Part shown: one piece after another, positions 1 through 64,000 of the stretch
How positions within the stretch are numbered: the stretch's first letter is position 1
Layout: every line of letters begins with the position of its first letter
From: Escherichia coli
GTDB taxonomy: Bacteria; Pseudomonadota; Gammaproteobacteria; Enterobacterales; Enterobacteriaceae
DNA: 64,000 bases
Direction: 5' to 3' (one strand)
Assembly (NCBI RefSeq): GCF_003790525.1
Contig: NZ_CP033635.1
Made by a program: the position numbers and the translations under genes
Notes under the pieces: generated by a model
Seen by the model: the letters and a program-made list of their open reading frames with translations, nothing else
Told to the model about the DNA's origin: nothing
Databases searched by the model: none

Positions 1-24433: not shown

Positions 24434-26530
24434 TTAGCGGAAATTGACGCTACGGTCGCTGGTCATGTCATACAACTGGAACTTACGCCCAAGTTGCTGA
24501 CCACCGTCACGCGTCAGCGGCGTCCAGCCAATTGCCGCACGACTGCGTGTTGGGCCAGACGAGAAGAGATCCAGCGGTACAGAGACATATACGCCTTTGG
24601 TGAAGTCCCCTTCGCCGTACTCCTCTTTCGAAACATTGGTGATCGTGGCATAGCCACCCACCACCACGCCGCTATCAAAGCGTTTGGCGATCTCCAGCGT
24701 GCCGCCTTTATCCCCTGCCAGATACTGCCCGATGCTGGCTTTCACTAACACATCCTGAGCGAAAGATGGCGTCCAGTAGGCGGTCAGATGTCCGGTTTTC
24801 ACGCTGTAATCGGTGAATTTCATCATATCTTTTGCGCTACGCCAGTCGCGCTGTTTAACGTAGTTGGCATCCAGACCAAACGCCCAGTTGCTGTCCAGCG
24901 GGCGATACAACACTTCAGCCCCCACGCCGCCAAACATGGTTTCGAGATAACCTCCGTAGACCTGACCGTAGAAGCCGTTGCCCAGATGCTGGAAGTAGTT
25001 GGCTTGCAGGTTATTCACATAGACATCATTCTGCACATACTCGCGCACATGGGTACGAACGCGCGGTAAGTGCGAGTCCTGCGGTGGATTGGTGTAGTTA
25101 AACTTGTCGTAGTTGTTGGCAAGGTTAGCAAACAGGCTGCCGGTGGTGAGCAGATGCTCCGTCAGCCACAAATCCGCCGTTCCCATCACGCCCAGCTGAT
25201 ACATGTAAAAGTTTTCCGGGCCACCGACCGACTGGTTCAGCACCGGATCGATATGGAAATCAAAGCGTGATTTGTCAATATACCAGCCCTGCTCGGTGGA
25301 CTTCGGAACCACTGGCTCGACGCGTTTTTGCGCCAGCTTCGTTTCGTGGCCCAACGGCTCTCCGGCGAGATGATTTTTCAGGCTGGCGACATCGGTTTCC
25401 GTCGTCACCTGCGGCATGTTAAGGCGATTTTCCGTAATGCGGATCGTTTTGATCCCATCCGGCAGATCGTTCATCACGATCCGATTAGCACGGATGATCC
25501 CTTCGCGCGAATCACGATATTTCACCTGCTCGCCGGTAACATACAGCGTATCGCCTTTCGCCTGGATCTGCGGATCGGCCAGTCCGGCGTTGTATTTCAA
25601 CAGCGTTAACTGATTCGCCACCACCGAATGCTGCAAAATGGCATCCTGTGGCTGCGGTTGATATTGCGGGCGGGCGTTATCGTTATACGAAGGACGCAGA
25701 TCGTTAAAGTTGGTGCGCAGCGTGACGCCAAACATAAAGGTGTTGCCACGTTCATAGCTAAGGTTAACGTCGGCCCAATCGGTAACGCGATAAATCGCCC
25801 CGACGTTAAACTTACTTTTTTGCTCCAGCTTCCCGGCAAAATCCTGCTGATAATTATTGCCTTCATACTCCAGTTTCAGGCGCAGCGGTTGCCAGGGCGT
25901 CTGGTATTCCACGCCGCCAAACAGTGAGGCCGGGCCGTGGAACATCTGGCTACCGTCGATAGATCCCGCCTGTTTATAGCTGTTATCGCGATAGCAATAT
26001 TTATCACTGGCTGAACAGAGCGGATTTTTCACATTACCGCTGGTGCCCAGATATCCCCAGCCCAGGCCGAGCGTAAAATCGAACGGCCCCCAGGCTTTGC
26101 TGGCGACAAGATATTCCGCATCAAACAGCCCCGTACCGCCGATATCCCGCGCACCAACCGCCACTTGCGGCAGCCAATAACTCTCTTCCCACAAACGCAG
26201 TTTGAGATCGAAGGCTTTATCTTTATACGTTTGATCACCAGAGAACGCTTCGACGCTGCTGTACTGCCGGGTGCGCACGTCGGTGTAGCGCAGCGTTGTT
26301 TCCAGCCACGGGAAGAGTTGCACTGAAGCTGAGTAATAACGGTACTGATCGTTATCGCGATAGTTCAGGCTCAACTCCCCTTCCCGCGCCATGCGCGCGG
26401 TGGGCGTTTGTAATAATCCTACGCCACCGAAATCCGACTGCGACGGACCAATGGGCGCAGGATATGTTTCGCCGTAGCAAGCTGTGCTAATGCCCAGCGC
26501 CAGTAAGCTAAGCAGATGTCTTTTTTTCAT
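24434..26530 (-). CDS. yjbH: outer-membrane beta-barrel lipoprotein of the yjbEFGH exopolysaccharide operon (GfcD-like)
   Basis: 698 aa with signal peptide and lipobox-like STAC; last gene of a four-gene minus-strand cluster. Confidence 0.9.
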
Positions 26531-27267
26531 TATTGAGGTATCCGCTGCGTCAGAGTCTGAAGAATGTCGGCGTTAAGGGCATCAGACGTCTCACTCCAGA
26601 CGGAGTCCGCGAGGCCAACATAAATAATGCTGCCGGGCATCGGCTCTACGTGACGCTTGTTCCAGTAAGCCACCGGCGCTTTTTGCGTGCGTCCGTCCGG
26701 GTAAACCACCCACGCGTAGCTGCGATCCGCACCGCTAAGCAGGTTCTGCCCGGAGAGATAGCTCGCCACGTCGCGACCTGGAGTGAATGGCTGCTTGCCA
26801 GGACGGCTTATAAGCCCGAATAACGTGACCGTGGACGGCGGTGGTCCGACCCACAGCGTGTAGTTGCCCTGCAACGGCGGGTTACCGCGTTCGGCAACGC
26901 GGACGATATCAGGATCAAGATTGATTTTTTGCCTGCCCGTCACTTTCAACGCCTGAATTTGCTGGCGTAAGGCGTTAATTGCGGCGGCATCGTCGGCGCT
27001 GGAATCTGCAGCCAGTTCTGCCAGCCGTGTCAGCAACGCCTGCTGCTGACGCAATGCTGCCGCCGTGGCCAGCTCTTCGCTAATCACCGCACCAGGCCAC
27101 CAGCTGTTTGCCAGCTGCGGTTGGCCTACCAGATCGATTAAATGCTCTGCGCCCGTCAGCGTTTTAGCCTCACTGCTGCCATTGCTGAACACCTTGACGG
27201 TTCCCGCCGCGAAGACTGATGACGCCCCCGCACTCAAAAGCAACGCGACAATAGTTTGTTTAATCAT
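26530..27267 (-). CDS. yjbG: periplasmic protein YjbG (GfcC-like)
   Basis: 245 aa with signal peptide; its stop overlaps the yjbH start by 1 nt. Confidence 0.85.
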
Positions 27268-27932
27268 TGTTTTGCCGCCTTGATGAGGGTGGTTTTCACC
27301 GGGAAATAATCCGCGCCGAGATACTGTTCCGACTGGCGAATTTGCCCTTCGCTGTCGATCCAGTAGCGGTTATGCCAGCGCGCCTGGTCGGTGGAGACTT
27401 CTTCGTCCAGCATGCGAACCGGGGTTTCATCGCTGCCGACCTTGACGGTATCGGTGCCATCCCATTTGAAGACTGAGCGTGCGGTGGCGTAGCGTACCTG
27501 CTGGTACTCGGTCCAGCCCATCGTGCGCGTCCAGGTTGCACCATCAACAATTTGTGCGGGTTTAATCAGCGGGTCGGCAGCAAGGTTATTCACTTCAATC
27601 AGGTTGTCGCCGCCAAGCAAAGTCTTCACCAGACGACCATGTTGTGTGACAAGGGTGGCCTGATCCTGAGTGACCCATTTTTGTTGTCCGTCTTCAGCGA
27701 AGGCCAGCACCACAAATAACTGCGGCCCGCCATTAAGCTGCATGTACTGGCTGGCGTAGGGCATATTTTGAATATCATCGTCCGTCAGTTGTACGCCTGG
27801 CGTACCGAACAGACTGTCCCACAGTGAATTGCCCAGCTCTTTAGTCGTGGCTGAACAGGCCTGTAATAGCAGGCAGATAAGAATGAGTGCAGGTCGCTTC
27901 ACGACTCTTCTCCAGAGGGGCAGAATAACCAC
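27264..27932 (-). CDS. yjbF: lipoprotein YjbF (GfcB-like)
   Basis: Lipobox LLQAC; overlaps the yjbG start by 4 nt (ATGA); exact start uncertain. Confidence 0.8.
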   Translation of the reverse strand: MVILPLWRRVVKRPALILICLLLQACSATTKELGNSLWDSLFGTPGVQLTDDDIQNMPYASQYMQLNGGPQLFVVLAFAEDGQQKWVTQDQATLVTQHGRLVKTLLGGDNLIEVNNLAADPLIKPAQIVDGATWTRTMGWTEYQQVRYATARSVFKWDGTDTVKVGSDETPVRMLDEEVSTDQARWHNRYWIDSEGQIRQSEQYLGADYFPVKTTLIKAAKQ

Positions 27933-28015
27933 ACCGGAGTGTGGTTATGGTAAATCCCTTCATACTTCAAGCCACAGATGCGATGACTCGAATTATTTTG
28001 GGGATACATACTTTA

Positions 28016-28258
28016 TTACTGGGTACTGGTGGTCGTGGTTGTGGTGGTCCCGGTATTAGAACCATCACCGCCACCGGTTGCCGCGAGCGCGACACCCACC
28101 GCCGAGCTTACGGTGCTGACGCTGGTCGCGGAGGAACTCCCCGCCGAAACCGACGTTGCTGCCGACCCTGCCGCTTCGCCCACCTGTACAGGTGCAGCCC
28201 ACGCAGAAGTCGCCGCAAGCGCAGATATGGCAAAAATGCCATACAGAACTTTTTTCAT
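28016..28258 (-). CDS. yjbE: Thr/Ala/Ser-rich secreted protein YjbE (GfcA-like)
   Basis: 80 aa with signal peptide and a poly-Thr tail [12 protein letters not shown]. Confidence 0.8.
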
Positions 28259-28566
28259 AACAATTTCCCTTCATTGAATGAATGGAGATTTACCCAAAAA
28301 CATTTCGGGCGGGATCGAGTATACACAACTAAAGCATGCGAATTACGGCGCGGGTAATTAGTGATGGGGTTTTAGGATAATTGGAATGAATATCAAATAT
28401 AAGCTTCAGATTATATATAAATAACACTAAAAATCATAAGCTTAAAATAAAAATAAAAGTAATTAATCTGCGTATTTTCCGAAATCAATCACGATTAAAA
28501 ATCTATTTTAGGATTAACCTCACGGTATGATTTCCGTTAAATCACAGACAAGGGGATTTATCTGAT

Positions 28567-28596
28567 AAAAAATGCCGACATAACGTCGGCATTTTT
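28567..28596. terminator. bidirectional rho-independent terminator downstream of pgi
   Basis: Hairpin tgccgac-ataa-cgtcggca flanked by an A-run on one side and a T-run on the other. Confidence 0.65.
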
Positions 28597-28611
28597 ATTA
28601 GGGTTATTTAA

Positions 28612-30261
28612 TTAACCGCGCCACGCTTTATAGCGGTTAATCAGACCATTGGTCGAGCTATCGTGGCTGCTGATTTCTTTGTCATCTTTCAGCTCTGGCA
28701 GAATACGGTTCGCCAGTTGTTTACCCAGCTCCACGCCCCACTGGTCGAAGGTGAAGATGTTCAGGATCACGCCCTGAGTAAAGATTTTGTGCTCATACAG
28801 CGCAATCAACGCACCCAGGCTGAACGGAGTGATTTCACGCAGCAGGATGGAGTTGGTCGGGCGGTTACCTTCGAACACTTTGAACGGCACCACGTAGTCA
28901 AGCGTTGCCGGATCTTTACCCTGATCGCGATATTCCTGCTCAACCACTTCGCGGGATTTACCAAACGCCAGCGCTTCGGTCTGAGCGAAGAAGTTAGACA
29001 GCAGTTTCTGGTGATGATCAGAGAGCGGGTTATGGGTGATAGCCGGAGCGATGAAATCGCACGGTACCATTTTGGTTCCCTGGTGGATCAGCTGGTAGAA
29101 CGCGTGCTGACCGTTAGTACCTGGTTCACCCCAGATAATCGGGCCAGTCTGGTAATCCACAACGTTACCGTTACGGTCAACATACTTACCGTTGGACTCC
29201 ATATTGCCCTGCTGGAAGTACGCCGCGAAACGGTGCATATACTGGTCATACGGCAGAATCGCTTCAGTTTCCGCACCAAAGAAATTGTTGTACCAGATGC
29301 CAATCAGCGCCAGCAAGACAGGCAGGTTTTTCTCGGCAGGCGTGGTGGAGAAATGCTTGTCCATCGCGTGTGCGCCAGAAAGCAGTTCAACGAAGTTATC
29401 AAAGCCGATGGAGAGAACAATCGACAGGCCAATCGCTGACCACAAAGAGTAACGACCGCCGACCCAGTCCCAGAATTCGAACATGTTGGCAGTATCAATA
29501 CCAAACTCGCCAACGGCTTTGGCATTGGTGGAAAGCGCCGCAAAGTGTTTCGCAACGTGTTTCTCATCACCTGCCGCTTTCAGGAACCAGTCACGCGCGC
29601 TATGGGCGTTGGTCATGGTTTCCTGAGTGGTGAAGGTTTTAGATGCTACCAGGAACAGCGTGGTTTCCGGGTTTACTTTTTTCAGCACTTCCGCGATGTG
29701 AGTCCCATCGACGTTAGAAACAAAGTGCATGTTCAGGTGGTTTTTGTACGGACGCAGTGCTTCGGTCACCATGTACGGGCCGAGGTCAGAACCACCGATC
29801 CCGATGTTCACTACGTCAGTGATTGCTTTGCCGGTATAGCCTTTCCACTCACCGGAAATAATCGCTTCCGAGAAGGTTTTCATCTTCTCCAGCACCGCGT
29901 TGACTTCCGGCATAACATCTTTGCCATCAACCAGAATCGGGGTATTGCTACGGTTACGCAGCGCTACGTGCAGTACGGCGCGGTTTTCAGTGCGGTTGAT
30001 CTTCTCGCCAGAGAACATCGACTTAATCGCGCCCGCCAGATCGCACTCTTTCGCCAGATCTTGTAATTTCGCCAGCGTCTCTTCAGTGATGCGGTTTTTG
30101 GAGTAATCCACCAGCATCTGATCGTCGAAGGTTACGGAGAACTTAGAAAAACGATCGCCGTCTTTAGCAAAAAGATCGGCGATCGTAACGTCTTTCATTT
30201 CATCGAAGTGTTTCTGTAGTGCCTGCCAGGCAGCGGTCTGCGTTGGATTGATGTTTTTCAT
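28612..30261 (-). CDS. pgi: glucose-6-phosphate isomerase
   Basis: Trimmed to [19 protein letters not shown] (549 aa); recognised as Pgi. Confidence 0.97.
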
Positions 30262-30480
30262 TAGCAATACTCTTCTGATTTTGAGAATTGTGACTTTGGA
30301 AGATTGTAGCGCCAGTCACAGAAAAATGTGATGGTTTTAGTGCCGTTAGCGTAATGTTGAGTGTAAACCCTTAGCGCAGTGAAGCATTTATTAGCTGAAC
30401 TACTGACCGCCAGGAGTGGATGAAAAATCCGCATGACCCCATCGTTGACAACCGCCCCGCTCACCCTTTATTTATAAATG

Positions 30481-30785
30481 TACTACCTGCGCTAGCGCAG
30501 GCCAGAAGAGGCGCGTTGCCCAAGTAACGGTGTTGGAGGAGCCAGTCCTGTGATAACACCTGAGGGGGTGCATCGCCGAGGTGATTGAACGGCTGGCCAC
30601 GTTCATCATCGGCTACAGGGGCTGAATCCCCTGGGTTGTCACCAGAAGCGTTCGCAGTCGGGCGTTTCGCAAGTGGTGGAGCACTTCTGGGTGAAAATAG
30701 TAGCGAAGTATCGCTCTGCGCCCACCCGTCTTCCGCTCTTCCCTTGTGCCAAGGCTGAAAATGGATCCCCTGACACGAGGTAGTT
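30481..30785 (+). ncRNA. lysC 5' leader containing a lysine riboswitch (L-box)
   Basis: About 300-nt leader between a TTGACA/TATAAA-like promoter (about 30445-30476) and the lysC ATG; contains conserved L-box strings AGAGGCGC, GGAGGA, CCGAGGUGAUUGAAC. Confidence 0.75.
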
Positions 30786-32135
30786 ATGTCTGAAATTGTT
30801 GTCTCCAAATTTGGCGGTACCAGCGTAGCTGATTTTGACGCCATGAACCGCAGCGCTGATATTGTGCTTTCTGATGCCAACGTACGTTTAGTTGTCCTCT
30901 CGGCTTCTGCTGGTATCACTAATCTGCTGGTCGCTTTAGCTGAAGGACTGGAACCTGGCGAGCGATTCGAAAAACTCGACGCAATCCGCAATATCCAGTT
31001 TGCCATTCTGGAACGTCTGCGTTACCCGAACGTTATCCGTGAAGAGATTGAACGTCTGCTGGAGAATATTACTGTTCTGGCAGAAGCGGCGGCGCTGGCA
31101 ACGTCTCCGGCCCTGACAGATGAACTGGTCAGCCACGGCGAGCTGATGTCGACCCTGCTGTTTGTCGAAATCCTGCGCGAACGCGATGTTCAGGCACAGT
31201 GGTTTGATGTACGTAAAGTGATGCGTACCAACGACCGATTTGGTCGTGCAGAGCCAGATGTAGCCGCGCTGGCGGAACTGGCCGCGCTGCAGCTGCTCCC
31301 ACGCCTCAATGAAGGCTTAGTGATCACCCAGGGATTTATCGGTAGCGAAAATAAAGGTCGGACAACGACGCTTGGCCGTGGAGGCAGCGATTATACGGCA
31401 GCCTTGCTGGCGGAGGCTTTACACGCATCTCGTGTTGATATCTGGACCGACGTCCCGGGCATCTACACCACCGATCCACGCGTGGTTTCCGCAGCAAAAC
31501 GCATTGATGAAATCGCGTTTGCCGAAGCGGCAGAGATGGCAACTTTTGGTGCAAAAGTACTGCATCCGGCAACGTTGCTACCCGCAGTACGCAGCGATAT
31601 CCCGGTCTTTGTCGGCTCCAGCAAAGACCCACGCGCAGGTGGTACGCTGGTGTGCAATAAAACTGAAAATCCGCCGCTGTTCCGCGCGCTGGCGCTTCGT
31701 CGCAATCAGACTCTGCTCACTTTGCACAGCCTGAATATGCTGCATTCTCGCGGTTTCCTCGCGGAAGTTTTCGGCATCCTCGCGCGGCATAATATTTCGG
31801 TAGACTTAATCACCACGTCAGAAGTGAGCGTGGCATTAACCCTTGATACCACCGGTTCAACCTCCACTGGCGATACGTTGCTGACGCAATCCCTGCTGAT
31901 GGAGCTTTCCGCACTGTGCCGGGTGGAAGTGGAAGAGGGGCTGGCGCTGGTCGCGTTGATTGGCAATGACCTGTCAAAAGCCTGCGGCGTTGGCAAAGAG
32001 GTATTCGGCGTACTGGAACCGTTCAACATTCGCATGATTTGTTACGGCGCATCCAGCCATAACCTGTGCTTCCTGGTGCCCGGCGAAGATGCCGAGCAGG
32101 TGGTGCAGAAGCTGCATTTTAATTTATTTGAGTAA
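30786..32135 (+). CDS. lysC: lysine-sensitive aspartokinase III
   Basis: 449 aa; MSEIVVSKFGGTSVADFDAMNRSADIVL; C-terminal ACT domains. Confidence 0.97.
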   Translation: MSEIVVSKFGGTSVADFDAMNRSADIVLSDANVRLVVLSASAGITNLLVALAEGLEPGERFEKLDAIRNIQFAILERLRYPNVIREEIERLLENITVLAEAAALATSPALTDELVSHGELMSTLLFVEILRERDVQAQWFDVRKVMRTNDRFGRAEPDVAALAELAALQLLPRLNEGLVITQGFIGSENKGRTTTLGRGGSDYTAALLAEALHASRVDIWTDVPGIYTTDPRVVSAAKRIDEIAFAEAAEMATFGAKVLHPATLLPAVRSDIPVFVGSSKDPRAGGTLVCNKTENPPLFRALALRRNQTLLTLHSLNMLHSRGFLAEVFGILARHNISVDLITTSEVSVALTLDTTGSTSTGDTLLTQSLLMELSALCRVEVEEGLALVALIGNDLSKACGVGKEVFGVLEPFNIRMICYGASSHNLCFLVPGEDAEQVVQKLHFNLFE

Positions 32136-32387
32136 ATACTGTATGGCCTGGAAGCTATATTTCGGGCCGTATTGATTTTCCTGTCACTATGCTTATCAAT
32201 AAACGAGCCTGTACTCTGTTAACCAACGTCTTTATCGGAGAATAATTGCCTTTAATTTTTTTATCTGCATCTCTAATTAATTATCGAAAGAGATAAATAG
32301 TTAAGAGAAGGCAAAATGAATATTATCAGTTCTGCTCGCAAACGAATTCCCGTACACTGAACTCTCTGGCTCACTGAGGGCACCATC

Positions 32388-32660
32388 ATGGCACTCCCCC
32401 GTATTACCCAAAAAGAGATGACTGAACGCGAGCAGCGTGAACTTAAAACACTGCTGGATCGGGCGCGGATTGCGCATGGTCGCGTACTGACCAACTCCGA
32501 AACCAACAGCATTAAGAAAGAGTACATCGATAAATTAATGGTCGAGCGTGAGGCTGAAGCGAAAAAAGCCCGCCAGTTAAAGAAAAAGCAGGCTTATAAA
32601 CCGGATCCTGAGGCGTCATTTAGCTGGTCAGCAAATACGTCGACGCGCGGCAGGCGCTGA
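32388..32660 (+). CDS. yjbD: small conserved protein YjbD (DUF3811)
   Basis: 90 aa; MALPRITQKEMTEREQRELKTLLDRARIAHG. Confidence 0.85.
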   Translation: MALPRITQKEMTEREQRELKTLLDRARIAHGRVLTNSETNSIKKEYIDKLMVEREAEAKKARQLKKKQAYKPDPEASFSWSANTSTRGRR

Positions 32661-33533
32661 TTAACGTCCCTTCTTTTTTCGCCCCGGCGAGGTAAAACGC
32701 TTACCGTTGGACGCCGGGCGACCGCCTTTTTCCGCCGTTTTTTCCATCTTGACGACTGGACGTTTGATGCCTACCGTTTTCGGCTTGGCCTTCGCTTTAG
32801 GTTTTGCCTCGGAAGAGGAATTTTCGATGAGCTTAAAGAGGTCGATTAACTCATCGTCGGTTAAATCGCGCCACTCACCCAGCGGAATGCCGCTTAAACT
32901 GACGTTCATAATGCGCGTACGTTCCAGCTTTTTCACTTCGTAACCAAAGTGCTCGCACATGCGACGGATCTGACGGTTCAGCCCCTGCACCAGGGTAATG
33001 CGGAAGACAAACGGCGCTTCTTTTTTGACTTTGCACTTTTTCGTCACCGTCCCGAGGATCGGTACTCCCGCCCCCATACCACGAATAAATTCATCGGTAA
33101 TCGGTTTATCAACCGTCACCAGATACTCTTTCTCATGATCGTTACCCGCACGGAGGATCTTATTCACCAGATCGCCGTGATTGGTGAGGAAAATCAGCCC
33201 CTGGGAATCTTTATCCAGGCGGCCAATCGGGAACACGCGTTTGCTGTGGTTAACGAAATCGACAATGTTATCGCGCTCGCCATCTTCGGTGGTGCTGACA
33301 ATACCGACGGGCTTGTTCAGGGCGATAAGTACCAAATCTTCGGCTTCCCGAGGCTCAATCAACTGACCGTTTACTTTCACAACGTCGCCGGGTTTCACCT
33401 GATCGCCAATGGTGGCTCGCTTGCCATTAAGGAACACATTGCCTTGCTCGATATAGCGATCCGCTTCGCGGCGTGAGCAAATTCCGCTTTCGCTGATGTA
33501 TTTATTTAAACGGACTGATGAGTCGGGCAGCAT
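32661..33533 (-). CDS. rluF: 23S rRNA pseudouridine synthase F
   Basis: 290 aa with S4 domain and RsuA-family catalytic region ([10 protein letters not shown]); Lys-rich C-terminal tail. Confidence 0.93.
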
Positions 33534-33880
33534 AAATTCTCCTGTAAAACGCGGAATATACCGTACCTCTTAGCGGGGAAAAACAGGGTTATGCGGCAAC
33601 GTCGAAATTAAATGTGATCTGCCACGCCTTTTATCACAAAAGTGTCTCCGGAAGTACGATGCAAATTCGCCTGGCAAAATAAGGATAATCAACATATTAC
33701 GAATCGCTGCACACCTGTGCTGATGACTACTACGCAGAGAAACAAATGTGCAAGAGAAAGCGCTATTTCTCCCCATGCAAAGAGTGAAAAATCGCTTTGA
33801 AAGGCCATCATGATGGGGTTATATCAGATCAAGCGGTGAGAAAGCGTATTTGCACAAATGTGCAGAACCAGGAGGCGGCA

Positions 33881-34828
33881 ATGGAAAACAGTGACGATAT
33901 CCGTTTGATTGTGAAGATTGCCCAACTCTATTACGAACAGGATATGACGCAGGCGCAAATCGCGCGCGAACTGGGTATTTACCGCACCACCATCAGCCGC
34001 TTGCTTAAACGAGGCCGCGATCAGGGAATTGTCACCATCGCCATCAACTATGACTACAACGAAAATCTCTGGCTGGAGCAGCAACTGAAGCAAAAGTTTG
34101 GCCTGAAAGACGTTGTGGTGGTGTCGGGAAATGATGAGGATGAAGAGACTCAACTGGCGATGATGGGGTTACACGGCGCGCAACTGCTGGATCGCTTGCT
34201 GGAACCTGGCGATATTGTCGGTTTTTCCTGGGGCCGCGCGGTGAGCGCACTGGTTGAAAACTTGCCGCAGGCGGGGCAATCGCGGCAGTTAATTTGCGTG
34301 CCGATTATTGGCGGCCCGTCCGGTAAACTCGAAAGCCGCTATCACGTAAACACATTAACCTACAGCGCGGCAGCGAAGCTGAAAGGGGAATCGCATCTCG
34401 CGGATTTTCCGGCTCTGCTGGATAACCCATTAATTCGTAATGGGATCATGCAGTCTCAGCACTTTAAAACCATCTCTGCCTACTGGGATAATCTGGATGT
34501 CGCCCTGGTGGGAATTGGCTCACCGGCCATTCGCGACGGCGCTAACTGGCATGCGTTTTATGGTGGTGAAGAGAGTGACGACCTGAATGCCCGCCAGGTT
34601 GCTGGCGATATTTGCTCGCGCTTTTTTGATATTCACGGCGCAATGGTTGAAACGAATATGAGCGAAAAAACACTCTCTATCGAAATGAATAAATTAAAGC
34701 AGGCACGGTATTCCATTGGCATTGCCATGAGCGAAGAAAAATACAGCGGAATTGTTGGTGCACTGCGTGGAAAATATATTAATTGTCTGGTAACGAATAG
34801 CAGCACAGCTGAACTATTACTGAAATAA
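33881..34828 (+). CDS. sorC: sorbose operon transcriptional regulator (SorC family)
   Basis: Track ORF trimmed to MENSDDIRLIVKIAQLYYEQDMTQAQIARELGIYRTTISRLL (HTH) preceded by RBS aggagg; 315 aa; sugar-phosphate-binding C-terminal domain. Confidence 0.8.
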   Translation: MENSDDIRLIVKIAQLYYEQDMTQAQIARELGIYRTTISRLLKRGRDQGIVTIAINYDYNENLWLEQQLKQKFGLKDVVVVSGNDEDEETQLAMMGLHGAQLLDRLLEPGDIVGFSWGRAVSALVENLPQAGQSRQLICVPIIGGPSGKLESRYHVNTLTYSAAAKLKGESHLADFPALLDNPLIRNGIMQSQHFKTISAYWDNLDVALVGIGSPAIRDGANWHAFYGGEESDDLNARQVAGDICSRFFDIHGAMVETNMSEKTLSIEMNKLKQARYSIGIAMSEEKYSGIVGALRGKYINCLVTNSSTAELLLK

Positions 34829-34897
34829 AAATCTTCCCGATGTTTACCGTAATAAAAATTACGGCGGGTCCCTATTATCTAAAATCAGGAGTCTGTT

Positions 34898-35704
34898 ATG
34901 CAAACGTGGTTAAATTTGCAGGATAAAATCATTATTGTCACCGGCGGCGCATCCGGTATTGGTCTGGCGATTGTGGATGAATTATTAGCACAAGGCGCGA
35001 ATGTACAGATGGTCGATATTCACGGTGGCGATGGTCAATATGAAAACCATAAAGGTTATCAGTTCTGGCCGACCGATATTTCCAGCGCCAAAGAGGTAAA
35101 TCATACGGTAGCAGAAATTATCCAGCGTTTTGGTCGCATCGACGGTCTGGTCAATAACGCCGGGGTCAATTTCCCGCGTCTGCTGGTCGATGAGAAAGCG
35201 CCTGCCGGGCAGTATGAACTCAACGAAGCGGCATTCGAAAAAATGGTCAATATCAACCAGAAAGGCGTTTTTCTGATGTCGCAGGCGGTGGCGCGACAGA
35301 TGGTCAAACAACATGATGGCGTGATTGTGAATGTTTCCTCAGAAAGTGGGCTGGAAGGCTCAGAAGGCCAAAGCTGTTACGCCGCGACCAAAGCCGCGCT
35401 CAATAGCTTCACGCGCTCCTGGTCGAAAGAGCTGGGTAAGCACGGTATCCGTGTGGTCGGTATCGCGCCGGGGATTCTGGAAAAAACAGGACTGCGTACG
35501 CCGGAATATGAAGAAGCGCTGGCGTGGACGCGCAATATCACCGTCGAGCAGCTGCGTGAAGGCTATACCAAAAACGCCATTCCTATTGGGCGCGCCGGAA
35601 GATTAGCAGAAGTGGCTGATTTTGTTTGTTATCTGCTGTCTGAACGCGCCAGCTATATCACCGGAGTAACCACTAACATTGCGGGCGGCAAAACGCGCGG
35701 CTAA
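34898..35704 (+). CDS. sorD: D-glucitol-6-phosphate dehydrogenase (short-chain dehydrogenase/reductase)
   Basis: 268 aa; TGGASGIG Rossmann motif and YxxxK (YAATK) catalytic motif. Confidence 0.8.
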   Translation: MQTWLNLQDKIIIVTGGASGIGLAIVDELLAQGANVQMVDIHGGDGQYENHKGYQFWPTDISSAKEVNHTVAEIIQRFGRIDGLVNNAGVNFPRLLVDEKAPAGQYELNEAAFEKMVNINQKGVFLMSQAVARQMVKQHDGVIVNVSSESGLEGSEGQSCYAATKAALNSFTRSWSKELGKHGIRVVGIAPGILEKTGLRTPEYEEALAWTRNITVEQLREGYTKNAIPIGRAGRLAEVADFVCYLLSERASYITGVTTNIAGGKTRG

Positions 35705-35713
35705 GGAGGCTTT

Positions 35714-36121
35714 ATGGTCAATGCCATTTTTTGCGCCCACGGCAAATTAGCCTGCGCCATGCTGGAATCGGTTCAGATGGTGTACGGCGATGCCAGGGTC
35801 GAGGCCGTTGAATTTGTGCCCGGCGAGAACGCCGGAGACATTGTGGCAAAGCTGGAGAAGTTAGTGAGCATTCACAATCATGACGAGTGGCTAATCGCCG
35901 TGGATTTACAGTGCGGCAGCCCGTGGAATGCGGCAGCGATGCTTGCGATGCGCAATCCTCGTCTGCGGGTAATCAGCGGCCTTTCTCTGCCGCTGGCGCT
36001 CGAACTGGTTGATAACCAGGACAGCATGAATATTGATGAACTGTGTGAACACCTGACGCAAATCGCAAAGCAAATCTGCGTCGTCTGGAGACAGGTGGCA
36101 ACAGCGGAGGAGGATTTCTGA
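35714..36121 (+). CDS. sorF: PTS sorbose-specific EIIA component (mannose family)
   Basis: 135 aa; its stop overlaps the sorB start (TGATG). Confidence 0.8.
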   Translation: MVNAIFCAHGKLACAMLESVQMVYGDARVEAVEFVPGENAGDIVAKLEKLVSIHNHDEWLIAVDLQCGSPWNAAAMLAMRNPRLRVISGLSLPLALELVDNQDSMNIDELCEHLTQIAKQICVVWRQVATAEEDF

Positions 36122-36615
36122 TGAACATTACGCTCGCCCGCATTGATGACCGCCTGATCCACGGCCAGGTCACTACCGTCTGGTCTAAGGTGGCTAACGC
36201 CCAACGCATTATTATCTGCAATGACGAAGTTTATAACGATGAAGTTCGCCGGACATTATTGCGTCAGGCTGCGCCACCGGGAATGAAGGTTAACGTGGTC
36301 AATATTGAAAAAGCCGTCGCGGTTTATCACAACCCGCAATATCAGGACGAAACCGTTTTTTATCTTTTCACTCGCCCACAAGATGCCTTAGCAATGGTTC
36401 GCCAGGGGGTAAAAATAGGTACCCTGAATATTGGCGGTATGGCCTGGCGTCCTGGTAAGAAACAGTTAACCAAAGCAGTTTCATTAGATGACGATGATAT
36501 TAACGCATTTCATGAGTTAAATAATCTTGGCGTCATACTGGATTTACGCGTCGTAGCGTCAGATCCCTCAATCAATATTATCGACAAAATAAACGAACAG
36601 TTAATCGCAAATTAA
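36121..36615 (+). CDS. sorB: PTS sorbose-specific EIIB component
   Basis: 164 aa; MNITLARIDDRLIHGQV (conserved His of mannose-family IIB). Confidence 0.8.
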   Translation: MNITLARIDDRLIHGQVTTVWSKVANAQRIIICNDEVYNDEVRRTLLRQAAPPGMKVNVVNIEKAVAVYHNPQYQDETVFYLFTRPQDALAMVRQGVKIGTLNIGGMAWRPGKKQLTKAVSLDDDDINAFHELNNLGVILDLRVVASDPSINIIDKINEQLIAN

Positions 36616-36680
36616 ATAATAGCGCCTGTGTACATATGCTTTAACAGGCAGGGATGACGACACTTAAAAGGTGACAAATC

Positions 36681-37478
36681 ATGGAAATAAGTACCCTACA
36701 AATTATTGCTATATTTCTTTTTTCCTGTATTGCCGGAATGGGCAGCGTGCTGGATGAATTTCAGACTCATCGTCCGTTAATTGCCTGTACGGTGATTGGT
36801 TTAATTCTCGGTGATTTAAAAACCGGAATTATGCTCGGTGGTACGCTGGAATTGATAGCTCTCGGCTGGATGAACGTCGGCGCGGCGCAATCTCCGGATT
36901 CTGCACTCGCCAGCATAATCTCCGCCATTCTGGTTATCGTTGGTCAGCAAAGCATCGCCACCGGAATCGCCATCGCGTTGCCTGTGGCTGCGGCAGGCCA
37001 GGTGCTGACGGTGTTTGCCCGTACCATCACAGTAGTGTTCCAGCACGCGGCGGATAAAGCAGCAGAAGAGGCGCGGTTTCGCACTCTCGATATTCTGCAT
37101 GTCTCCGCGCTTGGCGTGCAGGCGCTGCGCGTTGCTATTCCGGCACTGATTGTCTCGCTGTTCGTCAGCGCCGATATGGTGAGCAATATGCTGAGCGCCA
37201 TTCCCGAATTTGTGACCCGTGGACTGCAGATTGCTGGCGGTTTTATCGTGGTGGTCGGTTACGCCATGGTGCTTCGCATGATGGGCGTGAAATATTTGAT
37301 GCCTTTCTTTTTCCTCGGTTTCCTCGCAGGTGGCTACCTCGATCTCAGTCTGCTGGCGTTCGGTGGCGTCGGCGTGATCATGGCCCTGCTCTACATCCAG
37401 TTAAATCCACAGTGGCGTAAAGCTGAACCACATCCCCAGACCACCACTATCACCGCCCTTGACCAACTTGATGATTAA
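36681..37478 (+). CDS. sorA: PTS sorbose-specific EIIC component
   Basis: 265-aa polytopic membrane protein. Confidence 0.8.
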   Translation: MEISTLQIIAIFLFSCIAGMGSVLDEFQTHRPLIACTVIGLILGDLKTGIMLGGTLELIALGWMNVGAAQSPDSALASIISAILVIVGQQSIATGIAIALPVAAAGQVLTVFARTITVVFQHAADKAAEEARFRTLDILHVSALGVQALRVAIPALIVSLFVSADMVSNMLSAIPEFVTRGLQIAGGFIVVVGYAMVLRMMGVKYLMPFFFLGFLAGGYLDLSLLAFGGVGVIMALLYIQLNPQWRKAEPHPQTTTITALDQLDD

Positions 37479-37488
37479 CGGAGCCATC

Positions 37489-38313
37489 ATGGAACAGAGA
37501 AAAATTACACGCAGCGATCTGGTGAGCATGTTTCTGCGCTCCAACCTGCAACAGGCATCCTTTAACTTTGAACGTATTCACGGGCTGGGTTTTTGCTACG
37601 ACATGATCCCCGCCATCAAACGACTTTACCCATTAAAAGAGGATCAGGTTGCGGCGCTCAGGCGACACCTAGTGTTCTTCAATACCACGCCAGCCGTATG
37701 TGGCCCGGTCATCGGCGTCACTGCCGCCATGGAAGAGGCGCGAGCCAACGGCGCGGAAATTGATGACGGTACCATTAACGGCATCAAAGTCGGCCTGATG
37801 GGACCGTTGGCAGGTGTTGGCGATCCACTGGTCTGGGGAACGCTGCGCCCGATTACCGCCGCGCTCGGCGCATCTCTGGCACTTTCGGGCAACATTCTCG
37901 GCCCCCTGCTGTTCTTCTTTATTTTCAATGCAGTACGTCTGGCAATGAAATGGTATGGGCTGCAACTGGGCTTTCGTAAAGGGGTGAATATCGTCAGCGA
38001 TATGGGCGGTAATTTGCTGCAAAAACTGACCGAAGGCGCGTCGATTCTCGGGCTGTTTGTAATGGGCGTACTGGTGACCAAATGGACATCGATCAACGTG
38101 CCGTTAGTGGTTTCACAAACGCCTGCCGCCGATGGTGCCACCGTCACTATGACCGTACAGAACATTCTCGACCAGCTTTGCCCTGGATTGCTGGCGCTCG
38201 GTTTGACGCTGCTGATGGTACGTCTGCTCAACAAAAAAATTAACCCGGTATGGCTGATTTTCGCCCTGTTTGGTTTAGGGATTATCGGTAATGCGCTGGG
38301 CTTCCTGTCCTGA
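37489..38313 (+). CDS. sorM: PTS sorbose-specific EIID component
   Basis: Trimmed to MEQRKITRSDLVSMFLRSNLQQASFNFER (274 aa), preceded by RBS ggag. Confidence 0.8.
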   Translation: MEQRKITRSDLVSMFLRSNLQQASFNFERIHGLGFCYDMIPAIKRLYPLKEDQVAALRRHLVFFNTTPAVCGPVIGVTAAMEEARANGAEIDDGTINGIKVGLMGPLAGVGDPLVWGTLRPITAALGASLALSGNILGPLLFFFIFNAVRLAMKWYGLQLGFRKGVNIVSDMGGNLLQKLTEGASILGLFVMGVLVTKWTSINVPLVVSQTPAADGATVTMTVQNILDQLCPGLLALGLTLLMVRLLNKKINPVWLIFALFGLGIIGNALGFLS

Positions 38314-38364
38314 TTCTTCGCCCCGGCACGACTGCCGGGGTCATCGCTCAACATGAGGTGGTTT

Positions 38365-39594
38365 ATGAAAACAACAGCTCTGCGTCTTTATGGCAAACGT
38401 GACCTGCGTCTGGAAACCTTTGACCTTCCTGAAATGCAGGAGGATGAAATCCTCGCGACGGTGGTCACTGACAGCCTGTGCCTCTCTTCCTGGAAAGAGG
38501 CCAATCTGGGGGAAAACCATAAAAAAGTACCCGACGATGTGGCGACCAATCCCATCATCATCGGCCACGAATTTTGCGGCGATATTCTGGCCGTGGGTAA
38601 AAAGTGGCAGCACAAATTCCAGCCGGGTCAGCGTTATGTGATTCAGGCCAACCTGCAACTCCCCGACCGCCCGGACTGCCCCGGCTACTCCTTCCCGTGG
38701 GTAGGCGGCGAAGCGACGCATGTGGTTATTCCCAACGAGGTCATGGAACAAGATTGCCTGCTGGCATACGACGGCGAAACCTATTTTGAAGGCTCGCTGG
38801 TTGAACCGCTTTCCTGCGTGATTGGCGCGTTCAACGCCAACTATCATCTTCAGGAAGGTAGTTATAACCACACGATGGGGATTCGCCCGCAAGGGCGCAC
38901 GCTGATCCTCGGCGGCACCGGACCAATGGGACTGTTGGCGATTGATTATGCGCTGCATGGACCCGTTAACCCGTCGCTGCTCGTTATTACCGATACCGAC
39001 AACGACAAATTGAGTTATGCGCGCAAGCACTATCCATCAGAACCGCAAACACTGATTCATTATCTCAATGCCACCGATGCAGCATTTGATACGTTAATGG
39101 CGCTGAGTGGCGGTCACGGCTTCGATGATATTTTCGTCTTTGTGCCTAATGAAGGACTGGTGACTCTCGCCTCTTCCTTGCTGGCGACAGATGGTTGCCT
39201 GAATTTCTTCGCCGGACCGCAGGATAAACATTTCAGCGCGCCAATTAATTTCTACGATGTGCATTATGCATTTACCCACTACGTGGGCACGTCAGGCGGC
39301 AATACCGACGACATGCGCGCGGCGGTCAAACTGATCGAAGAGAAAAAAGTGCAGGCCGCAAAAGTGGTAACACATATTCTTGGGCTGAATGCCGCGGGCG
39401 AAACCACGCTTGAATTGCCTGCCGTCGGCGGCGGGAAAAAACTGGTGTATACCGGGAAATATCTGCCGCTGACATCACTCACGCAGATTCAGGATGAAGA
39501 ACTGGCGGCGATTCTGGCGCGTCATCAGGGAGTCTGGTCCGGCGAGGCGGAGCAGTACCTGCTCGCCCATGCAGAGGCGATTTCCCATGATTAA
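38365..39594 (+). CDS. sorE: L-sorbose-1-phosphate reductase (zinc-type alcohol dehydrogenase family)
   Basis: Trimmed to MKTTALRLYGKRDLRLETF (409 aa); MDR zinc-ligand region GHEFCGDIL. Confidence 0.75.
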   Translation: MKTTALRLYGKRDLRLETFDLPEMQEDEILATVVTDSLCLSSWKEANLGENHKKVPDDVATNPIIIGHEFCGDILAVGKKWQHKFQPGQRYVIQANLQLPDRPDCPGYSFPWVGGEATHVVIPNEVMEQDCLLAYDGETYFEGSLVEPLSCVIGAFNANYHLQEGSYNHTMGIRPQGRTLILGGTGPMGLLAIDYALHGPVNPSLLVITDTDNDKLSYARKHYPSEPQTLIHYLNATDAAFDTLMALSGGHGFDDIFVFVPNEGLVTLASSLLATDGCLNFFAGPQDKHFSAPINFYDVHYAFTHYVGTSGGNTDDMRAAVKLIEEKKVQAAKVVTHILGLNAAGETTLELPAVGGGKKLVYTGKYLPLTSLTQIQDEELAAILARHQGVWSGEAEQYLLAHAEAISHD

Positions 39595-40399
39595 TCGCGA
39601 TACTCAACTCTGCATGTCGCTGGCCGGCCGCCCCGGTAACTTCGGCACGCGTTTTCACAATTATCTTTATGAAAAGCTGGGGCTGAATTTCATCTATAAA
39701 GCGTTCACCACCCAGGATATTGCAGCGGCGGTGAAAGGGATTCGCGCGTTGGGTATTCGCGGTTGCGCTGTGTCGATGCCGTTTAAAGAAAGCTGCATGC
39801 CTTTTCTCGACGCGATCGATCCGTCGGCGAAGGTCATTGATTCCGTGAATACCATCGTGAATGACGACGGCAGGCTGACCGGGTTTAACACCGACTATAT
39901 CGCGGTGAAAAGCCTGATTACCCACCACCAGCTCAATACCACCACGCGAGTGATGATTCGCGGCAGTGGCGGCATGGGCAAAGCGGTGATTGCCGCCTTT
40001 CGCGACGCGGGGTTTACGGATGTTATCATTGCCGCCCGCAACCGCGAGAGCGGCCCGGCGCTGGCGAAGCAGTATGGGTTTCAGTGGCAACCGCAGCCGG
40101 AAGGCATCGCCTGCGACATTCTGGTCAACGTGACGCCCGTTGGCATGAGCGGCGGTAAAGAGAGCCATGAGCTGGCCTTCAGCGAAGCGATGGTCTCAAC
40201 GGCAAGCGTCGTTTTTGATGTCGTGGCCTTGCCGCCGGAAACGCCGCTCATTCGCCTGGCGCAACGGCTTGATAAGCAGACGATTAGCGGTGCGGAGGTG
40301 ATTGCTTTACAGGCCGTCGAGCAGTTCGCAATGTATACCGGCGTACGGCCTGATGCGCAACTGATTGCTGAGGCGGCACAATTTGCACGAGAAGGATAA
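39587..40399 (+). CDS. shikimate/quinate 5-dehydrogenase-like protein (AroE/YdiB family), eighth gene of the sor cluster
   Basis: 270 aa; start overlaps the sorE stop (ATGATTAA); AroE-like motifs: N-terminal substrate region, SMPFKE (catalytic Lys), NTD (catalytic Asp), Gly-rich Rossmann GSGGMGKA. Confidence 0.7.
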   Translation: MINRDTQLCMSLAGRPGNFGTRFHNYLYEKLGLNFIYKAFTTQDIAAAVKGIRALGIRGCAVSMPFKESCMPFLDAIDPSAKVIDSVNTIVNDDGRLTGFNTDYIAVKSLITHHQLNTTTRVMIRGSGGMGKAVIAAFRDAGFTDVIIAARNRESGPALAKQYGFQWQPQPEGIACDILVNVTPVGMSGGKESHELAFSEAMVSTASVVFDVVALPPETPLIRLAQRLDKQTISGAEVIALQAVEQFAMYTGVRPDAQLIAEAAQFAREG

Positions 40400-40521
40400 G
40401 AAACATCAGCGCCTTGTTTGCCACGCCAGAAGCAATGCGCAACATCGTGAGCCATGTCAGTAAGCGGTTAAAATCACAGTGGTAGCATGGCTCCCGTGAT
40501 TTCTTACTAACCGGAGAAGTA

Positions 40522-41211
40522 ATGGAACTGCTTTTATTGAGTAACTCGACGCTGCCGGGTAAAGCCTGGCTGGAACATGCGCTGCCGCTGATTGCTGAAC
40601 AGTTGCAGGGTCGCCGTTCAGCGGTATTTATTCCTTTCGCTGGCGTAACGCAGACCTGGGATGATTACACAGCGAAAACGGCTGCGGTTCTCGCTCCGCT
40701 GGGTGTTTCTGTCACCGGTATTCATAGCGTTGTCGATCCCGTTGCCGCGATTGAAAATGCTGAGATCGTGATTGTCGGCGGCGGGAATACTTTCCAGTTG
40801 CTGAAACAGTGCCGCGAGCGCGGGCTGCTGGCACCAATTACTGACGTGGTTAAACGTGGCGCGCTGTATATTGGCTGGAGCGCAGGCGCTAACCTTGCTT
40901 GCCCAACCATTCGTACCACCAACGATATGCCGATTGTCGATCCGCAAGGTTTCGATGCGCTGAATCTGTTCCCGTTGCAAATCAACCCGCACTTCACCAA
41001 CGCGCTGCCGGAAGGCCATAAAGGTGAAACGCGTGAGCAGCGTATTCGCGAACTGCTGGTCGTCGCGCCAGAACTCACAATTATTGGTCTACCGGAAGGT
41101 AACTGGATCACGGTGAGTAAAGGTCACGCTACGCTGGGTGGCCCGAACACCACTTATGTGTTTAAGGCTGGTGAAGAAGCGGTTCCGCTGGAAGCGGGTC
41201 ACCGTTTTTAA
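40522..41211 (+). CDS. pepE: peptidase E (alpha-aspartyl dipeptidase)
   Basis: 229 aa; [28 protein letters not shown]; S51-family catalytic Ser region GWSAGAN. Confidence 0.93.
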
Positions 41212-41251
41212 ATGAATTGCCGGATGCATGATCCGGCATCTTGTTCATCGT

Positions 41252-41289
41252 GCCTGATGCGACGCTTTACGCGTCTTATCAGGCCTACA
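41252..41289. repeat. REP element between pepE and yjbB
   Basis: gcctgatgcgacgctttacgcgtcttatcaggcctaca; an adjacent hairpin gccggatgcatgatccggc at 41219-41237. Confidence 0.6.
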
Positions 41290-41300
41290 GGGTCACGGTA

Positions 41301-42932
41301 TTAATACTCGTCCCGTCCTTCGTCTTCATCCGGCTGTTCCAGCACACTGTAAGCCACCGAACAAAACAGCGAGTTCAGACGCTGCATATCTCCCAGTAAG
41401 CCTAAATGTAGCGAACTGGTTTCAATGCTTTGCACGTTTTGCTGATGCAGGCGATCGACGTGAGCATGGGAATAACGGCGATTAAGAATGCGAAAGCGAT
41501 GCTTGCTGCGGCGCAAACGACGGGCGCTGGTAACATCGCCAGAGAAGAAAACCGACATTGCCAGTTTTAAATTACTGAGCAATTGCTCATAGAGCGCATC
41601 CAGTTCCTTCAAGCCATCAAGCGAAAATGCCCGCCGTGCTGCCAGCGATTTATCGGCAATTTCGCTCCCCATGCGCTCGACGATATCGGAGGCCTGTTCA
41701 AGGTTGAGCGACATTTCGATGATCTCCGCCCAGCGGCGCGACTCTTCCTCCGCCAGCTCTTCTTTTGGCATCCGCGCCAGATACAGCTTAATGGCGGTAT
41801 AGAGAACGTTGATATCATCTGCCAGCTTACGCAGCTCTTTCTCCTGCCGTGGCTCGCCGTGCATCACTTTATTCAGCCCTTCCATCATCTGTTCCATCGC
41901 GTCACCAATGCGCAGGGTTTCGCGCGCGGCGTTCGCCAGAGCAAGCGTGGGCGTATCCAGCGCGCTGACATCCAGATGTTTGGGTCGTAGCTGGGTATCC
42001 AGTTCCGGTTCATCGCGAATAATCGTTTTGCAAAACCGTGCCATCGGGTCAACAAATGGCAGCATGACCAGGCAGCGTACAAGGTTGTAGAAGACGTGGA
42101 AATAGATCACCAGTTCCGCTTTTGGCAGTGGCAACTTCCCCATTGTCTCTGCCAGCAAATGGACAAACGGCAGGATAATCAGGCTACCCACCAGCTTAAA
42201 CAGCAGGCTACCCAGCGCGACACGGCGGGCTGCGGCATTGGCGGCACTGTTGTTGAGCATCGCCAGCAGACCGGAACCGAGGTTAGCACCAATCACCAGA
42301 CAGAGCGCCACGGGGAAGGAGATAATGCCTGCGGCGGTCAGAGTCGCGGTCAGCAGTACAGCAGCAAGGCTGGAGTAGCTGATAATGGCGAACATCGCGC
42401 CAATCAGCGCATCCAGCAGAATATCGCCGGTCAGCGAGGCAAAGATCACCTGAACGCCGTTTGCCTGGGTGATCGGCGTTACGGCCTGCACAATCAACTC
42501 CAGCGCCAGCAAAATCAGCCCAAGACCAATACCGACGCGGCCCAGTTGCCCGGCGCGTGACTGTTTGCGTCCGAGGAAAAAAATCACGCCGATAAAAATA
42601 AGTAACGGTGACAGCCAGGATAAGTCGAAGGTGAGAATACGCGCCATTAGCGCCGTCCCGACATCTGCACCCAGCACAATCACCAGAGCCGGTGCGAGGG
42701 CTACCAGATCCTGAGCGACAAACGAGGTCACCAGCATGGTGGTGGCATTACTGCTCTGCACCAGTGCGGTAACGCCTATCCCCGCGCAAAAGGCGAGCGG
42801 CTTCTTTTCGACGCTTCGGCTAAGAACAGTACGCAGACGCGCGCCGAAGACGCGCATTACGCCTGTTCGAACAATATGAGTCCCCCAGACCAGCAGGGCG
42901 ACGGCAGAAAGCAGGTGAAGCAGCGTTAACAC
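41301..42932 (-). CDS. yjbB: Na/Pi-cotransporter-family membrane protein
   Basis: 543 aa with N-terminal transmembrane repeats and a C-terminal PhoU-like domain; recognised as YjbB. Confidence 0.9.
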   Translation of the reverse strand: MLTLLHLLSAVALLVWGTHIVRTGVMRVFGARLRTVLSRSVEKKPLAFCAGIGVTALVQSSNATTMLVTSFVAQDLVALAPALVIVLGADVGTALMARILTFDLSWLSPLLIFIGVIFFLGRKQSRAGQLGRVGIGLGLILLALELIVQAVTPITQANGVQVIFASLTGDILLDALIGAMFAIISYSSLAAVLLTATLTAAGIISFPVALCLVIGANLGSGLLAMLNNSAANAAARRVALGSLLFKLVGSLIILPFVHLLAETMGKLPLPKAELVIYFHVFYNLVRCLVMLPFVDPMARFCKTIIRDEPELDTQLRPKHLDVSALDTPTLALANAARETLRIGDAMEQMMEGLNKVMHGEPRQEKELRKLADDINVLYTAIKLYLARMPKEELAEEESRRWAEIIEMSLNLEQASDIVERMGSEIADKSLAARRAFSLDGLKELDALYEQLLSNLKLAMSVFFSGDVTSARRLRRSKHRFRILNRRYSHAHVDRLHQQNVQSIETSSLHLGLLGDMQRLNSLFCSVAYSVLEQPDEDEGRDEY

Positions 42933-43095
42933 GAGTTCAGGTTCTCCTTATCGTTATATGTTCCTGAAGCAATTGAATGACCAAAGGACCGGAAACACGC
43001 TGACTGGCATCTTTACTGTGCCTTTTGACCTTCGTTTTTCCGGCTAAGATTATTCCAGCCTGTTTCCAGTATAAGTGTTTCATATTAATAAAGAG

Positions 43096-43120
43096 ACAGG
43101 GCACTCATTGAGCGCCCTGT
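43096..43120 (-). terminator. probable terminator downstream of metH
   Basis: Hairpin acagggcactcattgagcgccctgt with flanking T-rich sequence on both strands. Confidence 0.5.
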
Positions 43121-43151
43121 TTGTTGTAAGGAAAAGTGACAGATTTGTGAA

Positions 43152-46835
<3,684 letters not shown>

Positions 46836-47034
46836 ACTTGCTCCCGACACGCTCAACCCAGATTTAATAAAAATTCAACAAACCATACTGGCATAAACGC
46901 ATCTGTGGTAAAAGCGACCACCACGCAACATGAGATTTGTTCAACATTAACTCATCGGATCAGTTCAGCAACTATTGCATTAGCTAACAATAAAAATGAA
47001 AATGATTTCCACGATGCAGAAAAAGGAGACTGTC

Positions 47035-47859
47035 ATGGTCGCACCCATTCCCGCGAAACGCGGCAGAAAACCCGCCGTTGCCACCGCACCAGCGACTGGA
47101 CAGGTTCAGTCTTTAACGCGTGGCCTGAAATTACTGGAGTGGATTGCCGAATCCAATGGCAGTGTGGCACTCACGGAGCTGGCGCAACAAGCCGGGTTAC
47201 CCAATTCCACGACCCACCGCCTGCTAACCACGATGCAACAGCAGGGTTTCGTGCGTCAGGTTGGCGAACTGGGACACTGGGCAATCGGCGCACATGCCTT
47301 TATGGTCGGCAGCAGCTTTCTCCAGAGCCGTAATTTGTTAGCAATTGTTCACCCTATCCTGCGCAATCTAATGGAAGAGTCTGGCGAAACGGTCAATATG
47401 GCGGTGCTTGATCAAAGCGATCATGAAGCGATTATTATCGACCAGGTACAGTGTACCCACCTGATGCGAATGTCCGCGCCTATCGGCGGTAAATTACCTA
47501 TGCACGCTTCCGGTGCGGGTAAAGCCTTTTTAGCCCAACTGAGCGAAGAACAGGTGACGAAGCTGCTGCACCGCAAAGGGTTACATGCCTATACCCACGC
47601 AACGCTAGTGTCTCCTGTGCATTTAAAAGAAGATCTCGCCCAAACGCGCAAACGGGGTTATTCATTTGACGATGAGGAACATGCGCTGGGGCTACGTTGC
47701 CTTGCAGCGTGTATTTTCGATGAGCACCGTGAACCGTTTGCCGCAATTTCTATTTCCGGACCGATTTCACGTATTACCGATGACCGCGTGACCGAGTTTG
47801 GCGCGATGGTGATTAAAGCGGCGAAGGAAGTGACGCTGGCGTACGGTGGAATGCGCTGA
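47035..47859 (+). CDS. iclR: glyoxylate-bypass repressor IclR
   Basis: Trimmed to MVAPIPAKRGRKPAVA (274 aa); winged HTH plus IclR effector domain. Confidence 0.93.
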   Translation: MVAPIPAKRGRKPAVATAPATGQVQSLTRGLKLLEWIAESNGSVALTELAQQAGLPNSTTHRLLTTMQQQGFVRQVGELGHWAIGAHAFMVGSSFLQSRNLLAIVHPILRNLMEESGETVNMAVLDQSDHEAIIIDQVQCTHLMRMSAPIGGKLPMHASGAGKAFLAQLSEEQVTKLLHRKGLHAYTHATLVSPVHLKEDLAQTRKRGYSFDDEEHALGLRCLAACIFDEHREPFAAISISGPISRITDDRVTEFGAMVIKAAKEVTLAYGGMR

Positions 47860-47875
47860 CTTTTTCGCCTCTGAT

Positions 47876-49600
<1,725 letters not shown>

Positions 49601-49627
49601 TTAGCGCCCTCATCAGGAGCAGAGAAT

Positions 49628-49761
49628 TGCCGGATGCGGCGTAAACGCCTTATCCAGCCTACGTTCGGCAACGGTTGTAGGCATGATAAGACGCGCAAGC
49701 GTCGCATCAGGCATCGTGCACCGATTGCCGGATGCGGCGTAAATGCCTTATCCGGCCTACA
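49628..49761. repeat. BIME: REP elements in the aceA-aceK intergenic region
   Basis: Three REP palindromes at 49628-49662, 49677-49712 and 49726-49761. Confidence 0.8.
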
Positions 49762-49783
49762 GTCAGCAACGTTTGTAGGTTGC

Positions 49784-51088
49784 TTAGAACTGCGATTCTT
49801 CAGTGGAGCCAGTCAGTGCGGTAACCGACGACGTGCCGCCCTGAATAATGGTCGTCACTTTATCGAAGTAACCTGTACCCACTTCCTGCTGGTGAGATAC
49901 GAAGGTATAGCCATCTTTCGCGGCGGCAAATTCCGGCTGCTGCACTTTCTCAACATAGTGCTTCATACCCTCGCCCTGGGCATAGGCGTTTGCCAGGTCA
50001 AACATGTTGAACCACATGCTGTGGATACCTGCCAGGGTGATGAACTGGAACTTGTAGCCCATATCCGACAGCTGCTGCTGGAAGCTGGCAATAGTTTTGT
50101 CGTCGAGGTTTTTCTGCCAGTTGAACGAAGGCGAGCAGTTATAAGCCAGCAGTTTGCCCGGATATTTCGCGTGGATGGCTTGTGCAAAGCGACGCGCCAG
50201 TTCCAGATCCGGCGTGGAGGTTTCACACCATACCAGGTCAGCATATGGCGCATACGCCAGGCCACGGCTGATCGCTTGTTCAATACCTGCATGAGTACGG
50301 AAGAAGCCTTCACTGGTACGCTCGCCGGTAATAAATTCGCTGTCATACGGGTCGCAATCGGAGGTAATCAGATCCGCCGCATCAGCATCGGTACGGGCAA
50401 CCAGAAGGGTTGGAACGCCCGTCACGTCAGCTGCCAGACGCGCCGCGACCAGTTTCTGAATAGCTTCCTGAGTTGGCACTAAAACTTTGCCGCCCATGTG
50501 ACCGCATTTCTTCACTGATGCCAGCTGATCTTCGAAGTGAACTGCCGCTGCACCGGCTTCAATCATCGCTTTCATCAGTTCAAAGGCATTCAGGACACCG
50601 CCAAAACCGGCTTCCGCATCAGCAACGATCGGCAGGAAGTAATCGACATAGCGCGGATCGCCCGGCTCAATGCCCGCGGACCATTGGATCTGATCCGCAC
50701 GGCGGAAGGTGTTGTTGATCCGCTCCACCACAGCTGGCACCGAGTTTGCCGGATAGAGCGACTGATCCGGATACATGCTGGCCGCCAGGTTAGCGTCCGC
50801 CGCTACCTGCCATCCCGACAGATAGACCGCTTCAATACCCGCTTTCGCCTGTTGCAGCGCCTGACCGCCAGTCAGTGCACCGAGGCTGTTGATGTAGCCT
50901 TTTTTCGACTCGCCGTGCAGCAGACGCCACATTTTCGCCGCGCCCAGTTGCGCCAGCGTGCATTCAGGATTGACTGAACCGCGTAATTTCACCACATCTT
51001 CCGCGCTGTATGGCCGAGTAATGCCTTCCCAACGCGGTTGAGTCCACTCTTTCTGTAATTCTTCAATTTGTTGTGTACGGGTTTTCAT
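49784..51088 (-). CDS. aceA: isocitrate lyase
   Basis: Trimmed to [15 protein letters not shown] (434 aa); catalytic KKCGH motif. Confidence 0.95.
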
Positions 51089-51117
51089 GTGCAGATGCTC
51101 CATAGTTATGTGGTGGT

Positions 51118-64000: not shown

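Follow-up and report, generated by a model that had tools for sequence, protein, structure and literature searches.

We conclude that positions 28259 to 28566 of the window (the whole stretch of DNA analysed, 64,000 nucleotides) probably serve the yjbEFGH operon, which is read on the − strand, as its cis-regulatory region and 5′ leader. The earlier note had taken this interval for regulatory DNA of yjbEFGH, and the present results bear this out: conserved blocks recur at fixed distances across approximately 13 enterobacterial genera, they are retained with yjbE in two genomes in which pgi lies approximately 2 kb away, and the operon is reported to be under RcsA-RcsB control. A control region of an Rcs-regulated operon is of an ordinary, known kind, and the general picture of Rcs-regulated exopolysaccharide promoters is unchanged. 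The additions made here are a map of coordinates, a spacing constraint related to helical phase, a predicted two-hairpin leader, and a case against STnc430 as an RNA. No description of the layout of the yjbE control region was found in the literature searched.

The yjbEFGH operon was reportedly defined by Ferrieres in 2007. It is an exopolysaccharide operon that is activated by RcsA-RcsB (PMC5651002, PMC5461412). Expression of yjbE increases upon overexpression of RcsB and decreases in an rcsB mutant, and the gene serves to report Rcs activation (PMC6941253). In expression components, yjbE groups with rcsA, wza and the wca genes, and its osmotic induction has been reported. Expression of yjbE serves widely as a read-out of Rcs envelope-stress signalling, and the map described below gives testable coordinates for the RcsB-type sites, a length-constrained spacer, the core promoter and the two leader hairpins.

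Sequence comparison revealed that the window matches E. coli SMS-3-5 with 100% identity. The genes at the locus were as follows, based on the RefSeq annotation of the identical record and, for the yjb genes, also on the list of open reading frames:

28612–30261, − strand: pgi
28016–28258, − strand: yjbE, 80 amino acids, first gene of yjbEFGH
27264–27902, − strand: yjbF
26530–27267, − strand: yjbG
ending at 26530, − strand: yjbH

The interval 28259–28566 extends exactly from the start codon of yjbE to the hairpin 3′ of pgi. The description of this DNA in the earlier note, as some 300 bp of AT-rich non-coding sequence between the yjbE start and the pgi terminator, was correct. Its GC content is 0.318 as compared to a mean of 0.517 for the 64-kb window, and the stretch 28371–28470, with a GC content of 0.18, is the minimum among the 100-bp stretches of the window. 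The AT-richness is real and locally exceptional. The longest open reading frame within the interval encodes 32 amino acids and none is conserved; small genes in the spacer were therefore rejected. A 138-amino-acid reading frame on the + strand (27941–28357) is antisense to yjbE and was taken as a by-product of yjbE composition.

Two further features that had been pointed out at this locus fared less well. The genes had been described as tightly coupled, which holds for yjbF and yjbG, overlapping by 4 nt (27264–27267), and for yjbG and yjbH, overlapping by 1 nt (26530), but not for yjbE and yjbF, which are 113 bp apart with a conserved hairpin in the gap. Short direct repeats had been offered as a regulatory signature. 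The quoted pair, 28399–28411 and 28436–28448, comprises 13 nt at 85% identity. The interval contains seven exact 8-mer repeat pairs versus 5.4 expected at the same composition (P = 0.32), and its longest exact repeat is 9 nt versus a chance mean of 9.1. As the repeats are not in excess over composition, are degraded in K-12 and are missing in other genera, we rejected them as a feature.

The comparative set was assembled by searching with the C-terminal half of Pgi, using one genome per species, which yielded 80 loci. Salmonella was not among these, and Citrobacter was the nearest proxy. yjbE, yjbF and yjbG follow pgi in 17 Enterobacteriaceae loci, in several Erwiniaceae and in other Enterobacterales. 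Fifteen Enterobacteriaceae spacers were aligned with those of SMS-3-5 and a K-12-like strain (n = 17; approximately 13 enterobacterial genera), and each base of the alignment was scored for identity to E. coli. Conservation was confined to discrete blocks separated by AT-rich sequence that has drifted. In the sense of yjbE, the order of the blocks is the pgi terminator, sites D, C and B, an IHF-like site, the spacer, site A, the −10 element, and a leader with two hairpins:

28568–28596, − strand: probable intrinsic terminator of pgi, a 12-bp perfect inverted repeat (arms 28568–28579 and 28585–28596)
28552–28565, − strand: site D, putative RcsB/RcsAB box, sense TCAGATAAATCCCC, 7 of 8 specified positions
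28509–28522, − strand: site C, best putative RcsAB box, sense TGAGGTTAATCCTA, followed by AAAT
28469–28484, + strand: site B, inverted putative half-site, yjbE sense TTTCGGAAAATACGCA (TTTCGGA), with the TNRGA half at 28478–28482
28432–28444, + strand: IHF-like site, AATCATAAGCTTA in E. coli, 8 of 9 specified positions of the motif
28387–28468, no strand: AT-rich spacer between sites B and A, conserved in length and composition and not in sequence
28370–28386, − strand: site A, proximal putative half-site, sense TTCCAATTATCCTAAAA (...ATCCTAAAA)
28341–28346, − strand: −35 position, GTAATT, a poor match (2 of 6)
28316–28330, − strand: putative core promoter block TTGTGTATACTCGAT, all 15 bases invariant in the 17 sequences
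28318–28323, − strand: −10-like element TATACT, invariant
28292–28310, − strand: leader hairpin 1 (GCCCGAAAUGUUUUUGGGU), at the predicted 5′ end of the yjbE mRNA
28266–28286, − strand: leader hairpin 2 (UCC-A-UUCAU...AUGAA-G-GGA), predicted to pair with the Shine-Dalgarno sequence

Two loci, L011 and L015, separate the neighbouring genes. In both, approximately 2 kb lies between pgi and yjbE and the pgi terminator is different, while yjbE keeps beside it sites A, B and C and the IHF-like site as well as the promoter and leader. This retention argues that the conserved blocks belong to yjbE rather than to pgi or to a terminator-dependent antisense RNA. Beyond the aligned set, Pantoea and Erwinia have matches to 7–8 of the 8 RcsB-box positions downstream of their own pgi terminators, together with a TATACT or TATAAT whose distance from a GCGCC... 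hairpin is unchanged.

The four RcsB-type sites were evaluated against published motifs. The RcsB box is TN(G/A)GAN4TC(T/C)NA (PMC7913699), and the RcsAB box is TaAGaatatTCctA, with six conserved letters (PMC4325325). A 2026 preprint gives TCCTAAAAT as the canonical RcsB half-site and includes yjbE as a candidate target for a motif that has this half in common. Site C matches the RcsB box at 7 of 8 positions in all 17 sequences; none of the six conserved RcsAB-box letters changes, and the N and R positions vary freely. Site D matches at no fewer than 7 of 8 positions, in the same alignment column, in 15 of the 17 sequences. Sites C and D are the only places in the alignment with at least 7 of 8 positions matched in most sequences, and what varies in them is confined to degenerate positions. 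Sites A and B match only as half-sites. At site B, T28478, C28479 and A28482–28484 are invariant, and the full RcsB box reaches 7 of 8 in only three genera. In a single genome, we estimate that approximately one box match of 7 of 8 is expected per 353 bp of AT-rich DNA and two were observed. Thus, the case for RcsB boxes rests on conservation across genera, as the matches in any one genome are near chance.

The distances between the blocks were also conserved. These were measured from the first T of TATACT in 18 genomes:

Site A half-site TC(C/T)NAAA to −10: 54 bp for 14 of the 18 genomes, 53 bp for one
Site A to −10 in two Citrobacter: 42–43 bp, one helical turn less
Site B to site A: 105–108 bp in 15 genomes and 94–95 bp in two
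Site C to site B: 40 bp for 15 of the 18 genomes, 39 bp for one, 29 bp for two
Site D to site C: 43–44 bp in the 11 genomes in which both sites were correctly assigned
IHF-like site to −10: 119–121 bp in 11 of 18 genomes

The site A half-site was not detected in one of the 18 genomes. Aside from jitter of 1–3 bp, the larger changes in length between sites are steps of approximately 11 bp. Outside the IHF-like site, identity of the spacer to E. coli is 0.25–0.5 per 10-bp block, and its AT-richness is kept in all genera while its letters drift. A spacer that keeps its length while its sequence drifts is what is expected if distal and proximal proteins face one another across bent or looped DNA. 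At approximately 190–250 bp upstream of the predicted start, sites C and D are rather distant to activate it directly.

For IHF, we take the consensus to be WATCAANNNNTTR. The best match to it scores 7–9 of 9 in all 18 genomes, with the limitation that this is a low-information motif for which approximately one chance match is expected per interval. Within the E. coli site, C28435/A28436 and T28442/T28443 vary little or not at all. In the literature searched, no report linking IHF to yjbE was found.

All bases of the putative core promoter block are invariant, and its −35 position is poor, as expected for an activator-dependent promoter. The standard promoter scan made no call at the TATACT promoter. 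Based on the position of the −10 element, transcription would start at approximately 28310, that is, at the edge of hairpin 1. In this hairpin, the 17 sequences give 119 cells, of which 117 pair when read in the yjbE sense, 24 of them as G-U, and one pair shifts from U-A to C-G via U-G. On the other strand only 93 of 119 cells pair, since the G-U pairs would be A-C mismatches. A shuffle control (31 of 500) was suggestive at most; the one-sided direction of wobble is the stronger argument and suggests that hairpin 1 is an RNA element on the yjbE strand.

Hairpin 2 is predicted to pair the Shine-Dalgarno sequence AAGGGA (28266–28271) with UCCAUUC. Its sequence is invariant in the 17 Enterobacteriaceae, which neither supports nor opposes the pairing. 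The hairpin is present in the E. coli fold, and three Pantoea leaders are predicted to form one of the same shape from other letters. The Rfam search returned no family that matches the yjbE leader, and a second copy of the promoter and leader, for example at the paralogous gfc operon, was not found: in 5420 E. coli genomes they occur at one place per genome. As predicted from sequence, the conserved two-hairpin leader would be new with the present analysis. The stem-loop at the predicted 5′ end resembles the stabilising 5′ hairpins of the ompA type, and hairpin 2, which has an internal mismatch and pairs the ribosome-binding site, resembles RNA thermometers and translational operators. It differs from the ompA leader and thermometer systems in that the yjbE leader matches no Rfam family.

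At the opposite end of the interval, the pgi hairpin has a GCCGAC/GTCGGC core with A/T extensions and appears in the folds of both strands. Its letters differ among genera and the pairing is always kept, so that the stem covaries. In the pgi sense, 13 of 14 other genera have a U tract with 5–7 T in 8, the extracts being of 110 nt and the fourteenth tract lying only partly inside; on the opposite strand the tract ranges from 2 to 7 T in 8. In E. coli, our own script found a 6-bp GC core and, on the strand in the sense of pgi, T at 6 of 8 positions. A simple terminator scan of the region called none, in our view because the A/T arms pair with each other and so take up the T run. The hairpin being palindromic, it could terminate transcription in both directions.

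The conserved blocks and distances, together with the motif matches and the pairing specific to one strand, lead us to infer the following mode of action. Transcription of pgi would stop at the hairpin 28568–28596, downstream of which lies the array of D, C and the inverted site B. Phosphorylated RcsB, with RcsA, would bind the distal boxes and site A. The AT-rich spacer, of approximately ten helical turns, may bend through IHF, through an inherent flexibility, or through the two together; the distal complex would then share a face with the promoter, and σ70 RNA polymerase would be recruited. At rest, the spacer would be a plausible target of H-NS silencing. The transcript would begin near 28310, directly at hairpin 1, such that its 5′ end may be protected, and hairpin 2, by covering the ribosome-binding site, may limit translation of yjbE. 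The most specific form of this proposal is a helically phase-locked nucleoprotein switch that tolerates only whole-turn insertions and deletions, combined with translational gating by hairpin 2 and with STnc430 not being an RNA. We advance this combination tentatively, as a serious possibility that falls short of being probable.

The proposed arrangement may be compared with that of known promoters. It shares with the wza/cps, rcsA and Erwinia ams promoters a match to the 14-bp box, dependence on RcsA-RcsB, exopolysaccharide genes and a weak −35 element. It differs from them in that yjbE has putative boxes or half-sites D, C, B and A spread over approximately 200 bp, and in the helical phasing and long AT-rich spacer. 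Similarly, the IHF-like site midway and the conserved distances are reminiscent of IHF-assisted activation at σ54 and some σ70 promoters. The −10 element at yjbE is of the σ70 type, unlike that of the IHF-assisted σ54 promoters, and the putative IHF site matches at 8 of 9 positions in E. coli.

An alternative to Rcs control through multiple sites is that the interval is generic AT-rich, curved DNA silenced by H-NS, with regulation chiefly through relief of silencing. The interval includes the lowest-GC 100 bp of the 64 kb, and the spacer keeps its AT content as its sequence drifts. Moreover, according to the literature, rcsA, another promoter of the Rcs regulon, is silenced by H-NS. The earlier note had taken the interval as typical of curved, H-NS-bound DNA. 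Using a rough wedge model, we found peaks of predicted bend at 28373 and 28425 that reach the 99th percentile of positions; the predicted curvature is nevertheless modest, as at least 12 stronger peaks occur elsewhere in the window, coding DNA included. With the H-NS-silenced promoters of rcsA, proV and bgl, yjbE shares extreme AT content upstream of a stress-induced promoter; it differs in its modest predicted curvature and in that its conserved elements are discrete and site-like. This last point counts against the silencing explanation, since generic AT-rich DNA would not keep base-specific blocks at fixed spacing. In addition, the literature searched contained no report of H-NS at yjbE. 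As the principal explanation, silencing is somewhat doubtful. It is compatible with Rcs control through multiple sites and partly overlaps with it, neither excluding the other; indeed, silencing of the spacer by H-NS with counter-silencing by RcsAB is plausible. A different alternative retains the Rcs sites and assigns B, C and D to a second, upstream yjbE promoter inside the AT-rich spacer instead of to the distant TATACT. The E. coli candidate, on the − strand, consists of a −35 element ATGATT, a 16-bp gap and a −10 element TATAAT at 28410–28415; in SMS-3-5, the TATAAT is perfect and the −35 matches at 3 of 6 positions. According to the literature, sites of the RcsB homodimer are usually just upstream of the −35 element, and one paper states that there are two promoters at the yjbE locus. 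However, neither K-12 nor most other genera had the TATAAT at the corresponding position, the spacer is conserved in length and not in sequence, and site B is still approximately 45 bp from the candidate −35 element. Based on these considerations, we regard the second promoter as unlikely.

A further alternative concerns the + strand, on which the region matches an RNA family. Specifically, the Rfam family RF02053 (STnc430) matches at 28455–28603, antisense to pgi and yjbE, with 84.5 bits versus a gathering score of 47; in 11 other genera, the match scores 56–123 bits. It covers sites B, C and D and the pgi terminator. Were STnc430 a genuine small RNA, it would be transcribed from a promoter at 28421–28448, start at approximately 28455, be approximately 150 nt in length and end at the bidirectional hairpin. 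Indeed, the only promoter-like site that the standard scan returned, a σ70-like ATAACA-16-TAAAAT at 28421–28448 on the + strand, is located just upstream of the match and has the right spacing to its start. On this strand the hairpin is followed by AUUUUUAUUA, and the E. coli sequence folds with z = −3.6. The reverse strand, however, folds at least as well (z = −4.6), and the −10-like TAnAAT of the + promoter (28443–28448) was present in just 7 of 17 sequences even with relaxed thresholds. Beyond that site, the relaxed scans across genera were uninformative, yielding many AT-rich matches on both strands. Several genera have lost the U tract of the + strand, with 2–3 T in 8 in Kluyvera and Enterobacter cloacae, and in L011 and L015 sites B and C persist by yjbE with the pgi terminator approximately 2 kb away.

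The Rfam helices themselves were evaluated by laying them on an alignment of the 12 matches above threshold, using column shuffles as control. In the helices of the body, 77.0% of cells paired versus 77.4% in the shuffles, with a covariation score of 0.142 versus 0.156; thus, there is neither covariation nor an excess of pairing. The outer helix was 55% paired, and the variable column of the central helix was unpaired in 8 of 12 sequences. RNAalifold found no consensus structure for this alignment. Within the match, only the terminator stem covaries. The central helix consists of site B pairing with site C, which vary independently within {A,C}{G,A}. This is exactly the degeneracy of TN(G/A)GA, and the conserved letters of the match as a whole track TN(G/A)GA...TC(T/C)NA, independently at each site.

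The origin of the family is in keeping with this. STnc430 was listed for Salmonella as a class V candidate, that is, an earlier computational prediction, between pgi and yjbE in the orientation -> <- -> (Sittka et al. 2008, Table S3), and the match described here is above threshold at the same position and in the same antisense orientation. That study recorded 0 reads for the candidate, in the control library as well as in the Hfq library, and marked it "np" (not probed) for Northern analysis (Sittka et al. 2008). No RNA gene is annotated at pgi/yjbE in K-12 MG1655. The family is the record of a prediction rather than of a demonstrated RNA. Given the lack of covariation in 12 genera, the inconstant U tract on the + strand, the retention of B and C where the terminator is distant and the zero reads in the source study, the match more likely reflects DNA-level conservation, its columns behaving as protein sites followed by the palindromic pgi terminator. 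A functional small RNA at this position appears very unlikely; weak antisense transcription of the + strand is possible. STnc430 matches are thus probably not evidence of a small RNA, which matters for the automated annotation of enterobacterial genomes. Other Rfam matches were below threshold and were rejected: AgrB on the terminator palindrome (26.6 and 22.9 bits versus 40), isrH (20.4 versus 45) and STnc430 itself on the reverse strand (34.2 versus 47).

Site B also coincides with a mutation reported in K-12. In a line selected with phage T7, a T→C change at 4,235,682 (pgi/yjbE, +275/−224) had a frequency of 1.0 (PMC10044975). This position corresponds to 28482 of the window, the first T of the TCGGA half-site of site B, in an invariant column. 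The fixed change, an indirect hint that site B may be bound, could also be a hitch-hiker. In other lines of the same T7 selection, yjbH was mutated (PMC10044975).

The following features lie in and around the yjbE region of the window:

27925-27948, - strand, hairpin between yjbE and yjbF
27941-28357, + strand, ORF of 138 aa, antisense to the whole of yjbE and extending into its leader
30498-30694, + strand, lysine riboswitch upstream of lysC, from the annotation of the identical RefSeq record

The yjbE-yjbF intergenic hairpin has the form UAACCACAC-loop-GUGUGGUUA. Its stem was invariant in the window and in 24 of the 24 yjb loci examined, which represented Enterobacteriaceae, Erwiniaceae, and Acerihabitans. 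The loop was UUCG in the 17 other Enterobacteriaceae loci versus UCCG in E. coli. The U-rich run 3' of the hairpin was strong in Erwiniaceae, but weak in E. coli. This hairpin probably sets the yjbE:yjbFGH ratio, acting as a 3' stabilizer or a partial terminator. The 138-aa ORF on the opposite strand was taken to be a by-product of the coding composition of yjbE, which is GC-rich and rich in Gly, Ala, Ser, and Thr codons, rather than a gene.

Insertions of approximately 60 to 90 nt occurred in the yjbE leader of a Pseudocitrobacter locus (L006, 4120-4210) and a Pantoea locus (L033, 4262-4320). Both fall between hairpin 1 and hairpin 2 of the leader, leaving each hairpin whole. In two further loci, L011 (3790-5840) and L015 (3790-6370), approximately 2 kb of other sequence separated pgi from the yjbE regulatory region; in L011, this stretch included repeated GGGAGAGGG-type palindromes.

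Strains of E. coli differed directly after pgi. K-12-like and O157 strains carried approximately 145 extra bp of REP/BIME-type palindromes directly 3' of the pgi stop codon. SMS-3-5 lacked this insertion, as seen by comparing positions 1640-1757 of a K-12-like strain (L002) with 28597-28611 of the window. Beside the insertion, the final 18 bp of pgi appear to be present a second time in degenerate form.

The lysine riboswitch upstream of lysC was also found by Rfam in related loci, and is an already known, expected element. Finally, three other 200-bp stretches of the window were very AT-rich, with a GC content equal to or below that of the yjbE upstream region:

15051-15250, very AT-rich, GC 0.235
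14341-14540, very AT-rich, GC 0.25
4651-4850, very AT-rich, GC 0.27

What the first reader, a model, noticed from the sequence alone, without database searches (positions are those of the whole stretch)
30481..30785. Lysine riboswitch in the lysC leader, sharing a divergent control region with pgi
The long untranslated leader with conserved L-box sequence elements is expected for lysC; its presence confirms the locus and indicates lysine-dependent control is intact.
Basis: partly seen in the sequence, partly recalled or inferred. Interest (0 to 1): 0.25.

Follow-up and report, generated by a model that had tools for sequence, protein, structure and literature searches.

The report
Known E. coli lysC lysine riboswitch
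This is the well-studied lysine-sensing RNA switch in front of the E. coli aspartokinase gene lysC, base-for-base identical to the laboratory strain K-12, so it is real and almost certainly functional but entirely ordinary.

Summary
Rfam's Lysine riboswitch model (RF00168) matches window 30498-30694 (+) full length at 99.5 bits (gathering score 30, E = 2.6e-26). The match lies inside the reported interval and directly upstream of lysC (30786-32135). The interval 30481-30785 is essentially the whole 306-nt lysC 5' UTR: published landmarks place the transcription start at 30480.

The 524-bp pgi-lysC intergenic region is 524/524 identical to E. coli K-12 MG1655. It is at least 99% identical in 5420 of 5426 complete E. 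coli genomes, and RefSeq already annotates the riboswitch there. This exact sequence has published evidence for lysine-dependent Shine-Dalgarno sequestration, RNase E cleavage and Rho termination.

In 18 orthologous Enterobacterales leaders the aptamer helices covary strongly. The expression-platform helices are 97-99% pairable but nearly invariant, so covariation neither proves nor contradicts them.

The "shared control region with pgi" is positional only. The switch lies downstream of the lysC start site, and five lineages keep the promoter and leader with pgi about 2 kb away.

Verdict: already known, low interest. Side notes: a conserved 5' hairpin, repeat-element insertions in relatives, and an IS1 insertion in one E. 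coli strain.

The parts
30445..30450 (+). lysC promoter -35 box, TTGACA
   Evidence: Read from the sequence. [AG]TTGACA was found at the same place in 17 of the 18 Enterobacterales orthologs by the motif search; L078 failed that search but shows ATTGACA at this position in the alignment. The function is inferred.
30469..30474 (+). Probable -10 box, TATTTA (18-bp spacer; ends 6 nt before the start site)
   Evidence: Inferred from its position relative to the start site at 30480 and from conservation as TATTTA/TATTTC in orthologs. It is a weak consensus match (3/6) and was not picked up by the simple promoter scan.
30480..30480 (+). lysC transcription start (+1 in the published numbering)
   Evidence: Seven published landmarks (G309, G349, U354-357, A364 of PMC10946432) all match only with +1 = 30480.
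30486..30501 (+). 5'-proximal hairpin 'P0' (CCUGCG-CUAG-CGCAGG); outside the Rfam helices and abutting P1
   Evidence: Predicted in every fold. All 15 distinct orthologs fold a 6-12 bp hairpin at the same distance from the promoter, with different sequences. It stays next to the promoter when a repeat element is inserted before P1.
30498..30694 (+). Lysine riboswitch aptamer (Rfam RF00168 match). P1 30502-08:30684-90; P2 30513-21:30568-76; P2b 30528-35:30554-61; P3 30580-91:30600-10; P4 30611-21:30628-37; P5 30639-45:30673-79, with an 18-nt insertion in the P5 loop
   Evidence: 99.5 bits; helix map. In one search, 18 pairs have changes on both sides (0 of 500 shuffles reach this), concentrated in P2, P2b and P3. 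RefSeq annotates 'riboswitch' at the same coordinates in identical genomes.
30669..30693 (+). 5' strand of the antisequester (anti-P1) helix; overlaps the 3' strands of P5 and P1
   Evidence: Pairs with 30723-30747 in the unconstrained fold. The upper helix is 96.9% pairable across orthologs with no compensatory changes. The existence of an anti-P1 stem comes from PMC10946432 and PMC5234074; the exact pairs are my inference.
30714..30743 (+). C-rich, G-poor tract (17 C, 4 G in 30 nt; +235 to +264): published rut site and RNase E target region, and 3' strand of the antisequester helix
   Evidence: composition maximum. PMC10946432 places the rut site at about +240.
30729..30732 (+). RNase E 'Site1' (UCUU, +250 to +253)
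   Evidence: Position taken from PMC10946432 (deletion of 250-253) and mapped with +1 = 30480.
30742..30748 (+). Sequester strand CCUUGUG; pairs either with the P5 3' strand (ON state) or with the Shine-Dalgarno region (OFF state)
   Evidence: 7-bp complementarity to 30774-30780 read from the sequence. The helix is 99.2% pairable in orthologs: 4 pairs invariant, 2 with compatible one-sided changes, 1 with a single unpaired cell, no compensatory change.
30774..30780 (+). Shine-Dalgarno region CACGAGG (GAGG at 30777-30780)
   Evidence: Sits 5 nt upstream of the AUG. ACACGAGG is nearly invariant across Enterobacterales. SD sequestration on lysine binding is published for this sequence (PMC10946432).
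30786..30788 (+). lysC start codon; its G (30788) is the published RNAP pause and Rho/NusG termination site G309
   Evidence: PMC10946432 and PMC5234074.
30786..32135 (+). lysC, lysine-sensitive aspartokinase 3 (the regulated gene)
   Evidence: NF006570 equivalog, 766.9 bits against a cutoff of 455.

Best explanation
This is the Escherichia coli lysC lysine riboswitch (L-box, Rfam RF00168) with its expression platform, in wild-type form. It is an OFF switch. With lysine bound, the five-helix aptamer including P1 and P5 is locked. That releases the C-rich tract at 30714-30747, and its CCUUGUG end (30742-48) pairs with the Shine-Dalgarno region CACGAGG (30774-80), blocking translation initiation. 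The now single-stranded C-rich tract is also exposed to RNase E (Site1, 30729-32) and to Rho, which with NusG terminates at the AUG (G309 = 30788). Without lysine, the 3' strands of P5 and P1 (30669-93) pair with the C-rich tract instead (antisequester or anti-P1 helix). This frees the SD and hides the RNase E/Rho site, so lysC is translated. Shown here: the identity of the aptamer, its covariation, and sequence identity to K-12. Taken from the literature for the identical sequence: lysine dependence, SD sequestration, RNase E and Rho involvement. Inferred by me: the exact base pairs of the two platform helices.
For: - RF00168 full-length hit at 99.5 bits, E = 2.6e-26; 47/51 model pairs are canonical.
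- The intergenic region is 524/524 identical to K-12 MG1655. It is at least 99% identical in 5420 of 5426 complete E. coli genomes, and RefSeq annotates 'riboswitch' there.
- lysC lies immediately downstream.
- All 16 orthologous leaders scanned are RF00168 hits of 79-100 bits.
- Aptamer helices covary: 18 pairs change on both sides, 0 of 500 shuffles reach this, and 92% of cells pair against 40-48% when partners are slid.
- The sequester helix is 99.2% pairable and the antisequester helix 96.9% pairable across orthologs.
- Published landmark positions map exactly, and the C-rich tract peaks at +235 to +264 as published.
- No intrinsic terminator is predicted on the + strand between aptamer and AUG, which fits a translational/Rho platform.
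- The mechanism is published for this sequence: PMC10946432, PMC5499598, PMC5234074.
Against: - The platform helices have no compensatory changes: sequester 0, antisequester upper helix 0, lower stem 1 pair. The antisequester structure as a whole does not exceed the shuffle controls. Comparative support is therefore conservation and compatibility only.
- Nearest-neighbour folding does not pick the sequester helix on its own. With the aptamer enforced, the sequester structure is -105.7 kcal/mol against -107.0 for an alternative.
- The unconstrained minimum-energy fold does not reproduce the aptamer junction.
- In my ON-state model, Site1 lies in an internal loop flanked by helices rather than in Watson-Crick pairs. 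The paper describes it as sequestered in a double-stranded region, and I could not see the published figure.
- Lysine binding itself was not and cannot be tested here.
Confidence: 0.96

Rival explanations
1. The Shine-Dalgarno region is masked by the extreme 5' end of the mRNA (ACUACCU 30482-88 pairing with AGGUAGU 30778-84) rather than by the CCUUGUG strand.
For: There are seven uninterrupted Watson-Crick pairs in the window. Part of this pairing (30485-88 with 30778-81) appears in the unconstrained folds, and the outer part (30482-85 with 30781-84) in the aptamer-constrained folds.
Against: The pairing is not maintained in orthologs and changes are not compensated. Pseudocitrobacter has an A-C mismatch and RIT691 a U-U mismatch. 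Kosakonia, Erwinia and Tatumella have no complementarity beyond CCU:AGG. It also competes with the conserved P0 hairpin, which uses the same CCU.
Confidence: 0.05
2. It is a transcription-attenuating lysine riboswitch with an intrinsic terminator, like the Bacillus subtilis lysC L-box.
For: It has the same aptamer family and the same regulated gene.
Against: No terminator-like hairpin followed by a U-run is found on the + strand between the aptamer and the AUG; the only site in that stretch, 30715-30702, is on the - strand. The platform instead contains SD-complementary and C-rich elements. The literature reports translational, RNase E and Rho control for this sequence (PMC10946432).
Confidence: 0.02
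3. The riboswitch DNA or leader is part of a regulatory region truly shared with the divergent pgi gene, so that lysine also affects pgi.
For: The genes are divergent and 524 bp apart. The whole intergenic region, including the 218 bp upstream of the lysC start site, has 0 differences from K-12, against 28/1650 in pgi and 24/1350 in lysC.
Against: The aptamer lies downstream of the lysC start site and is not on the pgi transcript. The pgi-side promoter-like site at 30332-30303 is 112 bp from the lysC -35 box. In RIT691, two Erwinia, Enterobacter CC120223-11 and Tatumella, pgi is about 2 kb from the leader, yet the promoter and leader are retained.
Confidence: 0.03
4. It is a decayed or inactive copy that still scores against the model.
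For: None found.
Against: It is identical to the experimentally active K-12 sequence, near-invariant across 5420 genomes, matches the model full length, and the lysC ORF is intact.
Confidence: 0.01

Closest known systems
E. coli K-12 MG1655 lysC lysine riboswitch (studied by Caron et al. 2012 as cited in PMC10946432, Bastet et al. 2017 PMC5499598, and Ghosh et al. 2024 PMC10946432)
   Same: Everything. The 524-bp intergenic region is 524/524 identical, with the same flanking genes and orientation. Published positions (Site1 at 250-253, rut at about 240, G309, G349, U354-357, A364) map exactly.
   Different: Nothing within the element. The flanking genes differ from K-12 by about 1.7-1.8%, so the window comes from another E. 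coli lineage.
Bacillus subtilis lysC L-box riboswitch (same Rfam family RF00168)
   Same: Same aptamer architecture (five helices around a junction), same ligand and same regulated enzyme. This rests on family membership by covariance model; the B. subtilis details are from my own knowledge.
   Different: The expression platform differs. B. subtilis uses an intrinsic terminator. Here no + strand terminator is predicted, and control is by SD sequestration, RNase E and Rho (PMC10946432). The E. coli P5 loop carries an 18-nt insertion relative to the family consensus.
Other E. coli translational riboswitches that also recruit Rho (thiM, thiC, thiB, ribB)
   Same: They have an SD-sequestering platform, a transcriptional pause near the start codon and Rho-dependent termination (PMC5499598, PMC5234074).
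   Different: The ligands and aptamer folds differ. In lysC, the RNase E and rut sites lie within the riboswitch platform itself, which is described as nucleolytic repression (PMC10946432).

Membership tests
Lysine riboswitch / L-box (Rfam RF00168) | Covariance-model score above the curated gathering threshold, over the full model | tested here: met
   99.5 bits against a gathering score of 30; model positions 1-182 of 182; E = 2.6e-26. Still the only Lysine hit in the whole window.
Lysine riboswitch / L-box (Rfam RF00168) | Five helices (P1-P5) around a central junction that can actually form in this sequence | tested here: met
   51 model pairs map onto the sequence and 47 are canonical. The helices are P1, P2, P2b, P3, P4 and P5.
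Lysine riboswitch / L-box (Rfam RF00168) | Helices supported by compensatory substitutions in relatives | tested here: met
   In 19 Enterobacterales leaders (17 distinct), 18 pairs have changes on both sides (0 of 500 shuffles reach this), and 92.3% of cells pair against 40-48% when partners are slid. P1 and P5 are invariant and so uninformative.
Lysine riboswitch / L-box (Rfam RF00168) | Conserved junction and core nucleotides | tested here: met
   41 of 49 upper-case consensus positions are matched. Core motifs AGAGGCGC, CGCCGAGG, UGUCACC and GGUGGAGC are present.
Lysine riboswitch / L-box (Rfam RF00168) | Located in the 5' leader of a lysine biosynthesis or transport gene, on the same strand | tested here: met
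   The aptamer ends 91 nt upstream of the lysC AUG, on the same strand and downstream of the mapped start site.
Lysine riboswitch / L-box (Rfam RF00168) | Direct, specific binding of L-lysine by the RNA | not testable with these tools
   Not measurable in silico. Lysine-dependent effects are published for the identical K-12 sequence (PMC10946432).
Translational OFF-switch platform (SD sequestration with antisequester) | A strand that can pair alternatively with the aptamer's 3' side or with the SD | tested here: inconclusive
   The complementarities exist and are 97-99% pairable in orthologs. However, the columns are almost invariant, there is no compensatory change in either helix, and the antisequester structure does not exceed shuffles. 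Thermodynamic folding is indifferent, at -105.7 against -107.0 kcal/mol. The literature supports the mechanism.
Terminator-type L-box platform (Bacillus type) | Intrinsic terminator between aptamer and start codon | tested here: not met
   No + strand terminator-like site in 30695-30785.

The most novel reading that the evidence does not exclude
The leader may contain a functional module not covered by the Rfam model: a promoter-proximal 5' hairpin (P0, 30486-30501). Its structure, though not its sequence, is kept in all 15 distinct Enterobacterales orthologs. It stays at the mRNA 5' end when ERIC-like repeats insert between it and P1. It could set basal lysC mRNA stability, for example by limiting 5'-end-dependent RNase E entry, independently of lysine. 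I do not know whether this has already been described in the primary literature on lysC.
Probability: 0.3. Interest if true: 0.15.

Novelty: already known. Interest (0 to 1): 0.05.

Why it matters
It matters only as an annotation check. It confirms that the window is E. coli chromosome around pgi-lysC and that lysC carries its normal, wild-type lysine-sensing leader. The element is one of the best-characterised riboswitches in the best-characterised bacterium, so nothing new follows for riboswitch biology. The small added value is comparative. Across Enterobacterales, the strands that must pair in two alternative structures (P1, the P5 3' strand, the C-rich tract, the SD) are frozen, whereas the single-role helices P2 and P3 drift with compensation.

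Tried and rejected
1. Unconstrained minimum-energy folding of the leader does not reproduce the aptamer junction. It produces long-range pairings that depend on where the 3' end is cut, so I used it only to locate the antisequester helix.
2. The 5'-end:SD pairing was rejected on comparative grounds.
3. A small hairpin CCUUG(30742-46):CAAGG(30750-54) was considered as an ON-state element. It is rejected because A30752U in three lineages and G30754A in Tatumella break it without compensation.
4. Fetching Caron et al. 2012 by DOI failed because the paper is not held. The published secondary-structure figure could therefore not be compared pair by pair.
5. The genome-collection pattern was strict. 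It returned 118 loci but only 18 Enterobacterales, and it missed Salmonella, Klebsiella, Citrobacter and E. coli itself. The covariation sample for the platform is therefore small, and about 100 non-enterobacterial loci were not analysed further.
6. The simple promoter scan did not find the lysC promoter. The -10 box is assigned by position and conservation only.

Full report
**Observation.** The score is 99.5 bits against a gathering score of 30, with E = 2.6e-26. It remains the only Lysine hit when the whole 64-kb window is scanned. Mapping the model's structure line onto the sequence gives P1 30503-08:30684-89 (extendable by C30502-G30690), P2 30513-21:30568-76, P2b 30528-35:30554-61, P3 30580-91:30600-10, P4 30611-21:30628-37 and P5 30639-45:30673-79. 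Of 51 mapped pairs, 47 are canonical. 41 of the 49 most conserved consensus positions are matched. P5 carries an 18-nt insertion relative to the family consensus.

**Context.**
- The ORF starting 91 nt downstream of the aptamer (30786-32135, +) is lysine-sensitive aspartokinase 3 (NF006570, 767 bits).
- The divergent ORF 28612-30261 (-) is glucose-6-phosphate isomerase.
- The 524-bp intergenic region matches 5425 of 5426 complete E. coli genomes, with at least 99% identity in 5420 of them.
- RefSeq annotates 'riboswitch' at exactly the Rfam coordinates.
- The region is 524/524 identical to K-12 MG1655, whereas pgi and lysC differ from K-12 at 28/1650 and 24/1350 positions.
- The window is therefore a non-K-12 E. 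coli lineage carrying the wild-type lysC leader.

**Anatomy of the leader.** Ghosh et al. 2024 (PMC10946432) number the leader from the transcription start. They report G309 coinciding with the AUG, further termination products at G349, U354-357 and A364, RNase E Site1 at 250-253, and a C-rich rut region near 240.
- All seven nucleotide landmarks match the window only if +1 = 30480; no other offset within +/-10 matches more than four.
- The reported interval 30481-30785 is thus +2 to +306 of a 306-nt 5' UTR.
- Site1 maps to UCUU at 30729-32.
- The maximum of C minus G in 30-nt windows is at 30714-43 (+235 to +264; 17 C, 4 G), as published.
- Upstream, TTGACA (30445-50) followed after 18 bp by TATTTA (30469-74) is the likely promoter. 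The -35 box, and a TATTT[A/C] at the -10 position, are conserved in orthologs. The -10 assignment is my inference.

**Mechanism.** The literature for this exact sequence states that lysine binding stabilises P1 and sequesters the Shine-Dalgarno sequence. It also exposes RNase E sites and a rut site that are hidden in the ligand-free state by an anti-P1 (antisequestering) stem, and Rho/NusG termination at G309 is enhanced by lysine (PMC10946432; also PMC5499598 and PMC5234074).

I looked for the corresponding pairings.
- In unconstrained folds, the 3' strands of P5 and P1 (30669-82 and 30688-93) pair with 30735-47 and 30723-28. This large interrupted helix encloses a small hairpin.
- The 3' end of that tract, CCUUGUG (30742-48), is complementary to CACGAGG (30774-80), which contains the SD GAGG.
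- This gives the classical three-strand switch. With the aptamer closed, CCUUGUG is free and the SD is masked. With the aptamer open, CCUUGUG is held by the antisequester and the SD is free.
- Thermodynamics alone does not decide. With the aptamer helices enforced, the structure with the sequester helix is -105.7 kcal/mol against -107.0 for an alternative. Lysine binding and tertiary contacts are not modelled.
- In my ON model, Site1 lies in an internal loop between two helices rather than in base pairs. I could not check this against the published figure.

**Comparative test.** One DNA-pattern scan of the genome collection returned 118 loci. Eighteen are Enterobacterales lysC leaders 62-99% identical to the window, and the 16 scanned are all RF00168 hits of 79-100 bits.

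| Structure tested | Cells paired | Pairs changed on both sides | Controls |
|---|---|---|---|
| Aptamer plus sequester | 92.3% | 18 (mostly P2, P2b, P3) | 0 of 500 shuffles reach this; 40-48% paired when slid |
| Sequester helix alone | 99.2% | 0 (4 invariant, 2 compatible one-sided, 1 with a single unpaired cell) | not separately tested |
| Antisequester upper helix | 96.9% | 0 | antisequester structure as a whole does not exceed shuffles |
| Antisequester lower stem | 81% | 1 | as above |
| Enclosed hairpin | 94% | 0 | as above |

P1 and P5 are invariant. The platform model is therefore conserved and compatible but not proven by covariation. The pattern makes sense: nucleotides with two alternative partners are frozen, while single-role helices drift with compensation.

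**Rival pairing.** The extreme 5' end (ACUACCU, 30482-88) forms seven Watson-Crick pairs with AGGUAGU (30778-84), and parts of this pairing appear in the folds. It is not maintained in orthologs. Pseudocitrobacter has an A-C mismatch, RIT691 a U-U mismatch, and Kosakonia, Erwinia and Tatumella show no complementarity. I reject it as a conserved feature.

**The pgi clause.**
- The switch is RNA downstream of the lysC start site.
- The only pgi-side promoter-like site is at 30332-30303 on the - strand, 112 bp from the lysC -35 box.
- pgi is the divergent neighbour in most orthologous loci. In RIT691, two Erwinia, Enterobacter CC120223-11 and Tatumella it lies about 2 kb from the leader, while the promoter, 5' hairpin and riboswitch are retained.
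- 'Shared control region' is therefore a positional description, not a functional one.
- The complete identity of the 218 bp upstream of the start site to K-12 is mildly notable but not evidence for shared control.

**An element outside the Rfam model.** A hairpin at 30486-30501 (CCUGCG-CUAG-CGCAGG) begins 6 nt from the start site and abuts P1. All 15 distinct orthologs fold a 6-12 bp hairpin at the same distance from the promoter, with different sequences such as CUCCGCG/CGCGGAG and UACGUA/UACGUA. In E. albertii, three Kosakonia, Enterobacter EA-1 and UBA3516, one or more copies of a repeat resembling ERIC/IRU lie between this hairpin and P1, so the hairpin stays at the 5' end. The ERIC/IRU resemblance is from memory and was not tested. 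A role in mRNA stability is plausible but untested.

**Verdict.** The finding is correct and the element is already known in full detail. Novelty: already known. Interest: low.

Noticed in passing
window 32660/32661 (yjbD 32388-32660 +, rluF 32661-33533 -): The convergent genes yjbD and rluF abut with 0 bp between their stop codons. K-12 MG1655 and strain 720632 have a 132-bp GC-rich spacer there. E. coli EECO1006 has the same zero-spacer junction, so this is a natural presence/absence polymorphism of an intergenic element. rluF is also more diverged from K-12 (95.1% identity) than its neighbours, which are about 98%.
   Followed up: partly
window 28455-28603 (+), between yjbE and the 3' end of pgi: Rfam hit to the enterobacterial sRNA STnc430 (84.5 bits against a gathering score of 47), oriented convergent with pgi. 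Its terminator hairpin (about 28572-28595) also scores on the - strand, so it may serve as a bidirectional terminator for pgi. Syntenic STnc430 hits occur downstream of pgi in Pseudocitrobacter (L013) and Escherichia sp. (L072); a further STnc430 hit in UBA3516 (L067) lies about 1.8 kb from the riboswitch on its lysC side.
   Followed up: partly
window 28259-28611 (yjbE-pgi spacer): The spacer is 353 bp in the window but 498 bp in K-12. In Escherichia sp. MOD1-EC7003 the same spacer holds an naRNA4 (REP-derived) Rfam hit (L072 1865-1936), which suggests a REP-element presence/absence polymorphism.
   Followed up: partly
L004 about 2008-2095 (E. albertii); also L053, L101, L109 (Kosakonia), L066 (Enterobacter EA-1), L067 (UBA3516): One to several copies of an inverted-repeat element (ATTACC...GGTAAT ends; the Kosakonia copies contain GGGAGCTTAC...GTAAGTGACCGGGG) are inserted within the lysC 5' UTR, exactly between the 5' hairpin and P1. 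They lengthen the leader by about 50-385 nt. The element resembles ERIC/IRU from memory; this was not tested. The site looks like an insertion hot spot that the riboswitch tolerates.
   Followed up: partly
L121 4444-5141 (E. coli EECO1006, NZ_CP090319.1): An IS1 element is inserted immediately after the aptamer: the match to the window stops at query base 431, which is window 30692. This separates the aptamer from its expression platform and from lysC. It is a natural allele in which lysine control of lysC is probably lost or altered.
   Followed up: no
window 55415-60913 (-), 16622-16692 (-) and 49680-49757 (-): The whole-window Rfam scan shows a complete rRNA operon on the - strand: 16S at 59372-60913, a spacer tRNA at 59214-59286, a StyR-44 hit at 59025-59133, 23S at 56114-59017 and 5S at 55904-56019. 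There is also an isrC hit at 55415-55537 and two naRNA4 (REP-derived) hits.
   Followed up: no

Follow-up and report, generated by a model that had tools for sequence, protein, structure and literature searches.

What separates the core genes rluF and pepE in Escherichia coli strains that differ at this site from K-12, and whether it was gained by these strains or lost by K-12, was examined in a window of 64,000 nucleotides of E. coli DNA, with all positions counted from its first letter. Eight co-directional genes (sorC, sorD, sorF, sorB, sorA, sorM, sorE and sdhL) lie between rluF and pepE in the window, whereas the two are 211 bp apart with no gene between them in K-12 MG1655, as a preliminary description of the locus had expected. 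The preferred reading, with a probability of roughly 0.88, is that positions 33534-40521 hold an ancestral, vertically inherited sor operon in its full eight-gene form, that K-12 lost this block and that SdhL is an accessory enzyme. The operon by which E. coli strains other than K-12 use L-sorbose is already well studied (CFT073, ST131, ST648 and the Klebsiella literature) and the locus is known; the preliminary description had rightly pointed to earlier accounts of a sor locus near metH and iclR. The residual interest lies in SdhL, whose gene is conserved, translationally coupled to sorE and induced together with the operon, although growth on sorbose does not require it.

Gene calls were made from an open reading frame listing, the RefSeq annotation of the 100% identical NC_010498.1 (E. 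coli SMS-3-5) and NCBIfam and Pfam scans, all of which were concordant, yielding the following features.

32661-33533, minus strand: rluF, left flanking core gene, divergent from the operon (NF007784 RluF equivalog, 607 bits; RefSeq)
33534-33880, plus strand: rluF-sorC spacer, regulatory region with putative promoter and operators (multi-genus alignment)
33881-34828, plus strand: sorC, SorC/DeoR-type sugar-binding transcriptional regulator (PF04198 Sugar-bind, 271 bits, and N-terminal HTH; RefSeq 'sugar-binding transcriptional regulator')
34898-35704, plus strand: sorD, SDR-family D-glucitol (sorbitol)-6-phosphate dehydrogenase (NF004817 'sorbitol-6-phosphate dehydrogenase subunit', 501 bits, cutoff 304)
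35714-36121, plus strand: sorF, PTS EIIA, mannose family (TIGR00824, 146 bits, cutoff 98)
36121-36615, plus strand: sorB, PTS EIIB (TIGR00854 'pts-sorbose', 223 bits, cutoff 164)
36681-37478, plus strand: sorA, PTS EIIC (TIGR00822 EII-Sor, 422 bits, cutoff 340)
37489-38313, plus strand: sorM, PTS EIID (TIGR00828, 473 bits, cutoff 293)
38365-39594, plus strand: sorE, L-sorbose-1-phosphate reductase, Zn-ADH/MDR fold (RefSeq name; PF08240 and PF00107, ADH_N and ADH_zinc_N)
39587-40399, plus strand: sdhL, SdhL-class shikimate-dehydrogenase-family oxidoreductase (NF009202, 467 bits, cutoff 306; 1NPY, E 3e-112)
40400-40521, plus strand: sdhL-pepE spacer (40426-40521 common to K-12)
40522-41211, plus strand: pepE, right flanking core gene (NF003642 PepE, 357 bits)

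The observation of the eight-gene block and its assignment to sorbose were thus confirmed, while the earlier interpretation was supported in part. The block opens with a SorC-family regulator carrying an HTH and a sugar-binding domain, continues with four separate mannose-family PTS polypeptides (IIA, IIB, IIC and IID in the order F-B-A-M, all above cutoff), includes both an SDR glucitol-6-phosphate dehydrogenase (SorD) and a Zn-ADH-type reductase (SorE), and occupies the chromosomal position lysC-rluF / sor / (pepE)-yjbB-metH-iclR. The closest solved relatives of SorE in a structure-database comparison are sorbitol dehydrogenases and a ketose reductase, and its homologues carry the name L-sorbose 1-phosphate reductase in many genera. 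The tight coupling described earlier was also found, the sorF stop and sorB start overlapping by 1 nt and the sorE stop and sdhL start by 8 nt. No convincing intrinsic terminator was found in the sdhL-pepE spacer (40400-40521), which in O157, KY178 and E. whittamii carries a REP/BIME-like element of about 155 bp that is absent from SMS-3-5.

The rluF-sorC spacer was compared in a 16-sequence, multi-genus alignment, which revealed a conserved CRP-half-site-like block, TAAATGTGATCT...TCACAAAAGTG (33609-33644), and further conserved blocks at 33660-33670 (TGCAAATTCGC), 33709-33720 (GCACACCTGTGC) and 33743-33753 (CAAATGTGCAA). A promoter-like pair, TTGAAA (33797-33802) and TATATC (33820-33825) separated by 17 nt, is conserved across genera; the promoter-like site upstream of sorC was not called by a generic promoter scan. 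The palindrome TGCACAAATGTGCA (33851-33864) lies immediately 5' of the sorC ribosome-binding site and, allowing up to 3 mismatches, has seven matches in the window, three of them clustered within 33708-33864. The promoter-like site, some 50 bp 5' of sorC, is flanked by conserved TGCACA/TGTGCA palindromes, which, judging by their conservation footprints, are candidate SorC operators. Transcription would start at this site and run through all eight genes, with sdhL probably translationally coupled to sorE.

The eight genes had been treated as a uniform unit, which does not hold across the species. Of 5,426 complete E. coli genomes, 2,865 have the sor operon; its published frequency is below 13% in phylogroups A and B1 and above 86% in the others (PMC12817954). 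The eighth gene is rare, being intact in 176 of the 2,865. A single shared allele, found with the same junction in 2,681 genomes, has lost 701 bp inside sdhL (window positions 39645-40345) and keeps both gene ends; in O157, 58 nt at the 5' end and 54 nt at the 3' end remain on either side of the gap, and codon 7 is changed from CAA to TAA. On the preferred reading, K-12 and the majority of strains in phylogroups A and B1 have lost the whole block, most other E. coli have lost only sdhL, and phylogroup-F strains such as SMS-3-5 retain an intact, divergent sdhL haplotype.

PMC12817954 implies instead that sdhL is a lineage-specific insertion (ST648/phylogroup F) beside an original seven-gene operon, which is unlikely, although it accords with the presence of sdhL in ST648 alone among the sequence types of that study. 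Around sdhL (approximately 39400-40520), SMS-3-5 shares no more than 90-92% identity with other Escherichia alleles; outside this segment its operon is approximately 98% identical to other E. coli. This divergent haplotype, with its breakpoint near 39400, can be counted for an insertion but also fits re-import by homologous recombination, and the difference in identity suggests that the phylogroup-F allele may have been re-imported. However, because both sdhL ends survive on either side of the 701-bp gap, the seven-gene allele must descend from one with a complete gene; in ten or more genera an intact sdhL comes after sorE, again overlapping it by 8 nt; and E. coli JNEC-KY178 carries a second, different intact sdhL allele. 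In its strong form, with sdhL newly inserted and the seven-gene form original, the insertion of sdhL is refuted by the remnant in the seven-gene allele. Loss of sdhL from an eight-gene ancestor is thus retained as the preferred reading.

SdhL was assigned to its class by the NF009202 equivalog, above cutoff, and by full-length similarity to Haemophilus influenzae HI0607 (PDB 1NPY; E 3e-112 over residues 1-268). The catalytic dyad and the Rossmann glycine motif are present, K67, D103, G126 and G128-G129 being invariant in SdhL alignments, in which Asn88 and Gln242 are also conserved. However, the AroE-type carboxylate-binding site was not found in the alignment with AroE, whose Ser14/Ser16 loop (HSKSP) aligns to an invariant NFGTR/GNFGTR and whose Tyr215 aligns to the invariant Ala214 of SdhL; Ser14, Ser16 and Tyr215 are taken here to be the residues that bind the shikimate carboxylate. 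The residue numbering of the AroE sequence used in this comparison agrees with the published one. In ST648 supplied with L-sorbose, sdhL is induced approximately 64-fold (log2FC +6.01 for RNA and +6.77 for protein), alongside sorA, sorF and sorB (log2FC 5.65-5.67 for RNA) (PMC12817954). Since it is co-induced by sorbose and its 8-nt overlap with sorE is conserved across genera, sdhL is a member of the operon.

SdhL is proposed to act as an accessory oxidoreductase of NADP(H) type, co-expressed with the pathway but not required by it. Within the shikimate-dehydrogenase fold, the SdhL class has to our knowledge stayed an orphan since its structure appeared in 2005, and a literature search found no report of its physiological substrate. 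That it is not a shikimate enzyme and instead acts on a sorbose-related ketohexose, hexitol or sugar phosphate is put forward tentatively and with low confidence; as one candidate reaction, 5-keto-D-fructose or its phosphate could be reduced by SdhL into the sorbose/fructose pool. Support for such a sugar oxidoreductase comes from its place as an ancestral member of the sor operon, coupled to sorE and strongly sorbose-induced, and from a shikimate carboxylate site that appears remodelled. The gene is also separable from the pathway: besides its deletion in most E. coli, sdhL is kept in Kluyvera and Pluralibacter although the sor genes for catabolism and transport have been lost there, and it lies behind the sor promoter region in both, with a SorC-like regulator in Kluyvera.

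The proposal that SdhL is an additional, true shikimate dehydrogenase boosting aromatic amino-acid synthesis on sorbose is considered rather improbable, even though the fold, the catalytic Lys67/Asp103 and the conserved Asn88 and Gln242 are compatible with it and HI0607 reportedly has weak shikimate-oxidising activity in vitro. The proposal was made in PMC12817954, in which aroL and trp genes are co-upregulated with sorbose. Against it stand the replacement of Tyr215 by Ala214 and of the serine loop by GNFGTR, both invariant, the AroE and YdiB already present in E. coli, the location of sdhL in a sugar operon, and the reduction of 5-ketofructose by other members of the fold (PDB 7COK; PMC7954740).

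The preliminary description had regarded the whole block as inserted. The segment differing from K-12 spans 33569-40425 (6,857 bp), and K-12 holds 80 bp of other sequence in its place, so that alignment with K-12 bore out the absence of the block and not a clean insertion: the difference between SMS-3-5 and K-12 is a replacement. The 80-bp segment has no match in sor-positive E. coli. Simply removing the operon from the sor-positive sequence would not yield the K-12 spacer, so recombination that replaced one allele by another may have contributed to the empty site.

A horizontally acquired islet, with K-12 as the original empty site, could account for the short K-12 interval, the strain-variable presence of the operon and the unmatched 80 bp, and is nevertheless improbable. 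The order rluF / sorCDFBAME-sdhL / pepE/yjbB was found in ten or more genera of enterobacteria and in further Escherichia species, with the eight-gene block at the rluF/pepE-yjbB site in Pseudocitrobacter, Citrobacter, Klebsiella, Raoultella and Enterobacter and in E. albertii, E. whittamii and E. fergusonii; the arrangement in K. variicola is identical. Among the 80 best SdhL loci of species-representative genomes, sorE lies directly upstream of sdhL in 29, and in those whose contigs reach the flanks the block lies between rluF and pepE/yjbB. Nucleotides 36-65 of the K-12 spacer resemble a Citrobacter/Kluyvera-type spacer and are homologous in position to the part of the sor regulatory spacer that lies next to rluF in other genera. 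For each genus pair, the sor genes show a synonymous divergence (dS) close to the values for rluF and pepE, and dN/dS is 0.02-0.16; dS exceeds 1 against Citrobacter and Klebsiella and is saturated, so that the argument for vertical inheritance rests mainly on synteny.

The hallmarks of a mobile genomic island were likewise not found, in keeping with the earlier remark that no integrase, transposase, tRNA or flanking repeats accompany the block: no integrase or transposase is annotated, no tRNA lies within 25 kb and no other attachment site was found, the sole Rfam match is the lysC riboswitch, repeat scans found no meaningful flanking direct or inverted repeats or target-site duplications, and GC content (0.42-0.59 per 500 bp) is unremarkable, with no step at the operon borders. 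Taken together, cross-genus synteny and flank-like synonymous divergence make ancestral presence in enterobacteria, followed by loss in the K-12 lineage, the parsimonious reading.

The pathway steps demonstrated with orthologues from Klebsiella and E. coli were carried over to the SMS-3-5 locus. L-sorbose would be taken up and phosphorylated to L-sorbose-1-phosphate by the four-subunit mannose-family PTS (SorF, SorB, SorA and SorM), reduced to D-glucitol-6-phosphate by SorE and oxidised to fructose-6-phosphate by SorD, with SorC acting as a presumed positive and negative regulator of the operon. The phenotypic evidence comes from orthologous alleles: the near-identical seven-gene operon of CFT073, cloned in DH5alpha, conferred growth on L-sorbose (PMC2831201), an ST131 mutant deleted for sorE does not gain in growth from L-sorbose as its parent does, and sorbose supports growth and induces the operon in ST648 (PMC12817954); sorbose phenotype data for SMS-3-5 itself were not found. 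The models hit by the EII subunits describe mannose/fructose/sorbose families in general, which would allow a system for another sugar (for example mannose, fructoselysine or N-acetylgalactosamine). Such a system is nevertheless very improbable, since hits to the more specific ManXYZ and Aga equivalogs stay below their cutoffs, SorD passes the sorbitol-6-phosphate dehydrogenase model, SorE is named L-sorbose-1-phosphate reductase and sorbose growth from orthologous operons is proven by experiment (PMC2831201, PMC12817954).

The first seven genes agree in order and family with sorCDFBAME of Klebsiella pneumoniae (Sprenger and Lengeler, 1984, 1987; Wöhrl, Wehmeier and Lengeler, 1990, as cited in PMC2831201 and PMC12817954), whose proteins are 82-97% similar to their CFT073 orthologues (PMC2831201), and both loci have the same chromosomal surroundings near metH and iclR. 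In that literature, as represented in the citing papers, SorC is a dual regulator and the classical operon has seven genes, to which SMS-3-5 and a K. variicola genome add sdhL, overlapping the end of sorE. The sor operons of CFT073 (c4981-c4987), ST131 and O157 occupy the same rluF-pepE locus with 95-99% DNA identity over sorC-sorE; however, they carry the 701-bp sdhL deletion remnant and the BIME-like element, whereas SMS-3-5 has intact sdhL and no BIME. SdhL of SMS-3-5 is 65-66% identical over its full length to SdhL of Haemophilus and other Pasteurellaceae and shares the catalytic Lys/Asp dyad with the HI0607 class, but the Pasteurellaceae gene commonly follows gpsA-cysE with no sugar genes nearby, whereas the enterobacterial gene lies inside a co-induced sugar operon. 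The 5-ketofructose reductases of Gluconobacter (PDB 7COK) and Tatumella have the same fold as SdhL, which they resemble at family level only (E 3e-16). They provide a precedent for this fold acting on a ketohexose that is a single redox step away from L-sorbose and D-fructose (PMC7954740).

The stretch from 32661 to 41211 is 100% identical to E. coli SMS-3-5 (NC_010498.1), and the same gene order was obtained from a mechanical listing of open reading frames (ORFs) and from the RefSeq annotation of that genome. Both bear out the eight co-directional genes between rluF and pepE reported in the preliminary description, and the overlaps reported with them, 1 nt for sorF/sorB and 8 nt for sorE and the eighth gene, are exact.

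Genes of the sor locus and its neighbours (window positions)
Left neighbours lysC, yjbD and rluF; rluF at 32661-33533, minus strand (ORFs and RefSeq)
33881-34828, plus strand: sorC, SorC-type regulator (PF04198, 271 bits)
34898-35704, plus strand: sorD, short-chain dehydrogenase (SDR) passing the sorbitol-6-phosphate dehydrogenase model (NF004817, 501 bits against a cutoff of 304)
35714-36121, plus strand: sorF, mannose-family PTS IIA (above curated cutoff)
36121-36615, plus strand: sorB, mannose-family PTS IIB (above curated cutoff)
36681-37478, plus strand: sorA, mannose-family PTS IIC (above curated cutoff)
37489-38313, plus strand: sorM, mannose-family PTS IID (above curated cutoff)
38365-39594, plus strand: sorE, L-sorbose-1-phosphate reductase
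39587-40399, plus strand: sdhL, shikimate-dehydrogenase-family gene (NF009202, 467 bits against a cutoff of 306)
Right neighbours pepE, yjbB and metH; pepE at 40522-41211 (ORFs and RefSeq)

A known lysine riboswitch, annotated in RefSeq, lies 5' of lysC (30498-30694; Rfam RF00168, 99.5 bits). The convergent genes yjbD and rluF abut at 32660/32661 in SMS-3-5 with no spacer; the K-12 spacer at this position is 132 bp long (1362-1493 of the retrieved K-12 locus, L003) and contains CCCCTCACCCTAACCC...GGGGCGAGGGGAC, a GC-rich palindrome with the appearance of a boxC-type repeat element.

The assignment to L-sorbose, and the statement that such a locus had already been described, agree with published orthologous operons (PMC2831201, PMC12817954); a different sugar is not supported, since the equivalog models specific for ManXYZ and Aga scored below their cutoffs. 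The proteins encoded by the seven CFT073 genes c4981-c4987 show 82-97% similarity to K. pneumoniae SorC-SorE; these genes conferred growth on L-sorbose when cloned into DH5alpha, and the operon tree of the same study already included SMS-3-5 (PMC2831201). A 2025 study reported induction of the operon by sorbose in ST131 and ST648, impaired growth of a mutant lacking sorE, and presence of the operon in >86% of genomes per phylogroup, except A (9.6%) and B1 (12.1%) (PMC12817954). The operon was found at the rluF-pepE site in 2,865 of 5,426 complete E. coli genomes, essentially all others having an empty junction, and K-12 lacks these genes as had been stated, its MG1655 rluF-pepE gap being an empty 211 bp. 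Among E. coli strains the sor operon is already recognised as a variable fitness trait, which K-12 lacks and which is over-represented in extraintestinal and enterohaemorrhagic lineages; the locus is real, correctly identified and already known, and confirming it here is nothing new. In one sor-negative genome (H30, NZ_CP147009.1), an IS1 element lies between rluF and pepE.

The description of the operon as inserted did not hold. Loci were collected from one genome per species using an alignment of SdhL as the query, and Sor, RluF, PepE and YjbB were then located in each. SorE is encoded directly 5' of sdhL in 29 of the best 80 loci and, where contigs reach far enough, the full sorCDFBAME set sits between rluF and pepE/yjbB. 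This arrangement was found in Pseudocitrobacter, E. albertii, E. whittamii and two further Escherichia lineages, in many Citrobacter species, the Klebsiella oxytoca group, K. indica and Raoultella, in two Enterobacter isolates and Entomohabitans, and in a K. variicola genome, there including the 8-nt sorE/sdhL overlap; a Serratia sp. contig carries all eight genes and stops short of both flanks, and in E. fergusonii the seven sor genes occupy this site. In pairwise comparisons the sor genes and their core-gene flanks have similar dS (sorE 1.40, rluF 1.39 and pepE 1.23 against K. michiganensis; 0.27, 0.42 and 0.26, respectively, against E. whittamii), with dN/dS of 0.02-0.16 throughout, and the rluF-sorC spacer is conserved across genera block by block. 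The lack of a mobility signature was upheld, with no tRNA gene within 25 kb of the locus, no mobility gene in its annotation, no meaningful flanking direct or inverted repeats, no step in base composition at its borders, and the lysC riboswitch as the single match of an Rfam scan. Conserved synteny at a single site across at least ten genera, flank-like divergence and the absent mobility signature together argue for vertical descent, from which the empty state of K-12 follows as a loss. The comparison thus indicates an ancestral enterobacterial locus, vertically inherited and lost by K-12-like strains, and not an acquired island, which is the first of two corrections made here.

Several loci depart from this arrangement in detail. 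In E. fergusonii (L085/L086) there is no sdhL remnant and no pepE, and an opposite-strand DUF2058 gene lies between sorE and yjbB. Some Escherichia representatives gave partial tblastn coverage for sorE (L006, L009) or sorD (L007) with sdhL intact, which suggests pseudogenisation of these sor genes. The sdhL-pepE gap of Citrobacter and Klebsiella is a variable spot with 0.2-9 kb of unrelated cargo (L010-L017, L020, L027, L036), including a CcdB toxin homologue and a Gp49/HTH_37 (HigBA-like) pair.

Taking the operon out of the sor-positive sequence would not yield the K-12 spacer. Nucleotides 1-35 of that spacer correspond to 33534-33568 and nucleotides 116-211 to 40426-40521 of the window, and the 80 nt between them (36-115; L003 2402-2481) matched nothing in sor-positive E. 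coli. Nucleotides 36-65 have a positional homologue in the rluF-proximal spacer of Citrobacter/Kluyvera at the same offset from rluF (z ~5; score reached by 0 of 300 shuffles), and none was found for the remaining 50 nt of this K-12-specific segment. Given this composition, allele replacement by recombination may have contributed to the empty K-12 allele.

A multi-genus alignment of the rluF-sorC spacer yielded the following conserved elements.

Conserved elements upstream of sorC (window positions)
33609-33644: TAAATGTGATCT...TCACAAAAGTG, resembling a CRP half-site
33709-33720: GCACACCTGTGC, conserved across genera
33743-33753: CAAATGTGCAA, conserved across genera
33797-33825: promoter-like TTGAAA - 17 nt - TATATC, in a block almost invariant across genera
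33851-33864: palindrome TGCACAAATGTGCA, directly 5' of the sorC ribosome-binding site

From sequence conservation we infer candidate operators for SorC and a candidate operon promoter among these elements, an arrangement that would fit the published control by SorC, positive as well as negative (Wöhrl et al., 1990, as related in a citing paper). The candidate operator function is argued from palindrome clustering and cross-genus conservation and not from palindrome number, which in the whole window is not above chance. A generic promoter scan did not call the conserved TTGAAA-17-TATATC site, and a terminator scan gave no convincing terminator 3' of sdhL.

SdhL is an orthologue of H. influenzae HI0607, the founding member of the SdhL class, for which, as a close homologue, a crystal structure exists (PDB 1NPY, match E 3e-112). 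The sdhL interior is present in 176 of the 5,426 complete E. coli genomes, SMS-3-5 and IAI39 among them, at ≥99% identity in 175 and at 91.5% in one (JNEC-KY178). The seven-gene allele keeps the first 58 nt of sdhL (in which codon 7 reads TAA instead of CAA) and the last 54 nt around a 701-bp gap equivalent to 39645-40345, and this junction is identical in 2,681 genomes, ~94% of sor-positive E. coli. The gene has been described as an ST648-specific insertion (PMC12817954); since both its ends persist around the shared gap, intact sdhL represents the original state. As the second correction, the operon originally had sdhL as its eighth gene, and one old deletion explains nearly all other sor-positive E. 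coli. The O157 remnants, compared with the SMS-3-5 and JNEC-KY178 alleles, are too short (54-58 nt) and decayed to assign a parent. SMS-3-5 is ~98% identical to O157 and JNEC-KY178 through sorE to ~39400, falls to 90-92% identity to every other Escherichia allele over ~39400-40520 and recovers in pepE; this drop near the sorE 3' end looks like a recombination-type breakpoint and sets the phylogroup-F sdhL segment apart as its own haplotype, which was either kept since ancient times or brought back by homologous recombination. A REP/BIME-like element of ~145-155 bp between the sdhL stop and pepE (~40415 in the window; 8555-8699 of comparison locus L002) accompanies the common seven-gene allele; it occurs in O157, JNEC-KY178, E. 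whittamii and two further Escherichia lineages and is absent from SMS-3-5.

Evidence that sdhL belongs to the sor operon is provided by the 8-nt overlap with sorE kept across genera, by purifying selection (dN/dS 0.05-0.16) and by co-induction in ST648 with L-sorbose, where sdhL changed by log2 +6.01 (RNA) and +6.77 (protein) and sorA, sorF and sorB RNA by 5.65-5.67 (PMC12817954, supplement). There is also evidence that sdhL is not needed for the sorbose pathway, as growth of DH5alpha on L-sorbose needs just the seven-gene CFT073 operon (PMC2831201) and ST131 grows on sorbose without sdhL (PMC12817954). Six Kluyvera species (L018, L019, L022, L028, L031, L032) have only a sorC-like gene (70% identity), 20 bp and sdhL between rluF and pepE, with the sor promoter block and palindrome kept, and two Pluralibacter genomes (L030, L038) have ~220 bp and sdhL between rluF and yjbB. 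In both genera a short stretch 5' of the sdhL ATG resembles the last sorE nucleotides (GAGG...ATG) and would be the sdhL ribosome-binding region. These forms look like independent deletions sparing sdhL, the mirror image of the E. coli event.

The value added here is an evolutionary reading, in which the operon had eight genes ancestrally, K-12-like strains lost the whole locus, and most other E. coli share a 701-bp deletion within sdhL. The deletion provides a natural presence/absence polymorphism which, with a defined inducing condition, offers a handle for probing the function of the orphan SdhL enzyme class.

For the activity of SdhL, alignments were made with an AroE sequence whose numbering reproduces published residue numbers. 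SdhL shares with AroE the catalytic Lys67 and Asp103, Asn88, Gln242 and the Rossmann glycines; where AroE has Tyr215, SdhL has Ala214, which is invariant, and GNFGTR, likewise invariant, stands in place of the Ser14/Ser16 loop. In AroE, Tyr215 and Ser14/Ser16 are contacts for the shikimate carboxylate. 5-Ketofructose is one reduction from L-sorbose or D-fructose. The fold of SdhL includes the 5-ketofructose reductase of PDB 7COK and that of Tatumella (PMC7954740). The changed AroE-site residues and the presence of such reductases in the fold make a sugar-related accessory role plausible as a candidate, with a probability of roughly one in five. Action in the shikimate pathway, as read by PMC12817954, draws on the retained catalytic residues, Asn88 and Gln242 but is opposed by the replaced Tyr215 and Ser14/Ser16 loop, and is considered improbable.

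Beyond the Enterobacteriaceae the contexts of sdhL gave no hint of a substrate in Pasteurellaceae and five further genera: the neighbours are unrelated in Pseudomonas, Lautropia, Neisseria, Rahnella and Ewingella, and in Pasteurellaceae the gene commonly follows yibN-secB-gpsA-cysE and precedes udp. Outside the family sdhL stands in no sugar context, whereas its enterobacterial counterpart is placed in a sugar operon.

What the first reader, a model, noticed from the sequence alone, without database searches (positions are those of the whole stretch)
33743..33864. Perfect palindrome TGCACAAATGTGCA 17 bp upstream of the sorC start codon, plus a second AAATGTGCA copy about 110 bp upstream
A 14-bp perfect palindrome at 33851-33864 sits between the likely promoter and the sorC RBS, and the half-site CAAATGTGCAAG recurs at 33743-33754. 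This is a good candidate operator for autoregulation by SorC or for another regulator; I am not aware that it is annotated.
Basis: seen in the sequence. Interest (0 to 1): 0.35.

Follow-up and report, generated by a model that had tools for sequence, protein, structure and literature searches.

The report
Predicted SorC operator boxes, sorbose operon
The short inverted repeat just upstream of the E. coli sorbose-operon regulator gene sorC is very probably the main DNA site where SorC binds its own operon, one of three or four such boxes held at fixed distances around the promoter; this is a useful but unsurprising result, and binding itself was not tested.

Summary
The sequence is at the stated coordinates, but it is not a perfect palindrome. 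It has 6-bp arms around a non-symmetric AA (TGCACA-AA-TGTGCA). On its own it is not beyond chance: the window holds 20 such repeats.

Three things make it real:
- **More copies.** There is also a half-box (33742-33753) and a weak box (33633-33646).
- **Conservation.** In 27 enterobacterial sorC loci the proximal box is the most conserved 14 bp of the region. The core GCACA-N3-GTGC occurs 53 times, always within 320 bp upstream of sorC and never elsewhere in 231 kb. Box spacings of 31, 112 and 143 bp are essentially invariant.
- **Link to the protein.** SorC homologues with the same or a similar recognition helix, in Firmicutes and in metagenomes, carry the same box upstream of their own genes. 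The 16-mer TTGCACAAATGTGCAA matches the crystallised B. subtilis DeoR half-operator TTGAACAAAATTTCAA at 12 of 16 positions.

Best reading: a SorC operator at about +19 to +33 of a predicted promoter, cooperating with the upstream boxes, probably through a DNA loop held by tetrameric SorC. I found no description of it in the papers I could search, and RefSeq annotates nothing there. It is a new member of a known kind, of moderate interest.

The parts
33850..33865 (.). S4, the proximal SorC box (the finding). The 16-mer is TTGCACAAATGTGCAG and the 14-mer core is 33851-33864. Predicted position is about +19 to +33, in the 5' untranslated region.
   Evidence: Sequence. It is the most conserved 14-bp window of -290..+60 (mean column identity 0.997). 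It is invariant in 25 of the 27 related loci; the two Kluyvera loci have TGCACATATGTGCA.
33707..33722 (.). S2, the distal full SorC box: CTGCACACCTGTGCTG, centred 143 bp upstream of S4.
   Evidence: 1 mismatch to TGCACANNTGTGCA. The arms GCACA/GTGC are kept at the same position in 23 of 25 non-Kluyvera loci while the central 3 nt vary.
33738..33753 (.). S3, a half-box. The right arm plus centre, CAAATGTGCAA, is conserved and the left arm is not. It lies 31 bp from S2 and 112 bp from S4.
   Evidence: Exact 11-mer repeat. CAAATGTGCAA is invariant or nearly so in the alignment. Spacing is constant. In Kluyvera it is a full box, TTGCACAAACGTGCAA.
33632..33647 (.). S1, a possible weak fourth box: TATCACAAAAGTGTCT with core CACAAAAGTG. 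It lies 75 bp upstream of S2 in this window and 76 bp in most other loci.
   Evidence: CACAAAAGTG is conserved across genera. It matches only 8 of 14 specified positions, so the assignment is tentative.
33797..33825 (+). Predicted sigma-70 promoter of sorCDFBAME: -35 TTGAAA (33797-33802), 17-bp spacer, -10 TATATC (33820-33825). The inferred transcription start is about 33832.
   Evidence: It is the best-scoring promoter in the window, and its -10 position is among the top six predictions in 21 of 26 sequences. The block GGTTATATCAGATCA is nearly invariant. It is not listed by the stricter consensus scan. The start site was not determined experimentally.
33870..33883 (+). Shine-Dalgarno AGGAGG (33870-33875) and the sorC start codon ATG (33881-33883).
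   Evidence: Sequence. The RefSeq CDS start and the full-length match to PDB 2W48 from residue 1.
33881..34828 (+). sorC, a SorC-family regulator with an N-terminal helix-turn-helix domain and a sugar-binding domain. It is the first gene of the operon.
   Evidence: Pfam Sugar-bind 1.4e-80 plus HTH matches. PDB 2W48 1.9e-183. Recognition helix GIYRTTISRLLKRG.
33610..33631 (.). CRP-like site with a perfect left half, AAATGTGATCT, and a poor right half. It belongs to the sor regulatory region, but its role and partner promoter are unclear.
   Evidence: TGTGATC is invariant or nearly so, including in loci where rluF is not the neighbour. The match to the CRP consensus is judged from memory of that consensus and was not scored.

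Best explanation
The element is the promoter-proximal, best-matching operator of SorC, the regulator encoded by the first gene of the sorCDFBAME operon.

**The box.** The SorC box has the consensus TTGCACA-AA-TGTGCAA. One dimer of SorC DNA-binding domains would bind it, as B. subtilis DeoR binds TTGAACA-AA-ATTTCAA.

**The array.** The E. coli regulatory region carries these boxes, with positions counted from the predicted transcription start:

| Box | Type | Centre |
|---|---|---|
| S4 | full | about +26 |
| S2 | full | about -117 |
| S3 | half | about -86 |
| S1 | weak | about -192 |

**Without sorbose (inferred).** Tetrameric SorC, a dimer of dimers, holds S4 with one DNA-binding pair and an upstream box (S3 or S2) with the other. 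This loops out the promoter and represses the whole operon, sorC included.

**With inducer (inferred).** The bridging is lost. SorC stays on the upstream S2-S3 pair and helps RNA polymerase, which would account for the activator role reported for SorC.

**What is shown:** the boxes, their conservation, their fixed spacing, and their association with SorC-type DNA-binding domains.

**What is inferred:** binding by SorC (my confidence about 0.8), the position of the transcription start (about 0.6), and looping plus the switch to activation (about 0.4). The overall confidence given for this explanation (0.55) is for the whole statement taken together.
For: **Conservation.** S4 is the most conserved 14-mer of the region, more so than the start of the coding sequence, while its flanks diverge.

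**Specificity.** The core GCACA-N3-GTGC occurs 53 times in 231 kb of 27 loci. All 53 lie within 320 bp upstream of sorC and none elsewhere. In the 64-kb window the only two hits with at most 1 mismatch are S2 and S4.

**Binding-site signature.** In S2 the arms are invariant and the centre is free (CCT, TCT, TTT, TAT, AAC, AAG, AAA, AAT).

**Link to the protein.**
- Three Firmicute homologues (43-48% identity, identical helix GIYRTTISR) each have a box with at most 1 mismatch upstream of their own gene. A second box or half-box lies 19-20 bp away and none elsewhere in the roughly 9-kb locus. Their neighbours are not sorbose genes.
- Among 120 metagenome stretches with the exact 15-mer, two (L062, L146) have it less than 110 bp upstream of distant SorC-family genes. 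A third (L058) has three clustered boxes 1.8 kb upstream of another.
- 12 of 14 family members with other recognition helices have no box.

**Homology of site and protein.**
- The DeoR half-operator TTGAACAAAATTTCAA, whose base-specific contacts lie in TTGAACA, matches the SorC 16-mer at 12 of 16 positions by direct comparison.
- The DeoR and SorC DNA-binding domains are 48% identical.
- DeoR R39, which contacts the G of TTG, aligns with SorC R35.

**Oligomer.** SorC crystallised as a tetramer with two separated DNA-binding pairs (PMC2943609). Family tetramers bind two half-operators (PMC11229326).

**Spacing.** S2-S3 is 31 bp in every non-Kluyvera locus where S3 was placed correctly (the scan mis-placed it in one, L005). 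S3-S4 is 112 bp there too, with Serratia at 113. S2-S4 is 143 bp in all 26 non-Kluyvera sequences except Serratia (144). In Kluyvera S3-S4 is 101 bp, which is 112 minus 11, about one helical turn.

**Autoregulation and dual role.** sorC transcript is induced by sorbose, and SorC is described as an activator with sorbose and a repressor without it (PMC12817954).
Against: - No binding or expression experiment is available. I could not read the original K. pneumoniae papers.
- The transcription start is only predicted. The -10 TATATC lacks the usual final T and the stricter scan lists no promoter.
- S4 has no partner box at the roughly two-turn distance (19-22 bp) seen for DeoR, CggR and the Firmicute homologues. 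The closest pair, S2-S3, is 31 bp apart.
- 143 bp is 13.6 turns at 10.5 bp per turn. It is integral only at about 11 bp per turn, so the phasing argument is soft.
- The invariant spacing could simply reflect several independently constrained elements.
- Box centres at about -86 and -117 are far upstream for direct activation.
- The Kluyvera 11-bp change is a single evolutionary event.
Confidence: 0.55

Rival explanations
1. The boxes are SorC sites but act independently, without a loop. S4 is a simple downstream roadblock or promoter-clearance operator for autorepression. S2-S3 is a separate composite operator (a palindrome plus a half-site repeat, as in B. subtilis DeoR) used only for sorbose-dependent activation.
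For: S2 plus S3 resembles the DeoR layout of a palindrome plus a direct half-site repeat, with one extra helical turn: 31 bp against the 19-20 bp in Firmicute homologues. 143 bp is not an integral number of turns at 10.5 bp per turn. A 2010 paper proposed that SorC activates as a dimer and represses as a compact tetramer, without invoking long-range loops.
Against: A lone palindrome binds one dimer only. For DeoR, isolated half-operators showed no stable binding in solution. S4 has no neighbour box within about two turns. The reduced Kluyvera locus keeps exactly two full boxes 101 bp apart. The strict spacing across genera is easier to explain if the boxes must cooperate.
Confidence: 0.3
2. 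The boxes are bound by a regulator other than SorC, for example a global or sugar-specific factor encoded elsewhere. The association with sorC is only positional.
For: No binding data exist. The region also carries other conserved blocks of unknown function and a CRP-like half-site, so other proteins certainly act here.
Against: The box co-occurs with SorC-type genes in Firmicutes and in unrelated metagenomic lineages whose neighbouring genes differ. It is absent upstream of most family members with different recognition helices. It matches the DeoR half-operator in length, symmetry and 12 of 16 bases. It does not fit CRP (TGTGA-N6-TCACA) or FNR (TTGAT-N4-ATCAA), whose consensus sequences I recall from memory.
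Confidence: 0.08
3. The proximal element acts as an RNA hairpin in the sorC 5' untranslated region, affecting mRNA stability or translation next to the Shine-Dalgarno sequence, rather than as a DNA site.
For: If the predicted promoter is right, S4 is transcribed. The minimum-free-energy fold contains the hairpin, and it abuts the ribosome-binding site.
Against: The fold is no more stable than shuffled sequences (z = -0.85). There is no Rfam match. The sequence is invariant rather than changing by compensatory substitutions. The same box recurs upstream of the promoter, once as a half-site that cannot form a hairpin. A hairpin role could still coexist with protein binding.
Confidence: 0.05
4. 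It is a chance inverted repeat with no function.
For: The window has 20 perfect 6+2+6 inverted repeats, about what base odds predict.
Against: The box is invariant across genera while its flanks diverge. There are 53 of 53 core matches upstream of sorC and none in the remaining sequence. The box recurs with homologous regulators in other phyla.
Confidence: 0.01

Closest known systems
Left half-operator (OL) of Bacillus subtilis DeoR, SorC/DeoR subfamily: TTGAACAAAATTTCAA, crystallised with DeoR (PDB 8R7Y, 7BHY; PMC11229326)
   Same: - The regulators are homologous: both have the SorC-family sugar-binding domain and an HTH DNA-binding domain that is 48% identical.
- Both sites are 16 bp with two-fold symmetry, and 12 of 16 bases are identical. 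This includes TTG and ACA in the arm where DeoR makes its base contacts.
- The arginine that contacts the G (DeoR R39) aligns with SorC R35.
- In both, a full palindrome is accompanied by a half-site repeat.
   Different: - Position 4 of the arm is C in SorC (TTGCACA) and A in DeoR (TTGAACA). The SorC arms are more perfectly symmetric.
- The two DeoR half-operators form one 39-bp operator that overlaps the -35. In E. coli the nearest boxes are 31 bp apart, and the best box stands alone 112 and 143 bp from the others, downstream of the predicted start.
- DeoR is described as a repressor. SorC is reported to be both a repressor and an activator.
Loop-forming multi-operator systems: lac O1/O3 with tetrameric LacI, araBAD O2/I1 with AraC, gal OE/OI with GalR (from established knowledge, not tested here)
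   Same: There is a strong operator just downstream of the start plus auxiliary operators roughly 90-220 bp upstream. The regulator has two separate DNA-binding units (the SorC tetramer). Operator spacing is fixed across genera. As with AraC, one protein both represses and activates the same promoter, and a CRP-like site lies in the same region.
   Different: The protein family and box sequence differ. Looping is only inferred here. There is no evidence yet that repression depends on helical phase, and the effector-driven switch is unknown.
E. coli LsrR boxes in the lsrR-lsrA intergenic region (SorC/DeoR subfamily; PMC5137460)
   Same: The regulator is a paralogue in the same organism, also tetrameric and also solved as a full-length structure. 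Its sites lie in the regulatory region of its own locus, alongside CRP sites.
   Different: The reported LsrR box elements (AACAAT ... AAGATTTAA) do not resemble the SorC box. The LsrR recognition helix differs: LTRLKVSRLL against IYRTTISRLL.

Membership tests
SorC/DeoR-subfamily operator (as defined for B. subtilis DeoR) | A cognate SorC-family regulator with an N-terminal HTH domain is encoded at the locus. | tested here: met
   Pfam Sugar-bind 1.4e-80 plus HTH matches. 2W48 at 1.9e-183, DeoR 8R7Y at 4.3e-40. DNA-binding domain alignment.
SorC/DeoR-subfamily operator (as defined for B. subtilis DeoR) | A palindromic half-operator of about 16 bp with TTGnACA-type arms, sized for one dimer of DNA-binding domains. 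| tested here: met
   TTGCACAAATGTGCA(G/A) against TTGAACAAAATTTCAA gives 12 of 16 identical over the same length (sequence; DeoR sequence).
SorC/DeoR-subfamily operator (as defined for B. subtilis DeoR) | A second half-operator about two helical turns away, so that one tetramer covers a contiguous operator of about 40 bp. | tested here: not met
   No box-like or conserved partner lies within 19-22 bp either side of S4. The nearest pair, S2-S3, is 31 bp apart. The feature is met in homologous Firmicute and metagenome loci at 19-20 bp.
SorC/DeoR-subfamily operator (as defined for B. subtilis DeoR) | The site co-occurs with regulators that share the recognition helix and is absent where the helix differs. 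| tested here: met
   27 enterobacterial, 3 Firmicute and 2-3 metagenomic loci carry the box. 12 of 14 homologues with a divergent helix lack it.
SorC/DeoR-subfamily operator (as defined for B. subtilis DeoR) | Specific binding by the regulator, modulated by its sugar or sugar-phosphate effector. | not testable with these tools
   This needs EMSA or footprinting. No published data turned up in the searchable library.
Loop-forming multi-operator repression (LacI, AraC or GalR type) | Two or more operators for one regulator, tens to hundreds of bp apart, bracketing the promoter. | tested here: met
   S2 and S3 lie upstream and S4 downstream of the predicted promoter. The promoter position is itself a prediction.
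Loop-forming multi-operator repression (LacI, AraC or GalR type) | A regulator oligomer with two independent DNA-binding units. | not tested
   Taken from the literature: the SorC tetramer is a dimer of dimers whose DNA-binding domains protrude on each side (PMC2943609; PMC11229326).
Loop-forming multi-operator repression (LacI, AraC or GalR type) | Operator spacing is constrained to keep helical phase. | tested here: inconclusive
   Spacing is invariant at 143, 112 and 31 bp, and the single natural length variant differs by 11 bp. However, 143 bp is integral only at about 11 bp per turn, and there is only one informative indel.
CRP or FNR site | TGTGA-N6-TCACA or TTGAT-N4-ATCAA. | tested here: not met
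   In S4 the arms are in the opposite order (GCACA..TGTGC) with a 2-bp centre. The consensus sequences are from memory.
Structured cis-regulatory RNA | A match to a known family, or a fold supported by stability and covariation. | tested here: not met
   Only one chance-level Rfam match in the region (sR28, E = 0.96, far below its gathering score, not at the box). Fold z = -0.85. The sequence is invariant with no compensatory changes.

The most novel reading that the evidence does not exclude
SorC, the founding member of its family, may not use the compact two-turn tandem operator of DeoR and CggR. Instead it would use a dispersed array of boxes at +26, -86, -117 and perhaps -192, held at fixed spacing. 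The tetramer would loop out its own promoter without sorbose and act as an upstream-bound activator with sorbose, an AraC- or LacI-like switch built on a SorC-family scaffold. In addition, the same box (GCACA-N2-4-TGTGC) would be the shared operator of a wide clade of SorC/DeoR-type regulators, spanning Proteobacteria, Firmicutes and GC-rich uncultured lineages, that control different sugar pathways.
Probability: 0.35. Interest if true: 0.5.

Novelty: new member of a known kind. Interest (0 to 1): 0.38.

Why it matters
SorC gives its name to a large family of sugar-responsive regulators; the 2024 paper counts 8942 InterPro entries with that architecture. A 2010 paper still named B. subtilis DeoR as the only member other than CggR with an identified DNA site. 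A full-length SorC crystal structure has existed since 2009.

A defined box and a map of its copies give a concrete way to test how one protein both represses and activates the sor operon, a question open since 1990. They also allow SorC-DNA structural work.

The sor operon is carried by about half of complete E. coli genomes (2866 of 5426). Recent work links it to fitness in high-risk clones (PMC12817954; PMC13410766, abstract listed). Knowing its control region therefore has some practical value, including as a sorbose-inducible expression switch.

Tried and rejected
- **Perfect palindrome:** rejected. The centre AA is not symmetric.
- **Chance repeat:** rejected on conservation and specificity.
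- **Conserved blocks belong to the divergent rluF promoter:** rejected. They persist in Serratia, Pantoea and Entomohabitans loci where rluF is not the neighbour.
- **RNA element:** only one chance-level Rfam match (sR28, E = 0.96, not at the box), an unremarkable fold and no covariation.
- **CRP, FNR or sigma-54 readings of S4:** the arm order and spacing do not fit (by inspection; consensus sequences from memory).
- **Partner half-box 19-22 bp or 31 bp from S4:** none found. The sequence there is either variable or is the -10 block.
- **Alternative upstream promoter (GATAAT at 33685-33690) that would place S2 at about +17:** no usable -35, and it is rarely among the top predictions across species. 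Not excluded.
- **Inverted-repeat search with a 6-nt seed in the Firmicute loci:** found nothing. Mismatch-tolerant scans then found the boxes.
- **Original papers (Wöhrl 1990; de Sanctis 2009):** not held in the library.
- **Variation within E. coli:** too small to be informative; identity is about 98% or more in nearly all genomes.
- **Metagenome scan for the exact 15-mer:** mostly chance hits, as expected for a collection of that size. Only the hits next to SorC-family genes were used.

Full report
**Context.** The window is E. coli, 100% identical to strain SMS-3-5 over the queried 1.5 kb. The finding lies in the 347-bp intergenic region between rluF (minus strand, start at 33533) and sorC (33881-34828). 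sorC is the first gene of sorCDFBAME, which is followed by a shikimate-dehydrogenase-like gene. The sorC product has 315 residues and matches K. pneumoniae SorC (PDB 2W48) at E = 1.9e-183. Its first 77 residues differ from 2W48 at only two conservative positions.

**The observation.**
- TGCACAAATGTGCA is at 33851-33864. Sixteen nucleotides separate it from the ATG, and these include the Shine-Dalgarno AGGAGG.
- It is not a perfect palindrome. The arms TGCACA and TGTGCA are exactly complementary, but the central AA is not self-complementary. The element is absent from the window's eight true 14-bp palindromes.
- The upstream copy shares the 11-mer ACAAATGTGCA (33742-33752), 112 bp away.
- A single 6+2+6 inverted repeat is not remarkable: the window has 20. 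Two matches with at most 1 mismatch compare with 0.25 expected, and the duplicated 11-mer with 0.05 expected. At up to 3 mismatches the window as a whole has fewer matches than shuffles do (14 against 36), yet three of them cluster upstream of sorC.

**Conservation.** A genome-collection scan with SorC returned 27 enterobacterial loci. They come from E. coli-like lineages, Pseudocitrobacter, Citrobacter, Klebsiella, Raoultella, Mangrovibacter, Serratia, Pantoea, Cedecea, Entomohabitans, Enterobacter and Kluyvera.
- The proximal box is identical in 25 of the 27 loci, while the sequence on both sides diverges. The two Kluyvera loci have TGCACATATGTGCA, which is a perfect palindrome.
- In an alignment of -290 to +60, the 14-bp window starting at 33851 has the highest mean column identity, 0.997. 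That is above the start of the coding sequence.
- The core GCACA-N3-GTGC occurs 53 times in the 231 kb of these loci, every time within 320 bp upstream of sorC.
- In the distal box S2 the arms are constant and the three central bases vary freely. That is the pattern expected of a protein-contacted inverted repeat.
- In S3 only the right arm and centre (CAAATGTGCAA) are conserved.
- A weaker fourth block, CACAAAAGTG at 33635-33644, is also conserved.
- Spacing is essentially invariant. S2-S3 is 31 bp, S3-S4 is 112 bp and S2-S4 is 143 bp. Serratia is longer by 1 bp. In Kluyvera the upstream box is a full palindrome and S3-S4 is 101 bp, which is 11 bp shorter.
- These blocks persist where rluF is not the neighbour, so they belong to the sor operon.

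**Which protein binds.** Four lines of evidence point to SorC.
1. Three Firmicute homologues share 43-48% identity and the identical recognition helix GIYRTTISR. Each has a box with at most 1 mismatch upstream of its own gene: TGCACAATTGTGCT in two and TGTACATTTGTGCA in the third. A second box or half-box lies 19-20 bp away, and there are no further matches in the roughly 9-kb locus. Their neighbouring genes are RpiA-like and GFO/IDH/MocA enzymes, not sorbose genes.
2. A metagenome scan for the exact 15-mer gave 120 stretches.
   - Most are expected to be chance hits.
   - Five are E. coli-type sor loci.
   - Two (L062, L146) carry the 15-mer less than 110 bp upstream of distant SorC-family genes (26% identity, helix TSRSTVSRLL).
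   - One (L058) has three clustered boxes, 20 and 45 bp apart, upstream of another.
3. Of 14 more distant family members with different recognition helices, 12 have no box anywhere in the locus.
4. The B. subtilis DeoR left half-operator, crystallised with the protein, is TTGAACAAAATTTCAA, and its base-specific contacts lie in TTGAACA. The SorC 16-mer TTGCACAAATGTGCAA has the same length and symmetry and 12 of 16 identical bases. The two DNA-binding domains are 48% identical. DeoR R39, which contacts the G, aligns with SorC R35.

**Promoter.**
- A simple weight-matrix scan places TTGAAA-17-TATATC (-10 at 33820-33825) as the best promoter in the window. The same -10 position is among the top six predictions in 21 of 26 sequences.
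- The block GGTTATATCAGATCA is almost invariant.
- The stricter consensus scan lists nothing, because the -10 ends in C. That fits an activator-dependent promoter.
- With a start near 33832, S4 lies at about +19 to +33. S3 is centred near -86, S2 near -117 and S1 near -192.
- This is inference. No start-site data were available.

**Mechanism.**
- Published work describes SorC as a repressor without sorbose and an activator with it, and shows the sorC transcript to be sorbose-induced (PMC12817954).
- It also describes SorC as a tetramer whose two pairs of DNA-binding domains point away from the core (PMC2943609).
- Family tetramers bind two half-operators, and isolated DeoR half-operators bind poorly (PMC11229326).
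- S4 has no partner within about two turns. I therefore favour a bridge between S4 and an upstream box, enclosing the promoter in a loop of 112 or 143 bp, for repression. Inducer would release the bridge, and SorC would remain on S2-S3 to activate.
- Support comes from the invariant spacing and the 11-bp step in Kluyvera. Both are also compatible with independent action of the boxes, which I keep as the main rival.
- I put binding by SorC at about 0.8 and the loop at about 0.4.

**Alternatives.**
- *Another regulator:* unlikely, given the co-occurrence with SorC-type domains across phyla.
- *An RNA hairpin:* the hairpin is possible, but it is not supported by Rfam (one chance-level match, E = 0.96), by stability (z = -0.85) or by the pattern of conservation. 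It also cannot explain the upstream copies.
- *A CRP or FNR site:* the arms do not fit either consensus.

**Novelty.**
- The 2010 paper names B. subtilis DeoR as the only member of the family other than CggR with an identified DNA site.
- The 2024 structural paper treats SorC only as a structure.
- Full-text searches for the sequence, and for SorC together with operator, motif or regulon terms, found nothing.
- RefSeq annotates no feature under 33700-33880 in any of the 30 E. coli records listed, out of 2866 genomes that carry the region.
- I could not read the original K. pneumoniae papers or RegPrecise, so an earlier mention cannot be excluded.
- This is a predicted operator for a known regulator, with the geometry of a known relative: a new member of a known kind. 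The dispersed, fixed-spacing layout is the part that differs from DeoR and CggR, and it is what gives the finding its moderate interest.

Noticed in passing
window 33610-33631: This is a CRP-like site with a perfect left half (AAATGTGATCT) and a poor right half. TGTGATC is invariant or nearly so across genera, including loci without rluF. It lies about 211 bp upstream of the predicted start, too far for ordinary CRP activation of that promoter, so its partner promoter or role is unclear.
   Followed up: partly
window 33615-33618 and 33827-33830: Two near-invariant GATC (Dam methylation) sites sit inside the two best-conserved blocks that are not SorC boxes: TGTGATC, and CAGATCA directly after the predicted -10. 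This may be coincidence, or a sign of methylation-sensitive control.
   Followed up: no
window 33661-33700: There are conserved blocks of unknown function: GCAAnTTyGCC (33661-33671) and GAATCA...ATTA (33686-33700). The centre of the second lies about 22 bp upstream of the S2 centre, the distance between DeoR half-operators, but its sequence does not resemble a SorC box.
   Followed up: partly
window 33785-33791: A conserved A-tract (GAAAAAT) lies just upstream of the predicted -35, at about -47 to -41. This is where a proximal UP element would sit.
   Followed up: no
L023 3870-3986 and L024 (Kluyvera): This is a reduced locus: rluF, a sorC-like gene (70% identity), a shikimate-dehydrogenase-like gene, then pepE. 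sorDFBAME is missing. It still keeps two full boxes, TTGCACAAACGTGCAA and TTGCACATATGTGCAG, 101 bp apart, together with the promoter block.
   Followed up: partly
L028 3950-3990; L027 3820-3860; L029 3880-3920: Firmicute SorC homologues next to RpiA-like and GFO/IDH/MocA oxidoreductase genes have tandem boxes 19-20 bp apart. In L027 these flank an extended -10 (TGATATAAT). This suggests a classical DeoR-type repressor operator for an unknown sugar pathway.
   Followed up: partly
L062 395-409; L146 (reverse-complement coordinates) 9946 and 10020; L058 (reverse-complement coordinates) 4382-4460: GC-rich metagenomic contigs carry the exact E. coli 15-mer upstream of SorC-family genes that are only 26-32% identical to SorC. 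The box therefore appears to be shared by a wide clade of regulators.
   Followed up: partly
L022 (Entomohabitans), -304 relative to the sorC ATG: There is an extra box, AGCACATCCGTGCA, 129 bp upstream of the S2 equivalent. It is not present in the other genera.
   Followed up: no
window 39494-40399: A shikimate-dehydrogenase-like gene lies immediately after sorE and overlaps its end. [quoted passage not shown]
   Followed up: no
window about 30498-30694: The RefSeq record annotates a lysine riboswitch upstream of lysC (converted from L001 coordinates). It is unrelated to the finding.
   Followed up: no

What the first reader, a model, noticed from the sequence alone, without database searches (positions are those of the whole stretch)
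39587..40399. An AroE-like (shikimate/quinate dehydrogenase family) gene translationally coupled to the end of the sorbose operon
The canonical sor operon as I know it from Klebsiella and E. coli is seven genes, sorCDFBAME. Here an eighth ORF of 270 aa starts inside the sorE stop (ATGATTAA overlap) and has the hallmarks of shikimate dehydrogenase (SMPFKE catalytic Lys, NTD catalytic Asp, Gly-rich NAD(P)-binding loop), but the usual NTDGxG motif is NTDYIA, which suggests a diverged substrate. Nothing in the L-sorbose pathway as described (sorbose-1-P to glucitol-6-P to fructose-6-P) needs such an enzyme, so it may act on a different ketose or polyol phosphate or on a side product. This is the best candidate in the window for an undescribed activity.
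Basis: partly seen in the sequence, partly recalled or inferred. Interest (0 to 1): 0.6.

Follow-up and report, generated by a model that had tools for sequence, protein, structure and literature searches.

The report
sdhL gene ending the sorbose operon
The extra gene at the end of this E. coli sorbose operon is real but already described: it is sdhL, a shikimate-dehydrogenase-like enzyme with a solved ortholog structure, switched on by sorbose, not needed to grow on sorbose, and deleted in about 94% of sorbose-positive E. coli.

Summary
A 270-aa ORF (39587-40399, +) starts inside the sorE stop (ATGATTAA) and carries the SMPFKE, NTDYIA and GSGGMGKA motifs.

It is not an undescribed enzyme. It is the ortholog of H. 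influenzae HI0607, the founding member of the SDH-L/SdhL class (PDB 1NPY, E 3e-112). It passes NCBIfam NF009202 (467 bits, cut-off 306) and fails the aroE and ydiB models.

A 2025 mSystems paper already names it sdhL in E. coli ST648. Its supplement shows L-sorbose induction equal to the sor genes (RNA log2FC 6.0, protein 6.8).

What this work adds:
- The eight-gene unit sorCDFBAME-sdhL is ancestral in Enterobacteriaceae (22 of 80 species loci).
- Of 2,865 sorE-positive complete E. coli genomes, 2,689 share one 701-bp internal deletion plus a codon-7 stop. Only 176 keep the gene.
- Kluyvera, Pluralibacter and Brenneria lost the sor catabolic genes but kept sdhL intact under equally strong purifying selection.
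- In Pasteurellaceae the gene follows cysE, with no sor genes nearby.
- A CFT073 clone lacking sdhL let DH5alpha grow on L-sorbose.

Most likely it is an NADP(H)-dependent accessory oxidoreductase co-expressed with sor. Its physiological substrate is unknown and is probably not shikimate. Interest is low to moderate.

The parts
39587..40399 (+). sdhL: 270-aa SDH-L-class member of the shikimate dehydrogenase family, ortholog of H. influenzae HI0607
   Evidence: ORF and translation. PDB 1NPY E 2.9e-112 over residues 1-268. NCBIfam NF009202 at 467 bits against a 306 cut-off. Pfam PF08501 and PF01488. RefSeq annotates it 'shikimate 5-dehydrogenase'.
39587..39594 (+). 8-nt overlap ATGATTAA between the sdhL start and the sorE stop (translational coupling)
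   Evidence: Read directly from the sequence. The same overlap occurs in Pseudocitrobacter, Klebsiella, Raoultella and Serratia sp. H1w. Citrobacter has a 1-nt spacer, TAACATG.
39574..39577 (+). Shine-Dalgarno-like GAGG, 9 nt upstream of the sdhL ATG and inside sorE
   Evidence: Sequence. The equivalent GAGG/GAGGA is conserved in other genera, including the rebuilt Kluyvera sorC-sdhL junction.
39645..40345 (+). The 701-bp segment of sdhL that is deleted in about 94% of sor-positive E. coli
   Evidence: BLAST of the L002 junction against the window aligns 39501-39644 and then 40346-40415. The junction is present in 2,689 of 5,426 complete genomes. The core of the gene is present in only 176.
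38365..39594 (+). sorE, L-sorbose-1-phosphate reductase, the gene immediately upstream that overlaps sdhL
   Evidence: RefSeq annotation of the identical stretch in AR_0077. ORF list.
33881..38313 (+). sorC (33881-34828), sorD (34898-35704), sorF (35714-36121), sorB (36121-36615), sorA (36681-37478), sorM (37489-38313): regulator, glucitol-6-P dehydrogenase and sorbose PTS
   Evidence: ORFs. NCBIfam hits for the SorD-like and SorC-like proteins. RefSeq annotation.
40400..40521 (+). 122-bp spacer between sdhL and pepE with no strong intrinsic terminator; only a weak 5-bp hairpin at 40486-40498
   Evidence: Consensus scan. The first strong bidirectional terminator lies after pepE at 41218-41238.

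Best explanation
The ORF is sdhL, an intact ortholog of Haemophilus influenzae HI0607 (the SDH-L class of the shikimate dehydrogenase family). It is a two-domain, Rossmann-fold, NADP(H)-dependent oxidoreductase that keeps the family's catalytic Lys67/Asp103 pair but has a remodelled substrate pocket. It is the ancestral eighth and last gene of the enterobacterial sor transcription unit. It is made from the SorC-controlled sor mRNA by translational coupling to sorE, so L-sorbose induces it together with the sor genes. It is not a step of the sorbose-1-P to glucitol-6-P to fructose-6-P route and is not needed for growth on L-sorbose. It provides a separable accessory redox activity on a substrate still unknown, most likely not shikimate. 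Most E. coli have lost it, while other genera keep it even after losing the sorbose catabolic genes.

Shown: identity, class, operon position, distribution, deletion history and purifying selection. Taken from the literature: induction by sorbose, dispensability, and weak NADP+-dependent shikimate oxidation by the ortholog. Inferred: co-transcription in this strain, NADP(H) use by this protein, and a non-shikimate physiological substrate.
For: Identity:
- 1NPY (HI0607) matches at E 2.9e-112 over the full length.
- NF009202 scores 467 bits against a 306 cut-off. aroE TIGR00507 scores 165.5 against 200.2, and ydiB-type NF009390 scores 96.5 against 349, so both fail.
- Pfam finds both domains.
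- K67, N88, D103 and Q242 are kept. N18, G20, A61, S63, Y104, A106 and A214 replace the AroE residues Ser, Ser, Asn, Thr, Gly, Gly and Tyr (alignment to AroE 1NVT). All of these are invariant or nearly so across 15 SdhL proteins of 63-100% identity.

Operon membership:
- There is an 8-nt start/stop overlap with sorE and no promoter-like or terminator-like site in between.
- The same sorCDFBAME-sdhL order is found in 22 of 80 species-level loci across Escherichia, Pseudocitrobacter, Citrobacter, Klebsiella, Raoultella, Enterobacter, Serratia and Entomohabitans, and in K. pneumoniae and K. variicola assemblies.
- A decayed copy of the unit sits at a different locus (leuD-sgrR) in Brenneria, so the unit moved as a whole.

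Expression:
- In ST648 strain PBIO730, sdhL has log2FC 6.01 (RNA) and 6.77 (protein) with L-sorbose, against 5.65-5.67 (RNA) for sorA, sorF and sorB (PMC12817954 supplement).

Dispensable and separable:
- 2,689 of 2,865 sorE-positive E. coli share a 701-bp deletion plus a TAA at codon 7.
- The CFT073 7.5-kb clone that gave DH5alpha growth on L-sorbose ends in a primer identical to the remnant allele (PMC2831201).
- Kluyvera (sorC-sdhL only), Pluralibacter (a remnant of the sorE 3' end, then sdhL) and Brenneria keep sdhL intact. Their dN/dS is 0.05-0.11, against 0.06-0.16 in sor-positive genera.
- In 17 Pasteurellaceae loci the gene lies 7-60 bp after cysE in a yibN-secB-gpsA-cysE block, with no sor genes within 10 kb.
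Against: - No enzyme assay or knockout exists for this protein. The primary SDH-L paper (Singh et al. 2005, J Biol Chem 280:17101) could not be read here, so the roughly 1000-fold lower turnover and the lack of quinate activity rest on my memory of it.
- Tight coupling, co-mobilisation with sor, and a selectively maintained sorC-sdhL pair in Kluyvera suggest a closer functional tie to sorbose or its regulator than the word 'accessory' implies.
- Dispensability was shown in K-12 and CFT073 backgrounds, which have aroE and ydiB and could mask a role.
- Co-transcription in this strain is inferred from sequence and from another ST648 strain's omics data.
Confidence: 0.8

Rival explanations
1. SdhL acts on a sorbose-related compound. 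It would be a SorC-regulon oxidoreductase for a six-membered-ring ketose or polyol, such as L-sorbose itself, 5-keto-D-fructose, L-sorbosone or a phosphorylated derivative. It would salvage or detoxify a side product, or widen the substrate range of the operon.
For: - It is induced by L-sorbose as strongly as the sor genes and overlaps sorE.
- The eight-gene unit is conserved and was co-mobilised.
- Kluyvera keeps only the SorC-like regulator and sdhL as a compact pair, with both genes under purifying selection.
- The shikimate dehydrogenase family does contain a keto-sugar enzyme, 5-ketofructose reductase (PDB 7COK; T. morbirosei KFR, PMC7954740). 5-ketofructose reduction gives D-fructose or L-sorbose depending on the enzyme.
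- The residues that bind the shikimate carboxylate are replaced.
Against: - The gene is lost in 94% of sor-positive E. coli without loss of sorbose growth.
- Orthologs at 63-69% identity in Pasteurellaceae, Lautropia, Neisseria, Pseudomonas, Rahnella and Ewingella have no sor genes within 10 kb and sit in unrelated housekeeping contexts.
- It is no closer to 7COK (62.7 bits) than to ordinary AroE (94-117 bits).
- A putative shikimate dehydrogenase from C. pasteurianum, picked for similarity to KFR, was inactive on 5-ketofructose.
Confidence: 0.17
2. It is a genuine third shikimate dehydrogenase isozyme that boosts aromatic amino-acid synthesis when cells grow on sorbose. This matches the grouping used in the 2025 mSystems paper, which lists it with shikimate-pathway genes.
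For: - Family membership is clear, and PGAP names it 'shikimate 5-dehydrogenase'.
- HI0607 oxidises shikimate with NADP+ (PMC3089730 citing Singh 2005).
- aroL and the trp operon rise with sorbose in the same experiment.
Against: - It fails the aroE and ydiB equivalog cut-offs.
- The Ser-x-Ser, Asn, Tyr and Gly-x-Gly positions of the AroE pocket are replaced and invariant in their new form.
- From my memory of Singh 2005, turnover is about 1000-fold below AroE.
- E. coli already has aroE and ydiB, and H. influenzae has its own aroE (my knowledge).
- Most sor-positive E. coli have deleted it.
Confidence: 0.08
3. The linkage is historical only. sdhL is a stand-alone housekeeping-type gene that happened to fuse to the 3' end of sor in an enterobacterial ancestor. 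Its co-expression with sor has no adaptive meaning.
For: - Contexts outside Enterobacteriaceae are heterogeneous: after cysE, rplS or hypF, or next to alkB.
- Selection strength is the same with or without sor.
- Loss is independent in both directions.
Against: - The overlap or near-overlap with sorE is preserved across genera with dS above 1.
- The unit is found at a second locus in Brenneria.
- Deletions in Kluyvera retained exactly the regulator plus sdhL and rebuilt a ribosome-binding site.
Confidence: 0.2

Closest known systems
H. influenzae HI0607 / SDH-L (SdhL) class of shikimate dehydrogenases, PDB 1NPY (Singh et al. 2005)
   Same: The two are about 66-70% identical over the full length, with the same length (270 vs 271 aa). 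They share the catalytic K67/D103 and the NTDYIA, GSGGM and ARN motifs. The protein passes the NCBIfam equivalog built on this group.
   Different: The genomic setting differs. The Haemophilus gene follows cysE in a secB-gpsA-cysE block. The E. coli gene overlaps sorE and is sorbose-inducible.
E. coli ST648 sdhL as reported in PMC12817954 (mSystems 2025)
   Same: It is the same gene at the same locus. It was found only in ST648 among six sequence types and is induced by L-sorbose at RNA and protein level.
   Different: That paper places it 'upstream' of the operon and treats it as an ST-specific insertion. The sequence shows it lies 3' of sorE and overlaps it. It is ancestral, and the other E. 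coli lineages carry a shared deletion.
AroE, shikimate 5-dehydrogenase (EC 1.1.1.25), e.g. PDB 1NVT and 1NYT
   Same: It has the same two-domain fold family, the Lys/Asp catalytic pair, the conserved Asn88 and Gln242, and an Arg in the NADP-type 'xRx' position after the second Rossmann strand.
   Different: Identity is only about 25-30%. It scores below the aroE cut-off. The pocket positions HSxSP, NVT, NTDGxG and Tyr become NFGTR, AVS, NTDYIA and Ala.
YdiB, quinate/shikimate dehydrogenase (PDB 1NPD, 1O9B)
   Same: It is a paralogous member of the same family in E. coli (95 bits).
   Different: It scores 96.5 bits against a 349 cut-off for NF009390. From memory of Singh 2005, HI0607 has no reported quinate activity.
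5-ketofructose reductase of the shikimate dehydrogenase family (PDB 7COK; T. morbirosei KFR, PMC7954740)
   Same: It is a family member whose real substrate is a keto-sugar chemically adjacent to L-sorbose and D-fructose. This is a precedent for non-shikimate substrates.
   Different: There is no special sequence affinity: 62.7 bits, below many AroE hits. I could not obtain the 7COK sequence to compare pocket residues.

Membership tests
SDH-L / SdhL class (HI0607-like) | Full-length orthology to HI0607 above a curated family threshold | tested here: met
   1NPY matches at E 2.9e-112 over residues 1-268. NF009202 scores 467.4 bits against a 306 cut-off.
SDH-L / SdhL class (HI0607-like) | Shikimate_dh_N substrate domain plus a Rossmann NAD(P) domain, with the catalytic Lys (SMPFK) and Asp (NTD) | tested here: met
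   Pfam PF08501 and PF01488. K67 and D103 are invariant in 15 family members.
SDH-L / SdhL class (HI0607-like) | Class-specific pocket signature (NFGT, AVSMPFK, NTDYIA, DVVA-P) instead of the AroE residues | tested here: met
   Alignment to HI0607 and to AroE 1NVT. Invariant columns N18, G20, A61, S63, A106 and A214, with Y104 nearly invariant.
SDH-L / SdhL class (HI0607-like) | Weak NADP+-dependent shikimate oxidation and no quinate oxidation | not testable with these tools
   Only second-hand for the ortholog (PMC3089730). The primary paper could not be read.
AroE (EC 1.1.1.25) | Passes the aroE equivalog models and has the shikimate-binding Ser-x-Ser, Asn/Thr, Tyr and NTDGxG | tested here: not met
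   TIGR00507 scores 165.5 against 200.2. NF001319 scores 242.8 against 252. The pocket positions are substituted.
YdiB quinate/shikimate dehydrogenase | Passes the NF009390 / NF010631 equivalog models | tested here: not met
   It scores 96.5 against 349 and 78.4 against 515.
L-sorbose (sor) operon | Same strand and contiguous with the sor genes, with no intervening terminator; conserved gene order in other genera | tested here: met
   There is an 8-nt overlap with sorE and no terminator-like site between them. 22 of 80 species loci share the order.
L-sorbose (sor) operon | Induced by L-sorbose together with the sor genes | not testable with these tools
   Published omics for ST648 strain PBIO730 give log2FC 6.01 (RNA) and 6.77 (protein), against about 5.65 (RNA) for sorA, sorF and sorB.
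L-sorbose (sor) operon | Required for L-sorbose utilisation | tested here: not met
   94% of sorE-positive E. coli carry the deletion remnant. The CFT073 clone conferring growth ends in the remnant allele.
5-ketofructose reductase class | Closer to KFR than to other family classes | tested here: not met
   7COK scores 62.7 bits and ranks 19th, below AroE and YdiB chains.

The most novel reading that the evidence does not exclude
SdhL is not a shikimate-pathway enzyme. It would be a SorC-regulon oxidoreductase whose true substrate is a sorbose-related ring ketose or polyol, or the SorC effector itself. The eight-gene sorCDFBAME-sdhL unit would then be the real ancestral sorbose operon, and the Kluyvera sorC-sdhL pair a minimal sensing-and-conversion module. 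This would at last assign a physiological role to the SDH-L class, which has lacked one since 2005.
Probability: 0.17. Interest if true: 0.55.

Novelty: already known. Interest (0 to 1): 0.3.

Why it matters
The practical effect is to correct the record. The gene is a described class (SDH-L) and is already reported next to sor in E. coli ST648. Treating it as a new activity, or as a true shikimate dehydrogenase as the automatic annotation does, would both be misleading.

The modest added value is evolutionary:
- The seven-gene 'canonical' sor operon of most E. coli is a deletion derivative of an eight-gene unit.
- sdhL and the sorbose catabolic genes have been lost independently of each other in different genera.
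- sdhL stays under strong purifying selection throughout.

This gives a concrete handle on the unresolved physiological role of SdhL: sorbose-inducible expression, a SorC-sdhL mini-module in Kluyvera, and natural knock-outs in E. coli.

Tried and rejected
- The primary SDH-L paper could not be read by DOI, PMC id or PubMed id. Searches for 'SDH-L', 'SdhL' and the Ael1/RifI classification papers found nothing usable. Kinetic statements therefore rest on second-hand citations and my memory.
- I looked for functional hints in non-enterobacterial neighbourhoods (Pasteurellaceae, Pseudomonas, Pantoea, Enterobacter soli, Rahnella/Ewingella, Neisseria, Zophobihabitans). The contexts are heterogeneous housekeeping genes such as cysE, rplS, hypF, alkB and yidA, and gave no pathway clue.
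- I considered that sdhL was at the rluF-pepE locus first and sor was inserted later. I rejected this. Pluralibacter retains the last ~35 nt of sorE in front of sdhL, and Brenneria has a sorD::sorE fusion remnant at another locus.
- I considered that the oddly diverged K. pneumoniae and K. variicola proteins (P0094, P0105) were decaying pseudogenes. I rejected this. Those assemblies have many fragmented genes, for example metH in pieces, so the frameshifts are assembly errors.
- I considered an internal promoter for sdhL or a terminator after it. The consensus scans found neither.
- I did not run structure prediction or fold search, because a ~70%-identical crystal structure exists.
- I could not compare pocket residues with 5-ketofructose reductase, because the 7COK sequence was not retrievable with the tools.
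Full report
**Observation.** The window region 30.8-43 kb is the E. coli lysC-yjbD-rluF / sorC-sorD-sorF-sorB-sorA-sorM-sorE / pepE-yjbB segment.
- A 270-aa ORF runs from ATG 39587 to the stop ending at 40399.
- Its ATG lies inside the end of sorE (…CAT GAT TAA), giving the 8-nt ATGATTAA overlap. A GAGG lies 9 nt upstream.
- The SMPFKE, NTDYIA and GSGGMGKA motifs are present.
- The mechanical ORF list extends the frame to an ATG at 39494. Fifteen homologs all start MIN(R/K)DTQLCMSL, so 39587 is the real start.

**Identity.** The protein matches PDB 1NPY, 'hypothetical shikimate 5-dehydrogenase-like protein HI0607' of H. influenzae, at E 2.9e-112 over residues 1-268. The next hits are ordinary AroE and YdiB chains at E 1e-32 and weaker.
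- It passes the NCBIfam equivalog NF009202 (467 bits, cut-off 306).
- It fails aroE TIGR00507 (165.5 against 200.2) and the ydiB-type model NF009390 (96.5 against 349).
- Pfam finds Shikimate_dh_N and Shikimate_DH.
- HI0607 is the founding member of the third class of the family, SDH-L or SdhL. PMC3608921 calls it 'class III shikimate dehydrogenase-like'. PMC3089730 summarises the 2005 study as a structure like AroE/YdiB that oxidises shikimate with NADP+.
- I could not open the primary paper. My recollection that turnover is about 1000-fold below AroE, with no quinate activity, is memory and not a tool result.

**Active site.** In the printed alignment to M. jannaschii AroE (1NVT), the catalytic Lys (K67) and Asp (D103) are kept, as are N88 and Q242.
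- Five AroE motifs are changed: HSFSP becomes NFGTR, NVT becomes AVS, NTDGIG becomes NTDYIA, the pocket Tyr becomes A214, and NRT becomes ARN.
- These replacements are invariant or nearly so in 15 SdhL proteins spanning 63-100% identity.
It is the hallmark of a known class, not a peculiarity of this gene.
- The assignment of the AroE positions to shikimate contacts is established knowledge of AroE-shikimate complexes and was not tested here.

[quoted passage not shown] - Co-induction with the operon is thus experimentally documented.
- The paper calls the gene 'upstream' and an ST-specific insertion. The sequence shows it lies 3' of sorE and overlaps it.

**Distribution in E. coli.** Of 5,426 complete genomes, 2,867 have a sorE match, full-length in 2,865. 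Only 176 have the core of sdhL. All 176 copies are chromosomal, 175 are at least 99% identical, and every listed one is annotated 'shikimate 5-dehydrogenase'.
- In a typical sor-positive strain (NZ_CP024263, L002), the 381 bp between sorE and pepE contain a remnant. It consists of the first 58 nt of sdhL, with GAT>GCT and CAA>TAA making a stop at codon 7, joined to the last ~70 nt, followed by a REP-like insert.
- The missing piece is window 39645-40345, which is 701 bp.
- That junction is present in 2,689 genomes.
- 2,689 plus 176 equals the 2,865 genomes with a full-length sorE match, so there was one old deletion, and the window's lineage keeps the ancestral state.

**Dispensability.** PMC2831201 cloned CFT073 c4981-c4987 as a 7.5-kb PCR product and obtained growth of DH5alpha on L-sorbose.
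- Its forward primer is identical to the remnant allele, including the TAA. It maps to the first 39 nt of the former gene and has 2 mismatches to the window.
- Seven genes without sdhL therefore suffice.
- ST131, which lacks sdhL, also grows on sorbose.

**Other species.** A scan of one genome per species returned 80 loci.

| Group | Loci | Layout |
|---|---|---|
| Pseudocitrobacter, Escherichia incl. E. albertii, Citrobacter, Klebsiella, Raoultella, Enterobacter, Serratia sp. H1w, Entomohabitans, one MAG | 22 | sorCDFBAME directly followed by sdhL, mostly between rluF and pepE |
| Kluyvera | 4 | rluF / sorC-like (70% identity) / 20 nt with a GAGGA / sdhL |
| Pluralibacter | 2 | rluF, then sdhL |
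| Brenneria | 1 | leuD-sgrR locus: sorC-like, sorD(1-203)::sorE(174-406) fusion remnant, then intact sdhL |
| Serratia silvae | 1 | truncated sorC-like gene, then sdhL |
| Other (Pasteurellaceae, Lautropia, Neisseria, Pseudomonas, Pantoea, Rahnella, Ewingella and others) | 50 | no sor genes within 10 kb |

- In the 22 full loci, the junction has the same 8-nt overlap or a 1-nt spacer. K. pneumoniae and K. variicola assemblies show the same layout.
- In P. gergoviae the last ~35 nt of sorE (…CACGCCGAGGAGATTTAA) are still in front of sdhL.
- These sor-less loci are therefore deletion derivatives of the eight-gene unit. The unit also existed at a second chromosomal site.
- In 17 Pasteurellaceae loci, sdhL sits 7-60 bp after cysE in a yibN-secB-gpsA-cysE block. 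Elsewhere it follows rplS or hypF, or lies next to alkB.

**Selection.** Pairwise Nei-Gojobori dN/dS values are as follows.

| Gene | Group | dN/dS |
|---|---|---|
| sdhL | Kluyvera (no sorDFBAME at the locus) | 0.05-0.09 |
| sdhL | Pluralibacter (no sor at the locus) | 0.11 |
| sdhL | sor-positive Citrobacter | 0.06-0.10 |
| sdhL | Klebsiella/Raoultella | 0.06-0.16 |
| sorC-like | Kluyvera | 0.07-0.135 |
| sorC | sor-positive genera | 0.03-0.06 |

- sdhL is a functional gene whose maintenance does not depend on the sorbose catabolic genes, at least at this locus.
- The Kluyvera sorC-like gene is also constrained, but more loosely than sorC in sor-positive genera.

**Signals.** No sigma-70-like site or terminator-like hairpin separates sorE from sdhL. 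There is no convincing terminator in the 122 bp before pepE. The first strong one follows pepE at 41218-41238. These are consensus scans only.

**Interpretation.** The best-supported account is that sdhL is the ancestral last gene of the enterobacterial sor unit.
- It is translated by coupling to sorE and induced by sorbose through SorC.
- It encodes an NADP(H)-dependent Lys/Asp oxidoreductase with a pocket that no longer looks like a shikimate site.
- It is outside the known sorbose-1-P to glucitol-6-P to fructose-6-P route and is dispensable for growth on sorbose. Its physiological substrate is unknown.

**Rivals.**
- (a) A sorbose-related ketose or polyol oxidoreductase. The coupling, co-mobilisation, the Kluyvera sorC-sdhL module and the precedent of a family member acting on 5-ketofructose support this. 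Loss in most E. coli, unrelated contexts elsewhere, and no special similarity to 7COK weaken it.
- (b) A true shikimate dehydrogenase isozyme. This is unlikely given the failed equivalog tests and the replaced pocket.
- (c) Purely historical linkage.

**Verdict.** The finding is real and was read accurately. It is a known class and, since 2025, a known gene at this position, so its novelty is 'already known'. What remains open is the 20-year-old question of what SdhL enzymes actually do. The natural E. coli deletion, the sorbose induction and the Kluyvera mini-operon make that question testable. I score interest at 0.3.

Noticed in passing
L002:8288-8676 (NZ_CP024263), corresponding to window 39587-40521: Typical sor-positive E. 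coli carry about 190 bp of REP/BIME-like sequence (GCCGGATGCGG…, GTAGGCCAGGTAAGCG…) between the sdhL remnant and pepE. The window lacks this insert.
   Followed up: partly
L013:8877-10813, also L014, L021 and L024 (Kluyvera spp.): This is a compact two-gene sorC-like/sdhL module with no sorDFBAME and a rebuilt ribosome-binding site 20 nt after the sorC stop. Both genes are under purifying selection. It could be a minimal regulator-enzyme pair.
   Followed up: partly
L073:7551-10822 (Brenneria sp.): A decayed sor unit lies at a different locus (leuCD … sgrR-thiBPQ). It has sorC-like, a sorD(1-203)::sorE(174-406) fusion remnant, no PTS genes, and an intact sdhL.
   Followed up: partly
sdhL-pepE gap in L012, L013, L014, L020, L026: A small pair of minus-strand ORFs (about 110 and 119 aa, HigB/HigA-like by eye) recurs between sdhL and pepE in several genera. 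This spacer is a variable insertion spot.
   Followed up: no
window 42933-43151, compared with L001:11634-12675: Strain AR_0077, identical to the window across sorE-sdhL, has two extra hypothetical genes (149 and 106 aa) between yjbB and metH. The window has only a 219-bp gap there.
   Followed up: no
H60, NZ_AP045174 (E. coli JNEC-KY178): One of the 176 sdhL-positive E. coli genomes carries a divergent allele at 91.6% identity, while the others are at least 99% identical. This could reflect recombination from another Escherichia lineage.
   Followed up: no
L006:~1500-2768 (E. albertii NBRC 107761): The sorE reading frame appears to end about 489 nt before sdhL, and the sdhL ORF extends upstream. 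This may be a sorE frameshift in this assembly.
   Followed up: no
window 30498-30694 (+): A lysine riboswitch lies upstream of lysC (Rfam RF00168, 99.5 bits). This is expected and ordinary.
   Followed up: no
window 55415-60913 (-): A complete rrn operon is present (5S, 23S, a spacer tRNA at 59214-59286, and 16S), with an isrC-family sRNA hit at 55415-55537. Two naRNA4 (REP-derived) hits lie at 16622-16692 and 49680-49757.
   Followed up: no
L083, L084 (K. pneumoniae and K. variicola assemblies): Both assemblies show many split genes (metH, aceK, yjbB, sorA/sorM). The unusual SdhL sequences P0094 and P0105 from them are probably indel artefacts and not real variants.
   Followed up: partly
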